From positions 1-36,646 of the forward strand of contig DXJF01000021.1 in NCBI GenBank assembly GCA_019057375.1: a stretch of DNA of 36,646 bases. The letters run 5' to 3'. The position numbers and the translations under genes are program-made. The DNA comes from Candidatus Heimdallarchaeota archaeon. GTDB lineage: Archaea; Asgardarchaeota; Heimdallarchaeia; Heimdallarchaeales; Heimdallarchaeaceae. This document shows, in pieces, positions 1-36,646 of this stretch. The stretch's first letter is position 1; every line of letters starts with the position of its first letter. The notes under the pieces were generated by a model, which worked only from the letters and a program-made list of their open reading frames with translations, was not told the origin of the DNA and did no database searches.

Positions 1-144
1 TGCGCCACCAGGATAGAATTCTCCTATTGGCTCGTCTTCTACTGGACCTGCGCCACCAGGTCTGAATTCTCCTATTGGCTCATCTTCTACTGGACCTGCG
101 CCACCAGGTCTGAATTCTCCTATTGGCTCATCTTCTACTGGACC
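1..144. repeat. Direct tandem repeat, 48-bp unit, at least 3 copies (1-48, 49-96, 97-144)
   Basis: Units 49-96 and 97-144 are identical. Unit 1-48 differs by one synonymous change (GAT/GAC) and one whole codon (AGA/TAT on the coding strand). There are no spacers. Confidence 0.97.
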
Positions 145-228
145 TGAATTGACGACCAAGATTGTGCTCGCTATTAGAGCAACCATAGTTGTTACAAATA
201 ATACTCCAATAATTTTTTTTACTTTCAT
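1..228 (-). CDS. Signal-peptide/anchor protein with tandem 16-aa repeats (3'-truncated by window edge; not in ORF track)
   Basis: Manual translation from ATG 228: MKVKKIIGVLFVTTMVALIASTILVVNS-(GPVEDEPIGEFRPGGA)x2-GPVEDEPIGEFYPGGA, open to position 1. Purine-rich GGAAGAG just upstream; TATA-like TTTAAATA at 286-279. Confidence 0.85.
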   Translation of the reverse strand, partial: MKVKKIIGVLFVTTMVALIASTILVVNSGPVEDEPIGEFRPGGAGPVEDEPIGEFRPGGAGPVEDEPIGEFYPGGA

Positions 229-278
229 TTAACTCTTCCACCAGCTAAATTGAACTCAAGTTTACCTTTTTGTATGAA

Positions 279-337
279 TATTTAAACATTGTTACGAATT
301 TCCATGTTTACCGATTCCGTGGAAATTAGTAACATTG
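279..337 (-). promoter_or_regulatory. TATA box (286-279) with abutting inverted repeat (287-304 / 320-337), putative operator
   Basis: Arms CATTGTTACGAATTTCCA and TGGAAATTAGTAACATTG pair at 16 of 18 positions around a 15-nt spacer, directly upstream of TTTAAATA on the minus strand. Confidence 0.55.
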
Positions 338-766
338 ACGTTCTCATGCTGCGTTATATTTTTTTTAAATAGATTTTTGTCGGAATTTCTTTACTTAGGC
401 GTTTGCTTAAGTGTAAGGCAAACACTACTTTTGAATTACTTTCGGATTATTTTTCGGTTTAAATACTGATGTGTATACGGAGAAAATACATGATATGTGT
501 GCAAAAATATGCACATACGATTTGTCTGAATCATTTGGTCTCAATTCAGCTTCAATTTTATTCTGAATGATATACCTCTTTCAAGCAAAACCCATTTTTT
601 TGGACTAACTTTTCTTATATCTTAATTCTTTGAGATAATTAGCCGCAAAAAATTTACATACTTTTATTTTAATAACCAGATTTGCACCAAGAGTATTAGT
701 TACTGAAGTGTTTAAGAATGAGTAGCGTAAAAAGAAGAATCTTAAAGATTACTTACTTATTCTCTT

Positions 767-3097
767 CTACTGGTCGTCTAAATCATCAAGCTTTCTAATA
801 ATGGAATTCTGATATGGACTTTCTATTCTAGCTAGTTCTAGAAGAAAATCTTTTACTTTGTCAGATTGAATACTAAGCAGTAAATCTACTAAACCACCTC
901 TCAATCTAAAATCTTCTCTAACTTGAGAATTAGAATTATACACTCTAAAAGAACTAGAAATGTTCTGTCTATCAGTCCTCGTTTCTTTCTCATTAAATTT
1001 CTTTTTACAATAAGAAAGAACTTGATCTATTGCTTTACTATTTCCAATTTTTGCAAGTTCGCCTAATACAAAAATAGTAGCTTTCTCACTTTCAACTGAA
1101 ATTGAATCTATATCTATTGACAGCAGATATTCAATAGCTTTACTGTTTCCATTAAGAGCCAACTTTCTTAAGGAAAAAATAGACTTTGAACTATGTTCAT
1201 TATTTTTTTCCACTATTTCAATAAGTAAATCAATAGCTAAGTTATTTTCATCCAAAAGTGAGATAATTCTACTTTTATCTACGCTTCTACTTAGAATTTC
1301 ATCATATTCTTCTCTTGAAGTATAAACATCAATTTCATCATCTTCTAAAAACATATTTCTAAGAACTTGAATTACTTGCTCCTCTTCTATTTTACACAGT
1401 TCTTCCCAGTTACCAGTTCGAAGATTGTATGCGATCTGTTCTTCATGTGTTTCTGGAAGCCAATTTCTTCTTATTATTTCAGTAAATGCAAATTTAGATA
1501 ATTGTTCTTCTGCTTCTCTAATCACATTGTAGAGAAAAGAACGTAAACCGTTGTCATCTAAATTAACTACTCTTTCAAGAATTTCTTTTCTAGAAGTAAA
1601 ATCTGTAGTTTTCTGGAATTTTGAAATGTATTCTTCTAAATCTTCTGAATCTCCTTCAATTCCTAATACAAATAAATCAATTAATATTTTATTATTCTTC
1701 GAATACTCTATAAGAGAATATTTCAGTAATGCTTTTAGATACTGGGAAAATCTTTCATCTAATTTCTCAAAAGTAAAGAAGTTTTGAAAGAATAATGTTA
1801 ATCTTTGAAAACACTCTTCTGTTTCTTCTGGTTTGTAAAAAATCGTCCAACGGGTAATAAGGAGTGCAAGAAAAATATCAACTACCTCTTCATAGAAAGG
1901 TTCTTCATATTGATTTATCCAGAAAGTATGACCAATCAAGCTCCTGAAATTTGATTCAAAAATGTCAAAACTTCTTTTAAAAAGACCATCAAGATATTGA
2001 AGATGGAATTTTACAAATGGTGTCTCAATTCCCTCGATAAACTCTCCAAATTCTTGAAAATCATGACCTAGAAGTATTGCTGGTTCATAGTAAAAACTTA
2101 CTATCCCAGACATGGGTTTATCTTCATCAAATGAGCGATTTTTGAAAATCTGTAATAATAGATATAAGGTCATAACAACTATGTTCTTGCTATTTGCTTC
2201 TTCCCCATTCTTCTCTAAATATAGATTTATACTTTGTTTAGTTTTGTCATTCCCATAGTGTATCCCCCAGAGGTCTTCATCATTTTGATAATGTATCAAA
2301 TTATCTAAATCGACTCTTCCTTTATTAAAGAAATACCCTCCATTTTGTTGATTTCTACCGTAGGTTAACAAAATTTCTCTAAAAGGAAAATTTTCAACTA
2401 GAGCTTTGTTTTCTTCAACTATTTTTTCTACTTCTTCTATTAGTATCATAATTGCTTTAGACTCCCTCTCTTTTTCTCTTGCTCCTTCAGAAATAGATCT
2501 ACGCCCAATGTATCCAAATATGGAGACCTTTAGGAATAATTTGTTTAAACGATACATAAAGTCGGTTCCTTGAGATTCTTTGAAGAATTCTGCTGATCTT
2601 AATTTCGCTTCAGTTTGAGAAATAATTTCAGCTTGAATTGATTCCCAGTCTTCATATCCAGATCTAGATAAAAATGTTACAGGATGCATACCAACTGCGG
2701 AAATCTCAAAGAATGCTTCTTCATTTTCTTTTGCATAGAATCTATATGAACACCTCATGAACGCATATAATAAAGTAGGAAATCGTTCCACAAATTGGTT
2801 TATTAAAATACAAAGTTCTAATGATATATCTTCTGAATAATTCCAGTTTTCTAAACCTTCTAGCTCTTTCTGTAAATTCTCTAGAAAGGATTCGTTTACC
2901 TCTTTATCTTCTTCTGAAATGAGACTTATTTTAGCTATTTCTATAGCTTCTCTAAGATAATGGATAAAATGAGTAAAAGTAGGATAAGACTTAGGTTTTG
3001 CAATTAACTCTGAATCAAGAAATTGCTTAATTAAGATACAAGGAGGTATTTCAGATTTAATTAGACCAGCATAATCCATTCGTAACAAAAAATACAT
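767..3097 (-). CDS. Large helical hypothetical protein with C-terminal HEAT/ARM-like repeats
   Basis: 776-aa ORF. Near-repeats KLALNGNSKAIEYLL and ELAKIGNSKAIDQVL resemble PBS-lyase HEAT repeats; no catalytic motif recognised. Confidence 0.6.
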   Translation of the reverse strand: MYFLLRMDYAGLIKSEIPPCILIKQFLDSELIAKPKSYPTFTHFIHYLREAIEIAKISLISEEDKEVNESFLENLQKELEGLENWNYSEDISLELCILINQFVERFPTLLYAFMRCSYRFYAKENEEAFFEISAVGMHPVTFLSRSGYEDWESIQAEIISQTEAKLRSAEFFKESQGTDFMYRLNKLFLKVSIFGYIGRRSISEGAREKERESKAIMILIEEVEKIVEENKALVENFPFREILLTYGRNQQNGGYFFNKGRVDLDNLIHYQNDEDLWGIHYGNDKTKQSINLYLEKNGEEANSKNIVVMTLYLLLQIFKNRSFDEDKPMSGIVSFYYEPAILLGHDFQEFGEFIEGIETPFVKFHLQYLDGLFKRSFDIFESNFRSLIGHTFWINQYEEPFYEEVVDIFLALLITRWTIFYKPEETEECFQRLTLFFQNFFTFEKLDERFSQYLKALLKYSLIEYSKNNKILIDLFVLGIEGDSEDLEEYISKFQKTTDFTSRKEILERVVNLDDNGLRSFLYNVIREAEEQLSKFAFTEIIRRNWLPETHEEQIAYNLRTGNWEELCKIEEEQVIQVLRNMFLEDDEIDVYTSREEYDEILSRSVDKSRIISLLDENNLAIDLLIEIVEKNNEHSSKSIFSLRKLALNGNSKAIEYLLSIDIDSISVESEKATIFVLGELAKIGNSKAIDQVLSYCKKKFNEKETRTDRQNISSSFRVYNSNSQVREDFRLRGGLVDLLLSIQSDKVKDFLLELARIESPYQNSIIRKLDDLDDQ

Positions 3098-3130
3098 GCG
3101 ATAAGGAATTATTTAAGGTTATCTTCACTT

Positions 3131-3263
3131 CTTAATTCTAATGATAAAATCCTTCAGATTGAACCTTACGGGCACATTTTCCACAAAGGATTGGATCGAT
3201 AACAACAAAGTCTGTCCTAAATGTGCTGCTGAAGTTGATTTTGTAGATCTTGAACCTGAATAA
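3131..3263 (+). pseudogene. Degenerate RING-H2 domain relic
   Basis: Frame from 3131 reads LNSNDKILQIEPYGHIFHK (PCGH-x-FH with C>Y, TGC>TAC). The next frame from 3189 reads DWIDNNKVCPKCAAEVDFVDLEPE-stop. No start codon and no N-terminal CxxC. Confidence 0.75.
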
Positions 3264-3394
3264 GTTTCTTGTTTATTTTATATTTGAAAAAATTCTACAG
3301 TTTTTTTGTTTTACCAGCTAATATATATTGACGGTTACCTAATAGTGAGTTAGGCTACTATTTTATAGGCAACTATTAAACGGTTTGATGAATT

Positions 3395-3952
3395 ATGAAT
3401 AAATCAAAAAAAATCGGTTTGAGTTTGTTTATGCTTTCGATTTTTGCTTTAACAGCACTAGCTTCCGCAGAAACAACCTCAGCAAACGCTAATGGTTTTG
3501 TACTTGGGATCGTTTTCACTGTCGATGGAATAGATTATTACATGGCAGGTGCGCCTGATGGTCCTAATGGTGAATTCGATGTTCCTGGTCATTACTGGGT
3601 ACAAGCTGGACCTAATCAGTTCGTTGGTAAGCACTATAACACTGGTTCTTTTGGAATGCCACAATTTTGGTCTTCTGACGCAGCTGATGGTGAACTCCTT
3701 TACATAGTACATGATATTATCGATACATGGAGTCCAGAAAAAGCTGAAGCATATGCTAGCAGAGGATATGTCCACAGACATGAAATGAGAGCTGTTGATG
3801 GTGGAGCTGAACATCCTGATAAAGTTATTTGGCTCAAGCATACAGCCAGAACAGCCTTCAACTTCGATGGTGGACCAATGCCAGGAATGGCACACTATGT
3901 AACTCCTGGAGTAGACTTAGCCTTCATGAACAACTATTTTATGCCTTATTAA
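3395..3952 (+). CDS. Secreted His/Trp/Gly-rich hypothetical protein
   Basis: 185-aa ORF with a Sec-type signal peptide (KSKK, hydrophobic core, ALA-SA) and multiple His motifs (GHYW, KHYN, HRHE, KHT). Confidence 0.75.
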   Translation: MNKSKKIGLSLFMLSIFALTALASAETTSANANGFVLGIVFTVDGIDYYMAGAPDGPNGEFDVPGHYWVQAGPNQFVGKHYNTGSFGMPQFWSSDAADGELLYIVHDIIDTWSPEKAEAYASRGYVHRHEMRAVDGGAEHPDKVIWLKHTARTAFNFDGGPMPGMAHYVTPGVDLAFMNNYFMPY

Positions 3953-3974
3953 GCATAAACCACCCTTGATATTC

Positions 3975-4025
3975 GCTCCACTCTGTTCTAATCCAACAGA
4001 AGTTGGAGCACAACCCATTTTTTTT
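3975..4025 (+). terminator. Bulged hairpin plus T8 tract downstream of 3395..3952
   Basis: TCTGTT 3982-3987 pairs with AACAGA 3995-4000, extended by GCTCC/GGAGC; T run at 4018-4025. Confidence 0.5.
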
Positions 4026-4166
4026 AATTAACTTTTCTTATGTCTTAATTTGGGAAGATAATTTCCTCTTAATTTCATTTTCTTATCTTCTTATAAAGCA
4101 AGTTTAAATAGGGAAAAATGATTAGTACATCAATTGGATAATTCATATGTCTTGAGCTGAAAACTC

Positions 4167-5627
4167 TTGAGATGGGATAAGAATATAATAAAAATCTCAC
4201 TGTTTCTTCTTCTTTCTCTATCTTTCTTCACTTCTAACAAACAGAATATAATTGATGGAATAGGTCCCGAATCTTTCCATATTGACAATATCTTAACAAT
4301 AGTAACTTCTTTAGATACTACAACAACTAATGCATTTAAAACACACTTCTTAGAGACACCTCAAGCAGTTAATCTTGGAATTACTGATATTGATTTCAGA
4401 CATGTTACAACAGAAGATGGATGGAAAAAACTTCTGCAAGATCCATCTAAATCTGTTGATTTAGCTTGGGGGTTTTCACATGATTATTTTTACAATTTAG
4501 AAGAATGGAATCTTCTTAAGCCTATAACTAATTTCACACTTTTGGATTACATCAATGAAAATATCCCAGATGGTATATGTGGACTAGAAACAAAACACTA
4601 TAATGACTCTGAATTAGTCTGGTTTGGAACTGCCTTTAGAACATATGGATATACAGTTAATCATGATTTTTTGGACACATATGGGTTACCCGTTCCTATA
4701 ACATGGGAAGAATTAGCAAGTCCCATATATTATATTAACTCTGATGTTAATTCCATAGGCATGAGTGATCCACCTCTGAGCACAACGAATACAAGAATTT
4801 ATCAAACTGTTCTTCAAGCATATGGTTGGGAGGATGGCTGGTCAATTTTGACTAGAATGGGTGCTAACGCAGGTATCTATCCTGGTTCAGTTGCTACTCG
4901 TGCTGCAGTAGTTTTTGGTGAGGTTGGAATAGCTATGACTTCTTCATCTTATGGTTTTATTGCTATGAGAGAAAATACTGATACTGAGTTTATCATACCT
5001 CAGGATAATGCAGTTATTGATTTCTGTGACATATCTCTTGGAATTAATTGTGACAATCAAGAAGATGCTGAAGCGTTTTTGCAGTTTGTTGTTTCTCCCG
5101 AAGGACAAGCTATTTGGTTAACCGAGGGAATTGATCAATTTCCTCTTAATGAACATGCCTTTAATACTACTTTAGGTCAAACAAGAACAGATATCTATAA
5201 ATTTTTCAATAGTTTATATGGTACTATCTTCCTTTATTTCAATTACAGTTTAGCTCAATCGACTTTAGAAGAAACGGTATACTATTTTCATGATACCATT
5301 GTTGTAGAACATACTCTCTTACAAGAAACTTGGGGAATTATGGTTCAGATGTTGAGAAATAGTACTATAAATTCAACTTATTTCGTAGAATTAGTATATA
5401 GATTAGGAGCTCTTCCTGAAAATCTTGAATGTTACGATTACGATATTTATTATGGATTTCCTTGTCCGAGTTGGAGCAATTTTGCAAAAGAAAAATATCA
5501 GACAATAATTGATGAGCTAACAAGACTAAATGAACCTCAAGAAACTAGTACATCTATTGAGGTGACAATTATTTTACTTTTTACAATTTCAGTTGTACTA
5601 AACTTGAGAAACAAAAAAAAGAAATAA
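4167..5627 (+). CDS. ABC transporter substrate-binding protein (iron/thiamine-type), C-terminally membrane anchored
   Basis: Family-like motifs NHDFL..YGLPVPITWEELA, DPPLSTTN and FLQFVVSPEGQAIW; N-terminal signal; C-terminal TM plus KKKK tail. No permease or ATPase gene adjacent. Confidence 0.8.
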   Translation: MRWDKNIIKISLFLLLSLSFFTSNKQNIIDGIGPESFHIDNILTIVTSLDTTTTNAFKTHFLETPQAVNLGITDIDFRHVTTEDGWKKLLQDPSKSVDLAWGFSHDYFYNLEEWNLLKPITNFTLLDYINENIPDGICGLETKHYNDSELVWFGTAFRTYGYTVNHDFLDTYGLPVPITWEELASPIYYINSDVNSIGMSDPPLSTTNTRIYQTVLQAYGWEDGWSILTRMGANAGIYPGSVATRAAVVFGEVGIAMTSSSYGFIAMRENTDTEFIIPQDNAVIDFCDISLGINCDNQEDAEAFLQFVVSPEGQAIWLTEGIDQFPLNEHAFNTTLGQTRTDIYKFFNSLYGTIFLYFNYSLAQSTLEETVYYFHDTIVVEHTLLQETWGIMVQMLRNSTINSTYFVELVYRLGALPENLECYDYDIYYGFPCPSWSNFAKEKYQTIIDELTRLNEPQETSTSIEVTIILLFTISVVLNLRNKKKK

Positions 5628-5719
5628 TCTTCCATTGTTTCAGTCCTTCATTTCTTACAGATTAGCTATTTTTCTAGGGGTTTTTATATTTTCGTCCTAT
5701 TCTCTTTAGTGAAAGTCTT

Positions 5720-5983
5720 ATGCTTTTAGAGTCACCTAGATCTGATGAAGAATTCTCTGATTATATTTTAGACTATATTCTTGCTGAATCCTTCAAATCT
5801 TACTATGCTACCATTGATGGCTTGACTATTGAACCTGTCTGGATTCCTAAATCCTGTGTTAACAAGGATTATTGTATCAAACTCTGGTGGATAAAACAGT
5901 TTAAATCTGGCAAAACCACATGGAAAAAAGTTGAGACTAAGGTTGTTCAGAAGAAACTAAAGCATTTTTTTGAAACCCAGTAG
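5720..5983 (+). CDS. Small hypothetical protein with VWIPKS motif
   Basis: 87-aa ORF. ES.K.Y...G...VWIPKS resembles small SH3-like proteins common in mobile elements (recalled, not verified). Confidence 0.55.
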   Translation: MLLESPRSDEEFSDYILDYILAESFKSYYATIDGLTIEPVWIPKSCVNKDYCIKLWWIKQFKSGKTTWKKVETKVVQKKLKHFFETQ

Positions 5984-6068
5984 ATTAAATGTTGAGTTCA
6001 ACAGCTAGGCTAAGTAACTAACTACTGAATTTAGTTTGGTTTTCGAATCAACAAGTGTTTTTGTGCTA

Positions 6069-6983
6069 TCATCTTTCTTGTACAAGTATTCTACGTTCTT
6101 CTTCCAATAGTCGTATTTCTGTTTCTATTTCTCTGATATCTTCCTCTATTGCTTCTTCTCTTGCTACTTCCAATTCGCTTTGTCTTTCAGCTAAATACAT
6201 ATCAGTTCTTATCTGTGCTAATGAACGTTGTTCCTGTACGGGTATGAACATGTTCACTTGATGGAAAAACAATATTTGGTCATAGTCTTTGCGCTTACCA
6301 GCTAATCTAAGTGTGTAAGTTAATGTTTCTCTTTCGTCTTTTGGTTTATTAGCTCCTGATGGGGGATGGCTGAAATGTTGCTTGAGAATATAGATTTTAA
6401 TAGGTTCTCCTGGCGTATCTCGCACTTTAGTATAAAACCTTCTAATTCTTGTCAATCTTTTCTTCCTTGCTGATTCTAGCATAGGAGACATGTATTTTGG
6501 TTCATTTGTCTTCTTTCTTAATGGTCGAATAATTTTATCAGATGCTTCTTCTTTTTCTTTACCAGTTTCTTCATCTTTATAACGTGTAACTATTGGTTCA
6601 TATGTTTTGAACATCTGCACAATAGGATATCTTCGTTTACTTCTTCTCTTTCTATCTCCTTGTCTTCCACTAAGAGAAATGATTAATTCCCATTCATGGT
6701 CCGGTTCCATATCATTGTTTGTAACTTCTATTTGAATTGTACATCTTTTGCGATTTTTCTTCTCGTTTAACCTTTTTTTTCTCTTTCTTACAGGTCTTCC
6801 TCCTAAGGCTACGTAATCATACTTGTAATAATCTTGCAATGATGCTTCAGCATCATGCTTTACAATGGCTCCAGTAATGTTGAGTCTCGCATCACACAAA
6901 CTTTGTAACTTGTCTTTATGAAAGGATTTAACAGGCGACAAACTAAAAACTAAATTAGGTTTTTGAGGGTCTAATCCACTCAT
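6069..6983 (-). CDS. Highly basic hypothetical protein with C-terminal acidic coiled coil
   Basis: 304-aa ORF with K/R clusters RPVRKRKKRLNEKKNRKR and RKRRSKRR; the C-terminus EEAIEEDIREIETEIRLLEEE has heptad character. Confidence 0.7.
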   Translation of the reverse strand: MSGLDPQKPNLVFSLSPVKSFHKDKLQSLCDARLNITGAIVKHDAEASLQDYYKYDYVALGGRPVRKRKKRLNEKKNRKRCTIQIEVTNNDMEPDHEWELIISLSGRQGDRKRRSKRRYPIVQMFKTYEPIVTRYKDEETGKEKEEASDKIIRPLRKKTNEPKYMSPMLESARKKRLTRIRRFYTKVRDTPGEPIKIYILKQHFSHPPSGANKPKDERETLTYTLRLAGKRKDYDQILFFHQVNMFIPVQEQRSLAQIRTDMYLAERQSELEVAREEAIEEDIREIETEIRLLEEERRILVQER

Positions 6984-7093
6984 AACCTAGAGCTATCTTT
7001 TAAGGATATAAAAGAATTATTGTCTTCAATGGTAACTACACTAAATCTTATTATTACTAGTTAATTGAATGATTTTTTAGAATTTTGATTTGT

Positions 7094-8265
7094 TTATAGT
7101 TCTGTTTTTTTACTTTTAATTGCTAGTGTCAAAACTACTAAAGGTACAAGAATAGCGATTAAAGATATAGGTGTAGGTTCAATGTATCCTTCTTCAGCAG
7201 CTCTTATAATAAAATCAACAGCTAAGACCACGAAAGGCCATTCAGTTTCAGATAAGCTAGATGTAAAAACAGTCACAATATCATGATCTGGAATCACGTA
7301 TATTATCTGTCCTGCCCAACCTAAAGCTAAGTATGAATTAATCTGTGGATAAACCCACCATTGATATCCATAGCTGGTCCAATCAGTTAAAGTAACAGTA
7401 TCATTTGAAGAATGAAGGATCCATTCTTCTGGAACTATTTGAGTTCCATTCCAAGTACCATTGTTCAGATAGAGAAATCCAAATTTAGCCATATCCATAG
7501 GTAGTAGCTGAAGATTAGCACCTCCAAAGTAAATACCTTGAGGATCTTGAGACCAAAATGCATCAGAAAAACCAAGAGGTCCAAAGATATGCTCATTTGC
7601 ATAAACAAAAGTGGATTTATTTGTTGCTTTTTCAATAATTGCTGAGAGTAAATGAGAACCTCCGGAATTGTAATTAAAGATAGTTCCTGGTTCTTCGACC
7701 ATTGTTCTGCTTAAAACAAAATCTACCCAATTAGCACTTCCTGTCATCTGTGAGAAACTATTTTCTGGAGAAAAATAGGAAATATCTGATTCTCTCCAAG
7801 AGATTCCTGATGTCATGGTTAGTAAATGAGAAAGAGTAATATTTTCCTTTAATTCGATGTTGGGAACTGTGACATTAACAAAGAAATCTAATATTTTCTG
7901 ATTAACACTTTCTATGTATCCTTCCTCTATCGCTATTCCAATTAAGGTTGAGATAAAACTTTTAGTTACAGAATAAACAGGATGAAGCGTTCCAGCACTA
8001 TAATAACTAAGGTACTCTTCAACAACCAGATAGCCATTTTTCACAATTAGAACACTATAGTATTGTAGTTATTTTCATGAATGTATTCAAACATGCTGTT
8101 TATTCTTTGTTCATTCATCCCAACATCCTCGAATGAAGCACTTTGCCAATCATCTGTTGGCCAATAATCTCGCTCTATTGATGTTCCATTTGTGACATAA
8201 TTATTGTTAGTTTGTATAATTAAAAGATAAAAAGCTAGAAGAAATGTAATTTGCTTCTTATTCAT
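7094..8265 (-). pseudogene. Serine hydrolase (beta-lactamase/class C-like family), frameshifted
   Basis: ORF 8265-8047 gives the signal peptide and YWPTDDW N-terminus. ORF 8044-7094 carries SVTK, YNSGG, YGYQWW and a C-terminal TM. A 1-nt shift near 8060 restores ...NYN-x-YSVLIVKNGYLVVEEY. Confidence 0.8.
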
Positions 8266-8374
8266 CTTGTTTCACACAAAGATTTGAGTGTTTAAACACT
8301 AATTAATTATTTGTATTTTTATCTTACAAGATTGATTAAATTTCATATTTTTATAATCAATTCTCATTTATTCT

Positions 8375-8749
8375 TTGATTGACATGGCTCTTATTTGGGG
8401 AAATACTAAAGAAACACAGGAAGCTGCTAAGAACTCTTTTGAGGAGAATATTGAGCGGATTCTAAAACAAAAAGAGAAAATTAACCTTGATGAGTTGATG
8501 AAACTAATTAGTCATGATACTAATCTGCTAACAGACTATCAGCGATTACAAAAAGGAATTGACCAATTGTTAAAAGATGGAAAGATAATTATCGATCAAG
8601 ATAAAAATATTAGAATGACAACTCTATCAGTTTTAGGTTCGAATGGAATAGAGGAGACACCTGTTTGGGATCTCATCCATAAGGAAGAAGATATAGAGTT
8701 GAAAAAAGAAATAATTAGACGTTATAATCAGATTAATCCTTTACTCTAA
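8375..8749 (+). CDS. Hypothetical protein, possible winged-helix fold
   Basis: 124-aa ORF (TTG start; ATG at 8384 is an alternative). The pattern LQKGIDQLLKDGKII resembles a wHTH recognition helix and wing. Confidence 0.5.
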   Translation: MIDMALIWGNTKETQEAAKNSFEENIERILKQKEKINLDELMKLISHDTNLLTDYQRLQKGIDQLLKDGKIIIDQDKNIRMTTLSVLGSNGIEETPVWDLIHKEEDIELKKEIIRRYNQINPLL

Positions 8750-8752
8750 AGA

Positions 8753-9586
8753 TTATTTTTTCTTTTTCCATTCTTTAGGTGAAACAACCGGAGGATGGAC
8801 ATATCTTTCATGCTTATCGATTGCATCAATCTTTTTAATATCTTCATCTGAAAGCTGTAAATCCAACGCTGCAAAATTATCCTTTAAGTGATCAAGACTA
8901 GTTGCTTTAGGTATTGGATAAGCTCCTTTGTTAATTACCCAAGCCAAGCAAACTTGAGCTGCGCTTACTTTATTCTTTTCCGCTATTTCATTGATTACTG
9001 GATCTTTCAGTACTTTAGCTCTTCCTAAAGGTGAATATGAGACTTGGATTATGTTTTTATCCTTATGAAACTTCAAAACAGACTGCTGTTTCAGATAAGG
9101 ATGATGTTCAATCTGATTTGCATAGATTGGTTTATCTATAACATCAAGTGCATCGATTATTTGATTAGGAGTGAAATTAGAAACTCCAATATGTCTTATT
9201 TTCCCTTCATCAACTAGTTCTCCTAGAGCTCCTAAAGTCTTCTTATGAGAATATCCTAGCACAAATGCTGGATAATGAATATACATTATGTCCACATAAT
9301 CCAATTGAAGTCTTTTCAAGGACTTGTATGTTGATCTTACAGCTGCTTTAGGTCTCACATTCAGTGGATAAATTTTGGTTGCAACAATTACTTCTTCTCT
9401 CTTAGCAATTCCCGTTTCAAAAACCTCTTTTAATCCCTCTCCTACGCCTACTTCATTTCGATAAGCTTGAGCTGTATCCACGAATCTATATCCAAGTTTG
9501 ATAGCTTGAATAGTTGAGTATCTGGCTTCATATGGTTTGAGAACCCAGGTTCCTAATCCTATTTTAGGAAGTATCATTTCTGACAT
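8753..9586 (-). CDS. Aldo/keto reductase
   Basis: GLGTW, DTAQAY, TK, YIH (catalytic tetrad D/Y/K/H), GVSNF, NQIE, YSPL and IPK motifs. Confidence 0.95.
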   Translation of the reverse strand: MSEMILPKIGLGTWVLKPYEARYSTIQAIKLGYRFVDTAQAYRNEVGVGEGLKEVFETGIAKREEVIVATKIYPLNVRPKAAVRSTYKSLKRLQLDYVDIMYIHYPAFVLGYSHKKTLGALGELVDEGKIRHIGVSNFTPNQIIDALDVIDKPIYANQIEHHPYLKQQSVLKFHKDKNIIQVSYSPLGRAKVLKDPVINEIAEKNKVSAAQVCLAWVINKGAYPIPKATSLDHLKDNFAALDLQLSDEDIKKIDAIDKHERYVHPPVVSPKEWKKKK

Positions 9587-9688
9587 GATTCTTATAATAA
9601 AAATGGGTCTAAATAAGATTTTAGGAAAATCAAGTAAAAGTGTTCTTTTTTACTAAATATTTAAAATCTGAAGAACTCATCAATTTCT

Positions 9689-11254
9689 ATGGAATACCGC
9701 ATGGTTTTTGATGCAGGTTCAAAAATACTCAAGTGCGCTATTGCGGATGAAAATAATTCTATTATCGCTTTAGAGAGTATCATTCCAAAGGTTGTGCAAT
9801 CTGAAGATGGATTCGGAAGATGTTGGAAGATAACTGATTATTGGAAGAATTTACTTCAATTAGCTGAGAAAACAATTAAGAAAGCATCAATTGACCCTCA
9901 GAAGATTAGATTTGTCACATCAAGTACTATTAGACCTAGTTGTGTTTTTTCAGATGAAGATTTCAATCCATTATATATCGGTTCTAGTTTTGATATTCTT
10001 GGTATTCATTATGGAGATGAAATTGAAGAGCAATTTACTGAATTAGCTGGAGAAAGTATATATCAATCTACAGGTCATTTTCCTAGCTTTTTAATGCCTC
10101 CTGCTAGATTTGAATGGTTACGAAACAACCCAGATTTCATTAATAACAAATCAATTGTACATTATATCCCTCTAGATAGTTGGATATTAATGAAACTTGG
10201 AGGAGAATTTCATACAAATTATACAAGTGCTATGGAATCAGGATTCTTTGATGTTCGAAAAAAAATGTGGCATGATGAATGGTATTCTATCTTTGACATT
10301 GATGATAGTTTTTTCCCGTATCCTGTACTATCAGGAGAGATAGTAGGTAATGTTTCGAGTAAAATTAAAGAGAAACTTAAACTTAGTTCTGATACAGAAA
10401 TAGTGGCGGGGATCACTGATACTCAAGCAGCTTTATTGTCCTCAAACTCTATCAATCCTGGTGAGATTGGAGTAGTATTGGGGAGTACAACACCTGTTCA
10501 AGCTGTTGCTGAGAAATTTTACATAAGTGATAAGGAACGTGTATGGACTACTGGAATTTTAGTGAAAAATTTGTGTGATAATTATATTGTGGAATCAAAT
10601 ATGGGAATCACAGGTCAAGTTATTAAATGGGCAGCACATCTTTTCGTTTCTAAGAATAAGAAAGGAATATCAGAACCAACAGCAAAACAATATGAAGATT
10701 TAGGAAAACAATATCAGGAATTTGATGAGTTTGAACAAGAAGAACCTCTTGAATTAATTTCCTCTCAAGGTGTATTTGCCAATCTTGGTCCTTCAACCTT
10801 AGAATCAGCAAGTAGTGAAAGATCAGGTGGTGAATTCTATTTTCCAAGCCCTGGAGGTGTGAATGAATTCTATATTACTCAGAAACAGCTAATTGGAGCA
10901 GTCTTTGATAATATTGTATTTGCTGTCGCAAGAAATATTGAAATTGCAACTGAAATCGCTCAAATAGATAGAATTTCTTTAGCTGTGCTTGGCGGTCTTT
11001 CAAGATATAACTTACTATGTCAAAGAACAGCTGATTTACACAATACTCCAGTAAAACATTTAATTAATCCTGAGGCTTCTATACAAGGAATGTTATTGAT
11101 TTGTGACGTAGCAAGTGGAATAATAAAGAATCCTTCTGATTTAGAAAAAAGGTTAGATGAGAAAGGAGAATTAAACCAGCTAAATCCTCGTTCTTCAATG
11201 ACCCAAAAACTTCAAGAGAAATACAAAAAATGGGTGAGCATCACCAAAATCTAG
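9689..11254 (+). CDS. FGGY-family carbohydrate kinase, YoaC/LsrK-like
   Basis: N-terminal FDAGS phosphate motif and GITDTQ. GSTTPV and VESNMGITG resemble B. subtilis YoaC as recalled; LGG near the C-terminus. Confidence 0.88.
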   Translation: MEYRMVFDAGSKILKCAIADENNSIIALESIIPKVVQSEDGFGRCWKITDYWKNLLQLAEKTIKKASIDPQKIRFVTSSTIRPSCVFSDEDFNPLYIGSSFDILGIHYGDEIEEQFTELAGESIYQSTGHFPSFLMPPARFEWLRNNPDFINNKSIVHYIPLDSWILMKLGGEFHTNYTSAMESGFFDVRKKMWHDEWYSIFDIDDSFFPYPVLSGEIVGNVSSKIKEKLKLSSDTEIVAGITDTQAALLSSNSINPGEIGVVLGSTTPVQAVAEKFYISDKERVWTTGILVKNLCDNYIVESNMGITGQVIKWAAHLFVSKNKKGISEPTAKQYEDLGKQYQEFDEFEQEEPLELISSQGVFANLGPSTLESASSERSGGEFYFPSPGGVNEFYITQKQLIGAVFDNIVFAVARNIEIATEIAQIDRISLAVLGGLSRYNLLCQRTADLHNTPVKHLINPEASIQGMLLICDVASGIIKNPSDLEKRLDEKGELNQLNPRSSMTQKLQEKYKKWVSITKI

Positions 11255-11472
11255 AATTTTCCTGTTTTACTATAAAAATCGTTTTTAAGCTTTTAAGCTT
11301 TAAAATCAGAGCTTTTTTTTAGACTATTGTTTGAATATACTATTCAGCTATTTCCTAATAGGTTACTTTTCTAGCTAATATTCCAAGACCATGTAAATAT
11401 ATATCTGTGATATACGAATTAAATGAAGATAAGATTTTTATAAATGCAACAAAACCTAACTTTTCTATCGTC

Positions 11473-11493
11473 CTAGTGATACAAATTCACTAG
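11473..11493. promoter_or_regulatory. Perfect palindrome CTAGTGA-N7-TCACTAG
   Basis: 7-bp arms at 11473-11479 and 11487-11493, about 25 nt upstream of a TATA-like TATATA near 11520 that precedes gene 11575. Confidence 0.45.
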
Positions 11494-11574
11494 AAAATTC
11501 AATGAGAGAAAATAACTCTATATATCTATCTCATCTTTGAACTGTATTACTGACGATATATGGATGTAATTTAA

Positions 11575-12240
11575 ATGACTGATCAAGAAAAAAAAGGATT
11601 TAAATGGCCTTGGGACTATTTGCATTTTCAGACCAAGGGACGTGGTTCTATCTTTGCAAATGGTGTAAAAGGTAAGTTTATGTCTACCACCTATTTTGCT
11701 GAATGGCTAGTATTTTGGTTTGCCTTACTAATGACCGCAATCGTTACCGCAATCACTTTTACTATAAGAGGTGTATGGGCAGCACCAAATGCAGCAGGAC
11801 TTTACTTTGCATATTTAAGCTGGGGTTTTGTAGTCTCATTCATCATTGCGTGGTTCGTCTTTGTATTCATAATTGGACCATTAACAATGAGTATGGTGCA
11901 ATATGATTTCAGAGCAGATTTCAGAGCATCGAGTCCAAGAGAACTTATGGTGTCAAAGAAATCATGGAAGTTCTGGATTTGGGGTATATTAGTAGATACA
12001 ATGATCGTTATTCCATTATCTGGATTCGTACCCTTTTTTAACAACATAGTCATAAATAAAGTACCTGCTGGTATTGCATGGACTTCAGCATGGATTTGGA
12101 CTGAATTCTGGGGTGCTTATTGGAAAGCATGGATTTTAGCAATAATCATCATAATCTTTCTGCTAGTATTTCTAAAATGGCAACTTGGGCCTAACAAGAA
12201 AACACTCAAAAAAATGAAAGCACAAGGACCTCCCCAATAA
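11575..12240 (+). CDS. Multi-pass membrane protein, tandem DUF2798-like units
   Basis: 221-aa ORF with about 4 hydrophobic segments in two similar halves; aromatic-rich W..AW..A pattern. Confidence 0.6.
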   Translation: MTDQEKKGFKWPWDYLHFQTKGRGSIFANGVKGKFMSTTYFAEWLVFWFALLMTAIVTAITFTIRGVWAAPNAAGLYFAYLSWGFVVSFIIAWFVFVFIIGPLTMSMVQYDFRADFRASSPRELMVSKKSWKFWIWGILVDTMIVIPLSGFVPFFNNIVINKVPAGIAWTSAWIWTEFWGAYWKAWILAIIIIIFLLVFLKWQLGPNKKTLKKMKAQGPPQ

Positions 12241-12362
12241 TAAATCCTAACGAATAAGCTGAAACAATTAAGATGTTTCAACTTTTTATTTTTTTAATTT
12301 AGATTAATTATAGTTTGAAATATAAAAAGTGAAATTACTAATCTTAAATGAAATTAAAGGAC

Positions 12363-14093
12363 TTACTCACTCATGTCTTTCATTAGATCATAAATCTCTT
12401 TCTCTGCTTCTTCAGCTTCTTTAGGTATAGCATAAATAGTTCCTAGAAGAGAAGCTCTAAATTGAATTTTTGCAGCCATTTCTACCTGTTGACATACAGT
12501 CCAAGCTTGGTCTAAATCAGAACCACAAGCCACATTACCATGGTTTGCGATAAATACTGCAAGATTTTCTCCTAAAGCTGCCACGGCATTATCAGCTAGT
12601 TCAACTGTTCCAGCTATTCCAAATTCAGCAACTTCACAACCTCCAATGAAAGGAATAACTTCATCAACTATGGGACCAATTGGCATTCTAGCAATTGACA
12701 AAGCTGTTGAATAAGGAGCATGAGAATGGACTATAGCTTTGATATCCTCTCTAGCTTTATAGATTGCTAAGTGCACTCTTTTTTCAGAAGTAGGATTTCT
12801 TCTACCTATGATTGTATCCCCATTACTATCAATTAAGACAATATCTTCGATATCAATCTCATCATATTTGACAGAACTAGGAGTTACAAGAAAAGCATCT
12901 TGCCCGTTGGGCAATTTAACTCTAGCAGAAACATTTCCTGCAGTTCCAATGATGTATCCCTTCCTGATCATTTCTATGCAAACATCAATTATCTGTTGTA
13001 TTTTCCCTTCATAATGGTAAAGAGAGGGCTGAATATCAATGAGTTCTTGTGTCTTGTCATATTGTTTCTCAGCTGTTGCATATCCCTCTAAAACTTCTGG
13101 ATTCTTAATATTTTCAGGAATCTTTTTGTTAAGAATTTGTTGAATTCCTTTCACCATCATCATTGCATGTCTGTGATTAGTTTCAAAAGTATCTCCTCCT
13201 ATGTGAGGAGTAACAATCACATTTTCTAACTCAAGGAATTCGTTGTCTTGATCTACAGGTTCGATTGAGAAAACATCTAAGGCAGCACCTGCTATTTTTT
13301 TCTCCTTTAAAGAATCTAGTAGAGCATCCTCATCCACAACTGAAGCTCTAGCAGTATTAATAAACAAAGCATGTTCTTGCATCAGAGCAATCTGTTCTTC
13401 ACCAATCATATCATCTGTTTCATCAATTGGAGAACAATGAAGGGTTACTATGTCTGATTTTACCATAAGAGTGTTTAAATCAACATCTTCACCTTGAATA
13501 GCACTTAATCGCGCTGGATCCACATATGGATCATAAACAAGGAATTTAACTCTGAAAGGAAGCAGAAGTTTAGCTACAGCAAAGCCTATTCTACCTAAAC
13601 CAACTATCCCTACAGTTTTCCCTTGAAGTTCAAATCCTTTGAATTCATTATAGTATTTGATATAATCAGAGAAATCATTTACTTCAAATTCATTTTCTGT
13701 GTGTAAGATTCTTTCGATAGAATGTAGTTTTCTTGCTAAGGAAAGTATTAACCCTACAGTCAATTCTGCTACAGATACAGTATTTCTATTAGGGGCGAAA
13801 AGCACTGGAATTCCCTTCGCAGTTGCTGTTTCTAAATCAATATTGTTTGGATCTCCACGAGTTGAACCTATTATCTTTAAATCAACATTTTCTAGAACAG
13901 ACTTTTTAACATTATCTCCCTCACAAATGAATATTTCTGCACCTATTTCATTTATTTTCTGGATGAGATCTTCATCTTTGAAATAAAGATTGTTTGTCTC
14001 TCTCCAACTCTCGTAAACTATTTCATCTTCTAAGATTTTCTTAAGTTCTTCAAGAGCTTCTGGTGAGAATTCAGCTGTTATATATGCTTTCAT
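12363..14093 (-). CDS. Fusion: YoaD-like D-2-hydroxyacid dehydrogenase + class II aldolase/adducin domain
   Basis: N-terminal part: GIVGLGRIG, YDPY, INTAR, DVF..EP, TPHIGG. C-terminal part: AGNVS, VTPS, PTSE, VHSH, ANHG (catalytic Glu and three Zn-binding His present). Confidence 0.92.
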   Translation of the reverse strand: MKAYITAEFSPEALEELKKILEDEIVYESWRETNNLYFKDEDLIQKINEIGAEIFICEGDNVKKSVLENVDLKIIGSTRGDPNNIDLETATAKGIPVLFAPNRNTVSVAELTVGLILSLARKLHSIERILHTENEFEVNDFSDYIKYYNEFKGFELQGKTVGIVGLGRIGFAVAKLLLPFRVKFLVYDPYVDPARLSAIQGEDVDLNTLMVKSDIVTLHCSPIDETDDMIGEEQIALMQEHALFINTARASVVDEDALLDSLKEKKIAGAALDVFSIEPVDQDNEFLELENVIVTPHIGGDTFETNHRHAMMMVKGIQQILNKKIPENIKNPEVLEGYATAEKQYDKTQELIDIQPSLYHYEGKIQQIIDVCIEMIRKGYIIGTAGNVSARVKLPNGQDAFLVTPSSVKYDEIDIEDIVLIDSNGDTIIGRRNPTSEKRVHLAIYKAREDIKAIVHSHAPYSTALSIARMPIGPIVDEVIPFIGGCEVAEFGIAGTVELADNAVAALGENLAVFIANHGNVACGSDLDQAWTVCQQVEMAAKIQFRASLLGTIYAIPKEAEEAEKEIYDLMKDMSE

Positions 14094-14112
14094 TTCTTTT
14101 CACACATCATTT

Positions 14113-14922
14113 TTAGAACATCAATTTCCTAAGTTTCAGCATGTTTTTCATTTCACCTTTAACTTCTAGATTGCCACTAGAGTAAGCTTTGACAGGATTC
14201 ATCTGCTTAGTCATCATTTTAACAAAAATAGTTGAATCCATTTTAACTTGCACTGCTGCTTCTTCATCAACACCCTCTGAGAGTTCTATTCCTTCACTTC
14301 CATTAATCCTGAACAAGTAAGATTTAGAGATATCTGGAAATGTCATCATCAATGTGTTATGCCAATTGCGAAAAGCTTTCATGACTTTTTCAGTATTATA
14401 TCTATTAATTATATTTTGAAGACCATCTTCGTAGCTGAAATCAATAATCGAGACATCATCCACTTTTGCAGGTTTAGCTTTTAATGTAGTTTGGCTGAGT
14501 TCTTTGACAACTGTTTTTCGAGGAGTCTTCTCTTCTTTGCTTTCTTCTTCTTTGTTTTCTTCTTCTACTGCTTTCCTAGGACCTTCTGGTCTTATAATCT
14601 GCAATTTACTCCGACCACCAGAAGTAAAAGATGAACCAAATTCTGATAATTCTCGCTCTACATCATATTCCTTTGTACTTCCTTTCATTAGCAATGATTT
14701 AATTGCTCCAAAACAACCTAAAACCAATAACAAAAATCCAAGAAAAGCAAACACTAAGATTAATGCCAATAGCAGAGTAACATACTGTGAAACAGTTGAT
14801 TCATATTCAAGAAGCTTTGAGATTAAAGCGACAGAAAGACCTAGCATTCCCAAGCCTGTTGCTAATAAAGCAAAAACTGTCATCTGATTATTGACAATTT
14901 TGTGTCTTATTCTGTGAACCAT
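14113..14922 (-). CDS. Membrane-anchored SCP2 (sterol carrier/lipid-binding) domain protein
   Basis: Two N-terminal TM helices, a charged linker, and the C-terminal SCP2 signature FVKMMTKQMNPVKAYSSGNLEVKGE. Confidence 0.85.
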   Translation of the reverse strand: MVHRIRHKIVNNQMTVFALLATGLGMLGLSVALISKLLEYESTVSQYVTLLLALILVFAFLGFLLLVLGCFGAIKSLLMKGSTKEYDVERELSEFGSSFTSGGRSKLQIIRPEGPRKAVEEENKEEESKEEKTPRKTVVKELSQTTLKAKPAKVDDVSIIDFSYEDGLQNIINRYNTEKVMKAFRNWHNTLMMTFPDISKSYLFRINGSEGIELSEGVDEEAAVQVKMDSTIFVKMMTKQMNPVKAYSSGNLEVKGEMKNMLKLRKLMF

Positions 14923-15031
14923 ATGTTATTCTCGAGTTTGAGTTTTAAAATGTTTCACAGAAAATGTGATTTTCCTCTATCTGACAGAAATTTTTGCCGA
15001 GTTTATATTCTAAATTGATTATAGTATATTA

Positions 15032-15098
15032 AGAAGCTAGCAAAACTATCCTAATAGCTGCATTGTCCCCATCTTTTATTTCTATGTGGCTAGCTTCT
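15032..15098. other. Intergenic inverted repeat (10-bp perfect arms, 47-nt interior), possible structured RNA or terminator
   Basis: AGAAGCTAGC 15032-15041 and GCTAGCTTCT 15089-15098; inner hairpin CTAT/ATAG at 15046-15057; region is GC-richer than its flanks. Confidence 0.5.
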
Positions 15099-15123
15099 CT
15101 CCCCTTATCCCTGCAGTTTTAAC

Positions 15124-15405
15124 TTATCCTCCTGAGATAAAAGGTATAATAGAAATCACTTGATTTGATTTGACAATAGTCGTGTCAAGATCGTCTTTTT
15201 TGATGTTATCCTTATCTAACTGTATGAAGTAAAATTCTCTAATTTTTCCATCAGTATAGAGTAATTTTTCTAGTTCTAGACCATATTTAGAAACAAAAAT
15301 ATCCAATGCCTTAGTTATAGTTATATTATCTTGAGCGTCTAAAATAACATATCTTTCCTTAGTTATTGTTCTTATCTGTCCAAAGCACTGAACTGAAATC
15401 TCCAT
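15124..15405 (-). CDS. MoaD/ThiS-family (ubiquitin-like) sulfur carrier
   Basis: 93 aa with beta-grasp-like pattern ISVQCFGQIR and C-terminal IIPFISGG di-glycine. Confidence 0.9.
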   Translation of the reverse strand: MEISVQCFGQIRTITKERYVILDAQDNITITKALDIFVSKYGLELEKLLYTDGKIREFYFIQLDKDNIKKDDLDTTIVKSNQVISIIPFISGG

Positions 15406-15446
15406 GTTTTTTACTCTCTCTCGTATTATTTAAGAGCTATTTTCAT

Positions 15447-16007
15447 TCAAATATTCTTCATAAATTTATTTTTGATTTCTTTAGGTTGCCAAGGGATATT
15501 TTCTAAGTTCTCAATATCTTCTTCTACATTTATATGCAAAACAGCTGTTTGTTTGCTGGTTAGAAGAATTTTAAAGGCTTCATGTAATTTTGAAGGGCTT
15601 CTTATCGAGTTTAAACTCCCATAATGTTGAATCCCCAATCCTTCCAATAGTTTGAGATAATCCACAGTTGATGAAACAGTTTCCTGTCCTCCTGTAGTAG
15701 CATAGATCTCGTTATCTAATATGATTATTTTGAGGTTGTCAGTTTTGTAATATCCTATGGTGGTCATTGAGCTCAAACCCATTAAGAAATTACCATCTCC
15801 AGTAATAACTAGTACTTGTTTCTCAGGTTGAGCTAAAGCTAGTCCTAATCCAATAGACATTGGTAATCCCATACTCCCTCTAAGATAGACTTGAGGTTGA
15901 GGTAAAAAGTTGTAAGTTTGTCGGCTGACATTACCATTTGAACTAACAATAAGTGTATCATCAGAGATAAATTCTTTCAAAGATGCTATAACTTCTTCAC
16001 CTCTCAT
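15447..16007 (-). CDS. comE: Sulfopyruvate (or phosphonopyruvate) decarboxylase beta subunit, TPP-binding
   Basis: GSMG and GDG...DN TPP motif, ATTGGQ; its start overlaps the upstream stop (TGATG). Confidence 0.78.
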   Translation of the reverse strand: MRGEEVIASLKEFISDDTLIVSSNGNVSRQTYNFLPQPQVYLRGSMGLPMSIGLGLALAQPEKQVLVITGDGNFLMGLSSMTTIGYYKTDNLKIIILDNEIYATTGGQETVSSTVDYLKLLEGLGIQHYGSLNSIRSPSKLHEAFKILLTSKQTAVLHINVEEDIENLENIPWQPKEIKNKFMKNI

Positions 16008-16501
16008 CAGATAATAACCTCCTTTTCAACAAGAATACAAACCACAGAAGAATCTTTGTTCATATGCTCCAAAGCTTCATCTAGAATTTCTCTCCAATTT
16101 TCCCCTTTCATATTCCAATAAGGAATTCCATAAGCTTCTAAAACAGATTCAGTGACTTTCCCCATTATAACATGTTCAGGAAAGGTTTTATCAGGTTCAA
16201 GCCCTCGATAACTGACAAATATCAATAGGGGAATTTCATAGAGCTGAGCAAGAGAGGTAAAAGCATCTCCTATTGTAGCTAAACCAGAATTTTGCATAAT
16301 CAAGAAGCAATTCTTTTTTCCAAGATAATAACCACAAGCAATACCAACAGCTTCATCTTCTCTAGTTGCAGCAATATACTGTATAACTGCACTTTTGTCA
16401 AGCTCAATAAAGAGCTCTTTAAAATAAGAACAGGGAACACCTGTTGAGAGCTCAAAATTGTTCTCAGAGAGATAATTCAGAATATCAATAGATTTTATCA
16501 T
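16007..16501 (-). CDS. comD: Sulfopyruvate (or phosphonopyruvate) decarboxylase alpha subunit
   Basis: GVPCS, TREDEAVGI and MQNSG motifs. Start moved to ATG 16501 (GGAG upstream); the ORF-track extension to 16597 overlaps the GTPase gene. Confidence 0.78.
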   Translation of the reverse strand: MIKSIDILNYLSENNFELSTGVPCSYFKELFIELDKSAVIQYIAATREDEAVGIACGYYLGKKNCFLIMQNSGLATIGDAFTSLAQLYEIPLLIFVSYRGLEPDKTFPEHVIMGKVTESVLEAYGIPYWNMKGENWREILDEALEHMNKDSSVVCILVEKEVII

Positions 16502-16583
16502 AAAGATTACTCCAACAAGATGAGAAACTTTCACAGATATAAATAAATTAGGATGTAGAAAAACTAAAAGGAAAACTAAATAA

Positions 16584-17147
16584 TTACTTATTTTCAACAG
16601 TCATTTTCTCGAAATAAGCCGAGATGTTTTCAGTTAAAACATTAAAAACAGTTTCAACATTAAGGCCAGTTTTAGCAGAGGTTTCAATATAAGGAATATA
16701 AAAACCAGACCATTCAGAAAGTTGATCAGCATATTCCTGAGCGTACTCTTTTGGAACACTATTAGGTGTGCTATCACGAAGATCAGCTTTGTTACCAATT
16801 AAAACGAGAGGAACTATACGGTTTTTATTATTACGGATAAGTTCATGAAGCCAGTTTGGAAGTATAGAATAGGTTTCAGGGCGAGAAATATCAAAAACTA
16901 ATAATGCACCAGCTGTTCCTCGATAATAAACTTCACGAACAGCAGAAAACCTTTGTTGACCAGCTAAATCCCAAATCTGCAGAGTGTAATCAACGTTTTT
17001 ATGGACCATTTTTTTGACGGCGAAATCCGCGCCAATTGTCATCATGTACCCCTCTTTAAAACTCTCTCCTAAGTATGTTCGACGTATACTTGTTTTACCG
17101 ACTGCGCCTTCTCCTAGCAACGAAATCTTGAAAATTCTTTGGCTCAC
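16584..17147 (-). CDS. Rab-like small GTPase
   Basis: G1 GEGAVGKT, G2 T, G3 WDLAGQ, G4 NKAD, G5 ETSAK. RabF-like motifs IGADF, TLQIW, RFSAVR, YYRGT, LVFDIS. No C-terminal Cys. Confidence 0.95.
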   Translation of the reverse strand: MSQRIFKISLLGEGAVGKTSIRRTYLGESFKEGYMMTIGADFAVKKMVHKNVDYTLQIWDLAGQQRFSAVREVYYRGTAGALLVFDISRPETYSILPNWLHELIRNNKNRIVPLVLIGNKADLRDSTPNSVPKEYAQEYADQLSEWSGFYIPYIETSAKTGLNVETVFNVLTENISAYFEKMTVENK

Positions 17148-17346
17148 TATTACACCACTTTCCTATAGTAATTTCTCTCATCCATACTTTTAAATGATTT
17201 GTTAGAGGGAATGAGTTAATATTGAATATTTTAAATGTTACTAGTCTCAACTTATTCACTTAAGCTTAATAAATAGATATATTTTTTATAAATTATTAAA
17301 AAGAGAGAGGAAAAAAAGGAAGATTATGTATTTGTTCTGAAATACC

Positions 17347-18192
17347 TTAAGTTTTGTTTATTTTCTTTCTTCGTAAGGTTATGACTCCAAAAGTAATCAA
17401 TACAGGAATTCCTGCAATCCATCCAAAAGGAGCAGCAACTAGTATATTTTCATCTGTAACTTCTAACAGAATTTCAGCTTCATCTACATCTGCATCGGAT
17501 TTCAATCTAAATTTTAATTCGTATGAACTAAGTACTCCCCATTCTTTATTATATGTCACTGTCGCTTCTTCATCAATCTCTGTATTTCCGCCAAAGAAAC
17601 CACTGTATTTCACATGAACTTCTGTATTAATCGAAAATATATCATCATTGTTAGTAATTTGATATTTTGCTCCTGGAATAGACATTTCATAGGGTAGGTA
17701 AACTTCGTACAAATAGTCAAAAGTACTGGTTACGGATCCATTTGCAAGAATAGTTTGTGGATATATGAATCTGACTGGAAAATAAGCTATATTCGGTTTT
17801 ATTGCATTAAAATTAATCAGACTGGCATCATCTCCTAATAAATCTGAATTTAGTCGAAATTCTGCCCAAGTTTCAGTCGTAGTGAATAAATCCTCATAAT
17901 TAGCTAAAACCAGATTGTCTGGATCTTCTAGGAATTTTATCTTGAAAATATCTCCTTGAGTCATATTAGTTCCTGAATTAATTTCCCAAATAAAGTCCTC
18001 GGGAGCACCATACCCAGATACATAAAATGTTTTCATTTCCCAAGATAGTTCAAATGGTGCTACAAGATTATCATTATATGTGAAATCGTCTATCCCAATA
18101 GCATTAACAAAGTTTTGGCCATAGCTAAGTGAAAATAAAACTACTATCAGTGATATCGATAAAACTGCTATTTTCCTTTTATTTATTTTTAA
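17347..18192 (-). CDS. Surface protein paralog A (signal peptide, C-terminal PFGW-TM-basic anchor); lacks canonical start
   Basis: The frame stays open 52 codons upstream of ATG 18036, giving LKINKRKIAVLSISLIVVLFSLSYGQNFVNA, which matches paralog B. Only ACG/TTA/ATA lie at the expected start. Confidence 0.7.
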   Translation of the reverse strand, partial: LKINKRKIAVLSISLIVVLFSLSYGQNFVNAIGIDDFTYNDNLVAPFELSWEMKTFYVSGYGAPEDFIWEINSGTNMTQGDIFKIKFLEDPDNLVLANYEDLFTTTETWAEFRLNSDLLGDDASLINFNAIKPNIAYFPVRFIYPQTILANGSVTSTFDYLYEVYLPYEMSIPGAKYQITNNDDIFSINTEVHVKYSGFFGGNTEIDEEATVTYNKEWGVLSSYELKFRLKSDADVDEAEILLEVTDENILVAAPFGWIAGIPVLITFGVITLRRKKINKT

Positions 18193-18319
18193 CGCCTCCG
18201 TGCTTGCTAAAGAATGCGTTTACACTCGAAACTATATAAATTCTCTGTCTAGAAGTTAGAACACAGTAAAATAAAGTGTTAATCAAAGATAATAAGGGAA
18301 TAATTAATACTTTGACAAA

Positions 18320-18445
18320 TTAATCATTACTCGTCCTTCTTTTTTCAATCGGAATATCATAAGTATAGGGTTTTCTATGAAGTAAAATTACTAAACCTAG
18401 AATAAGACTGAATAATGTAAGTAAGGCTATGTAATAATTATTCAT
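18320..18445 (-). other. Small single-TM ORF (41 aa) or C-terminal relic of an anchored protein
   Basis: ATG 18445 gives MNNYYIALLTLFSLILGLVILLHRKPYTYDIPIEKRRTSND; the frame is open further upstream without a start. Confidence 0.4.
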
Positions 18446-18565
18446 GAAAACCCAATCAGAATGAGTTGTTGCTGGAACTGCTATGAAATATGGCTTATAT
18501 CCTCTCTCATATCCCTTTGTTTAGTTCTAACCAAAAGAAAGAATGTGAATTTGATTTACAATATC

Positions 18566-19408
18566 TTAAGCATTGTTTCTTTTCTTTCTTCGTAAGGTAA
18601 TAACTCCAAATGCAATTAGTACAGGAATTCCCGCAATCCATCCAAAAGGCGTTACTTTTATATCCTCGTCAGTTATTTCTAACAATATCTCAACTTTTTC
18701 TACATCTGAATTAGTTGTCCTAGATAAGTATAATTCATATGAACTAAGTACTCCCCATTCTTTGTTATATATCACTTTAACCTCTTGAGTGATATCTGAT
18801 TCTTCATCTCCAACAGTTATTATCAAATGAAAACTTGCTTCTATTGAAAATAATTTTGCTTTATTAGTTAATTTATACTTCATTCCCAGCAAAGAGAATT
18901 CAAATTCTTTCAATTCATCATATAAGTAATCAAAAGTACTGATTTCAGATCCTCCTACTTGAACAGTTTGTGGATAAATGAATTTTACTGGAAGGTTTTC
19001 TTGAAATACATCTATATCATTAAAACCAATCAAACTAGCATCATCTCCTAGTAAATCTGAATTTAAATAAAATTCTGCCCAAGTTTCAGTCGTAGTGTAT
19101 AAATCCTCATAATTAGCTAAAGCTAAATTGTCTAGATCTTCTAGGAATTTTATCTTGAAAATATCTCCTTGTGTCACGTTAATTTCTGAAGTTATTTCCC
19201 AAATCCAGTCTTCTGGAGTATCATAGACTATATAAAATGTTGTCATAACCCATGATAATTCTAAGGGAGCTTCAAGATTGTTATTATATGTGAAATCTTC
19301 TACATTGTTAGCAATAACAAAGTTTTGGCCATAATTAATTGAAACTAAAATGGCTATCAGAGTCATTGATAAAACTATGTTTTTTTTATTAATTTTCAAA
19401 CACCTCAT
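18566..19408 (-). CDS. Surface protein paralog B (signal peptide, C-terminal PFGW-TM-basic anchor)
   Basis: 280-aa ORF; long identical blocks with paralog A (TQGDIFKIKFLED, WAEF.LNSDLLGDDASLI, YNKEWGVLSSYEL, PFGWIAGIPVLI). Confidence 0.88.
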   Translation of the reverse strand: MRCLKINKKNIVLSMTLIAILVSINYGQNFVIANNVEDFTYNNNLEAPLELSWVMTTFYIVYDTPEDWIWEITSEINVTQGDIFKIKFLEDLDNLALANYEDLYTTTETWAEFYLNSDLLGDDASLIGFNDIDVFQENLPVKFIYPQTVQVGGSEISTFDYLYDELKEFEFSLLGMKYKLTNKAKLFSIEASFHLIITVGDEESDITQEVKVIYNKEWGVLSSYELYLSRTTNSDVEKVEILLEITDEDIKVTPFGWIAGIPVLIAFGVITLRRKKRNNA

Positions 19409-19504
19409 TGTTTTCTAAAATATGTGTTAACATTCATTTGTATATAAACACTAGGTCTAGAAGTCATCCACAAAAAAAATATAGTACTAATCATAGTTAA
19501 ATCC

Positions 19505-19966
19505 ATGGAAATAATAGTTAAGCCAATTGGTTTCATTGAATCTCCTTTCAATGAATCAGAAAAAGTCCCAATTCAACCCGGTTTCTCTGAATCTTATGGA
19601 ACTGTAGTTATTGATATGGAATATATTGAGGGACTTGAAGAGATTGATGGTTTTTCTCACATCATTTTGCTTTACTATTTTGATAGAGCAGAGAATGTTG
19701 ACCTGAAAGTTACTCCTTATCTAGATGCAAACCCTAAAGGAATTTTCGCAATTCGCCATCCTAACAGACCCAATAAAATAGGTTTTTCTATTGTTCAGTT
19801 AGTAAGTGTTGAAAAAAACAAACTTCTCGTCAAAGGTATAGATGTTCTGAATAATACTCCTTTGCTAGATATCAAACCTTTTGTACCTGAATTTGATATC
19901 AAGGGTATCAGTGATACTCGAATAGGTTGGTTATCTGAAAGATTACGAAAAGAAGAAGGTGAATGA
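19505..19966 (+). CDS. trmO: tRNA m6t6A37 methyltransferase TrmO (TsaA family)
   Basis: IGFIESPF, FSHIILLYYF, GIFA.R.P.RPN.IG, D..NNTPLLDIKP. Confidence 0.9.
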   Translation: MEIIVKPIGFIESPFNESEKVPIQPGFSESYGTVVIDMEYIEGLEEIDGFSHIILLYYFDRAENVDLKVTPYLDANPKGIFAIRHPNRPNKIGFSIVQLVSVEKNKLLVKGIDVLNNTPLLDIKPFVPEFDIKGISDTRIGWLSERLRKEEGE

Positions 19967-21053
19967 CATTCCTAAGATAGATTGTGCTGTTATTCTTGCT
20001 GGAGGTAAAGGCACTCGTTTAAGGCCATTAACAACTAACAAGCCCAAACCCTTGATTCCCGTCACTCTTACGCCAATGATTGACTTTACAATAAAACAAA
20101 TCACAGATGCGGGGATCTCAAAAATCATCGTTGCTGTGAAATATCTGGGAGAACAAATCATTGATTATTTGAATAATTCTTCTAAATTTTCTAATTTAGA
20201 GATTATTATTCCAGATATAGATCCAATTGGAACAGCTGATGCAGTTAGAAATGTTTCAGATATTATTGAAGGCGATTTTGTAGTATCAATGGCAGATATA
20301 GTTTGTGATCTTTCGATTAGTAGGATGCAGAAGTTTTTCTATTCAACCAATGCTTATGCAACAATCAGCTTGAAGAATATAGATTTTCCCACAAAGAAAT
20401 TTGGAGTTATACTTCTTGATGAAGAGCAAAATATAGAGATATTTTTAGAAAAACCCAAACCAGAAGAGATGTTATTCACAACAATGGCTTTTGCTTATCG
20501 ACATGTAGCAGAATTCCATCAAAACTTGGTTAATACGGGAATATATTTTTTTAAACATAGGGCTCTAGAAATTTTAGATAATTTCAAAGATATTGTAGAT
20601 TTTGGGCAAGATATGTTTCCTTATCTTCTTCAAGAAAAATTCAAACTAAATGGATATGTGGGCGATTTTTATTGGATCGACGCGGGTAATGTTAAAAGTT
20701 ATCTGTGGGCTAACTATGACGTTTTAAGAGGTTTTGTCTCCAATTATTCACCCCCAGGAAAGAATAAGCAAGGTATATGGATGGGGGAAAATATAGCAAT
20801 TGACGAAACTGCAAAAATTATTCCTCCTGTTGTGATTGATGATAATGTAGAGATTTCTAAGAATTCTATAATAGGACCATTTTCAGTTCTACATAAAGAT
20901 GTAAAATTAAGAGAAAATATTACAGTTGAACGTAGTATAATTTGGGAAAATTCTGTGATAAATAATAATGTTTTCATTAAGAATTCTGTTGTTTGTGATA
21001 ATGTTGAAATTGAGGAAAACAGAAAGATAATTAAGTATTCAGCAATTAGCTGA
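19959..21053 (+). CDS. Sugar-phosphate nucleotidyltransferase (NDP-sugar synthase) with left-handed beta-helix
   Basis: LAGGKGTRLRPLT..PKP, GTADA, FLEKP, YWID.G, C-terminal hexapeptide repeats; GTG start overlaps trmO. Confidence 0.93.
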   Translation: MNDIPKIDCAVILAGGKGTRLRPLTTNKPKPLIPVTLTPMIDFTIKQITDAGISKIIVAVKYLGEQIIDYLNNSSKFSNLEIIIPDIDPIGTADAVRNVSDIIEGDFVVSMADIVCDLSISRMQKFFYSTNAYATISLKNIDFPTKKFGVILLDEEQNIEIFLEKPKPEEMLFTTMAFAYRHVAEFHQNLVNTGIYFFKHRALEILDNFKDIVDFGQDMFPYLLQEKFKLNGYVGDFYWIDAGNVKSYLWANYDVLRGFVSNYSPPGKNKQGIWMGENIAIDETAKIIPPVVIDDNVEISKNSIIGPFSVLHKDVKLRENITVERSIIWENSVINNNVFIKNSVVCDNVEIEENRKIIKYSAIS

Positions 21054-21063
21054 TTTAAAAAGA

Positions 21064-21696
21064 TTGATACCTATGGCTTCTAAAGAAAATAATTCAAAGT
21101 TGTTCATAGTTCTGTGTTTAGTTTTTCTACTCTATACTTCTTCTATGGGAATTAGTGCTTCAAACACGAATGTAACCTACTGGGATGTGAACATGGAACT
21201 TGATGATGTTAGCAACTATGAAGGGGTAAGATTGGTTGTGTTTTTCCTTCCGACTTGCCCTAGTTGCATTGATGAATTACTTATTTTAGAACAAATAGAT
21301 GCAAATTTTAATCTAACTATTTTCATGCTGGATGTTTATAAACAACCAACAAATCAAAGACTCATTGATTTTAAGAACAATCACACTTTATCAGATGATT
21401 GGATTATTGGATATTCTACCAGTGAAACTAATTCATTTTTTGATCTATATTCAGTACCTACACTAGTTGTATTAGATGATTTAGGAAGAGTTGGAGCTTT
21501 CATAGAAGGACAAGCAAATTACAGTTTTCTTGAAACAAAAATACTTGATGCAATAAACCACAATACAGACAATTATAATACAGAATATAATGAAGATCCC
21601 TCAAATCAAATAACAACTATTTTCATAATTGTTGGAGTGGGAATAACAGCTGTTGTAACTTATTTTCTTGTAAAAACATTAATAAAAAGAAAGTAG
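21064..21696 (+). CDS. TlpA/redoxin-like thioredoxin-fold protein, exported and C-terminally anchored
   Basis: FFLPTCPSC CxxC, SVPTLVVLD cis-Pro motif, N-terminal signal, C-terminal TM plus KRK. Confidence 0.85.
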   Translation: MIPMASKENNSKLFIVLCLVFLLYTSSMGISASNTNVTYWDVNMELDDVSNYEGVRLVVFFLPTCPSCIDELLILEQIDANFNLTIFMLDVYKQPTNQRLIDFKNNHTLSDDWIIGYSTSETNSFFDLYSVPTLVVLDDLGRVGAFIEGQANYSFLETKILDAINHNTDNYNTEYNEDPSNQITTIFIIVGVGITAVVTYFLVKTLIKRK

Positions 21697-21701
21697 ATAA
21701 A

Positions 21702-22613
21702 TTAACTTTCCACTTCTTTTCCACAATTAGAACATTTTTTTACGTTGTCATAAATTACTAATCCACAATCGCTGCAGAATACAGATTCAGTAGGTTTGAA
21801 GGAAGTATCTGTAGGATCATCCAAATCATCAAAATAGTTTAATGTTGGACCTTCGAAAGGTTTACTCTCTCCTTTTTCTTTTTCATCAAGATTTTGCAAT
21901 AGCTGTGCTCTATTGACTCTTCTACTATCTCCCCAGAGAACTATGAAAAATCCTACAGCTACCACAGCTGAGATATAGGTCATAACTACCTCAGAATAAG
22001 CCATAAACAAATAAGGATTAATTGTTAAGAGAGGTACCATAAATAACATGATGAATGATGCTAAATATCTGATAGCTGGATTCAAAGAAAACAAAGAGTA
22101 GAACACACTCTCTCCAGTACTTATTTTTTTGTATCTGCCTATTGTATTAATTAAATTTTTAACTATATTCATACCATAAAAGTGTGCAACTATCATTAAC
22201 ATAAATGGAACAGTGAGATCACTCTGATGACTATAACTAAGATCTTTTTGTAATACCATAAGAGCTTCATAGAGACCTAGAGCAAAAGCTGTTACTAGTA
22301 AAGCAAAAATGGCATTTCTTGCTTTCTTTTTATTTTCCAATCCAATATTACAATTTCTCCATTGAAGAACCTGAATGGCTATTAGTATAAACATGATGGC
22401 ATAAAAAACTGAATCTGCAATTCGCCAGAAATCCATAACTTCTTCAGAAAAAATTGGTTCTCCTGTCTGATCTTCGTAGAAAAATATGAACAAAATCCTA
22501 TTAATCATTTCGATGATATAATATAACATCATACCAAAACAAGCAAGTTTTATCCAAAAGAATGAAAATCTTTCTTCTCCATGAACTTTGATAGGATATC
22601 TGTTGTTTATCAT
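21702..22613 (-). CDS. Multi-pass membrane protein with C-terminal zinc ribbon
   Basis: About 6 TM segments, then an acidic linker and CSDC-x10-CSNC. Confidence 0.75.
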   Translation of the reverse strand: MINNRYPIKVHGEERFSFFWIKLACFGMMLYYIIEMINRILFIFFYEDQTGEPIFSEEVMDFWRIADSVFYAIMFILIAIQVLQWRNCNIGLENKKKARNAIFALLVTAFALGLYEALMVLQKDLSYSHQSDLTVPFMLMIVAHFYGMNIVKNLINTIGRYKKISTGESVFYSLFSLNPAIRYLASFIMLFMVPLLTINPYLFMAYSEVVMTYISAVVAVGFFIVLWGDSRRVNRAQLLQNLDEKEKGESKPFEGPTLNYFDDLDDPTDTSFKPTESVFCSDCGLVIYDNVKKCSNCGKEVES

Positions 22614-22655
22614 ATCTGATAACCAATGAAAGAAAAGTTGACGTATTTATTTACT

Positions 22656-24137
22656 TTACTTAATCTGTCTCTTCTGATCTTTTTTGATTTCCTTTGCAGA
22701 TTTCTTGTCTTCTGCAGCTTTTTCTTCAACTGGTAATTGTTTAGGAATCGGAATGGTTTCTGTATCAGTGGGTTTCCCAATATATCCTTTAGCATCTTTG
22801 ACAATGCCTTCAGCTTTTGTCTCAATTGTTTTTACCTTTGGTTTCATGTCAGATTTAGTTTCTATTGGTTCTACCAGGGGTTCCAAAGTTGGTATAGTTT
22901 TAATGGGTTCAATATCTTGTTTGACAGAATCTTTAGTTACAATTGAATCAAAATCAGGCTTAACTGAAGTAGTAGACTCAAGGGCTTGAGATTTAACCTC
23001 TATTCCTGTTGAATCCTCCCCTACAGAATCAATTTCATCTTTGAACTTTATCCCTTCTTCGTGCTGAAGTTGAATTCCTTTTTCGATTTTCTTCTTTAGT
23101 TCTTCTTTATCAGTAATTTCTTTTGCAACAGTTTTGCTAATTATTTTAACCTCACCAATGTCATAGGAAAGTTGAAGTTTACTAGCAATCTGAGGAATTA
23201 AATTCTGGTAAAGTTTGTTTGAACCTTCTTTCCATTTTACCACTTCATTTTCTGCATCATAATCAAAATTCATATCTGACTTGCAGAATTTCTGAAGGGT
23301 AGACGATATGGTATTTGATGCTAACTCTATAGTTCCCCTTTTTGGGTTATCAGTTAATCCTAATTCAAAAATAAATTTAATATGTTTATCGTCTAAATTA
23401 GATGTAAATGCTAATAGAGAAATTATTGTTACTATTATCCCAATAGGCATGACATAGTCTGGAAATATAGTTGTAACTGGTATTGATAATGCAATAAGTA
23501 CAATACCTGTTAGAATACCAATTATCTTAAGGAAAAGAAAAACTATGCTTTCTTTAACATAAGAATAAGGACCAAAAAGGGAGTAAAAAATCCAGTAGTT
23601 TAATGATTGAGGGTTGATATAAGATTTTGATGACATTCCAAGATAGTTGCTTCTTTCAATCTGGTTTTGTTTTTCAATTTCTCGTATTTGGGAAAACTCA
23701 AAATGATCTGAAGCATAGACTTCCTTCTTATCATAAATCAATAATTGAAAATAATTCTTTCCTTGTTTTATTGAACTCTTAAAAGATATATCTCTGAACC
23801 AGACTTCCTCAGGTTGAATAGTAATAGTTTCAACTTTTCTGGTTTTTTCACGCTTATGAAGGTCACTAAACCATCCAACAATTGAATATCGGATAGATAA
23901 AGTGATGGGTTGACTTTCATTATTTGTTATGAAAACTCGAACAATTCCTTTTTTGTCTTCAGGTATTTGATCAATTATTGGTAGCATAATAAAAGATATA
24001 GCATCAACTGATTCCATTTCTATATTGTGTCTGAGATCTTTGTCTAATTCACTATAGTGAATGAATTTGGATACAAATTTTGAAGCAAATATAGGATTCT
24101 CAAGAATTTCATTAGTCATGTTGTTCAATAAAACCAT
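22656..24137 (-). CDS. Membrane protein: N-terminal beta-rich domain, 2 TM, charged low-complexity tail
   Basis: 493-aa ORF; alternating beta-strand pattern before the TM pair; P/K/E/T-rich tail. Confidence 0.7.
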   Translation of the reverse strand: MVLLNNMTNEILENPIFASKFVSKFIHYSELDKDLRHNIEMESVDAISFIMLPIIDQIPEDKKGIVRVFITNNESQPITLSIRYSIVGWFSDLHKREKTRKVETITIQPEEVWFRDISFKSSIKQGKNYFQLLIYDKKEVYASDHFEFSQIREIEKQNQIERSNYLGMSSKSYINPQSLNYWIFYSLFGPYSYVKESIVFLFLKIIGILTGIVLIALSIPVTTIFPDYVMPIGIIVTIISLLAFTSNLDDKHIKFIFELGLTDNPKRGTIELASNTISSTLQKFCKSDMNFDYDAENEVVKWKEGSNKLYQNLIPQIASKLQLSYDIGEVKIISKTVAKEITDKEELKKKIEKGIQLQHEEGIKFKDEIDSVGEDSTGIEVKSQALESTTSVKPDFDSIVTKDSVKQDIEPIKTIPTLEPLVEPIETKSDMKPKVKTIETKAEGIVKDAKGYIGKPTDTETIPIPKQLPVEEKAAEDKKSAKEIKKDQKRQIK

Positions 24138-24263
24138 TAATTTAAACTATAAAAAAACTTCCCCAAGATGCAATGAAATCTGTCAATTTTAGTCTTGATA
24201 ATTGTGCTAGTACTGTAAGAATGTTTAAAAAATATTTATCCAATATCTATCTTGTGAGATAGT

Positions 24264-26300
24264 TTGAAATCAGATGATTTTGATTTACCTAATGAGTTCT
24301 CTAGATTTGATAAATTCATCAAATCTGATTTTGAACAATTCTTTCCAGTTTTTCAAAAGTATCAAGAAATGCAGTATAGCTCTTTTCAGTCATTAGTTTA
24401 TGCATCTGATGATTTAGCTAATACTCCAAGTATTCCTGAGTTTTCACGTATTAATTATACTCAAATTGCAATGATAGGGTATTTTCTACTCTCACAATTC
24501 AAAAAAGTACTAACTTTTCCTATCCCTGAAGATAATTTTGAAGCTATGTATTTCAGAATGAAATCAGCTAAATTTACAGGAGATAGGGAGGTGGTTTCTG
24601 CACTGATAGCAAACACAATTGCTTTGATGGTTGAACTTAAGAAGACAGATTCTTCTATGCATAAAGCATTTTCAGTCATATTATCAATAGAAATAGCTTC
24701 TATGAATTCTGATGTTCAGACCGTTCAACAATATTCCAAGGTTTTCCGTTCAAATCTTTTTGATACAGTCCTGATCGAAAAATATCCTCTTCTTACACTT
24801 CAAGTTGTTAGTGATTTAGCATATAGAGAATTCCGAACAGGAGATGAAGCTTATTCTGGTTGGTTGGAAATCTACAAAGAACTTGCTGAAGCCTTGAATA
24901 TGGATACAAAAAGATTGGATTGTTATACAATGTTAGGCGGTCTTTATAGATTCAAAGGTTATTTAGAAGAAGCTTCAGAATATTATGGTAAAGCTATACT
25001 GATTGCTGAAAAAATAGGTAATAAGGAATTTATTGCATCACTCATTGCTAATATGGCTGATCTAGAACATACAAGAGGGAACTTAGAAAAAGCTCTTTCA
25101 TTATGTCAAGAAGCTCTCAAAGATCCCGAGATTTCTCAATCCAAACCTACGATTTATGTTAATATTGCTGAAGTTCTTATTAAACAAGAAAAGTATGGAG
25201 AAGCTTTGGAATATTTGGACAAGGCTCAGAATCTAACAAATAGAAATTCACCAATTGTAAATCTTCTTTATGGATATTCTCTCACAAAAATTCCTGGCAA
25301 AGGTAATTTACAAGAAGGGATTAAATATCTCGAAAAAGGAGGAAATCTAAGTGAAAAAACTAAAAATCAAAGATGGCTAACTACCTATTATTATTACATG
25401 GGCAGAACTTATCTTGATACCTATGATTTATCTTCCTCAATTGAATCTTTTAAAAAATGCTATGAATTAGCTATTATAAGTGAGTTCCAATACGTTGTTC
25501 TATCGCAATTATATCTAGCGGAAGCTTATCTCCACAGATACAAGATTTCACAATCAGACGCAGATTTAACAAACTCTGAAAGATATTTGGCGAATGTTAT
25601 TTCCATCTGCCAAGAACAAGATTTACCCATTCTAGCTGAAGTTCTCTACATTAGTGGACAACTTTTAGTAGCATTAAATGAATTTGTAGATGCTGAGTAT
25701 GTCTTTGAACAAGCTAGAGATTTGGCAGAGAAAAATGCGAATTTTCCATTAATTGAAAAATGTGCAAATAGTGTTTTGATGATTCAATCAAATGAAATAG
25801 AAAGGCCTATGGTCATTATCCATGAAATAACAGATGTAATTAATGATCTTGCTAAACATTCATACATTAAGAAAACAAAACGTATACCTCAAGTCTATTT
25901 CTTGAACATTTTCACTGCTGAAGGAGCTTATATCTATTCATACTACTTTAACAGACAATTTCCAATAAATGATGTTCTAATTTCTGGGTTAATTTCTGCA
26001 ATAAGAACTATGTCCTCTGAAGTTTTTGGAAGTGGGCTTAGAGGAATAGATTTTGAGGGTAAAAAACTACTGGTGGAGAGTTTTGGTAGATTTTGTGGTA
26101 TTCTTGCTTGTGATAGGGACAGTTTTAATGCAAGAACTAAGCTCTATAATTTTGTACAAAGATTTAATCAGAAATTCGAAGATAACTACAAAAGCATCAA
26201 AGAAGGTGAAATTCTAGAACATTTTCAAAAAGAAGCAGATCTTCTTATAGATATCATCTTTGAAAAATCCGAGAGGGCAATTGTTACTCCACCAAAATAG
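24264..26300 (+). CDS. TPR-repeat protein with C-terminal longin-like domain
   Basis: TPR helices (LGGLYRFKGYLEEA..YY.KA; NMADLEHTRGNLEKAL). The C-terminus G.YIYSYYF...LISGLISAIRTMSSEV...IDFEGKKLLVE has the longin/roadblock pattern common in Asgard proteins. Confidence 0.8.
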   Translation: MKSDDFDLPNEFSRFDKFIKSDFEQFFPVFQKYQEMQYSSFQSLVYASDDLANTPSIPEFSRINYTQIAMIGYFLLSQFKKVLTFPIPEDNFEAMYFRMKSAKFTGDREVVSALIANTIALMVELKKTDSSMHKAFSVILSIEIASMNSDVQTVQQYSKVFRSNLFDTVLIEKYPLLTLQVVSDLAYREFRTGDEAYSGWLEIYKELAEALNMDTKRLDCYTMLGGLYRFKGYLEEASEYYGKAILIAEKIGNKEFIASLIANMADLEHTRGNLEKALSLCQEALKDPEISQSKPTIYVNIAEVLIKQEKYGEALEYLDKAQNLTNRNSPIVNLLYGYSLTKIPGKGNLQEGIKYLEKGGNLSEKTKNQRWLTTYYYYMGRTYLDTYDLSSSIESFKKCYELAIISEFQYVVLSQLYLAEAYLHRYKISQSDADLTNSERYLANVISICQEQDLPILAEVLYISGQLLVALNEFVDAEYVFEQARDLAEKNANFPLIEKCANSVLMIQSNEIERPMVIIHEITDVINDLAKHSYIKKTKRIPQVYFLNIFTAEGAYIYSYYFNRQFPINDVLISGLISAIRTMSSEVFGSGLRGIDFEGKKLLVESFGRFCGILACDRDSFNARTKLYNFVQRFNQKFEDNYKSIKEGEILEHFQKEADLLIDIIFEKSERAIVTPPK

Positions 26301-26339
26301 GAAACATTTTTTATCTGTCCTTTATTTGGAAAATCACTC

Positions 26340-27527
26340 ATGATTGAACTGGATTATGATAATATAACTTCTACTGCTTTTCAATTGAGATGTACTGCAT
26401 GCGGGGATATTCACAATATCAACTCAAAACACAAACTTTGTTCTTGTGGAAAAGTCCTGTTTGCTGAATATGATCTAGAAAAAGCTAAAGAAACTTTGGT
26501 CAAATCTTCTTTTCATAAACGAAGATATGATATCTGGCGTATGGCTGAGATAATGCCTGTTTTTGACAATAAATATCGTTTCACTTTAGGTGAAGGGTGG
26601 ACCCCTATAGTGAAAATTAACAATCTAGGAGAGATATTGGGATTGAAGAATCTTTATCTTAAGGATGAAAGTTTTAATCCTACAGGTTCCTTTAAAAGTA
26701 GAGGTTTATGTGCAGCTGTTTCGAGAGCTGTTGAATTAGGAATTAATGATTTTGTCATCCCAACAGCTGGAAATGCTGGAGCTGCTTTAGCTGCTTATGC
26801 AGCAAGAACTAACTCAAAAGCTCATGTATTCATGCCTGAGGATACACCTCCTTTCATCGTTAGAGAAATTAAAGCTCTTGGTGCTGATGTTAGGCTTGTT
26901 GATGGAATAATAACTGATGCTGGAAAAATCGCAAAGGAAGAAGCTGAAGAAGAAGATTGGTTTGATTTTTCAACTTTAAAAGAACCTTATAGAGTGGAAG
27001 GAAAGAAAACAATGGGTTTGGAACTTGCAGAGCAATTTGATTGGTCTCTACCTGATGTAATTGTTTATCCTACAGGTGGAGGAACAGGAATCATCGGAAT
27101 GTGGAAAGCTTTTGATGAATTAGAACAACTTGGATTTATTGATAGTCAAAGACCTAGAATGATTTCAGTTCAATCAAGTACTTGTGCTCCTATAGTTAAA
27201 GCATTTAAAGAGGGCAAAGACCATGCGGAATTTTGGGAAGATGCTCATACAATCGCTGCAGGATTAAGAGTTCCATCTGCAATAGCTGATTATTTAATTC
27301 TTCAAACTTTAAGAGATTCTAAGGGTACAGCAATTGCAGTTGATGATTTAACCATCAAAATAGCTATGAATCAACTAGCAAAAGAAGAAGGAATTATGCT
27401 TTCACCAGAAGCAGCTGCGACAGTTGCATCATTGGATCTTTTAATTGATGATGGAGATATAGCTAAAGAAGAAAAAGTAGTTATTTTTGGAACAGGTTCT
27501 GGATTAACTACCCCTGAGGAATGGTAA
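26340..27527 (+). CDS. thrC: Threonine synthase (PLP, fold type II)
   Basis: TLGEGWTP, NPTGSFKSRG (PLP Lys), PTAGNAG, EGKKTMG, PTGGGTG, SPEAAA, TGSG. Confidence 0.88.
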   Translation: MIELDYDNITSTAFQLRCTACGDIHNINSKHKLCSCGKVLFAEYDLEKAKETLVKSSFHKRRYDIWRMAEIMPVFDNKYRFTLGEGWTPIVKINNLGEILGLKNLYLKDESFNPTGSFKSRGLCAAVSRAVELGINDFVIPTAGNAGAALAAYAARTNSKAHVFMPEDTPPFIVREIKALGADVRLVDGIITDAGKIAKEEAEEEDWFDFSTLKEPYRVEGKKTMGLELAEQFDWSLPDVIVYPTGGGTGIIGMWKAFDELEQLGFIDSQRPRMISVQSSTCAPIVKAFKEGKDHAEFWEDAHTIAAGLRVPSAIADYLILQTLRDSKGTAIAVDDLTIKIAMNQLAKEEGIMLSPEAAATVASLDLLIDDGDIAKEEKVVIFGTGSGLTTPEEW

Positions 27528-27531
27528 AAGA

Positions 27532-28479
27532 TTAAACTTTAGGAATAATTTCTTCTGTTAATATTTTCATTTGTTCAATTTCCTTATTTTGTGGAAACAT
27601 GAAAATGAACTGTTCTACACCTAGCTTGGAATAAGCACTCAACCATTCTCGAATCTCCTCGATTGTTCCATGCATGGATCCTTCATATCGTTTTTCAACT
27701 TCTTCTGGTGTAAATCCTCTTTTTTTAGCTACTTCTTTCCAAACTTCTTTTTTCTCTTCTTCCGATTCATAAATTCTAGACCAAACACCATATGTTCTTC
27801 GTAGAGAATCAGGTTTTCGATCATATTTCTCACAAAGCTCATCTAGCTGATTCATTTTATCTTCAAAATCCTCTAATGTATACGCCCATGCAAGGTTGAT
27901 TCCATCGGCATATTTAGCTGCTATATTAAGCATTTTTGGGCGACCATACATAGTTCCAACAAATATAGGTGGATAAGGTTTTTGTAAGGGTTTTGGATAT
28001 GAGACAGCATCTTTAAGCTGATAATAGTCACCTTGATAATTGGCTCTTTCTTGAGTCCAGAGATTTCGTATGACATCTATTCCTTCAACCATCTGCTTGA
28101 GTCTGACACCTGTGGAAGGGAATTCTATCCCATACTGATCATATTCAGCTTGTTTCCACCCTCCACCGTAACCAAACTCAATCCTGCCATTTGAATAATG
28201 ATCTAAAGATGCTATTTGCTTAGCTAGAACAGAAGGATGTCTATAATTGTTGCAGAAAACCAACGCACCTATACGAAGTTTTTCTGTATAAGATACAGCT
28301 GCCATCATTGCAGTAAAACATTCATAAGCTAGCGTTTCTATTGAATCAGCTGTCATCATAAAATGATCTGAAAACCAAGCATGGCTAAAGTTATTCTTTT
28401 CTGCGTATTGAACCATGTTTTTTATCTGTTCAAAGTTAAAACCGAACTGAGGTTCTATTTGTAACCCGTATGAAATCAT
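27532..28479 (-). CDS. LLM-class (luciferase-like) oxidoreductase, probably F420-dependent
   Basis: WFSDHF, LRIGALV.CN.YRHP..LAKQIA.LD..S.GR.EFG.G.GW, PKP.QKP.PPI. Confidence 0.9.
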   Translation of the reverse strand: MISYGLQIEPQFGFNFEQIKNMVQYAEKNNFSHAWFSDHFMMTADSIETLAYECFTAMMAAVSYTEKLRIGALVFCNNYRHPSVLAKQIASLDHYSNGRIEFGYGGGWKQAEYDQYGIEFPSTGVRLKQMVEGIDVIRNLWTQERANYQGDYYQLKDAVSYPKPLQKPYPPIFVGTMYGRPKMLNIAAKYADGINLAWAYTLEDFEDKMNQLDELCEKYDRKPDSLRRTYGVWSRIYESEEEKKEVWKEVAKKRGFTPEEVEKRYEGSMHGTIEEIREWLSAYSKLGVEQFIFMFPQNKEIEQMKILTEEIIPKV

Positions 28480-28579
28480 AGAGAAAAGAAAAATTAATGA
28501 TTAATAAATTATTAGGAAAAAAAAATTCAGAACTTTAACCGAAAGAAATTAATAGGAAAAAACATCTAATTAAGATAAG

Positions 28580-29470
28580 TTGAAACAGAAAGAAACTTAT
28601 TTAAACATCCCAATTTTAATCATTGGTTCATTATACTTAATAATTACTAATATTCCGCTTTTTATCCTTTTCTTTTCTGAAGTTCTTGCTTTATTTATTA
28701 TATACATTCTATTAATCTTCTTTCTCATAATTGGCTTAGTAATTTTTATTAGGCATACTAGAAAGAACAGAAATAGCAGGTTTTTAATGCAAGCATTTTA
28801 TTGGTTTTTAGTTTCATCTTTGATTCTAACAAATATAATTGTAATTCTCTCTCCTGTTTTCTTAAAAAACGATGAAGGATGGGTGTTTTTTCTTTATTTT
28901 ACTGCTATAATTATTGGGCTCCCTTCTTTAGTTTTTATTTCTGCAATTAATCCGAGAAATAATCTTGACACTAAGAATTATGAGCAGAAAAGTAAAAAGA
29001 AAAGTATACTCAAATTTCTAATACCTACTGTTATGATTCTGCTGATTTCTTCAACAATAGTGTTTTTTGCATTGTCTTACGTGAGAATTTATGGCTCTGA
29101 TGAGGGAATTTCTTATCTCTTATTGTTATTAGTATTAAATTTTAATACAGTTTCATTTATACCAACTTGTGGAATTATACAATTACAGAGAAAAGAACCA
29201 TCATCTGAAAAATATAAATTTTCAATATCCAAAAATAAAGTACCATTCTTTTTGGCAATATTTTCAATGATTGGATTGTTATTCTCATCAGGTTCAATTT
29301 TTTGGCTATATGTGACAGAAGTAAGCAAGAAATTCATTACTGCAAATATAATCTTCTACTATGTTTTCATTATAGGAACCCTAACTATACTTACTTTGCT
29401 ATTTCTTGTAAAAAAACAAATAACAAATTTAAAAGAATATGATTTCTCAGACCCTAACTTGAATGAGTAA
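28580..29470 (+). CDS. Multi-pass membrane protein (about 8 TM), unknown function
   Basis: 296-aa hydrophobic ORF with Lys-rich loops. Confidence 0.7.
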   Translation: MKQKETYLNIPILIIGSLYLIITNIPLFILFFSEVLALFIIYILLIFFLIIGLVIFIRHTRKNRNSRFLMQAFYWFLVSSLILTNIIVILSPVFLKNDEGWVFFLYFTAIIIGLPSLVFISAINPRNNLDTKNYEQKSKKKSILKFLIPTVMILLISSTIVFFALSYVRIYGSDEGISYLLLLLVLNFNTVSFIPTCGIIQLQRKEPSSEKYKFSISKNKVPFFLAIFSMIGLLFSSGSIFWLYVTEVSKKFITANIIFYYVFIIGTLTILTLLFLVKKQITNLKEYDFSDPNLNE

Positions 29471-29471
29471 T

Positions 29472-30419
29472 TTAGATTTTTGGCATAACTTTTTCAGCAA
29501 AAATCTTTATTTGATCAACTTCTTCTTTCAGAGGGAAGAACATAATGAAATGATTAGCGCCTATTTTTTTATAGTCTTTAATTTTAGAAACTATCTCATC
29601 TGGTGTTCCATGAAGAATTTTTTCTAGACGTGTTTTAAGTTCTTCAATAGTAATCTTCTGATGTTCAGCTGTTTCTTTCATGTGCTTCTTCTTTTCATCT
29701 TCATCTTTGTAAATATGTGACCAAGCTCCATATGATTTTTTCATAAGCTTAGGATCTCTACCATGTTCAGCCATTAAATTATCAAGTTTATTGAGTTTCT
29801 GTTCTAACTCTTCCACTGGTACTGCCCATGCAAAATTCACTCCTTCACCGTATTTAGCAGTAAGATTCAAGATTTTATCTTTCCCACTTCCTACACCTAT
29901 CCAAATTGTTGGATGAGGTTTTTGATATGGTTTAGGAGAAGCTACAGCTTTTTTGATTTTGTAGTATTTTCCTTCAAAAGTGGTTCTCTCTTCAGTCCAG
30001 AGACTCTTAATGATTTGCAGAGCTTCTTCAAACATCCCTAATCGAACCCCACCACTTGGAAAATCAATACCATATTGATTGAATTCAATTTCCTTCCATC
30101 CTGTTCCAAAACCAAACTCTATTCTCCCTTCACTAAAATGATCAAGAGTAGCTATCTGTTTTGCAAGTACAGCAGGATGTCTGTAGAGATTACACAGAAC
30201 TAATGGTCCTATACGTAATTTTTCTGTTTTAGCTGCTGCTCCCATCATTACAGCTATACATTCGTAACAATCAGTATCTACTGAATCTTCTCTCAAAAGA
30301 AAATGATCTGAAAACCATGTATGAGTAAAACCATTTTTTTCTGCTGTTTGAACTATATCATAGATTTCTTTCCAATTATACCCCATTTGAGGTTCAATCT
30401 GCACTCCAAAGGTTGTCAT
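29472..30419 (-). CDS. LLM-class oxidoreductase, paralog of 27532..28479
   Basis: Same motif set (QIEPQ.G, WFSDHF, LRIGPLV.CN.YRHP, GRIEFG.G.GW). Confidence 0.9.
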   Translation of the reverse strand: MTTFGVQIEPQMGYNWKEIYDIVQTAEKNGFTHTWFSDHFLLREDSVDTDCYECIAVMMGAAAKTEKLRIGPLVLCNLYRHPAVLAKQIATLDHFSEGRIEFGFGTGWKEIEFNQYGIDFPSGGVRLGMFEEALQIIKSLWTEERTTFEGKYYKIKKAVASPKPYQKPHPTIWIGVGSGKDKILNLTAKYGEGVNFAWAVPVEELEQKLNKLDNLMAEHGRDPKLMKKSYGAWSHIYKDEDEKKKHMKETAEHQKITIEELKTRLEKILHGTPDEIVSKIKDYKKIGANHFIMFFPLKEEVDQIKIFAEKVMPKI

Positions 30420-30504
30420 AATTTGATATTTCCTTGGATTTTATTAAATTTTTAGTATAATTCTACCAATTACAATCTACTCATTTTTGAAAAGGAATAA
30501 TTAA

Positions 30505-30620
30505 GTGATGAGTTGTTATCCACTTGTGTTTAGCAACAAGTGCAGTTGAATGTCTTTTGGAGAGGTCATTGTGGGTCTACACTCACTCTACGTGGATACA
30601 TCACATATCCTCCTACCCCG
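30505..30620 (-). ncRNA. Predicted omega/reRNA scaffold 3' region and right end
   Basis: Hairpins CACUUGU-N8-ACAAGUG (30542-30521) and GGAUA-N7-UAUCC (30610-30594, inside the CDS end). Position inferred from known TnpB biology; 5' limit unknown. Confidence 0.5.
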
Positions 30621-31813
30621 TTCACACGCCGTTTAGGCAATGCTTTCGGATCGCTTTTGATTAAAATATTATATGCAGCATTAACATCAGCATTGATTAG
30701 GAAACCTTGAGAAGTACGAAATAGTCCTCGGGTTGTTCTGCGTCCAGTATATATCTTTCTTTCTACAGGAAATTCATTGTCCAAAAAACTAGTTTTAGAA
30801 GTATACTCTTCTGGAATGAGCTCAACTTCAATCCCAAGCTCCTCGGCTTTGTATTTAAGTTGATTTATGATTTTATCGAAGGGGATAGCTACAAACATTT
30901 GTGTGATTTTCTTTGAAAAGTGGGCTTTTTGTTTCCATTTTTCATTGTAACCTATGATAACTTCATGCAGGTTCCTCTCTACCCATAAGTTAACTAAATA
31001 TCGAGTGAGTTTATGAACTGCATCCTTTAGTTTTTTCCTCCATTTGTCCCTAAGTTCATATAATGCAGCTCCATAATGGAGCTTATTAAACTGTTTCAAT
31101 TGATGTTTTTGCTGTTGTACATATTGTTCCTGTAGATGTTTTTGTTTTTTCATATAATATTGGATGATACTTTTGATTCCCTTCTCGTGATCCTTGATAA
31201 CAATTGGTTGATTTCCAAGGTTATCTACAAAGGTCACAAGATTGATAGATCCTAAATCTATTGCTCCTTTCCTGGTATATCTTCTTCTTTTTTTAGGTAA
31301 GGTTTTCTCATACACTAATTCGAGGGTGTACCCCACTCTTCTAGGGATAATCCTTACTTCTTTTAATTTTGCAAGGGAAGTAAACCGAGTTTTATAATAA
31401 AATCCTACTTTTTTGGGTAAGACTATCCATCCATTCTGCAGTCTCGCTTGTTGATTTGTGAAAATAGCTACCGTTTCCCCATCACTAGCTTTATAGTTAG
31501 GTGGATTAGGCATAGCAAAGAATGCTGAAGGATTTTTCTTCCACTCTTTTTTAGCTTGGAAGTAACCTTTCCAGTTCCTACACAGGAGTTTGATAGTGTG
31601 TTGGGCTGTTTGTGCTGGAAGGATTCGATAACAGTCTTCTTCCCTAAGCAAATTGTTGAGATCAAAATAAACTAGTATTTTTTTATATTTGCTTAAAGAT
31701 TGTTTTACCAGAAAATTAGCTCGATTATAGAGATTTTTAACTTGATGACAAAGTTTACTCAAAGCTTGATGATAACTGAGTTCAATACATTCTACTCTTA
31801 TTACCTTCGCCAT
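30566..31813 (-). CDS. tnpB: RNA-guided endonuclease TnpB
   Basis: N-terminal KNLYNRANF; RuvC-I AIDLG; canonical RuvC-II Glu replaced (VIIGYN); PEEYTSK; RuvC-III NADVNAAYNI; no CxxC zinc finger. Confidence 0.93.
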   Translation of the reverse strand: MAKVIRVECIELSYHQALSKLCHQVKNLYNRANFLVKQSLSKYKKILVYFDLNNLLREEDCYRILPAQTAQHTIKLLCRNWKGYFQAKKEWKKNPSAFFAMPNPPNYKASDGETVAIFTNQQARLQNGWIVLPKKVGFYYKTRFTSLAKLKEVRIIPRRVGYTLELVYEKTLPKKRRRYTRKGAIDLGSINLVTFVDNLGNQPIVIKDHEKGIKSIIQYYMKKQKHLQEQYVQQQKHQLKQFNKLHYGAALYELRDKWRKKLKDAVHKLTRYLVNLWVERNLHEVIIGYNEKWKQKAHFSKKITQMFVAIPFDKIINQLKYKAEELGIEVELIPEEYTSKTSFLDNEFPVERKIYTGRRTTRGLFRTSQGFLINADVNAAYNILIKSDPKALPKRRVNGVGGYVMYPRRVSVDPQ

Positions 31814-31949
31814 TAAATTTTTCTATAAGTGTTGACTATAAAAGCTCCCGTAATATTTTACTTAATTAGTAAGATTAAGGTGGTTTTATTATCTTTTAAA
31901 CCGATGAGAAAACAATTATTTTTATATAAGTTTCACTAAAATATTATTA

Positions 31950-32360
31950 ATGTCCGTAATAAAGTTCTTTGACGACATGGAAGTAGATAATTTTCTATGG
32001 CTCTCAGCAGCTTTTGTTATATTATTCGCTTCTGGTTTTGTAATAGGTTTCATAAGAGACCTTTTGTGGATGATAATTCTCGCAGCTTCAATCGCTGGTT
32101 TGTTCATTATTTGGTGTTCTATGTATATTATCATAAACTGGCAGGAATTGAAGAAGGAAAAGGAAATTTTGGTTGAATTACCCAGTTTTCCAGAACCAGA
32201 TTTCTGTGACATGTGCAGCAAAGAATTGGAGGGAGGAGAAAGAAAGACTGATGGTGAGTTCTTGATAATTATCTGCCCTCATTGTGAAGCTGAGAACATT
32301 GTATCAAGTGAAACTAAGATACAAGAAGTAGAAAAAACAATTGAGGAAGAAGAAGAGTAA
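31950..32360 (+). CDS. Two-TM membrane protein with C-terminal zinc ribbon
   Basis: TM hairpin, CDMC-x19-CPHC and an acidic tail; TTTATATA box near 31921; 2 bp from the next gene. Confidence 0.8.
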   Translation: MSVIKFFDDMEVDNFLWLSAAFVILFASGFVIGFIRDLLWMIILAASIAGLFIIWCSMYIIINWQELKKEKEILVELPSFPEPDFCDMCSKELEGGERKTDGEFLIIICPHCEAENIVSSETKIQEVEKTIEEEEE

Positions 32361-32362
32361 AT

Positions 32363-33607
32363 ATGTCAAGAAAATTTCCAATAGTCAAATTCTTAACTAT
32401 TACTTATTGTTTTTCGCTAATTAGCCTTTTACTGATAGAAGGATATTATATTACAAAAAATGGTAATTTTCCCAGTTTTGTGATGCTCTTCATTATTCCA
32501 CTAGTAGTTACAATTATAGTATTAGCTGCATGGATATCTAAAGGATTTAAATTATGGTTCTATAAGAAGGAAATCAATATCGAAAACAGTTTTTATGAGG
32601 TGATTGGAGTAGTATTGCTTCAAGCAGCTTATTGTTTTGGATTAACTGCAGCTTGGTATAATCTTACTTCCATAGATATAACCGCTCTCTTTGTTTATGT
32701 CTTCGCTGTTATTATTCCCACAACAATTTTCCTTATTTATTTAGTAAAATTGTTCAGTAATAAACTAGATAGAAATCAAATAATAGAAGATGATGTTGTT
32801 AAGAAATCTTCTAAGAGGCAGCTAAAGGCAAAACAAGAGATCAAACTTGATTTTGATTCTCTTATTCAACTTCCTGGTTTCACTTCAGAAAATATAATAG
32901 AAAAACTTGAACAAAGTGTTACATATGGTGTACCGATTAATCATAAGTTCTATGAGGTATTTACACGATTAAAAATAGAATATTATAGCTCTTTTAAGGC
33001 ACTTCGATTAGTCATAAAATTGAAGAGCGATTCATTACTTTCGCTAGATATACAAAGAAAAGATAGTGCTTTTACTTTTCAGAGAAATGAATTCATCATT
33101 CCTAGGTTGGCAAATGCATTTGTGTTAAATTCTCCAACCCCAAATGTTTGGGAGAGTCTTTTCAAAGACACATTACTCAAGGAGAACTTAGTACTTTTAC
33201 GCTCATATTTAGAACAGTTTTCTCTCAAAGGTCAATATATTGAAGCGATAATTTATTCTAGTAAAGCAATACTCAAAGTCCTAGACTGGGTTATAGACCT
33301 TAACCCTTCAATGGAGAAGATGTCTGGTTCAATCAAAGTTTCCAAAGCAGAAACAATGCTTTGTTATAACTGTCAGGATCCTTTTGATCCTCTTGAAGAT
33401 GTTTGTACTAAATGTGGAAGTCCTAGACCTAGATGTATTGTGTGTTTTCAAGACTTGAAACCTGAGATTGACACTGCTGTTGTAATTCTTCCTTGTTGTA
33501 AAATCTATGCTCACAAAGACCATATGATTGTTTGGTTGAGAAAGAAACCAAGTTGTCCCAATTGTCATGCGGATTTAAGCAGATGGATAAACAAAATAGA
33601 AATATAA
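32363..33607 (+). CDS. 4-TM protein with C-terminal zinc ribbon + atypical RING (paralog 1)
   Basis: CYNC-x10-CTKC-GSPRPR-CIVC-x16-CC-x4-H-x2-H-x3-W-x6-CPNC. Confidence 0.9.
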   Translation: MSRKFPIVKFLTITYCFSLISLLLIEGYYITKNGNFPSFVMLFIIPLVVTIIVLAAWISKGFKLWFYKKEINIENSFYEVIGVVLLQAAYCFGLTAAWYNLTSIDITALFVYVFAVIIPTTIFLIYLVKLFSNKLDRNQIIEDDVVKKSSKRQLKAKQEIKLDFDSLIQLPGFTSENIIEKLEQSVTYGVPINHKFYEVFTRLKIEYYSSFKALRLVIKLKSDSLLSLDIQRKDSAFTFQRNEFIIPRLANAFVLNSPTPNVWESLFKDTLLKENLVLLRSYLEQFSLKGQYIEAIIYSSKAILKVLDWVIDLNPSMEKMSGSIKVSKAETMLCYNCQDPFDPLEDVCTKCGSPRPRCIVCFQDLKPEIDTAVVILPCCKIYAHKDHMIVWLRKKPSCPNCHADLSRWINKIEI

Positions 33608-33655
33608 AAAAAGGAGTAAATATTATTAATAAATAGAAAAAGAGGAGTTGACAAA

Positions 33656-34585
33656 ATGGTTGATTATACTGATTTTTTGTATTTAATTATACTAGTTGTT
33701 ATAGCTTTTATTGCAATTCCTGTAAGTAGAGCACGCAAAAAAAAGAGATTAGATAGAGCTAGAAGACCAACGTATGTTAGCTATACACAACCACAACCGA
33801 CATATTCTGCTTATCAACAAAAACTCCAGATTGATTTCAACCGAGTTCTAAGAATTCTAAAAATATCTGATGATTCAAACGTTGATAGAGCATTAAATGG
33901 AATACAAGTAAAAATTCCTGTTGATAATCCATACTCTCTTTTTTCAGATATTAAGATAATCCAACATCGGAATAATGCTATTAAGATCTATGCAACCTTA
34001 TCCAAAGTAATTCCTTCCGATTTGGAAGTGAAGAATAAACAAAAGGTTTTTTCATCGGGTATAAATGAGATCCGCGTTCCTCAACTAGCTAATGTGTATT
34101 CTGTTTCTACTGAAAAAGGAGAAATGTGGGAAAACATTCTTGCAATAAATAAATCTGTAGACCATCTTTTGTCCTTACAAAATGAATTGGAATATTTTTA
34201 TCTAAAAGAAGATTATTTTGAAGCTGTAGTTTATTCTGAAACAGGTGTTGTTAGTGTTCTGAATTTTATCAAGTTTTTACATTTCAATGTTAAAAATCTC
34301 TTTGTTGATATGAAAGAGTATGATGTAGAGCAATTGAAGTGTTACAATTGTGAGGATCCTTTTGATCCTCTAGAGGAGGAATGTGATAAGTGTTCAGCAC
34401 CCCGCCCTCGATGTTTAATCTGCTTCCAAGATTTGAAACCTTCAGAAAAACAAGAGGTTGTTCAATTGCCGTGTTGTAAGATTTATTCTCACAAAGAACA
34501 CATCCTCACTTGGTTAAAGAAGAATAAGAAATGTCCAAACTGTCATGAAGACATAAGTCATTGGGCAAAAAAACTTATGCTTTGA
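33656..34585 (+). CDS. Single-TM protein with C-terminal zinc ribbon + atypical RING (paralog 2)
   Basis: TM followed by RARKKKR; identical Cys/His spacing to paralog 1. Confidence 0.9.
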   Translation: MVDYTDFLYLIILVVIAFIAIPVSRARKKKRLDRARRPTYVSYTQPQPTYSAYQQKLQIDFNRVLRILKISDDSNVDRALNGIQVKIPVDNPYSLFSDIKIIQHRNNAIKIYATLSKVIPSDLEVKNKQKVFSSGINEIRVPQLANVYSVSTEKGEMWENILAINKSVDHLLSLQNELEYFYLKEDYFEAVVYSETGVVSVLNFIKFLHFNVKNLFVDMKEYDVEQLKCYNCEDPFDPLEEECDKCSAPRPRCLICFQDLKPSEKQEVVQLPCCKIYSHKEHILTWLKKNKKCPNCHEDISHWAKKLML

Positions 34586-34621
34586 TAAAAAATTTGAATT
34601 TAAGAAAAAAGTTGGGAATAA

Positions 34622-35551
34622 TTGATGCGGGACCTAGATCAAACCATTTTAGGAGTAATACTTGCAGTTGTTTCTGGAATTGTTCTAGTCTTTTTTGCCC
34701 TATTTTACCATTTCAGATATAGAAGAAGAAAGCAACTGCATTACAAAGATACAGTAAGAAAGAAATTCTTTAAAAAAAGTCTCAGTATGAAGGAAACACT
34801 TAGCTACTTCTCGAATAATTGGGATTTATCTGGAAAACTTGTAGAAGAAGTTTACACAGATAGATATGAACATGTAGAAGAAGCATATATTTTCAACATT
34901 GAAGAATCGCATAAACTCTCTTCCTTTTCTAAAATAAGATTAACAGTTGAAGATGGAAAATATATTAGAATTCGAGCTAGTTGGAGAGAATCTATACCGT
35001 ATTCTATAGATTTTAGAGCTAAAAAAAGCAATATTGAATGGTATTTGTTAGGAATAGAAATACCAGTAATGAGTGAAGTGTACAGAATTTTTACTCAATC
35101 CCCAAATATTTGGAAAAAGATTTTCAAGGATAATATTATTTTAAATCGGTTCTTAGATGTTCATAAAAGTATTGTGTTCATCTTTATAAGAGAAGAATAT
35201 GTGGAGTTACTTGTTCTTGATGAAAGAGTCGCTATTGATCTTATTTTAACAGTTCTTCTTATTGAAGAAGCTGTACGTTCTCCCACTTTAGAAACTAAAG
35301 CAACTAAAGTTGAAAAACTTAGATGCTATAATTGCAGGGATTTCATTGATCCTACTGAAGAATATTGCAATAAATGTAATTCCCCAAGACCAATTTGCAT
35401 AGTTTGCCATTTAGATCTACGAATTACAGAAATGAAGGAAATTGTTACTTTACCTTGTTGTGGAGTATATGCTCATAGATCTCACTTAAACAAATGGTTG
35501 AAAATAAAATCACAATGTCCAAACTGCTTAGCTGATATTTCAGATTGGTAG
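34622..35551 (+). CDS. Single-TM protein with C-terminal zinc ribbon + atypical RING (paralog 3)
   Basis: TM followed by RYRRRK; identical Cys/His spacing; stops immediately after the conserved final Trp. Confidence 0.9.
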   Translation: MMRDLDQTILGVILAVVSGIVLVFFALFYHFRYRRRKQLHYKDTVRKKFFKKSLSMKETLSYFSNNWDLSGKLVEEVYTDRYEHVEEAYIFNIEESHKLSSFSKIRLTVEDGKYIRIRASWRESIPYSIDFRAKKSNIEWYLLGIEIPVMSEVYRIFTQSPNIWKKIFKDNIILNRFLDVHKSIVFIFIREEYVELLVLDERVAIDLILTVLLIEEAVRSPTLETKATKVEKLRCYNCRDFIDPTEEYCNKCNSPRPICIVCHLDLRITEMKEIVTLPCCGVYAHRSHLNKWLKIKSQCPNCLADISDW

Positions 35552-35559
35552 GAGTCTAA

Positions 35560-35640
35560 ATCTTTCAACTGAATTTGAATAAACAATGGCTTGAAACAAT
35601 ACTTAAATGTCCATATTGCCTCAGAAATATTGAGAAATGA
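35560..35640 (+). pseudogene. C-terminal relic of a fourth RING paralog
   Basis: Reads IFQLNLNKQWLETILKCPYCLRNIEK-stop, with the same W-x6-CPxC spacing; in-frame stop upstream and no start. Confidence 0.6.
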
Positions 35641-35679
35641 CTTAATGAGTTTACTAGACCTGAAGAGCCTAAAGAATTC

Positions 35680-36033
35680 TCAATCTAGATATGGTATAAT
35701 ACATAGAAAGACAAGATTTTCTTTACCTGTATTTTCATATCCATGAGGTTCATCTGGTGGAACGTATAATACATCATCTTTTTTGACTTCATGTTTTTCA
35801 AAGTGAGTGAAAACCTTCCCTTCTCCGCTTAAAACATAAATCTCATGCTCTTGAGGATGACCATGTATGCCTATCTGACCACCTGGTTTGAGTTCAAATC
35901 GTCTCATAGCAAATCTTGGCGCTCCTTCTTTCTCTCTAGAAATTAACCACCTAATTGTTGTCTCTGTAGATCCGTAATCAGTTACTTCCAATTCCTCAGT
36001 TTCACTAAAATGTTTCAATTTCAGTCTAATCAC
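35680..36033 (-). CDS. Cupin domain protein
   Basis: PGG.IGIHGHPQEHEIYVLSGEG and PPDEPHGYEN metal-binding motifs; exact start uncertain (GTG 36033, CTG 36024 or TTG 36018). Confidence 0.92.
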   Translation of the reverse strand: MIRLKLKHFSETEELEVTDYGSTETTIRWLISREKEGAPRFAMRRFELKPGGQIGIHGHPQEHEIYVLSGEGKVFTHFEKHEVKKDDVLYVPPDEPHGYENTGKENLVFLCIIPYLD

Positions 36034-36159
36034 CTAATTATTTCTTAATTCCATTTTCAATATATAAATTGTGTTCTATCAAAAGCAAAAGCATAGTTTA
36101 AGGCAAAGGCTTATTTATTTCCCAAGCTAATTTATGGTAGAAATTAAAGGTGAATAAAA

Positions 36160-36646
36160 CTGAGTGAAGGATTTAATCTAAACCATCCCCCTCATTATTA
36201 TGATGAATTCCTAAGAGAGATTGAATATACAAAGGAGTTTAGGAAGAAAATCTATGAGAAAGTAGGTCTAAAAAATGCTAGAAGAGTTCTAGAAGTTGGG
36301 TGCAGACAAGGCATAATAAGTCAAGAACTGCGTAAAGAAACAGAGGCTCAAATTACAGCAATAGACTCTGATCACATTAACATTGCAAATGCTTCAGAGA
36401 AAATTAAAGGTATTGAATTCTATAGAGAAGTAGCTGATAAGCTTTCCATGAGAGACGATTCTTTTGATATAGTATTTTGTCATTATTTCTTCCTTTGGAA
36501 ACCTAAGCCATTTGGTGTACTTATGGAACTGAAAAGAGTCGTTAAAGAAGGAGGATATATTGTTGCTTTAGCTGAACCAGATTATCTAGGATGGATTGAA
36601 AATCCTGATTTAGGATTAGGTAAAAATCATATGAAAGCTCTGGAAA
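36160..36646 (+). CDS. Class I SAM-dependent methyltransferase (3'-truncated; not in ORF track)
   Basis: Manual translation LSEGFNL...VLEVGCRQG...ITAIDSD...DDSFDIVFCH...LKRVVKEGG..VALAEPDY; probable CTG start 6 nt after GGTGA. Confidence 0.85.
   Translation, partial: MSEGFNLNHPPHYYDEFLREIEYTKEFRKKIYEKVGLKNARRVLEVGCRQGIISQELRKETEAQITAIDSDHINIANASEKIKGIEFYREVADKLSMRDDSFDIVFCHYFFLWKPKPFGVLMELKRVVKEGGYIVALAEPDYLGWIENPDLGLGKNHMKALE

Follow-up and report, generated by a model that had tools for sequence, protein, structure and literature searches.

A predicted exported tandem-repeat protein and its neighbouring tandem Lrp/AsnC-like protein as a candidate two-gene cassette in an Asgard archaeon

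What is the role of an archaeal gene whose product appears to consist of a hydrophobic leader and a series of near-identical 16-residue units, and where did such a gene come from? The question is raised by the first 228 nucleotides of the window, the whole stretch of 36,646 nucleotides analysed here (C116:1-36646), which belongs to a genome of 159 contigs that is 89% complete. Peptide-based communication is well known in bacteria and eukaryotes, and the Asgard archaea are the closest known relatives of eukaryotes; to our knowledge, no ribosomal peptide signal has been established in Archaea. The sequence-only reading of the window had described a basic and hydrophobic leader followed directly by at least three 16-aa units, and we found these elements on the minus strand as follows.

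1 to 228, minus strand: 5' coding part of the predicted exported repeat protein (76 codons, ATG at 226-228)
145 to 228, minus strand: N-terminal 28 residues (MKVKK, a 21-residue hydrophobic stretch and NS)
1 to 144, minus strand: three 48-nt units (97-144 R-type, 49-96 R-type, 1-48 Y-type)

Every unit in the window has 16 residues, GPVEDEPIGEF(R/Y)PGGA, in the order R, R, Y, and Tandem Repeats Finder reports a period of 48 with 3.0 copies, 95% matches and a score of 264. Units 1 and 2 are identical in DNA. Unit 3 differs from them by a synonymous GAT>GAC change and by the exchange of a whole codon, AGA>TAT, which is indeed the sole non-synonymous difference among the window units, as had been noticed. 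Since the R-type (GAT..AGA) and Y-type (GAC..TAT) units each carry their own linked synonymous marker, they represent two propagated unit types and not one mutating codon. The idea of a single hypervariable codon thus describes the window units correctly, but the sister contig C138 adds an I>V replacement and two more synonymous changes, and in orthologues the variation extends over all 2-7 residues between PIG and (P)GGA.

The N-terminus shows small residues at -3/-1 right before the first unit, a layout that recurs in all orthologues, and would be either a cleaved Sec signal peptide or an uncleaved N-in signal anchor. Because the hydrophobic stretch is 21 residues long with nearly no polar c-region, a membrane anchor fits as well as a cleaved signal. 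Calculated from the sequence, the net charge of a unit is -3 to -4 and the Gly+Pro content is 44%. A lipobox or class III (pilin-type) signal was rejected, as most members have no Cys and there is no K/R-G cleavage motif, and the spacing is incompatible with the RTX-type GGxGxD calcium repeat. The plus-strand frame across the repeat is open, but has no start, promoter or conservation pattern.

The gene runs off the window, as had been stated, because contig C116 ends at window position 1. When we searched the genome for the repeat, it was found at one further site only, the first 110 nt of contig C138.

C138, locus L028:1-110, with the stop TGA at 111-113: 3' remainder of the repeat gene, read in frame
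C138:512-1921, same strand as the repeat gene: the genome's own copy of the tandem Lrp/AsnC-like regulator gene, about 400 nt past the repeat gene stop

Read in frame, C138 encodes the end of an R-type unit, a Y-type unit with the I>V replacement, a Y-type unit and TGA, and therefore contributes two more full units with a stop at the unit boundary. As the order R-R-Y on one contig and R-Y-Y on the other allows no overlap, the gene has at least six units. The gene order of relatives is fam4, fam2, fam1, regulator, repeat gene, fam19, fam9, fam10 and so on, and the reverse complement of C138 joined to C116 gives exactly this order, indicating an assembly break inside one gene. The Logan contigs of the likely source run also end within the array at the same place; Logan depth is a sum of short unitigs and carries no copy number, so that units are uncountable there. 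The retrieved remainder has no C-terminal domain or anchor. The earlier concern that the repeats might continue into a folded domain or an anchor is answered by the stop after a full unit on C138 and by the complete orthologues, all of which end 4-9 residues past the last motif, and the concern about an assembly artefact by orthologues that lie within contigs of more than 10 other genomes. The gene in the window is real, conserved and single-copy, and is broken only by assembly. Past the stop, at L028 111-155, lies a decayed half-unit (stop-PVKD-stop-PIGAYVI-stop) that is interrupted by TGA and TAA in frame. It resembles the C-terminal tail of orthologues (..DEPIGSH..AYVI), suggesting that the end of the ancestral tail was recently lost in the window's species.

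A six-frame search detected the protein in 12 of the genus's 24 other genomes, whereas the 36 genomes sampled from other genera, families and classes gave no match. Many genomes carry the gene complete within a contig, and the complete orthologues consist of a signal-like N-terminus, 1.5-6.5 units, a tail of 4-9 residues and a stop, in agreement with the view that the product is a leader plus repeats alone, encoded by a real gene and predicted to be exported or membrane-inserted. A close relative has 1.5 units (G024, L029) and another species has at least eight, in a gene split over two contig ends (G011, L005 and L014), so that unit number differs widely among very close species. Arrays of more than about six units coincide with contig breaks, and the family is therefore probably under-detected in short-read metagenome-assembled genomes. 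Only six further members were found among 5.8 billion protein clusters, all of 78-94 aa and unnamed. A 201-aa high-GC protein with PVEDEP-like repeats (P0007) was judged a low-complexity look-alike, and ESM Atlas matches to a full-length orthologue, with scores of 0.76-0.77, were unusable.

Comparison of the orthologues revealed an invariant P-x-x-D-(E)-P-(I/L/V)-G, together with (P)GGA in this clade. Across species, each of the invariant D, P, I and G positions uses 2-4 synonymous codons, and this synonymous turnover indicates that selection acts on the protein and that the reading frame is fixed; judged from these codons, purifying selection acts on D-x-P-(I/L/V)-G. By contrast, the stretch of 2-7 residues after the motif varies even between species whose regulator is 93-97% identical: EFR/EFY, FY, ELL/DLL and AML/TML by species, and MML and EML in two database homologues. 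Intact reading frames with conserved promoter, ribosome-binding site and signal segment occur in at least 15 species.

We then examined the partner gene. In every orthologous locus, the next downstream gene is co-directional, lies 350-400 nt off and encodes a regulator of 446-472 aa. Pfam recognises only an N-terminal AsnC-type wHTH in it (PF13404/PF13412; PF22451 for the G009 orthologue). In the AlphaFold (AF2) model (pLDDT 80), the wHTH is followed by two beta-alpha-beta-beta-alpha-beta domains with a helical region between them, and the modelled architecture is wHTH-RAM-helical-RAM. A Foldseek search with this model gave a full-length match to the fused double-Lrp protein NirDL (4ch7, E 9e-10) and matches of the N-terminal half to amino-acid-binding Lrp/AsnC/FFRP regulators, with no TPR proteins among the matches. 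The RAM domains of Lrp/FFRP proteins bind small ligands. With the NirDL/AhbAB siroheme decarboxylases and the Lrp/AsnC (FFRP) regulators, the partner shares the fused double Lrp-like architecture and the AsnC-type wHTH. However, the identity is 13%, and the partner has about 150 extra residues and stands in no haem-d1 or alternative haem gene context; moreover, its family has several paralogues per genome across the order, and nearly all examined copies are paired with a secreted protein.

This pairing, with the gene for a secreted protein directly upstream and co-directional, was found in almost every copy examined, whether ancestral or derived, orthologue or paralogue. It is kept in three of four fetched copies of the closed genome G027, in three of four of the closed genome G030, in several copies of G025 and in two of the window's genome. 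No gene of the FDPP type described below was detected upstream of three fam-0 copies, namely that on C65 of the window's genome, L059 (G030) and the first copy in L062 (G025); the copy on C65 has an unrelated exported protein upstream. Adjacency within one genus could be plain synteny, and it is the pairing of paralogues and the pairing across genera alone that argue for function. That the pairing survives duplication and divergence is the main argument that both genes work together.

When we inspected the loci upstream of regulator orthologues and paralogues, the origin of the repeat became apparent. In other genera, and on contig C89 in the genome that holds the window, the gene found upstream codes for a protein of about 150 aa with a signal peptide, a domain and one tail, FDPPGG..D(E/Y)P(I/P)GGG... 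Intermediate forms exist in the window's genus, in species whose regulator is 56-59% identical: four of the five have an assembled upstream gene (the G017 contig ends first), which encodes a signal segment and some 25 residues alignable to the domain's last strand, and then 2-3 tail units. Most of these units are preceded by a single K or R, with the exception of one G005 unit (E). Alignment A1 places the repeat unit on the tail, with an invariant P..P and near-invariant D, G and D columns. On the basis of this alignment and the intermediate forms, the window gene is a domain-less derivative with a multiplied tail loop, and the sequence series indicates that within the window's genus the domain was lost stepwise while the tail loop was multiplied. 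The window protein shares with the wider family the homologous tail motif, the signal segment and the place upstream of a tandem Lrp-like gene, but nothing is left in it of the beta-sandwich or the terminal strand, and its tail loop is present in at least six copies. Even without signalling, this passage within one genus, from a folded secreted protein through a reduced domain with 2-3 tails to a pure tail array, is a clear case in nature of how the tail of a folded protein can give rise to a repeat protein or propeptide.

A 152-aa protein of the ancestral type was modelled as a confident beta-sandwich (pLDDT 89), for which Foldseek found no specific relative in the PDB, but only generic Ig-like or sandwich matches (E>1e-3). 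In an exhaustive profile search, the family comprised 316 clusters at 50% identity, nearly all of 150-170 aa, with a C-terminus made up of FDPPG, a (D/E)-P element of acidic character and a short hydrophobic strand. Where a source names the protein, it is called hypothetical and comes from Asgard or Heimdallarchaeaceae assemblies, and the family has no Pfam or NCBIfam model; these FDPP-tailed secreted beta-sandwich proteins form an Asgard family that is as yet undescribed. The ancestral domain contains the blocks DxDGDG..DD (with a calcium-loop-like DxDGDG), LPSG and NHATESGWY, all absent from the window's protein and its close orthologues. In the models of the wider family, the tail forms a loop and the last strand of the fold, so that it does not have to be a free peptide in these proteins. 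The window's genome itself contains a second cassette, of the ancestral type, on C89 (L054:6273-8405, minus strand). Its 152-aa predicted exported beta-sandwich protein (L054:7950-8405) ends in FDPPEGDPNYPPGGGVMPGP and is followed, after a gap of 47 nt, by a tandem Lrp-like paralogue of 407 aa; the cassette also has a CheY-type receiver that stands alone (PF00072, E 8e-18) and an Exo_endo_phos protein.

Upstream of the repeat gene, the window contains the following promoter elements.

237 to 245, minus strand: ribosome-binding region GCTGGTGGA, 8 nt before the ATG and invariant in nine species (alignment A7)
279 to 286, minus strand: conserved archaeal TATA box TTTAAATA, roughly 50 nt before the ATG
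291 to 333, no strand: extended palindrome GTTAC-N-TTTCCA-N15-TGGAAA-N-GTAAC, 43 bp, abutting the TATA box

The core TTTCCA-N14/15-TGGAAA lies at the same position in seven of eight orthologues examined. The palindrome might serve as the operator of a dimeric or tandem wHTH protein, and from the sequence of the locus the neighbouring regulator may be the protein that binds it. The shorter core TTCCA-N14-17-TGGAA was tried as a regulon marker and is not diagnostic: it gave 66 matches in the genome against about 10 in shuffles, many of the 66 having no ORF start within 160 nt, and the 5-nt palindrome core alone is non-specific genome-wide.

Between the stop of the repeat gene and the ATG of the regulator lies a GC-rich, unannotated conserved element of about 200 nt (C138, L028:176-372, plus strand) with the invariant blocks ATCGCCAGAAAACCCCACCCCCTTTCCTC, CAAGGGGTCAAACC and AGAGGUCUA. 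Folding of each species separately gave at least two hairpins with covariation. In hairpin A, the GAGGUC loop is conserved and every one of the six inner pairs occurs as 2-4 pair types; its z-scores are -2.6 to -4.4 against mononucleotide shuffles, and the G-U pairs point to the sense strand. When MAFFT alignments of the spacer were folded with RNAalifold, only a weak consensus resulted, because the variable stems are misaligned, and folding per species was used instead. The element is single-copy and present in 18 of the 24 other genomes of the genus; BLAST found none outside the genus, and Rfam gave no match at E<=1 on three cassette loci. These features make it a candidate structured RNA, which might act as a leader of the regulator gene, as an element in the 3'UTR of the repeat gene or as a separate sRNA. 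Among public sequencing runs, no RNA run with the locus is listed. The 14-mer CAAGGGGTCAAACC also occurs alone in G010 (L048:1441-1454), where it closely follows a paralogous cassette and precedes a PAS/histidine-kinase-like ORF.

The architecture of a leader and repeated cores had been compared with multi-core RiPP precursors such as those of cyanobactins and fungal repeat precursors. A true precursor of this kind, cyanobactin-like or fungal dikaritin-like, would be modified by dedicated enzymes. The conserved motif of 8-9 aa and the (P)GGA on either side of a short variable stretch do resemble recognition sequences around cores, but this stretch has just 2-7 residues, and the pattern fits a motif with a spacer equally. 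Using Pfam, we found no maturase, YcaO, radical SAM, subtilisin-type or C39 protease, or PCAT/ABC exporter in the window to about 10-11 kb, on C138 or at the syntenic loci, nor any other protease within about 10 kb on either side of the gene, and no C39 domain was found in the 89%-complete genome. We saw no sign of the suggested cut at GG|A or of amidation, and a search for a PHM-type monooxygenase, whose control was uninformative, found none. In addition, the N-terminus is of the Sec type and not a cytoplasmic leader, and would take the peptide away from cytoplasmic enzymes. Given that no maturase, C39 exporter or linked peptidase was found, a RiPP cluster is unlikely, and we regard a true multi-core RiPP precursor as very improbable.

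A peptidase of another kind stands beside a related cassette: in G027, an exported caspase-fold peptidase (L057:3829-4626; PF00656, E 8.5e-13) directly adjoins an FDPP cassette. The window's genome has a homologue of it on C154 (1529-2407, plus strand), a caspase-fold (Peptidase_C14-like) protein with a signal peptide and the dyad SGHG..DHCFAGG, and a truncated second copy on C61 (1745-2215, plus strand). These homologues lie on other contigs, unlinked to the cassettes, and the C14-like peptidase is a candidate processing enzyme only.

Based on the pairing and the conservation of the motif, we tentatively suggest, with a confidence that falls somewhat short of even, that the two genes form a functional cassette in which the exported motif is the active element and the tandem Lrp-like protein is its regulator. 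Outside the cell, the tail motif would be what acts, whether as a multivalent ligand or in the form of peptides set free from the array, and its multiplication might raise dose or valency; as one close relative has 1.5 units, a high copy number would not be essential. The fast-changing residues between the motifs could provide specificity or be mere spacer. Inside the cell, the tandem Lrp-like protein would regulate the cassette, probably via the promoter palindrome, and may respond to the motif. A signalling role, with a cue and its regulator, is plausible. A further-reaching form of this proposal, which we consider doubtful, is a peptide-type circuit for cell-cell or self-sensing, with one to many acidic, Pro-rich and species-typed signals on a Sec-exported precursor, the Lrp-like protein as intracellular receptor and regulator at the promoter palindrome, and the RNA element tuning the ratio of the two genes.

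Other readings of the same locus have to be weighed against this. The product could be a non-signalling polymer at the surface or outside the cell, in which a membrane helix carries a disordered acidic brush or a cation-binding coat and the Lrp-like protein regulates transcription only. The 21-residue hydrophobic stretch with its minimal c-region, the strongly acidic and Gly/Pro-rich units, the calcium-loop-like motif of the ancestral domain and a unit number that varies freely from 1.5 to at least 8 all agree with such a polymer. What a brush or spacer leaves unexplained is the strict conservation of 8-9 residues with synonymous turnover, the retention of the tail rather than the domain, and the fact that each paralogue has kept its own regulator; we regard this reading as possible, although on the unlikely side. 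At the opposite end stands a strict precursor of diffusible signals, similar to alpha-factor/KEP or Phr precursors, in which an extracellular protease cuts the array into short identical peptides, strain-typed by their variable residues, that are sensed by the Lrp-like protein after uptake. Such a precursor would account for a product of leader and repeats without a domain, and for inter-motif residues that are wholly different among species with nearly identical regulators, although relaxed constraint explains this variability equally. The K or R before most units of the intermediate forms and the C14 peptidase beside one G027 cassette, with its homologues in the window's genome, might supply the cleavage, but no protease is linked to the locus and units of this clade have no conserved protease site between them (R-P or Y-P, then GGA|GP). 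Similarly, RAM domains bind small ligands, but the regulator fold is that of no known peptide receptor. We therefore consider this strict form unlikely.

The least credible explanation is that the array is a decaying relic of a secreted beta-sandwich gene, an assembly artefact or the linker of a larger protein. The loss of the domain, the C-terminal half-unit severed by two in-frame stops in this genome and the breakage of the assembly at the array would be expected from it. However, the intact and conserved genes in at least 15 species, the synonymous turnover at invariant residues, the complete arrays inside contigs of other genomes and the stop codon right after the array on C138 speak against it, and this explanation is largely refuted.

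Tandem arrays behind a secretion signal are known from fungal Kex2-processed repeat proteins, such as yeast alpha-factor and ustiloxin-type precursors (PMC7329392), and from signal-peptide multi-core precursors of sponges (PMC10945851). The window gene, whose signal is predicted from sequence, shares with both groups a secretion signal followed only by short tandem units, a unit number that varies between species, and conserved unit parts beside variable residues. Unlike the Kex2-processed proteins, no orthologue of the window gene has a dibasic KR/RR site between its units, and there is no kexin link. Furthermore, the window gene is archaeal, and its conserved partner is a DNA-binding-type protein instead of modifying enzymes.

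Among bacterial systems, the RRNPP pairs of Firmicutes comprise Rap-Phr, PlcR-PapR, NprR-NprX and the phage pair AimR-AimP. As in these pairs, the cassette has a small, predicted Sec-exported propeptide gene adjoining the gene of a cytoplasmic HTH regulator, the C-terminal end of the exported product contains the proposed active element, and pairs duplicate and diverge together. The RRNPP receptors, however, consist of HTH and TPR, whereas the cassette regulator has a modelled tandem Lrp/AsnC fold (wHTH and RAM, twice), and the ancestral exported partner of the cassette is a folded protein of 150 aa. If the proposed circuit is true, Archaea would gain their first described ribosomal peptide signalling system, and the cassette would illustrate how a signal can arise when a folded protein's tail is multiplied. 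The locus is a compact and testable candidate: its small predicted exported product has a sharply delimited conserved motif, and it also offers a dedicated regulator and candidates for an operator and a regulatory RNA. Since such arrays break short-read assemblies, the family is also likely to be under-counted in metagenome-assembled genomes.

Finally, several ORFs of the window lie between the repeat gene and its conserved neighbours or further along. Directly upstream of the repeat gene is a 776-aa ORF with no Pfam match (767-3097, minus strand). This ORF and that at 3395-3952 are absent in most syntenic loci examined, G024 alone matching 3395-3952, and together they resemble an insertion specific to this lineage, placed between the repeat gene and its conserved neighbours. 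The ORF at 4761-5627 (plus strand) matches only the C-terminal part of solute-binding-protein models, and that at 7094-7816 (minus strand) partially matches a beta-lactamase-family model, with 240 aa against about 390 aa in relatives; both may be truncated genes or have mis-called starts.

Follow-up and report, generated by a model that had tools for sequence, protein, structure and literature searches.

The locus lies at positions 31950-35551 of the window, that is, of the whole 36,646-nucleotide stretch of Candidatus Heimdallarchaeota archaeon DNA that was analysed (GCA_019057375.1, DXJF01000021.1:1-36646). Four co-directional ORFs on the + strand, with intergenic gaps of 2, 48, and 36 bp as already given in the first-pass annotation and borne out by the ORF coordinates (Table 1), encode one small membrane zinc-ribbon protein (gene 1) and three membrane-anchored RING paralogs (genes 2-4). 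The TATA-like sequence that precedes gene 1 and the GAGGAG before gene 3 are consistent with transcription of genes 1-4 as a single putative transcript.

Table 1. Features of the operon and their coordinates in the window.
Feature	Coordinates	Strand	Remarks
TATA-box-like element TTTTTATATAA	31917..31928	+	putative operon promoter by consensus only; 22-33 nt upstream of gene 1 ATG at 31950
Gene 1, 136 aa	31950..32360	+	TM hairpin at about residues 15-63 (nt 31992-32138), cytosolic ribbon, acidic tail
Gene 1 zinc ribbon, CxxC-x19-CxxC	C86-C112, nt 32205-32285	+	cytosolic
Gene 2, 414 aa	32363..33607	+	4 TM helices, residues 7-128 (nt 32381-32746)
Gene 2 CCDC47/TtfA-like domain	about nt 32840-33334	+	by alignment
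Gene 2 ribbon+RING	C334-C401, nt 33362-33565	+	
Gene 3, 309 aa	33656..34585	+	1 TM helix (nt 33668-33724), Lys/Arg-rich stop-transfer stretch, disordered linker
Gene 3 CCDC47/TtfA-like alpha/beta domain with long helix	residues 54-219, nt 33815-34312	+	AF2 fold matches
Gene 3 ribbon+RING	C229-C296, nt 34340-34543	+	
Gene 4, 309 aa from TTG, or 308 aa from ATG one codon downstream (34625)	34622..35551	+	1 TM helix (nt 34646-34702)
Gene 4 middle domain	about nt 34793-35296	+	by alignment
Gene 4 ribbon+RING	about residues 235-302, nt 35324-35527	+	

Within the operon, conservation is highest in gene 1, which has identities of 97, 90, and 82% in relatives whose RING genes show 62-89, 53-81, and 50%, respectively. 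All 46 homologs, at identities of at least 61%, belong to Heimdallarchaeaceae, and the positions invariant in their alignment include ELPSFP and the four cysteines. The AF2 model reached a pLDDT of 82-86 in the TM hairpin and of about 51 in the ribbon. In the loci fetched from relatives, gene 1 is invariably followed at once by one or more RING genes, and this core is kept between luciferase-like genes and a cupin gene in all of them; more distant relatives combine gene 1 with a single RING gene. We regard gene 1 as the partner that the RING protein had ancestrally; its product, a two-helix membrane protein with a zinc ribbon of its own, is probably a fixed subunit or a regulator. Its role as a conserved core partner, like the CCDC47/TtfA-like nature of the middle domain described below, had been missed in the earlier reading.

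The products of genes 2-4 are 27-30% identical to one another over their full length, and a hydropathy scan gave 4, 1, and 1 TM segments, respectively. The similarity is far greater than chance would give: with the gene 3 tail as query, a tblastn search of the genome recovered the other two copies at 3.6e-38 and 6.9e-30. Within 15 residues past the last TM segment there are 3, 9, and 6 Lys/Arg residues, which by the positive-inside rule places the predicted C-termini in the cytoplasm. The earlier claims of a common middle domain, a shared Cys/His tail behind 4, 1, and 1 TM helices, and a cytoplasmic RING were upheld by these results and by the alignment. The three paralogs form separate well-supported clades in the tree, each with orthologs: gene 2 (414-415 aa in relatives) has its own starred clade, gene 4 another on a long stem, and gene 3 is the paralog nearest to the single-copy RING gene of the more distant relatives. 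Tandem duplication appears to have given rise to the paralogs before speciation within the genus, and they probably differ in their clients.

The tails of genes 2-4 follow the pattern C-x2-C-x10-C-x2-C-x2-P-R-P-x-C-x2-C ... P-C-C-x4-H-x2-H-x3-W-x6-C-P-x-C, in which every Cys, His, and Trp is invariant across 22 family members; gene 4 deviates in having PRPI for PRPR and Leu in place of His after CPNC. Pfam zf-RING_2 (PF13639; gathering cut-off, 27.3 bits) scored 31.3 bits with the whole gene 3 protein, rising to 34.5 bits with the tail alone, and 25.5 and 23.2 bits with genes 2 and 4, which fall marginally below the cut-off as whole proteins; it matched all 17 tails scanned (best E 6.2e-10). 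When a profile of the last 90 aa was compared with the PDB, the best matches of the RING half were Arkadia, RNF165, and RNF38 (E 2.7e-9 to 1.5e-8), in agreement with the RING identity assigned at first pass. Against the eight-ligand RING-H2 cross-brace, C-x2-C ... C-x-H-x2-H-x2-C ... C-x2-C, ligands 1, 2, 5, 7, and 8 are positioned as in RING-H2, ligand 6 is His, and the usual ligand 4 position is Lys, so that ligands 3 and 4 have to come from the invariant adjacent cysteines of P-C-C, which would make zinc site 2 unconventional. The hydrophobic residue two after ligand 1, the Trp four after ligand 6, and the Pro after ligand 7, which we take to be the E2 contacts of RING-E2 structures, are all retained in the 22 sequences as Ile/Val two after the first Cys, W286 (four residues past the last His), and P294 (the Pro of CPxC; gene 3 numbering). 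The 'linchpin' after the last RING Cys is usually Arg; this position is His in these tails, or Leu in gene 4, and Arg is absent. The Pfam and profile matches and the retained E2-contact residues support a RING identity for the tails of genes 2-4, with putative E3 activity.

The complete tail, comprising ribbon and RING, pointed to another set of proteins. The best whole-module match of the 90-aa profile in the PDB was an IFT144-like chain (8f5o_F; E 3.6e-7, profile positions 8-82), and WDR24 (2e-5), MIOS (2.8e-4), WDR59 (4.6e-4), and human WDR19 (5e-4, positions 5-87) were the only other solved chains matched end to end. Alignment to WDR24 716-774 reproduces C-x2-C-x10-C-x2-C-x6-C-x2-C and H-x2-H-x3-W-L with one gap of 4 residues, which falls in the loop following the first two RING cysteines. 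The tail predicted by AF2 superposed on WDR24 715-790 with Z 8.5 and an rmsd of 2.5 A over 75 residues (25% identity), and matched the SEA complex chain 8adl_G with Z 7.1, whereas plain RINGs reached Z 6.1 at most; the match to IFT144 (Z 6.0, rmsd 5.9 A) was weaker in structure than in sequence. The resemblance to the GATOR2/SEACAT C-terminal module noted at first pass is thus real and specific, and a profile search of the tail, proposed there as a check, did return GATOR2 chains over the whole module. It holds for the tail: genes 2-4 lack a beta-propeller/alpha-solenoid body, having TM helices and a CCDC47/TtfA-like domain instead, they stay below the gathering thresholds of the Pfam MIOS and WDR59 models, and the RING half lies nearer to RING-H2 ligases (40 bits over 54 residues) than to GATOR2 (27.6 bits over 70 residues). 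The Pfam zinc_ribbon_16 model (PF17034) matched 13 of 17 tails (best E 0.0011), all under 27 bits and below the cut-off, and a whole-genome scan with PF17034 and zf-RING_16 (PF17120) did not report the operon genes at E <=0.1.

A fold assignment for the middle domain is new relative to the first-pass annotation. In the AF2 model of gene 3 (mean pLDDT 81.7), the domain matched TtfA with Z 11.9 over 146 residues and the CCDC47 chains of three translocon structures with Z 8.8-11.6 over 150-159 residues, followed by type III secretion chaperones at Z about 6, and an ESM Atlas structure search returned CCDC47, TtfA, and DUF3137 clusters together with bacterial proteins joining DUF3137 to Prok-RING_1. 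TtfA is a mycobacterial protein that works with a lipid transporter. Genes 2-4 were not matched at E <=1 by PF07946, PF11335, or PF28092 in a general Pfam scan, genome-wide scans with PF11335 and PF07946 matched ORFs other than the operon genes, and hhalign against the genome's own CCDC47-like ORF gave a probability of 1%. The modelled middle domain is assigned to the CCDC47/TtfA/DUF3137 fold, the match being by fold only. Its long helix (residues 195-217) is hydrophobic, in gene 4 sufficiently so to score as a pseudo-TM segment in the hydropathy scan, and a basic C-terminal coiled coil of the CCDC47 type is absent.

The full family was found in one Heimdallarchaeaceae genus and a neighbouring genus only, and its three-paralog form is specific to one genus, whereas the ribbon+RING module is present in 281 of 400 Asgard genomes, with over 10 unrelated proteins per genome bearing it. 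The survey across Asgard genomes suggested at first pass shows a module spread over the phylum and a narrowly confined operon; many Asgard proteins end in this module, and the operon tail is one case of it. In the same genome, a second locus holds two paralogs side by side, of which one has a RING and the other lacks it. Genes for E1, E2, or ubiquitin are neither present in the window, as correctly stated before, nor linked to the operon; four UQ_con E2-like genes and one ubiquitin gene lie on other contigs of the genome.

Judged from their domains, genes 2-4 most likely encode membrane-bound E3 ligases. N-terminal helices, 1 or 4 in number, would anchor each paralog in the membrane and leave exposed to the cytoplasm the alpha/beta domain, the long helix, and a three-zinc tail, predicted to consist of a C4 ribbon packed on a RING with ligands C-C / C-C / H-H / C-C. 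The alpha/beta domain, a membrane-proximal protein-binding module in its known relatives, would most likely select a client or partner, and the RING, given the retained E2-contact residues, would probably recruit one of the four E2-like proteins, loaded with the ubiquitin that the genome encodes, and modify membrane-proximal substrates. The four operon proteins may form a complex. The predicted unconventional zinc site 2, the lack of a linchpin Arg, and the unlinked E1, E2, and ubiquitin genes are points that weigh against this reading, as are the sub-threshold Pfam scores of genes 2 and 4, the fold-only match of the middle domain, and the structural role of the RINGs in SEACAT/GATOR2, the nearest relatives by structure. 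In the best explanation, to which we give somewhat better than an even chance, the operon is specific to Heimdallarchaeaceae and encodes a membrane-bound RING ubiquitin-ligase set whose tail is remotely homologous to those of WDR24/MIOS/WDR59 and IFT144 at their C-termini.

The homology of the tail has to be weighed against the possibility, which we rate at about one in four, that the resemblance to GATOR2 and IFT-A is convergent or generic, a common ribbon having been placed before a RING-H2 variant without any special protocoatomer link. The ribbon alone is best matched by generic ribbons (bL32, eL40, and NZF fingers), the GATOR2 E-values are modest, Z 8.5 is near the level that the tool calls common, and the Pfam results above also fit a generic origin. 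However, the IFT144-like chain and WDR24 are the sole ribbon matches that run on into the RING, the former through the linker Pro to the first RING Cys; once the final CPxC is deleted from the profile, all RING-H2 chains of the PDB rank below WDR24, MIOS, and WDR59; and the spacing from ribbon to RING and across ligands 4-6 is identical to that of WDR24 apart from the single loop gap. The orientation of the two sub-domains in a template-free AF2 model also matches WDR24, and other paralogs in the same genome bear its exact pattern, C-x2-C-x4-H-x2-H-x3-W. At the other extreme, the Asgard ribbon+RING could be the direct ancestor of the SEACAT/GATOR2 and IFT-A junctions, forming here already a heteromeric paralog junction at the membrane with a CCDC47-like docking domain and a small zinc-ribbon subunit. 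The operon would then encode a membrane RING assembly of a prokaryote that prefigures ERAD-type ligases as well as the tails that lock protocoatomer cages, a reading that we regard as improbable.

Two further readings concern function. The tails could be non-catalytic and do no more than tie the paralogs, perhaps together with gene 1, into a membrane hetero-oligomer through zinc-stabilised junctions, as do the RINGs of Sea2, Sea3, and Sea4 in SEACAT, which heterodimerise as structural junctions and for which ligase activity is unsettled and ubiquitin transfer not shown (PMC9646525). The whole-module matches to these very domains, the retention of three tandem paralogs across species, the second locus with its RING-less partner, and the missing linchpin Arg would all suit such a scaffold, but we consider it unlikely, at roughly one chance in five: the RING half is far closer in score to active RING-H2 ligases and retains the E2-contact Ile/Val, Trp, and Pro, the single RING gene of the more distant relatives implies that a paralog heteromer is not the ancestral state, and a module borne by so many unrelated proteins is more in keeping with a portable catalytic tag than with a dedicated junction. 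Less likely still, at about one chance in ten, the CCDC47-like domain would dock at the Sec translocon or the ribosome, and the RING would mark stalled or misassembled nascent membrane proteins. In their succession of TM anchor, globular domain, and long helix, the operon paralogs mirror CCDC47, whose basic C-terminal coiled coil contacts ribosomal rRNA (PMC7505659), and the CCDC47 chains of the three translocon structures are among the top fold matches. Yet the best match is bacterial TtfA and type III secretion chaperones match too, so that ribosome binding does not follow from the fold; the long helix is not basic but hydrophobic, similarity to CCDC47 at the sequence level is absent, and a separate ORF of the genome (L037), with a basic tail and a Pfam CCDC47 match at E 6.7e-4, is the better CCDC47-like candidate.

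The operon proteins resemble several known systems. In vitro reconstitution of an Asgard cascade of E1, E2, and a RING E3 (bioRxiv 10.1101/2023.07.25.550441) shows that such cascades are active in the phylum. Its E3, likewise an Asgard RING protein, is partnered by a eukaryote-like E1/E2/ubiquitin set; it is reported to be encoded in a ubiquitin/ESCRT cluster and to use an N-terminal loop for substrate recognition, whereas the operon proteins are membrane-anchored, unlinked to ubiquitin genes, and equipped with a ribbon and a CCDC47-like domain. Among eukaryotic ligases, the RING half matches the classical RING-H2 proteins Arkadia/RNF111, RNF165, and RNF38 and the membrane-bound HRD1/synoviolin, AMFR/gp78, RNF13, and ZNRF3 (E 2.7e-9 to 1e-4), and it keeps the E2-contact residues; with HRD1, gp78, and RNF13 it also has in common a cytosolic position tethered to the membrane. 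These ligases, in contrast, lack a preceding packed zinc ribbon and have Cys as ligand 6 and C-x-H as ligands 3 and 4, and their membrane domains are unrelated, the operon proteins having no retrotranslocon-like multi-span body. CCDC47, TtfA, and DUF3137 proteins share the order of N-terminal TM anchor, alpha/beta fold, and long helix, although the operon paralogs lack the basic coiled coil of CCDC47; the bacterial DUF3137 + Prok-RING_1 proteins also join this fold to a RING-type finger, but of a different RING family. WDR24/Sea2, MIOS/Sea4, and WDR59/Sea3 have in common with the operon tails a C4 ribbon separated by six residues from the first two RING cysteines, and the C-x4-H-x2-H-x3-W-L region of ligands 4-6 with His at ligand 6; they differ in their propeller and solenoid bodies, in the C-x2-C spacing of ligands 3 and 4 (adjacent in the operon P-C-C), and in their ends, since the operon tails stop about 13 residues after CPxC with no more Cys. 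IFT144/WDR19 is a soluble propeller-solenoid protein of eukaryotic cilia, whereas the operon paralogs are membrane-anchored; their ribbon+RING tail is the closest prokaryotic look-alike of the tails that hold GATOR2/SEA and IFT-A together.

The four co-directional genes recognised by the first-pass annotation, three of which (genes 2-4) share a Cys/His-rich C-terminal tail, were confirmed by the ORF listing, the intergenic gaps, the counts of transmembrane (TM) segments and conservation across 22 family members, in which every Cys, His and Trp of the tail is invariant; overall identity among genes 2-4 is 27-30%. The stretches of 15 residues that follow the TM segments of genes 2, 3 and 4 contain 3, 9 and 6 Lys/Arg residues, respectively, which places their C-terminal parts in the cytoplasm. 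A TATA-like element, TTTTTATATAA, lies 22-33 nt 5' of the gene 1 ATG and a GAGGAG precedes gene 3, making a single transcript likely. The sequencing runs listed as containing the operon include no RNA run, and the best DNA runs are a 2015 marine sediment metagenome and the assembly derived from it, which probably represent the source. At the site of the TnpB/IS605-type ORF next to gene 1, the relatives L017 and L019 have no gene; the ORF was thus inserted recently, immediately upstream of the putative operon promoter.

Coordinates of the operon, its neighbour and related loci in the same genome (G000)
Feature	Location	Strand	Description
Operon, genes 1-4	window 31950-35551	+	Intergenic gaps of 2, 48 and 36 bp
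Gene 1		+	136 aa; TM hairpin, then cytosolic CxxC-x19-CxxC ribbon, then acidic tail
Gene 2		+	414 aa; 4 TM segments (hydropathy scan)
Gene 3		+	309 aa; 1 TM segment (hydropathy scan)
Gene 4	window 34622-35551	+	309 aa; 1 TM segment (hydropathy scan); start at TTG 34622 or ATG one codon downstream
TnpB/IS605 OrfB-type ORF	window 30566-31813	-	Between the luciferase-like gene and gene 1; Pfam OrfB_IS605, Cas12f1-like TNB
Second locus of the same superfamily	L004:460-2757 (G000:C117)	-	423-aa paralog (TM hairpin, ribbon+RING), directly followed by 323-aa paralog (same hairpin and central region, no zinc tail)
Long ribbon+RING protein	L039:342-3059 (G000:C12:76141-78858)	-	905 aa, ending in ribbon+RING
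CCDC47-like protein	L037:1483-2400 (G000:C64, ~35050-35970)	-	305 aa; N-terminal TM, globular domain, very basic Lys/Glu/Arg coiled-coil tail
RING protein near E2-like gene	L007/L021 (G000:C97)		367 aa; ~1.7 kb from one of four E2-like genes
Helicase-like protein	L011 (G000:C100)		Superfamily 1, >1000 aa; C-terminal RING with H-x2-H-x3-W, no ribbon

In every relative examined, a pair of luciferase-like monooxygenase genes borders the block on one side, and on the other lies a cupin gene with methyltransferase genes behind it. The closer relatives L017, L018 and L019 carry all four genes found in the window, and the more distant relatives L013 and L014 have gene 1 and a single RING gene. Gene 1 is the most conserved member of the operon, being 97, 90 and 82% identical in relatives whose RING genes are only 62-89, 53-81 and 50% identical, and its 46 homologs never fall below 61% identity. 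Maximum-likelihood analysis places genes 2, 3 and 4 in distinct, well-supported clades, all three of which include orthologs of other species, and gene 3 is nearest to the single-copy RING genes. Together, these observations indicate that the core unit pairs gene 1 with one RING protein; the triplication of the RING genes is older than the species splits within the genus. Gene 4 has a long stem in the tree and may thus have diverged in function. Both in gene 4 and in its orthologs, the helix preceding the ribbon is so hydrophobic that it scores as a TM segment (residues 196-214), Leu replaces the His that follows CPNC, and PRPI replaces PRPR.

The tail (~90 aa), a zinc ribbon followed by a RING, is assigned to zf-RING_2 by Pfam, and was searched first as a single sequence and then as a 17-sequence profile. 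In both searches, the RING half alone matched classical RING-H2 ligases (with the profile, Arkadia 2.7e-9, RNF165 3.9e-9, RNF38 1.5e-8), the membrane ligases synoviolin/HRD1 and AMFR ranking lower and again over the RING half only. The chains matching across both ribbon and RING form a short and coherent list, comprising an IFT144-like chain of Leishmania IFT-A (3.6e-7), WDR24 (2e-5), MIOS (2.8e-4), WDR59 (4.6e-4) and human WDR19 (5e-4). Once the profile was trimmed of its final CPxC, every RING-H2 chain ranked below WDR24, MIOS, the IFT144-like chain and WDR59. The ribbon alone retrieved generic PDB matches (bL32, eL40, NZF and one C2H2 factor) and is by itself uninformative; the IFT144-like chain and WDR24 are the ribbon matches that run via the linker into the RING. 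WDR24 716-774 aligns to the tail with one gap, of 4 residues, within the loop that follows the first Cys pair of the RING, and both show C-x2-C-x10-C-x2-C-x6-C-x2-C and C-x4-H-x2-H-x3-W-L. Other ribbon+RING paralogs of the same genome have the exact WDR24 pattern C-x2-C-x4-H-x2-H, whereas in the operon family ligand 3 is shifted beside ligand 4 (P-C-C).

Structural comparison gave the same picture. The AF2 model of gene 3 was built without templates and has a mean pLDDT of 81.7; its residues 225-305 superpose on WDR24 715-790 with Z 8.5, rmsd 2.5 Å over 75 residues and 25% identity. A SEA complex chain scores Z 7.1, and no plain RING or U-box domain exceeds Z 6.1. The resemblance to GATOR2/SEACAT proposed in the first-pass annotation is thus supported at the level of the module, by the profile, the WDR24 alignment and the structure, but not at the level of the protein family: the tails fall below the cut-offs of the Pfam MIOS-type and WDR59-type models, the operon genes go unreported in the genome scan, and no propeller-solenoid body is present. 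For these reasons, we read the tail as remote homology of the module and not as GATOR2 family membership. Of the other comparison targets named in that annotation, RING-H2 proteins were recovered over the RING half, and no Vps11 or Vps18 (HOPS/CORVET) chain was among the 60 best PDB matches of the tail profile.

The operon family itself is narrowly distributed. Beyond the window's own genome, the genus is represented by 24 genomes, and a full-length profile found the family in 22 of them, at 1-5 copies per genome; it also occurs in a single neighbouring genus, and farther out the tail alone matched. A library of 1.84 billion representatives contained 39 matches at E <=1e-30, which correspond essentially to the full-length family, and 576 at E <=0.001. 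All homologs with a name come from Candidatus Heimdallarchaeota or Heimdallarchaeaceae. The 90-aa tail profile (E <=1e-8) matched 281 of 400 Asgard genomes, covering 61 of 85 genera; copy numbers per genome reached at least 13. A ribbon and a RING with H-x2-H-x3-W were present in 87 of 113 lower-ranked representatives, nearly always within 5-28 residues of the C-terminus. Proteins that carry the module are very diverse, ranging from multi-span membrane proteins and proteins with surface repeats to arrays of winged helices, a helicase and a Kelch propeller. This wide spread on diverse carriers identifies the tail as a portable, phylum-wide module, which the operon family has put to a single, recent and local use. 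Among long module-bearing representatives scanned for a propeller-solenoid body, one combined a Kelch propeller with winged-helix/PCI-like repeats, the remainder having surface repeats, beta-helix or winged-helix arrays. A protein of this description, the 901-aa P0111 of the representative library with a Kelch beta-propeller, PCI/winged-helix-like repeats and C-terminal ribbon+RING, came nearest to a propeller-bearing carrier. The 905-aa protein encoded in the genome of the operon (L039) is that genome's best match to the Pfam MIOS-type zinc_ribbon_16 (E 9.6e-5, below cut-off), and its ~800 N-terminal residues contain no recognised domain. A search for longer module-bearing proteins based on shared 5-residue words, which says nothing on eukaryotes, returned named matches exclusively from the Heimdall group.

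Between TM anchor and tail, gene 3 residues 54-219 fold into an alpha/beta domain whose last element is a long helix. In an exhaustive comparison with 48,161 solved chains, the top match was mycobacterial TtfA (Z 11.9, 146 residues), with CCDC47-range chains of multipass, SND3 and TMCO1 translocons at Z 8.8-11.6 over 150-159 residues; the next fold, that of type III secretion chaperones, scored Z ~6. The translocon chain, 4 or 7 depending on the entry, is unnamed by the tool, and we identify it as CCDC47 from its residue ranges (159-401) and the published description. ESM Atlas matches comprised CCDC47, TtfA and DUF3137 clusters and a bacterial cluster in which DUF3137 and Prok-RING_1 are combined; no sequence model, whether of CCDC47, TtfA or DUF3137, detected a relationship with the middle domain. 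Proteins known to have this fold act as protein-binding modules tethered to membranes, and by analogy the middle domain may select a client or partner. CCDC47 spans the membrane once, and its cytosolic part consists of a large globular domain with a coiled coil at the C-terminus (PMC7505659); the helix of the middle domain is hydrophobic and not basic, so that CCDC47-type ribosome binding is not implied. Elsewhere in the genome, the protein encoded at L037, whose gene adjoins that of a small Ras-like GTPase, matches Pfam CCDC47 below threshold (E 6.7e-4, positions 77-316 of 326); it may be an Asgard counterpart of this PAT-complex subunit.

Two roles can be envisaged for the RINGs. Other contigs of the genome encode ubiquitin and four E2-like (UQ_con) proteins, one E2-like gene adjoining the ubiquitin gene and another adjoining a different RING protein. 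Ile/Val, Trp and Pro, the E2-contacting residues of classical RINGs, are kept at the corresponding positions of the operon RING. A preprint describes an Asgard E1/E2/RING E3 cascade active in vitro (bioRxiv 10.1101/2023.07.25.550441). Together, these points favour, with moderate confidence, membrane-bound E3 ligases for which gene 1 would serve as the fixed small subunit and whose gene 2-4 paralogs would differ in clients. The AF2 model of gene 1 has a mean pLDDT of 66 (~50 in ribbon and tail), protein-atlas look-up returned unnamed clusters only, and prediction of a gene 3-gene 1 complex, both entered as alignments, scored 0.00 (mark 0.32), a result that bears on binding in neither direction.

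The chief alternative is an exclusively structural, SEACAT-like role in which the RINGs act as junctions. SEACAT RINGs heterodimerise (PMC9646525), and both the tandem RING paralogs of the operon and the pairing of a RING-bearing with a RING-less paralog at L004 fit such a role; however, the ancestral state has a single RING, and the module is used on many unrelated proteins.

Neither RING ligases nor a ubiquitin cascade is new to Asgard archaea, and automatic annotation already labels some members of the family 'E3 ubiquitin protein ligase'. What appears to be new is the presence of a ribbon+RING module at the C-terminus of many different Asgard proteins, the fusion of a TM anchor, a CCDC47/TtfA-like domain and this module, and a small, highly conserved membrane zinc-ribbon protein that always accompanies the RING protein; bacteria seem to have reached a similar combination independently with another RING type. 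The literature search found no paper connecting Asgard, GATOR2 and RING, Asgard proteins with a GATOR2 or IFT-A tail, or CCDC47 with TtfA, and none relevant on DUF3137. Since all the evidence is computational and the homology remote, the evolutionary interest is real but moderate. If the homology holds, these genes would provide a concrete prokaryotic source for the domain holding protocoatomer-derived complexes together, and tractable small proteins for asking whether it began as ligase or junction. GATOR2 proteins have a propeller-solenoid body, whereas the operon genes are without one; the tail of the family is no bare RING but a ribbon+RING supermodule whose only other matches are the tails of GATOR2/SEACAT and IFT-A subunits.
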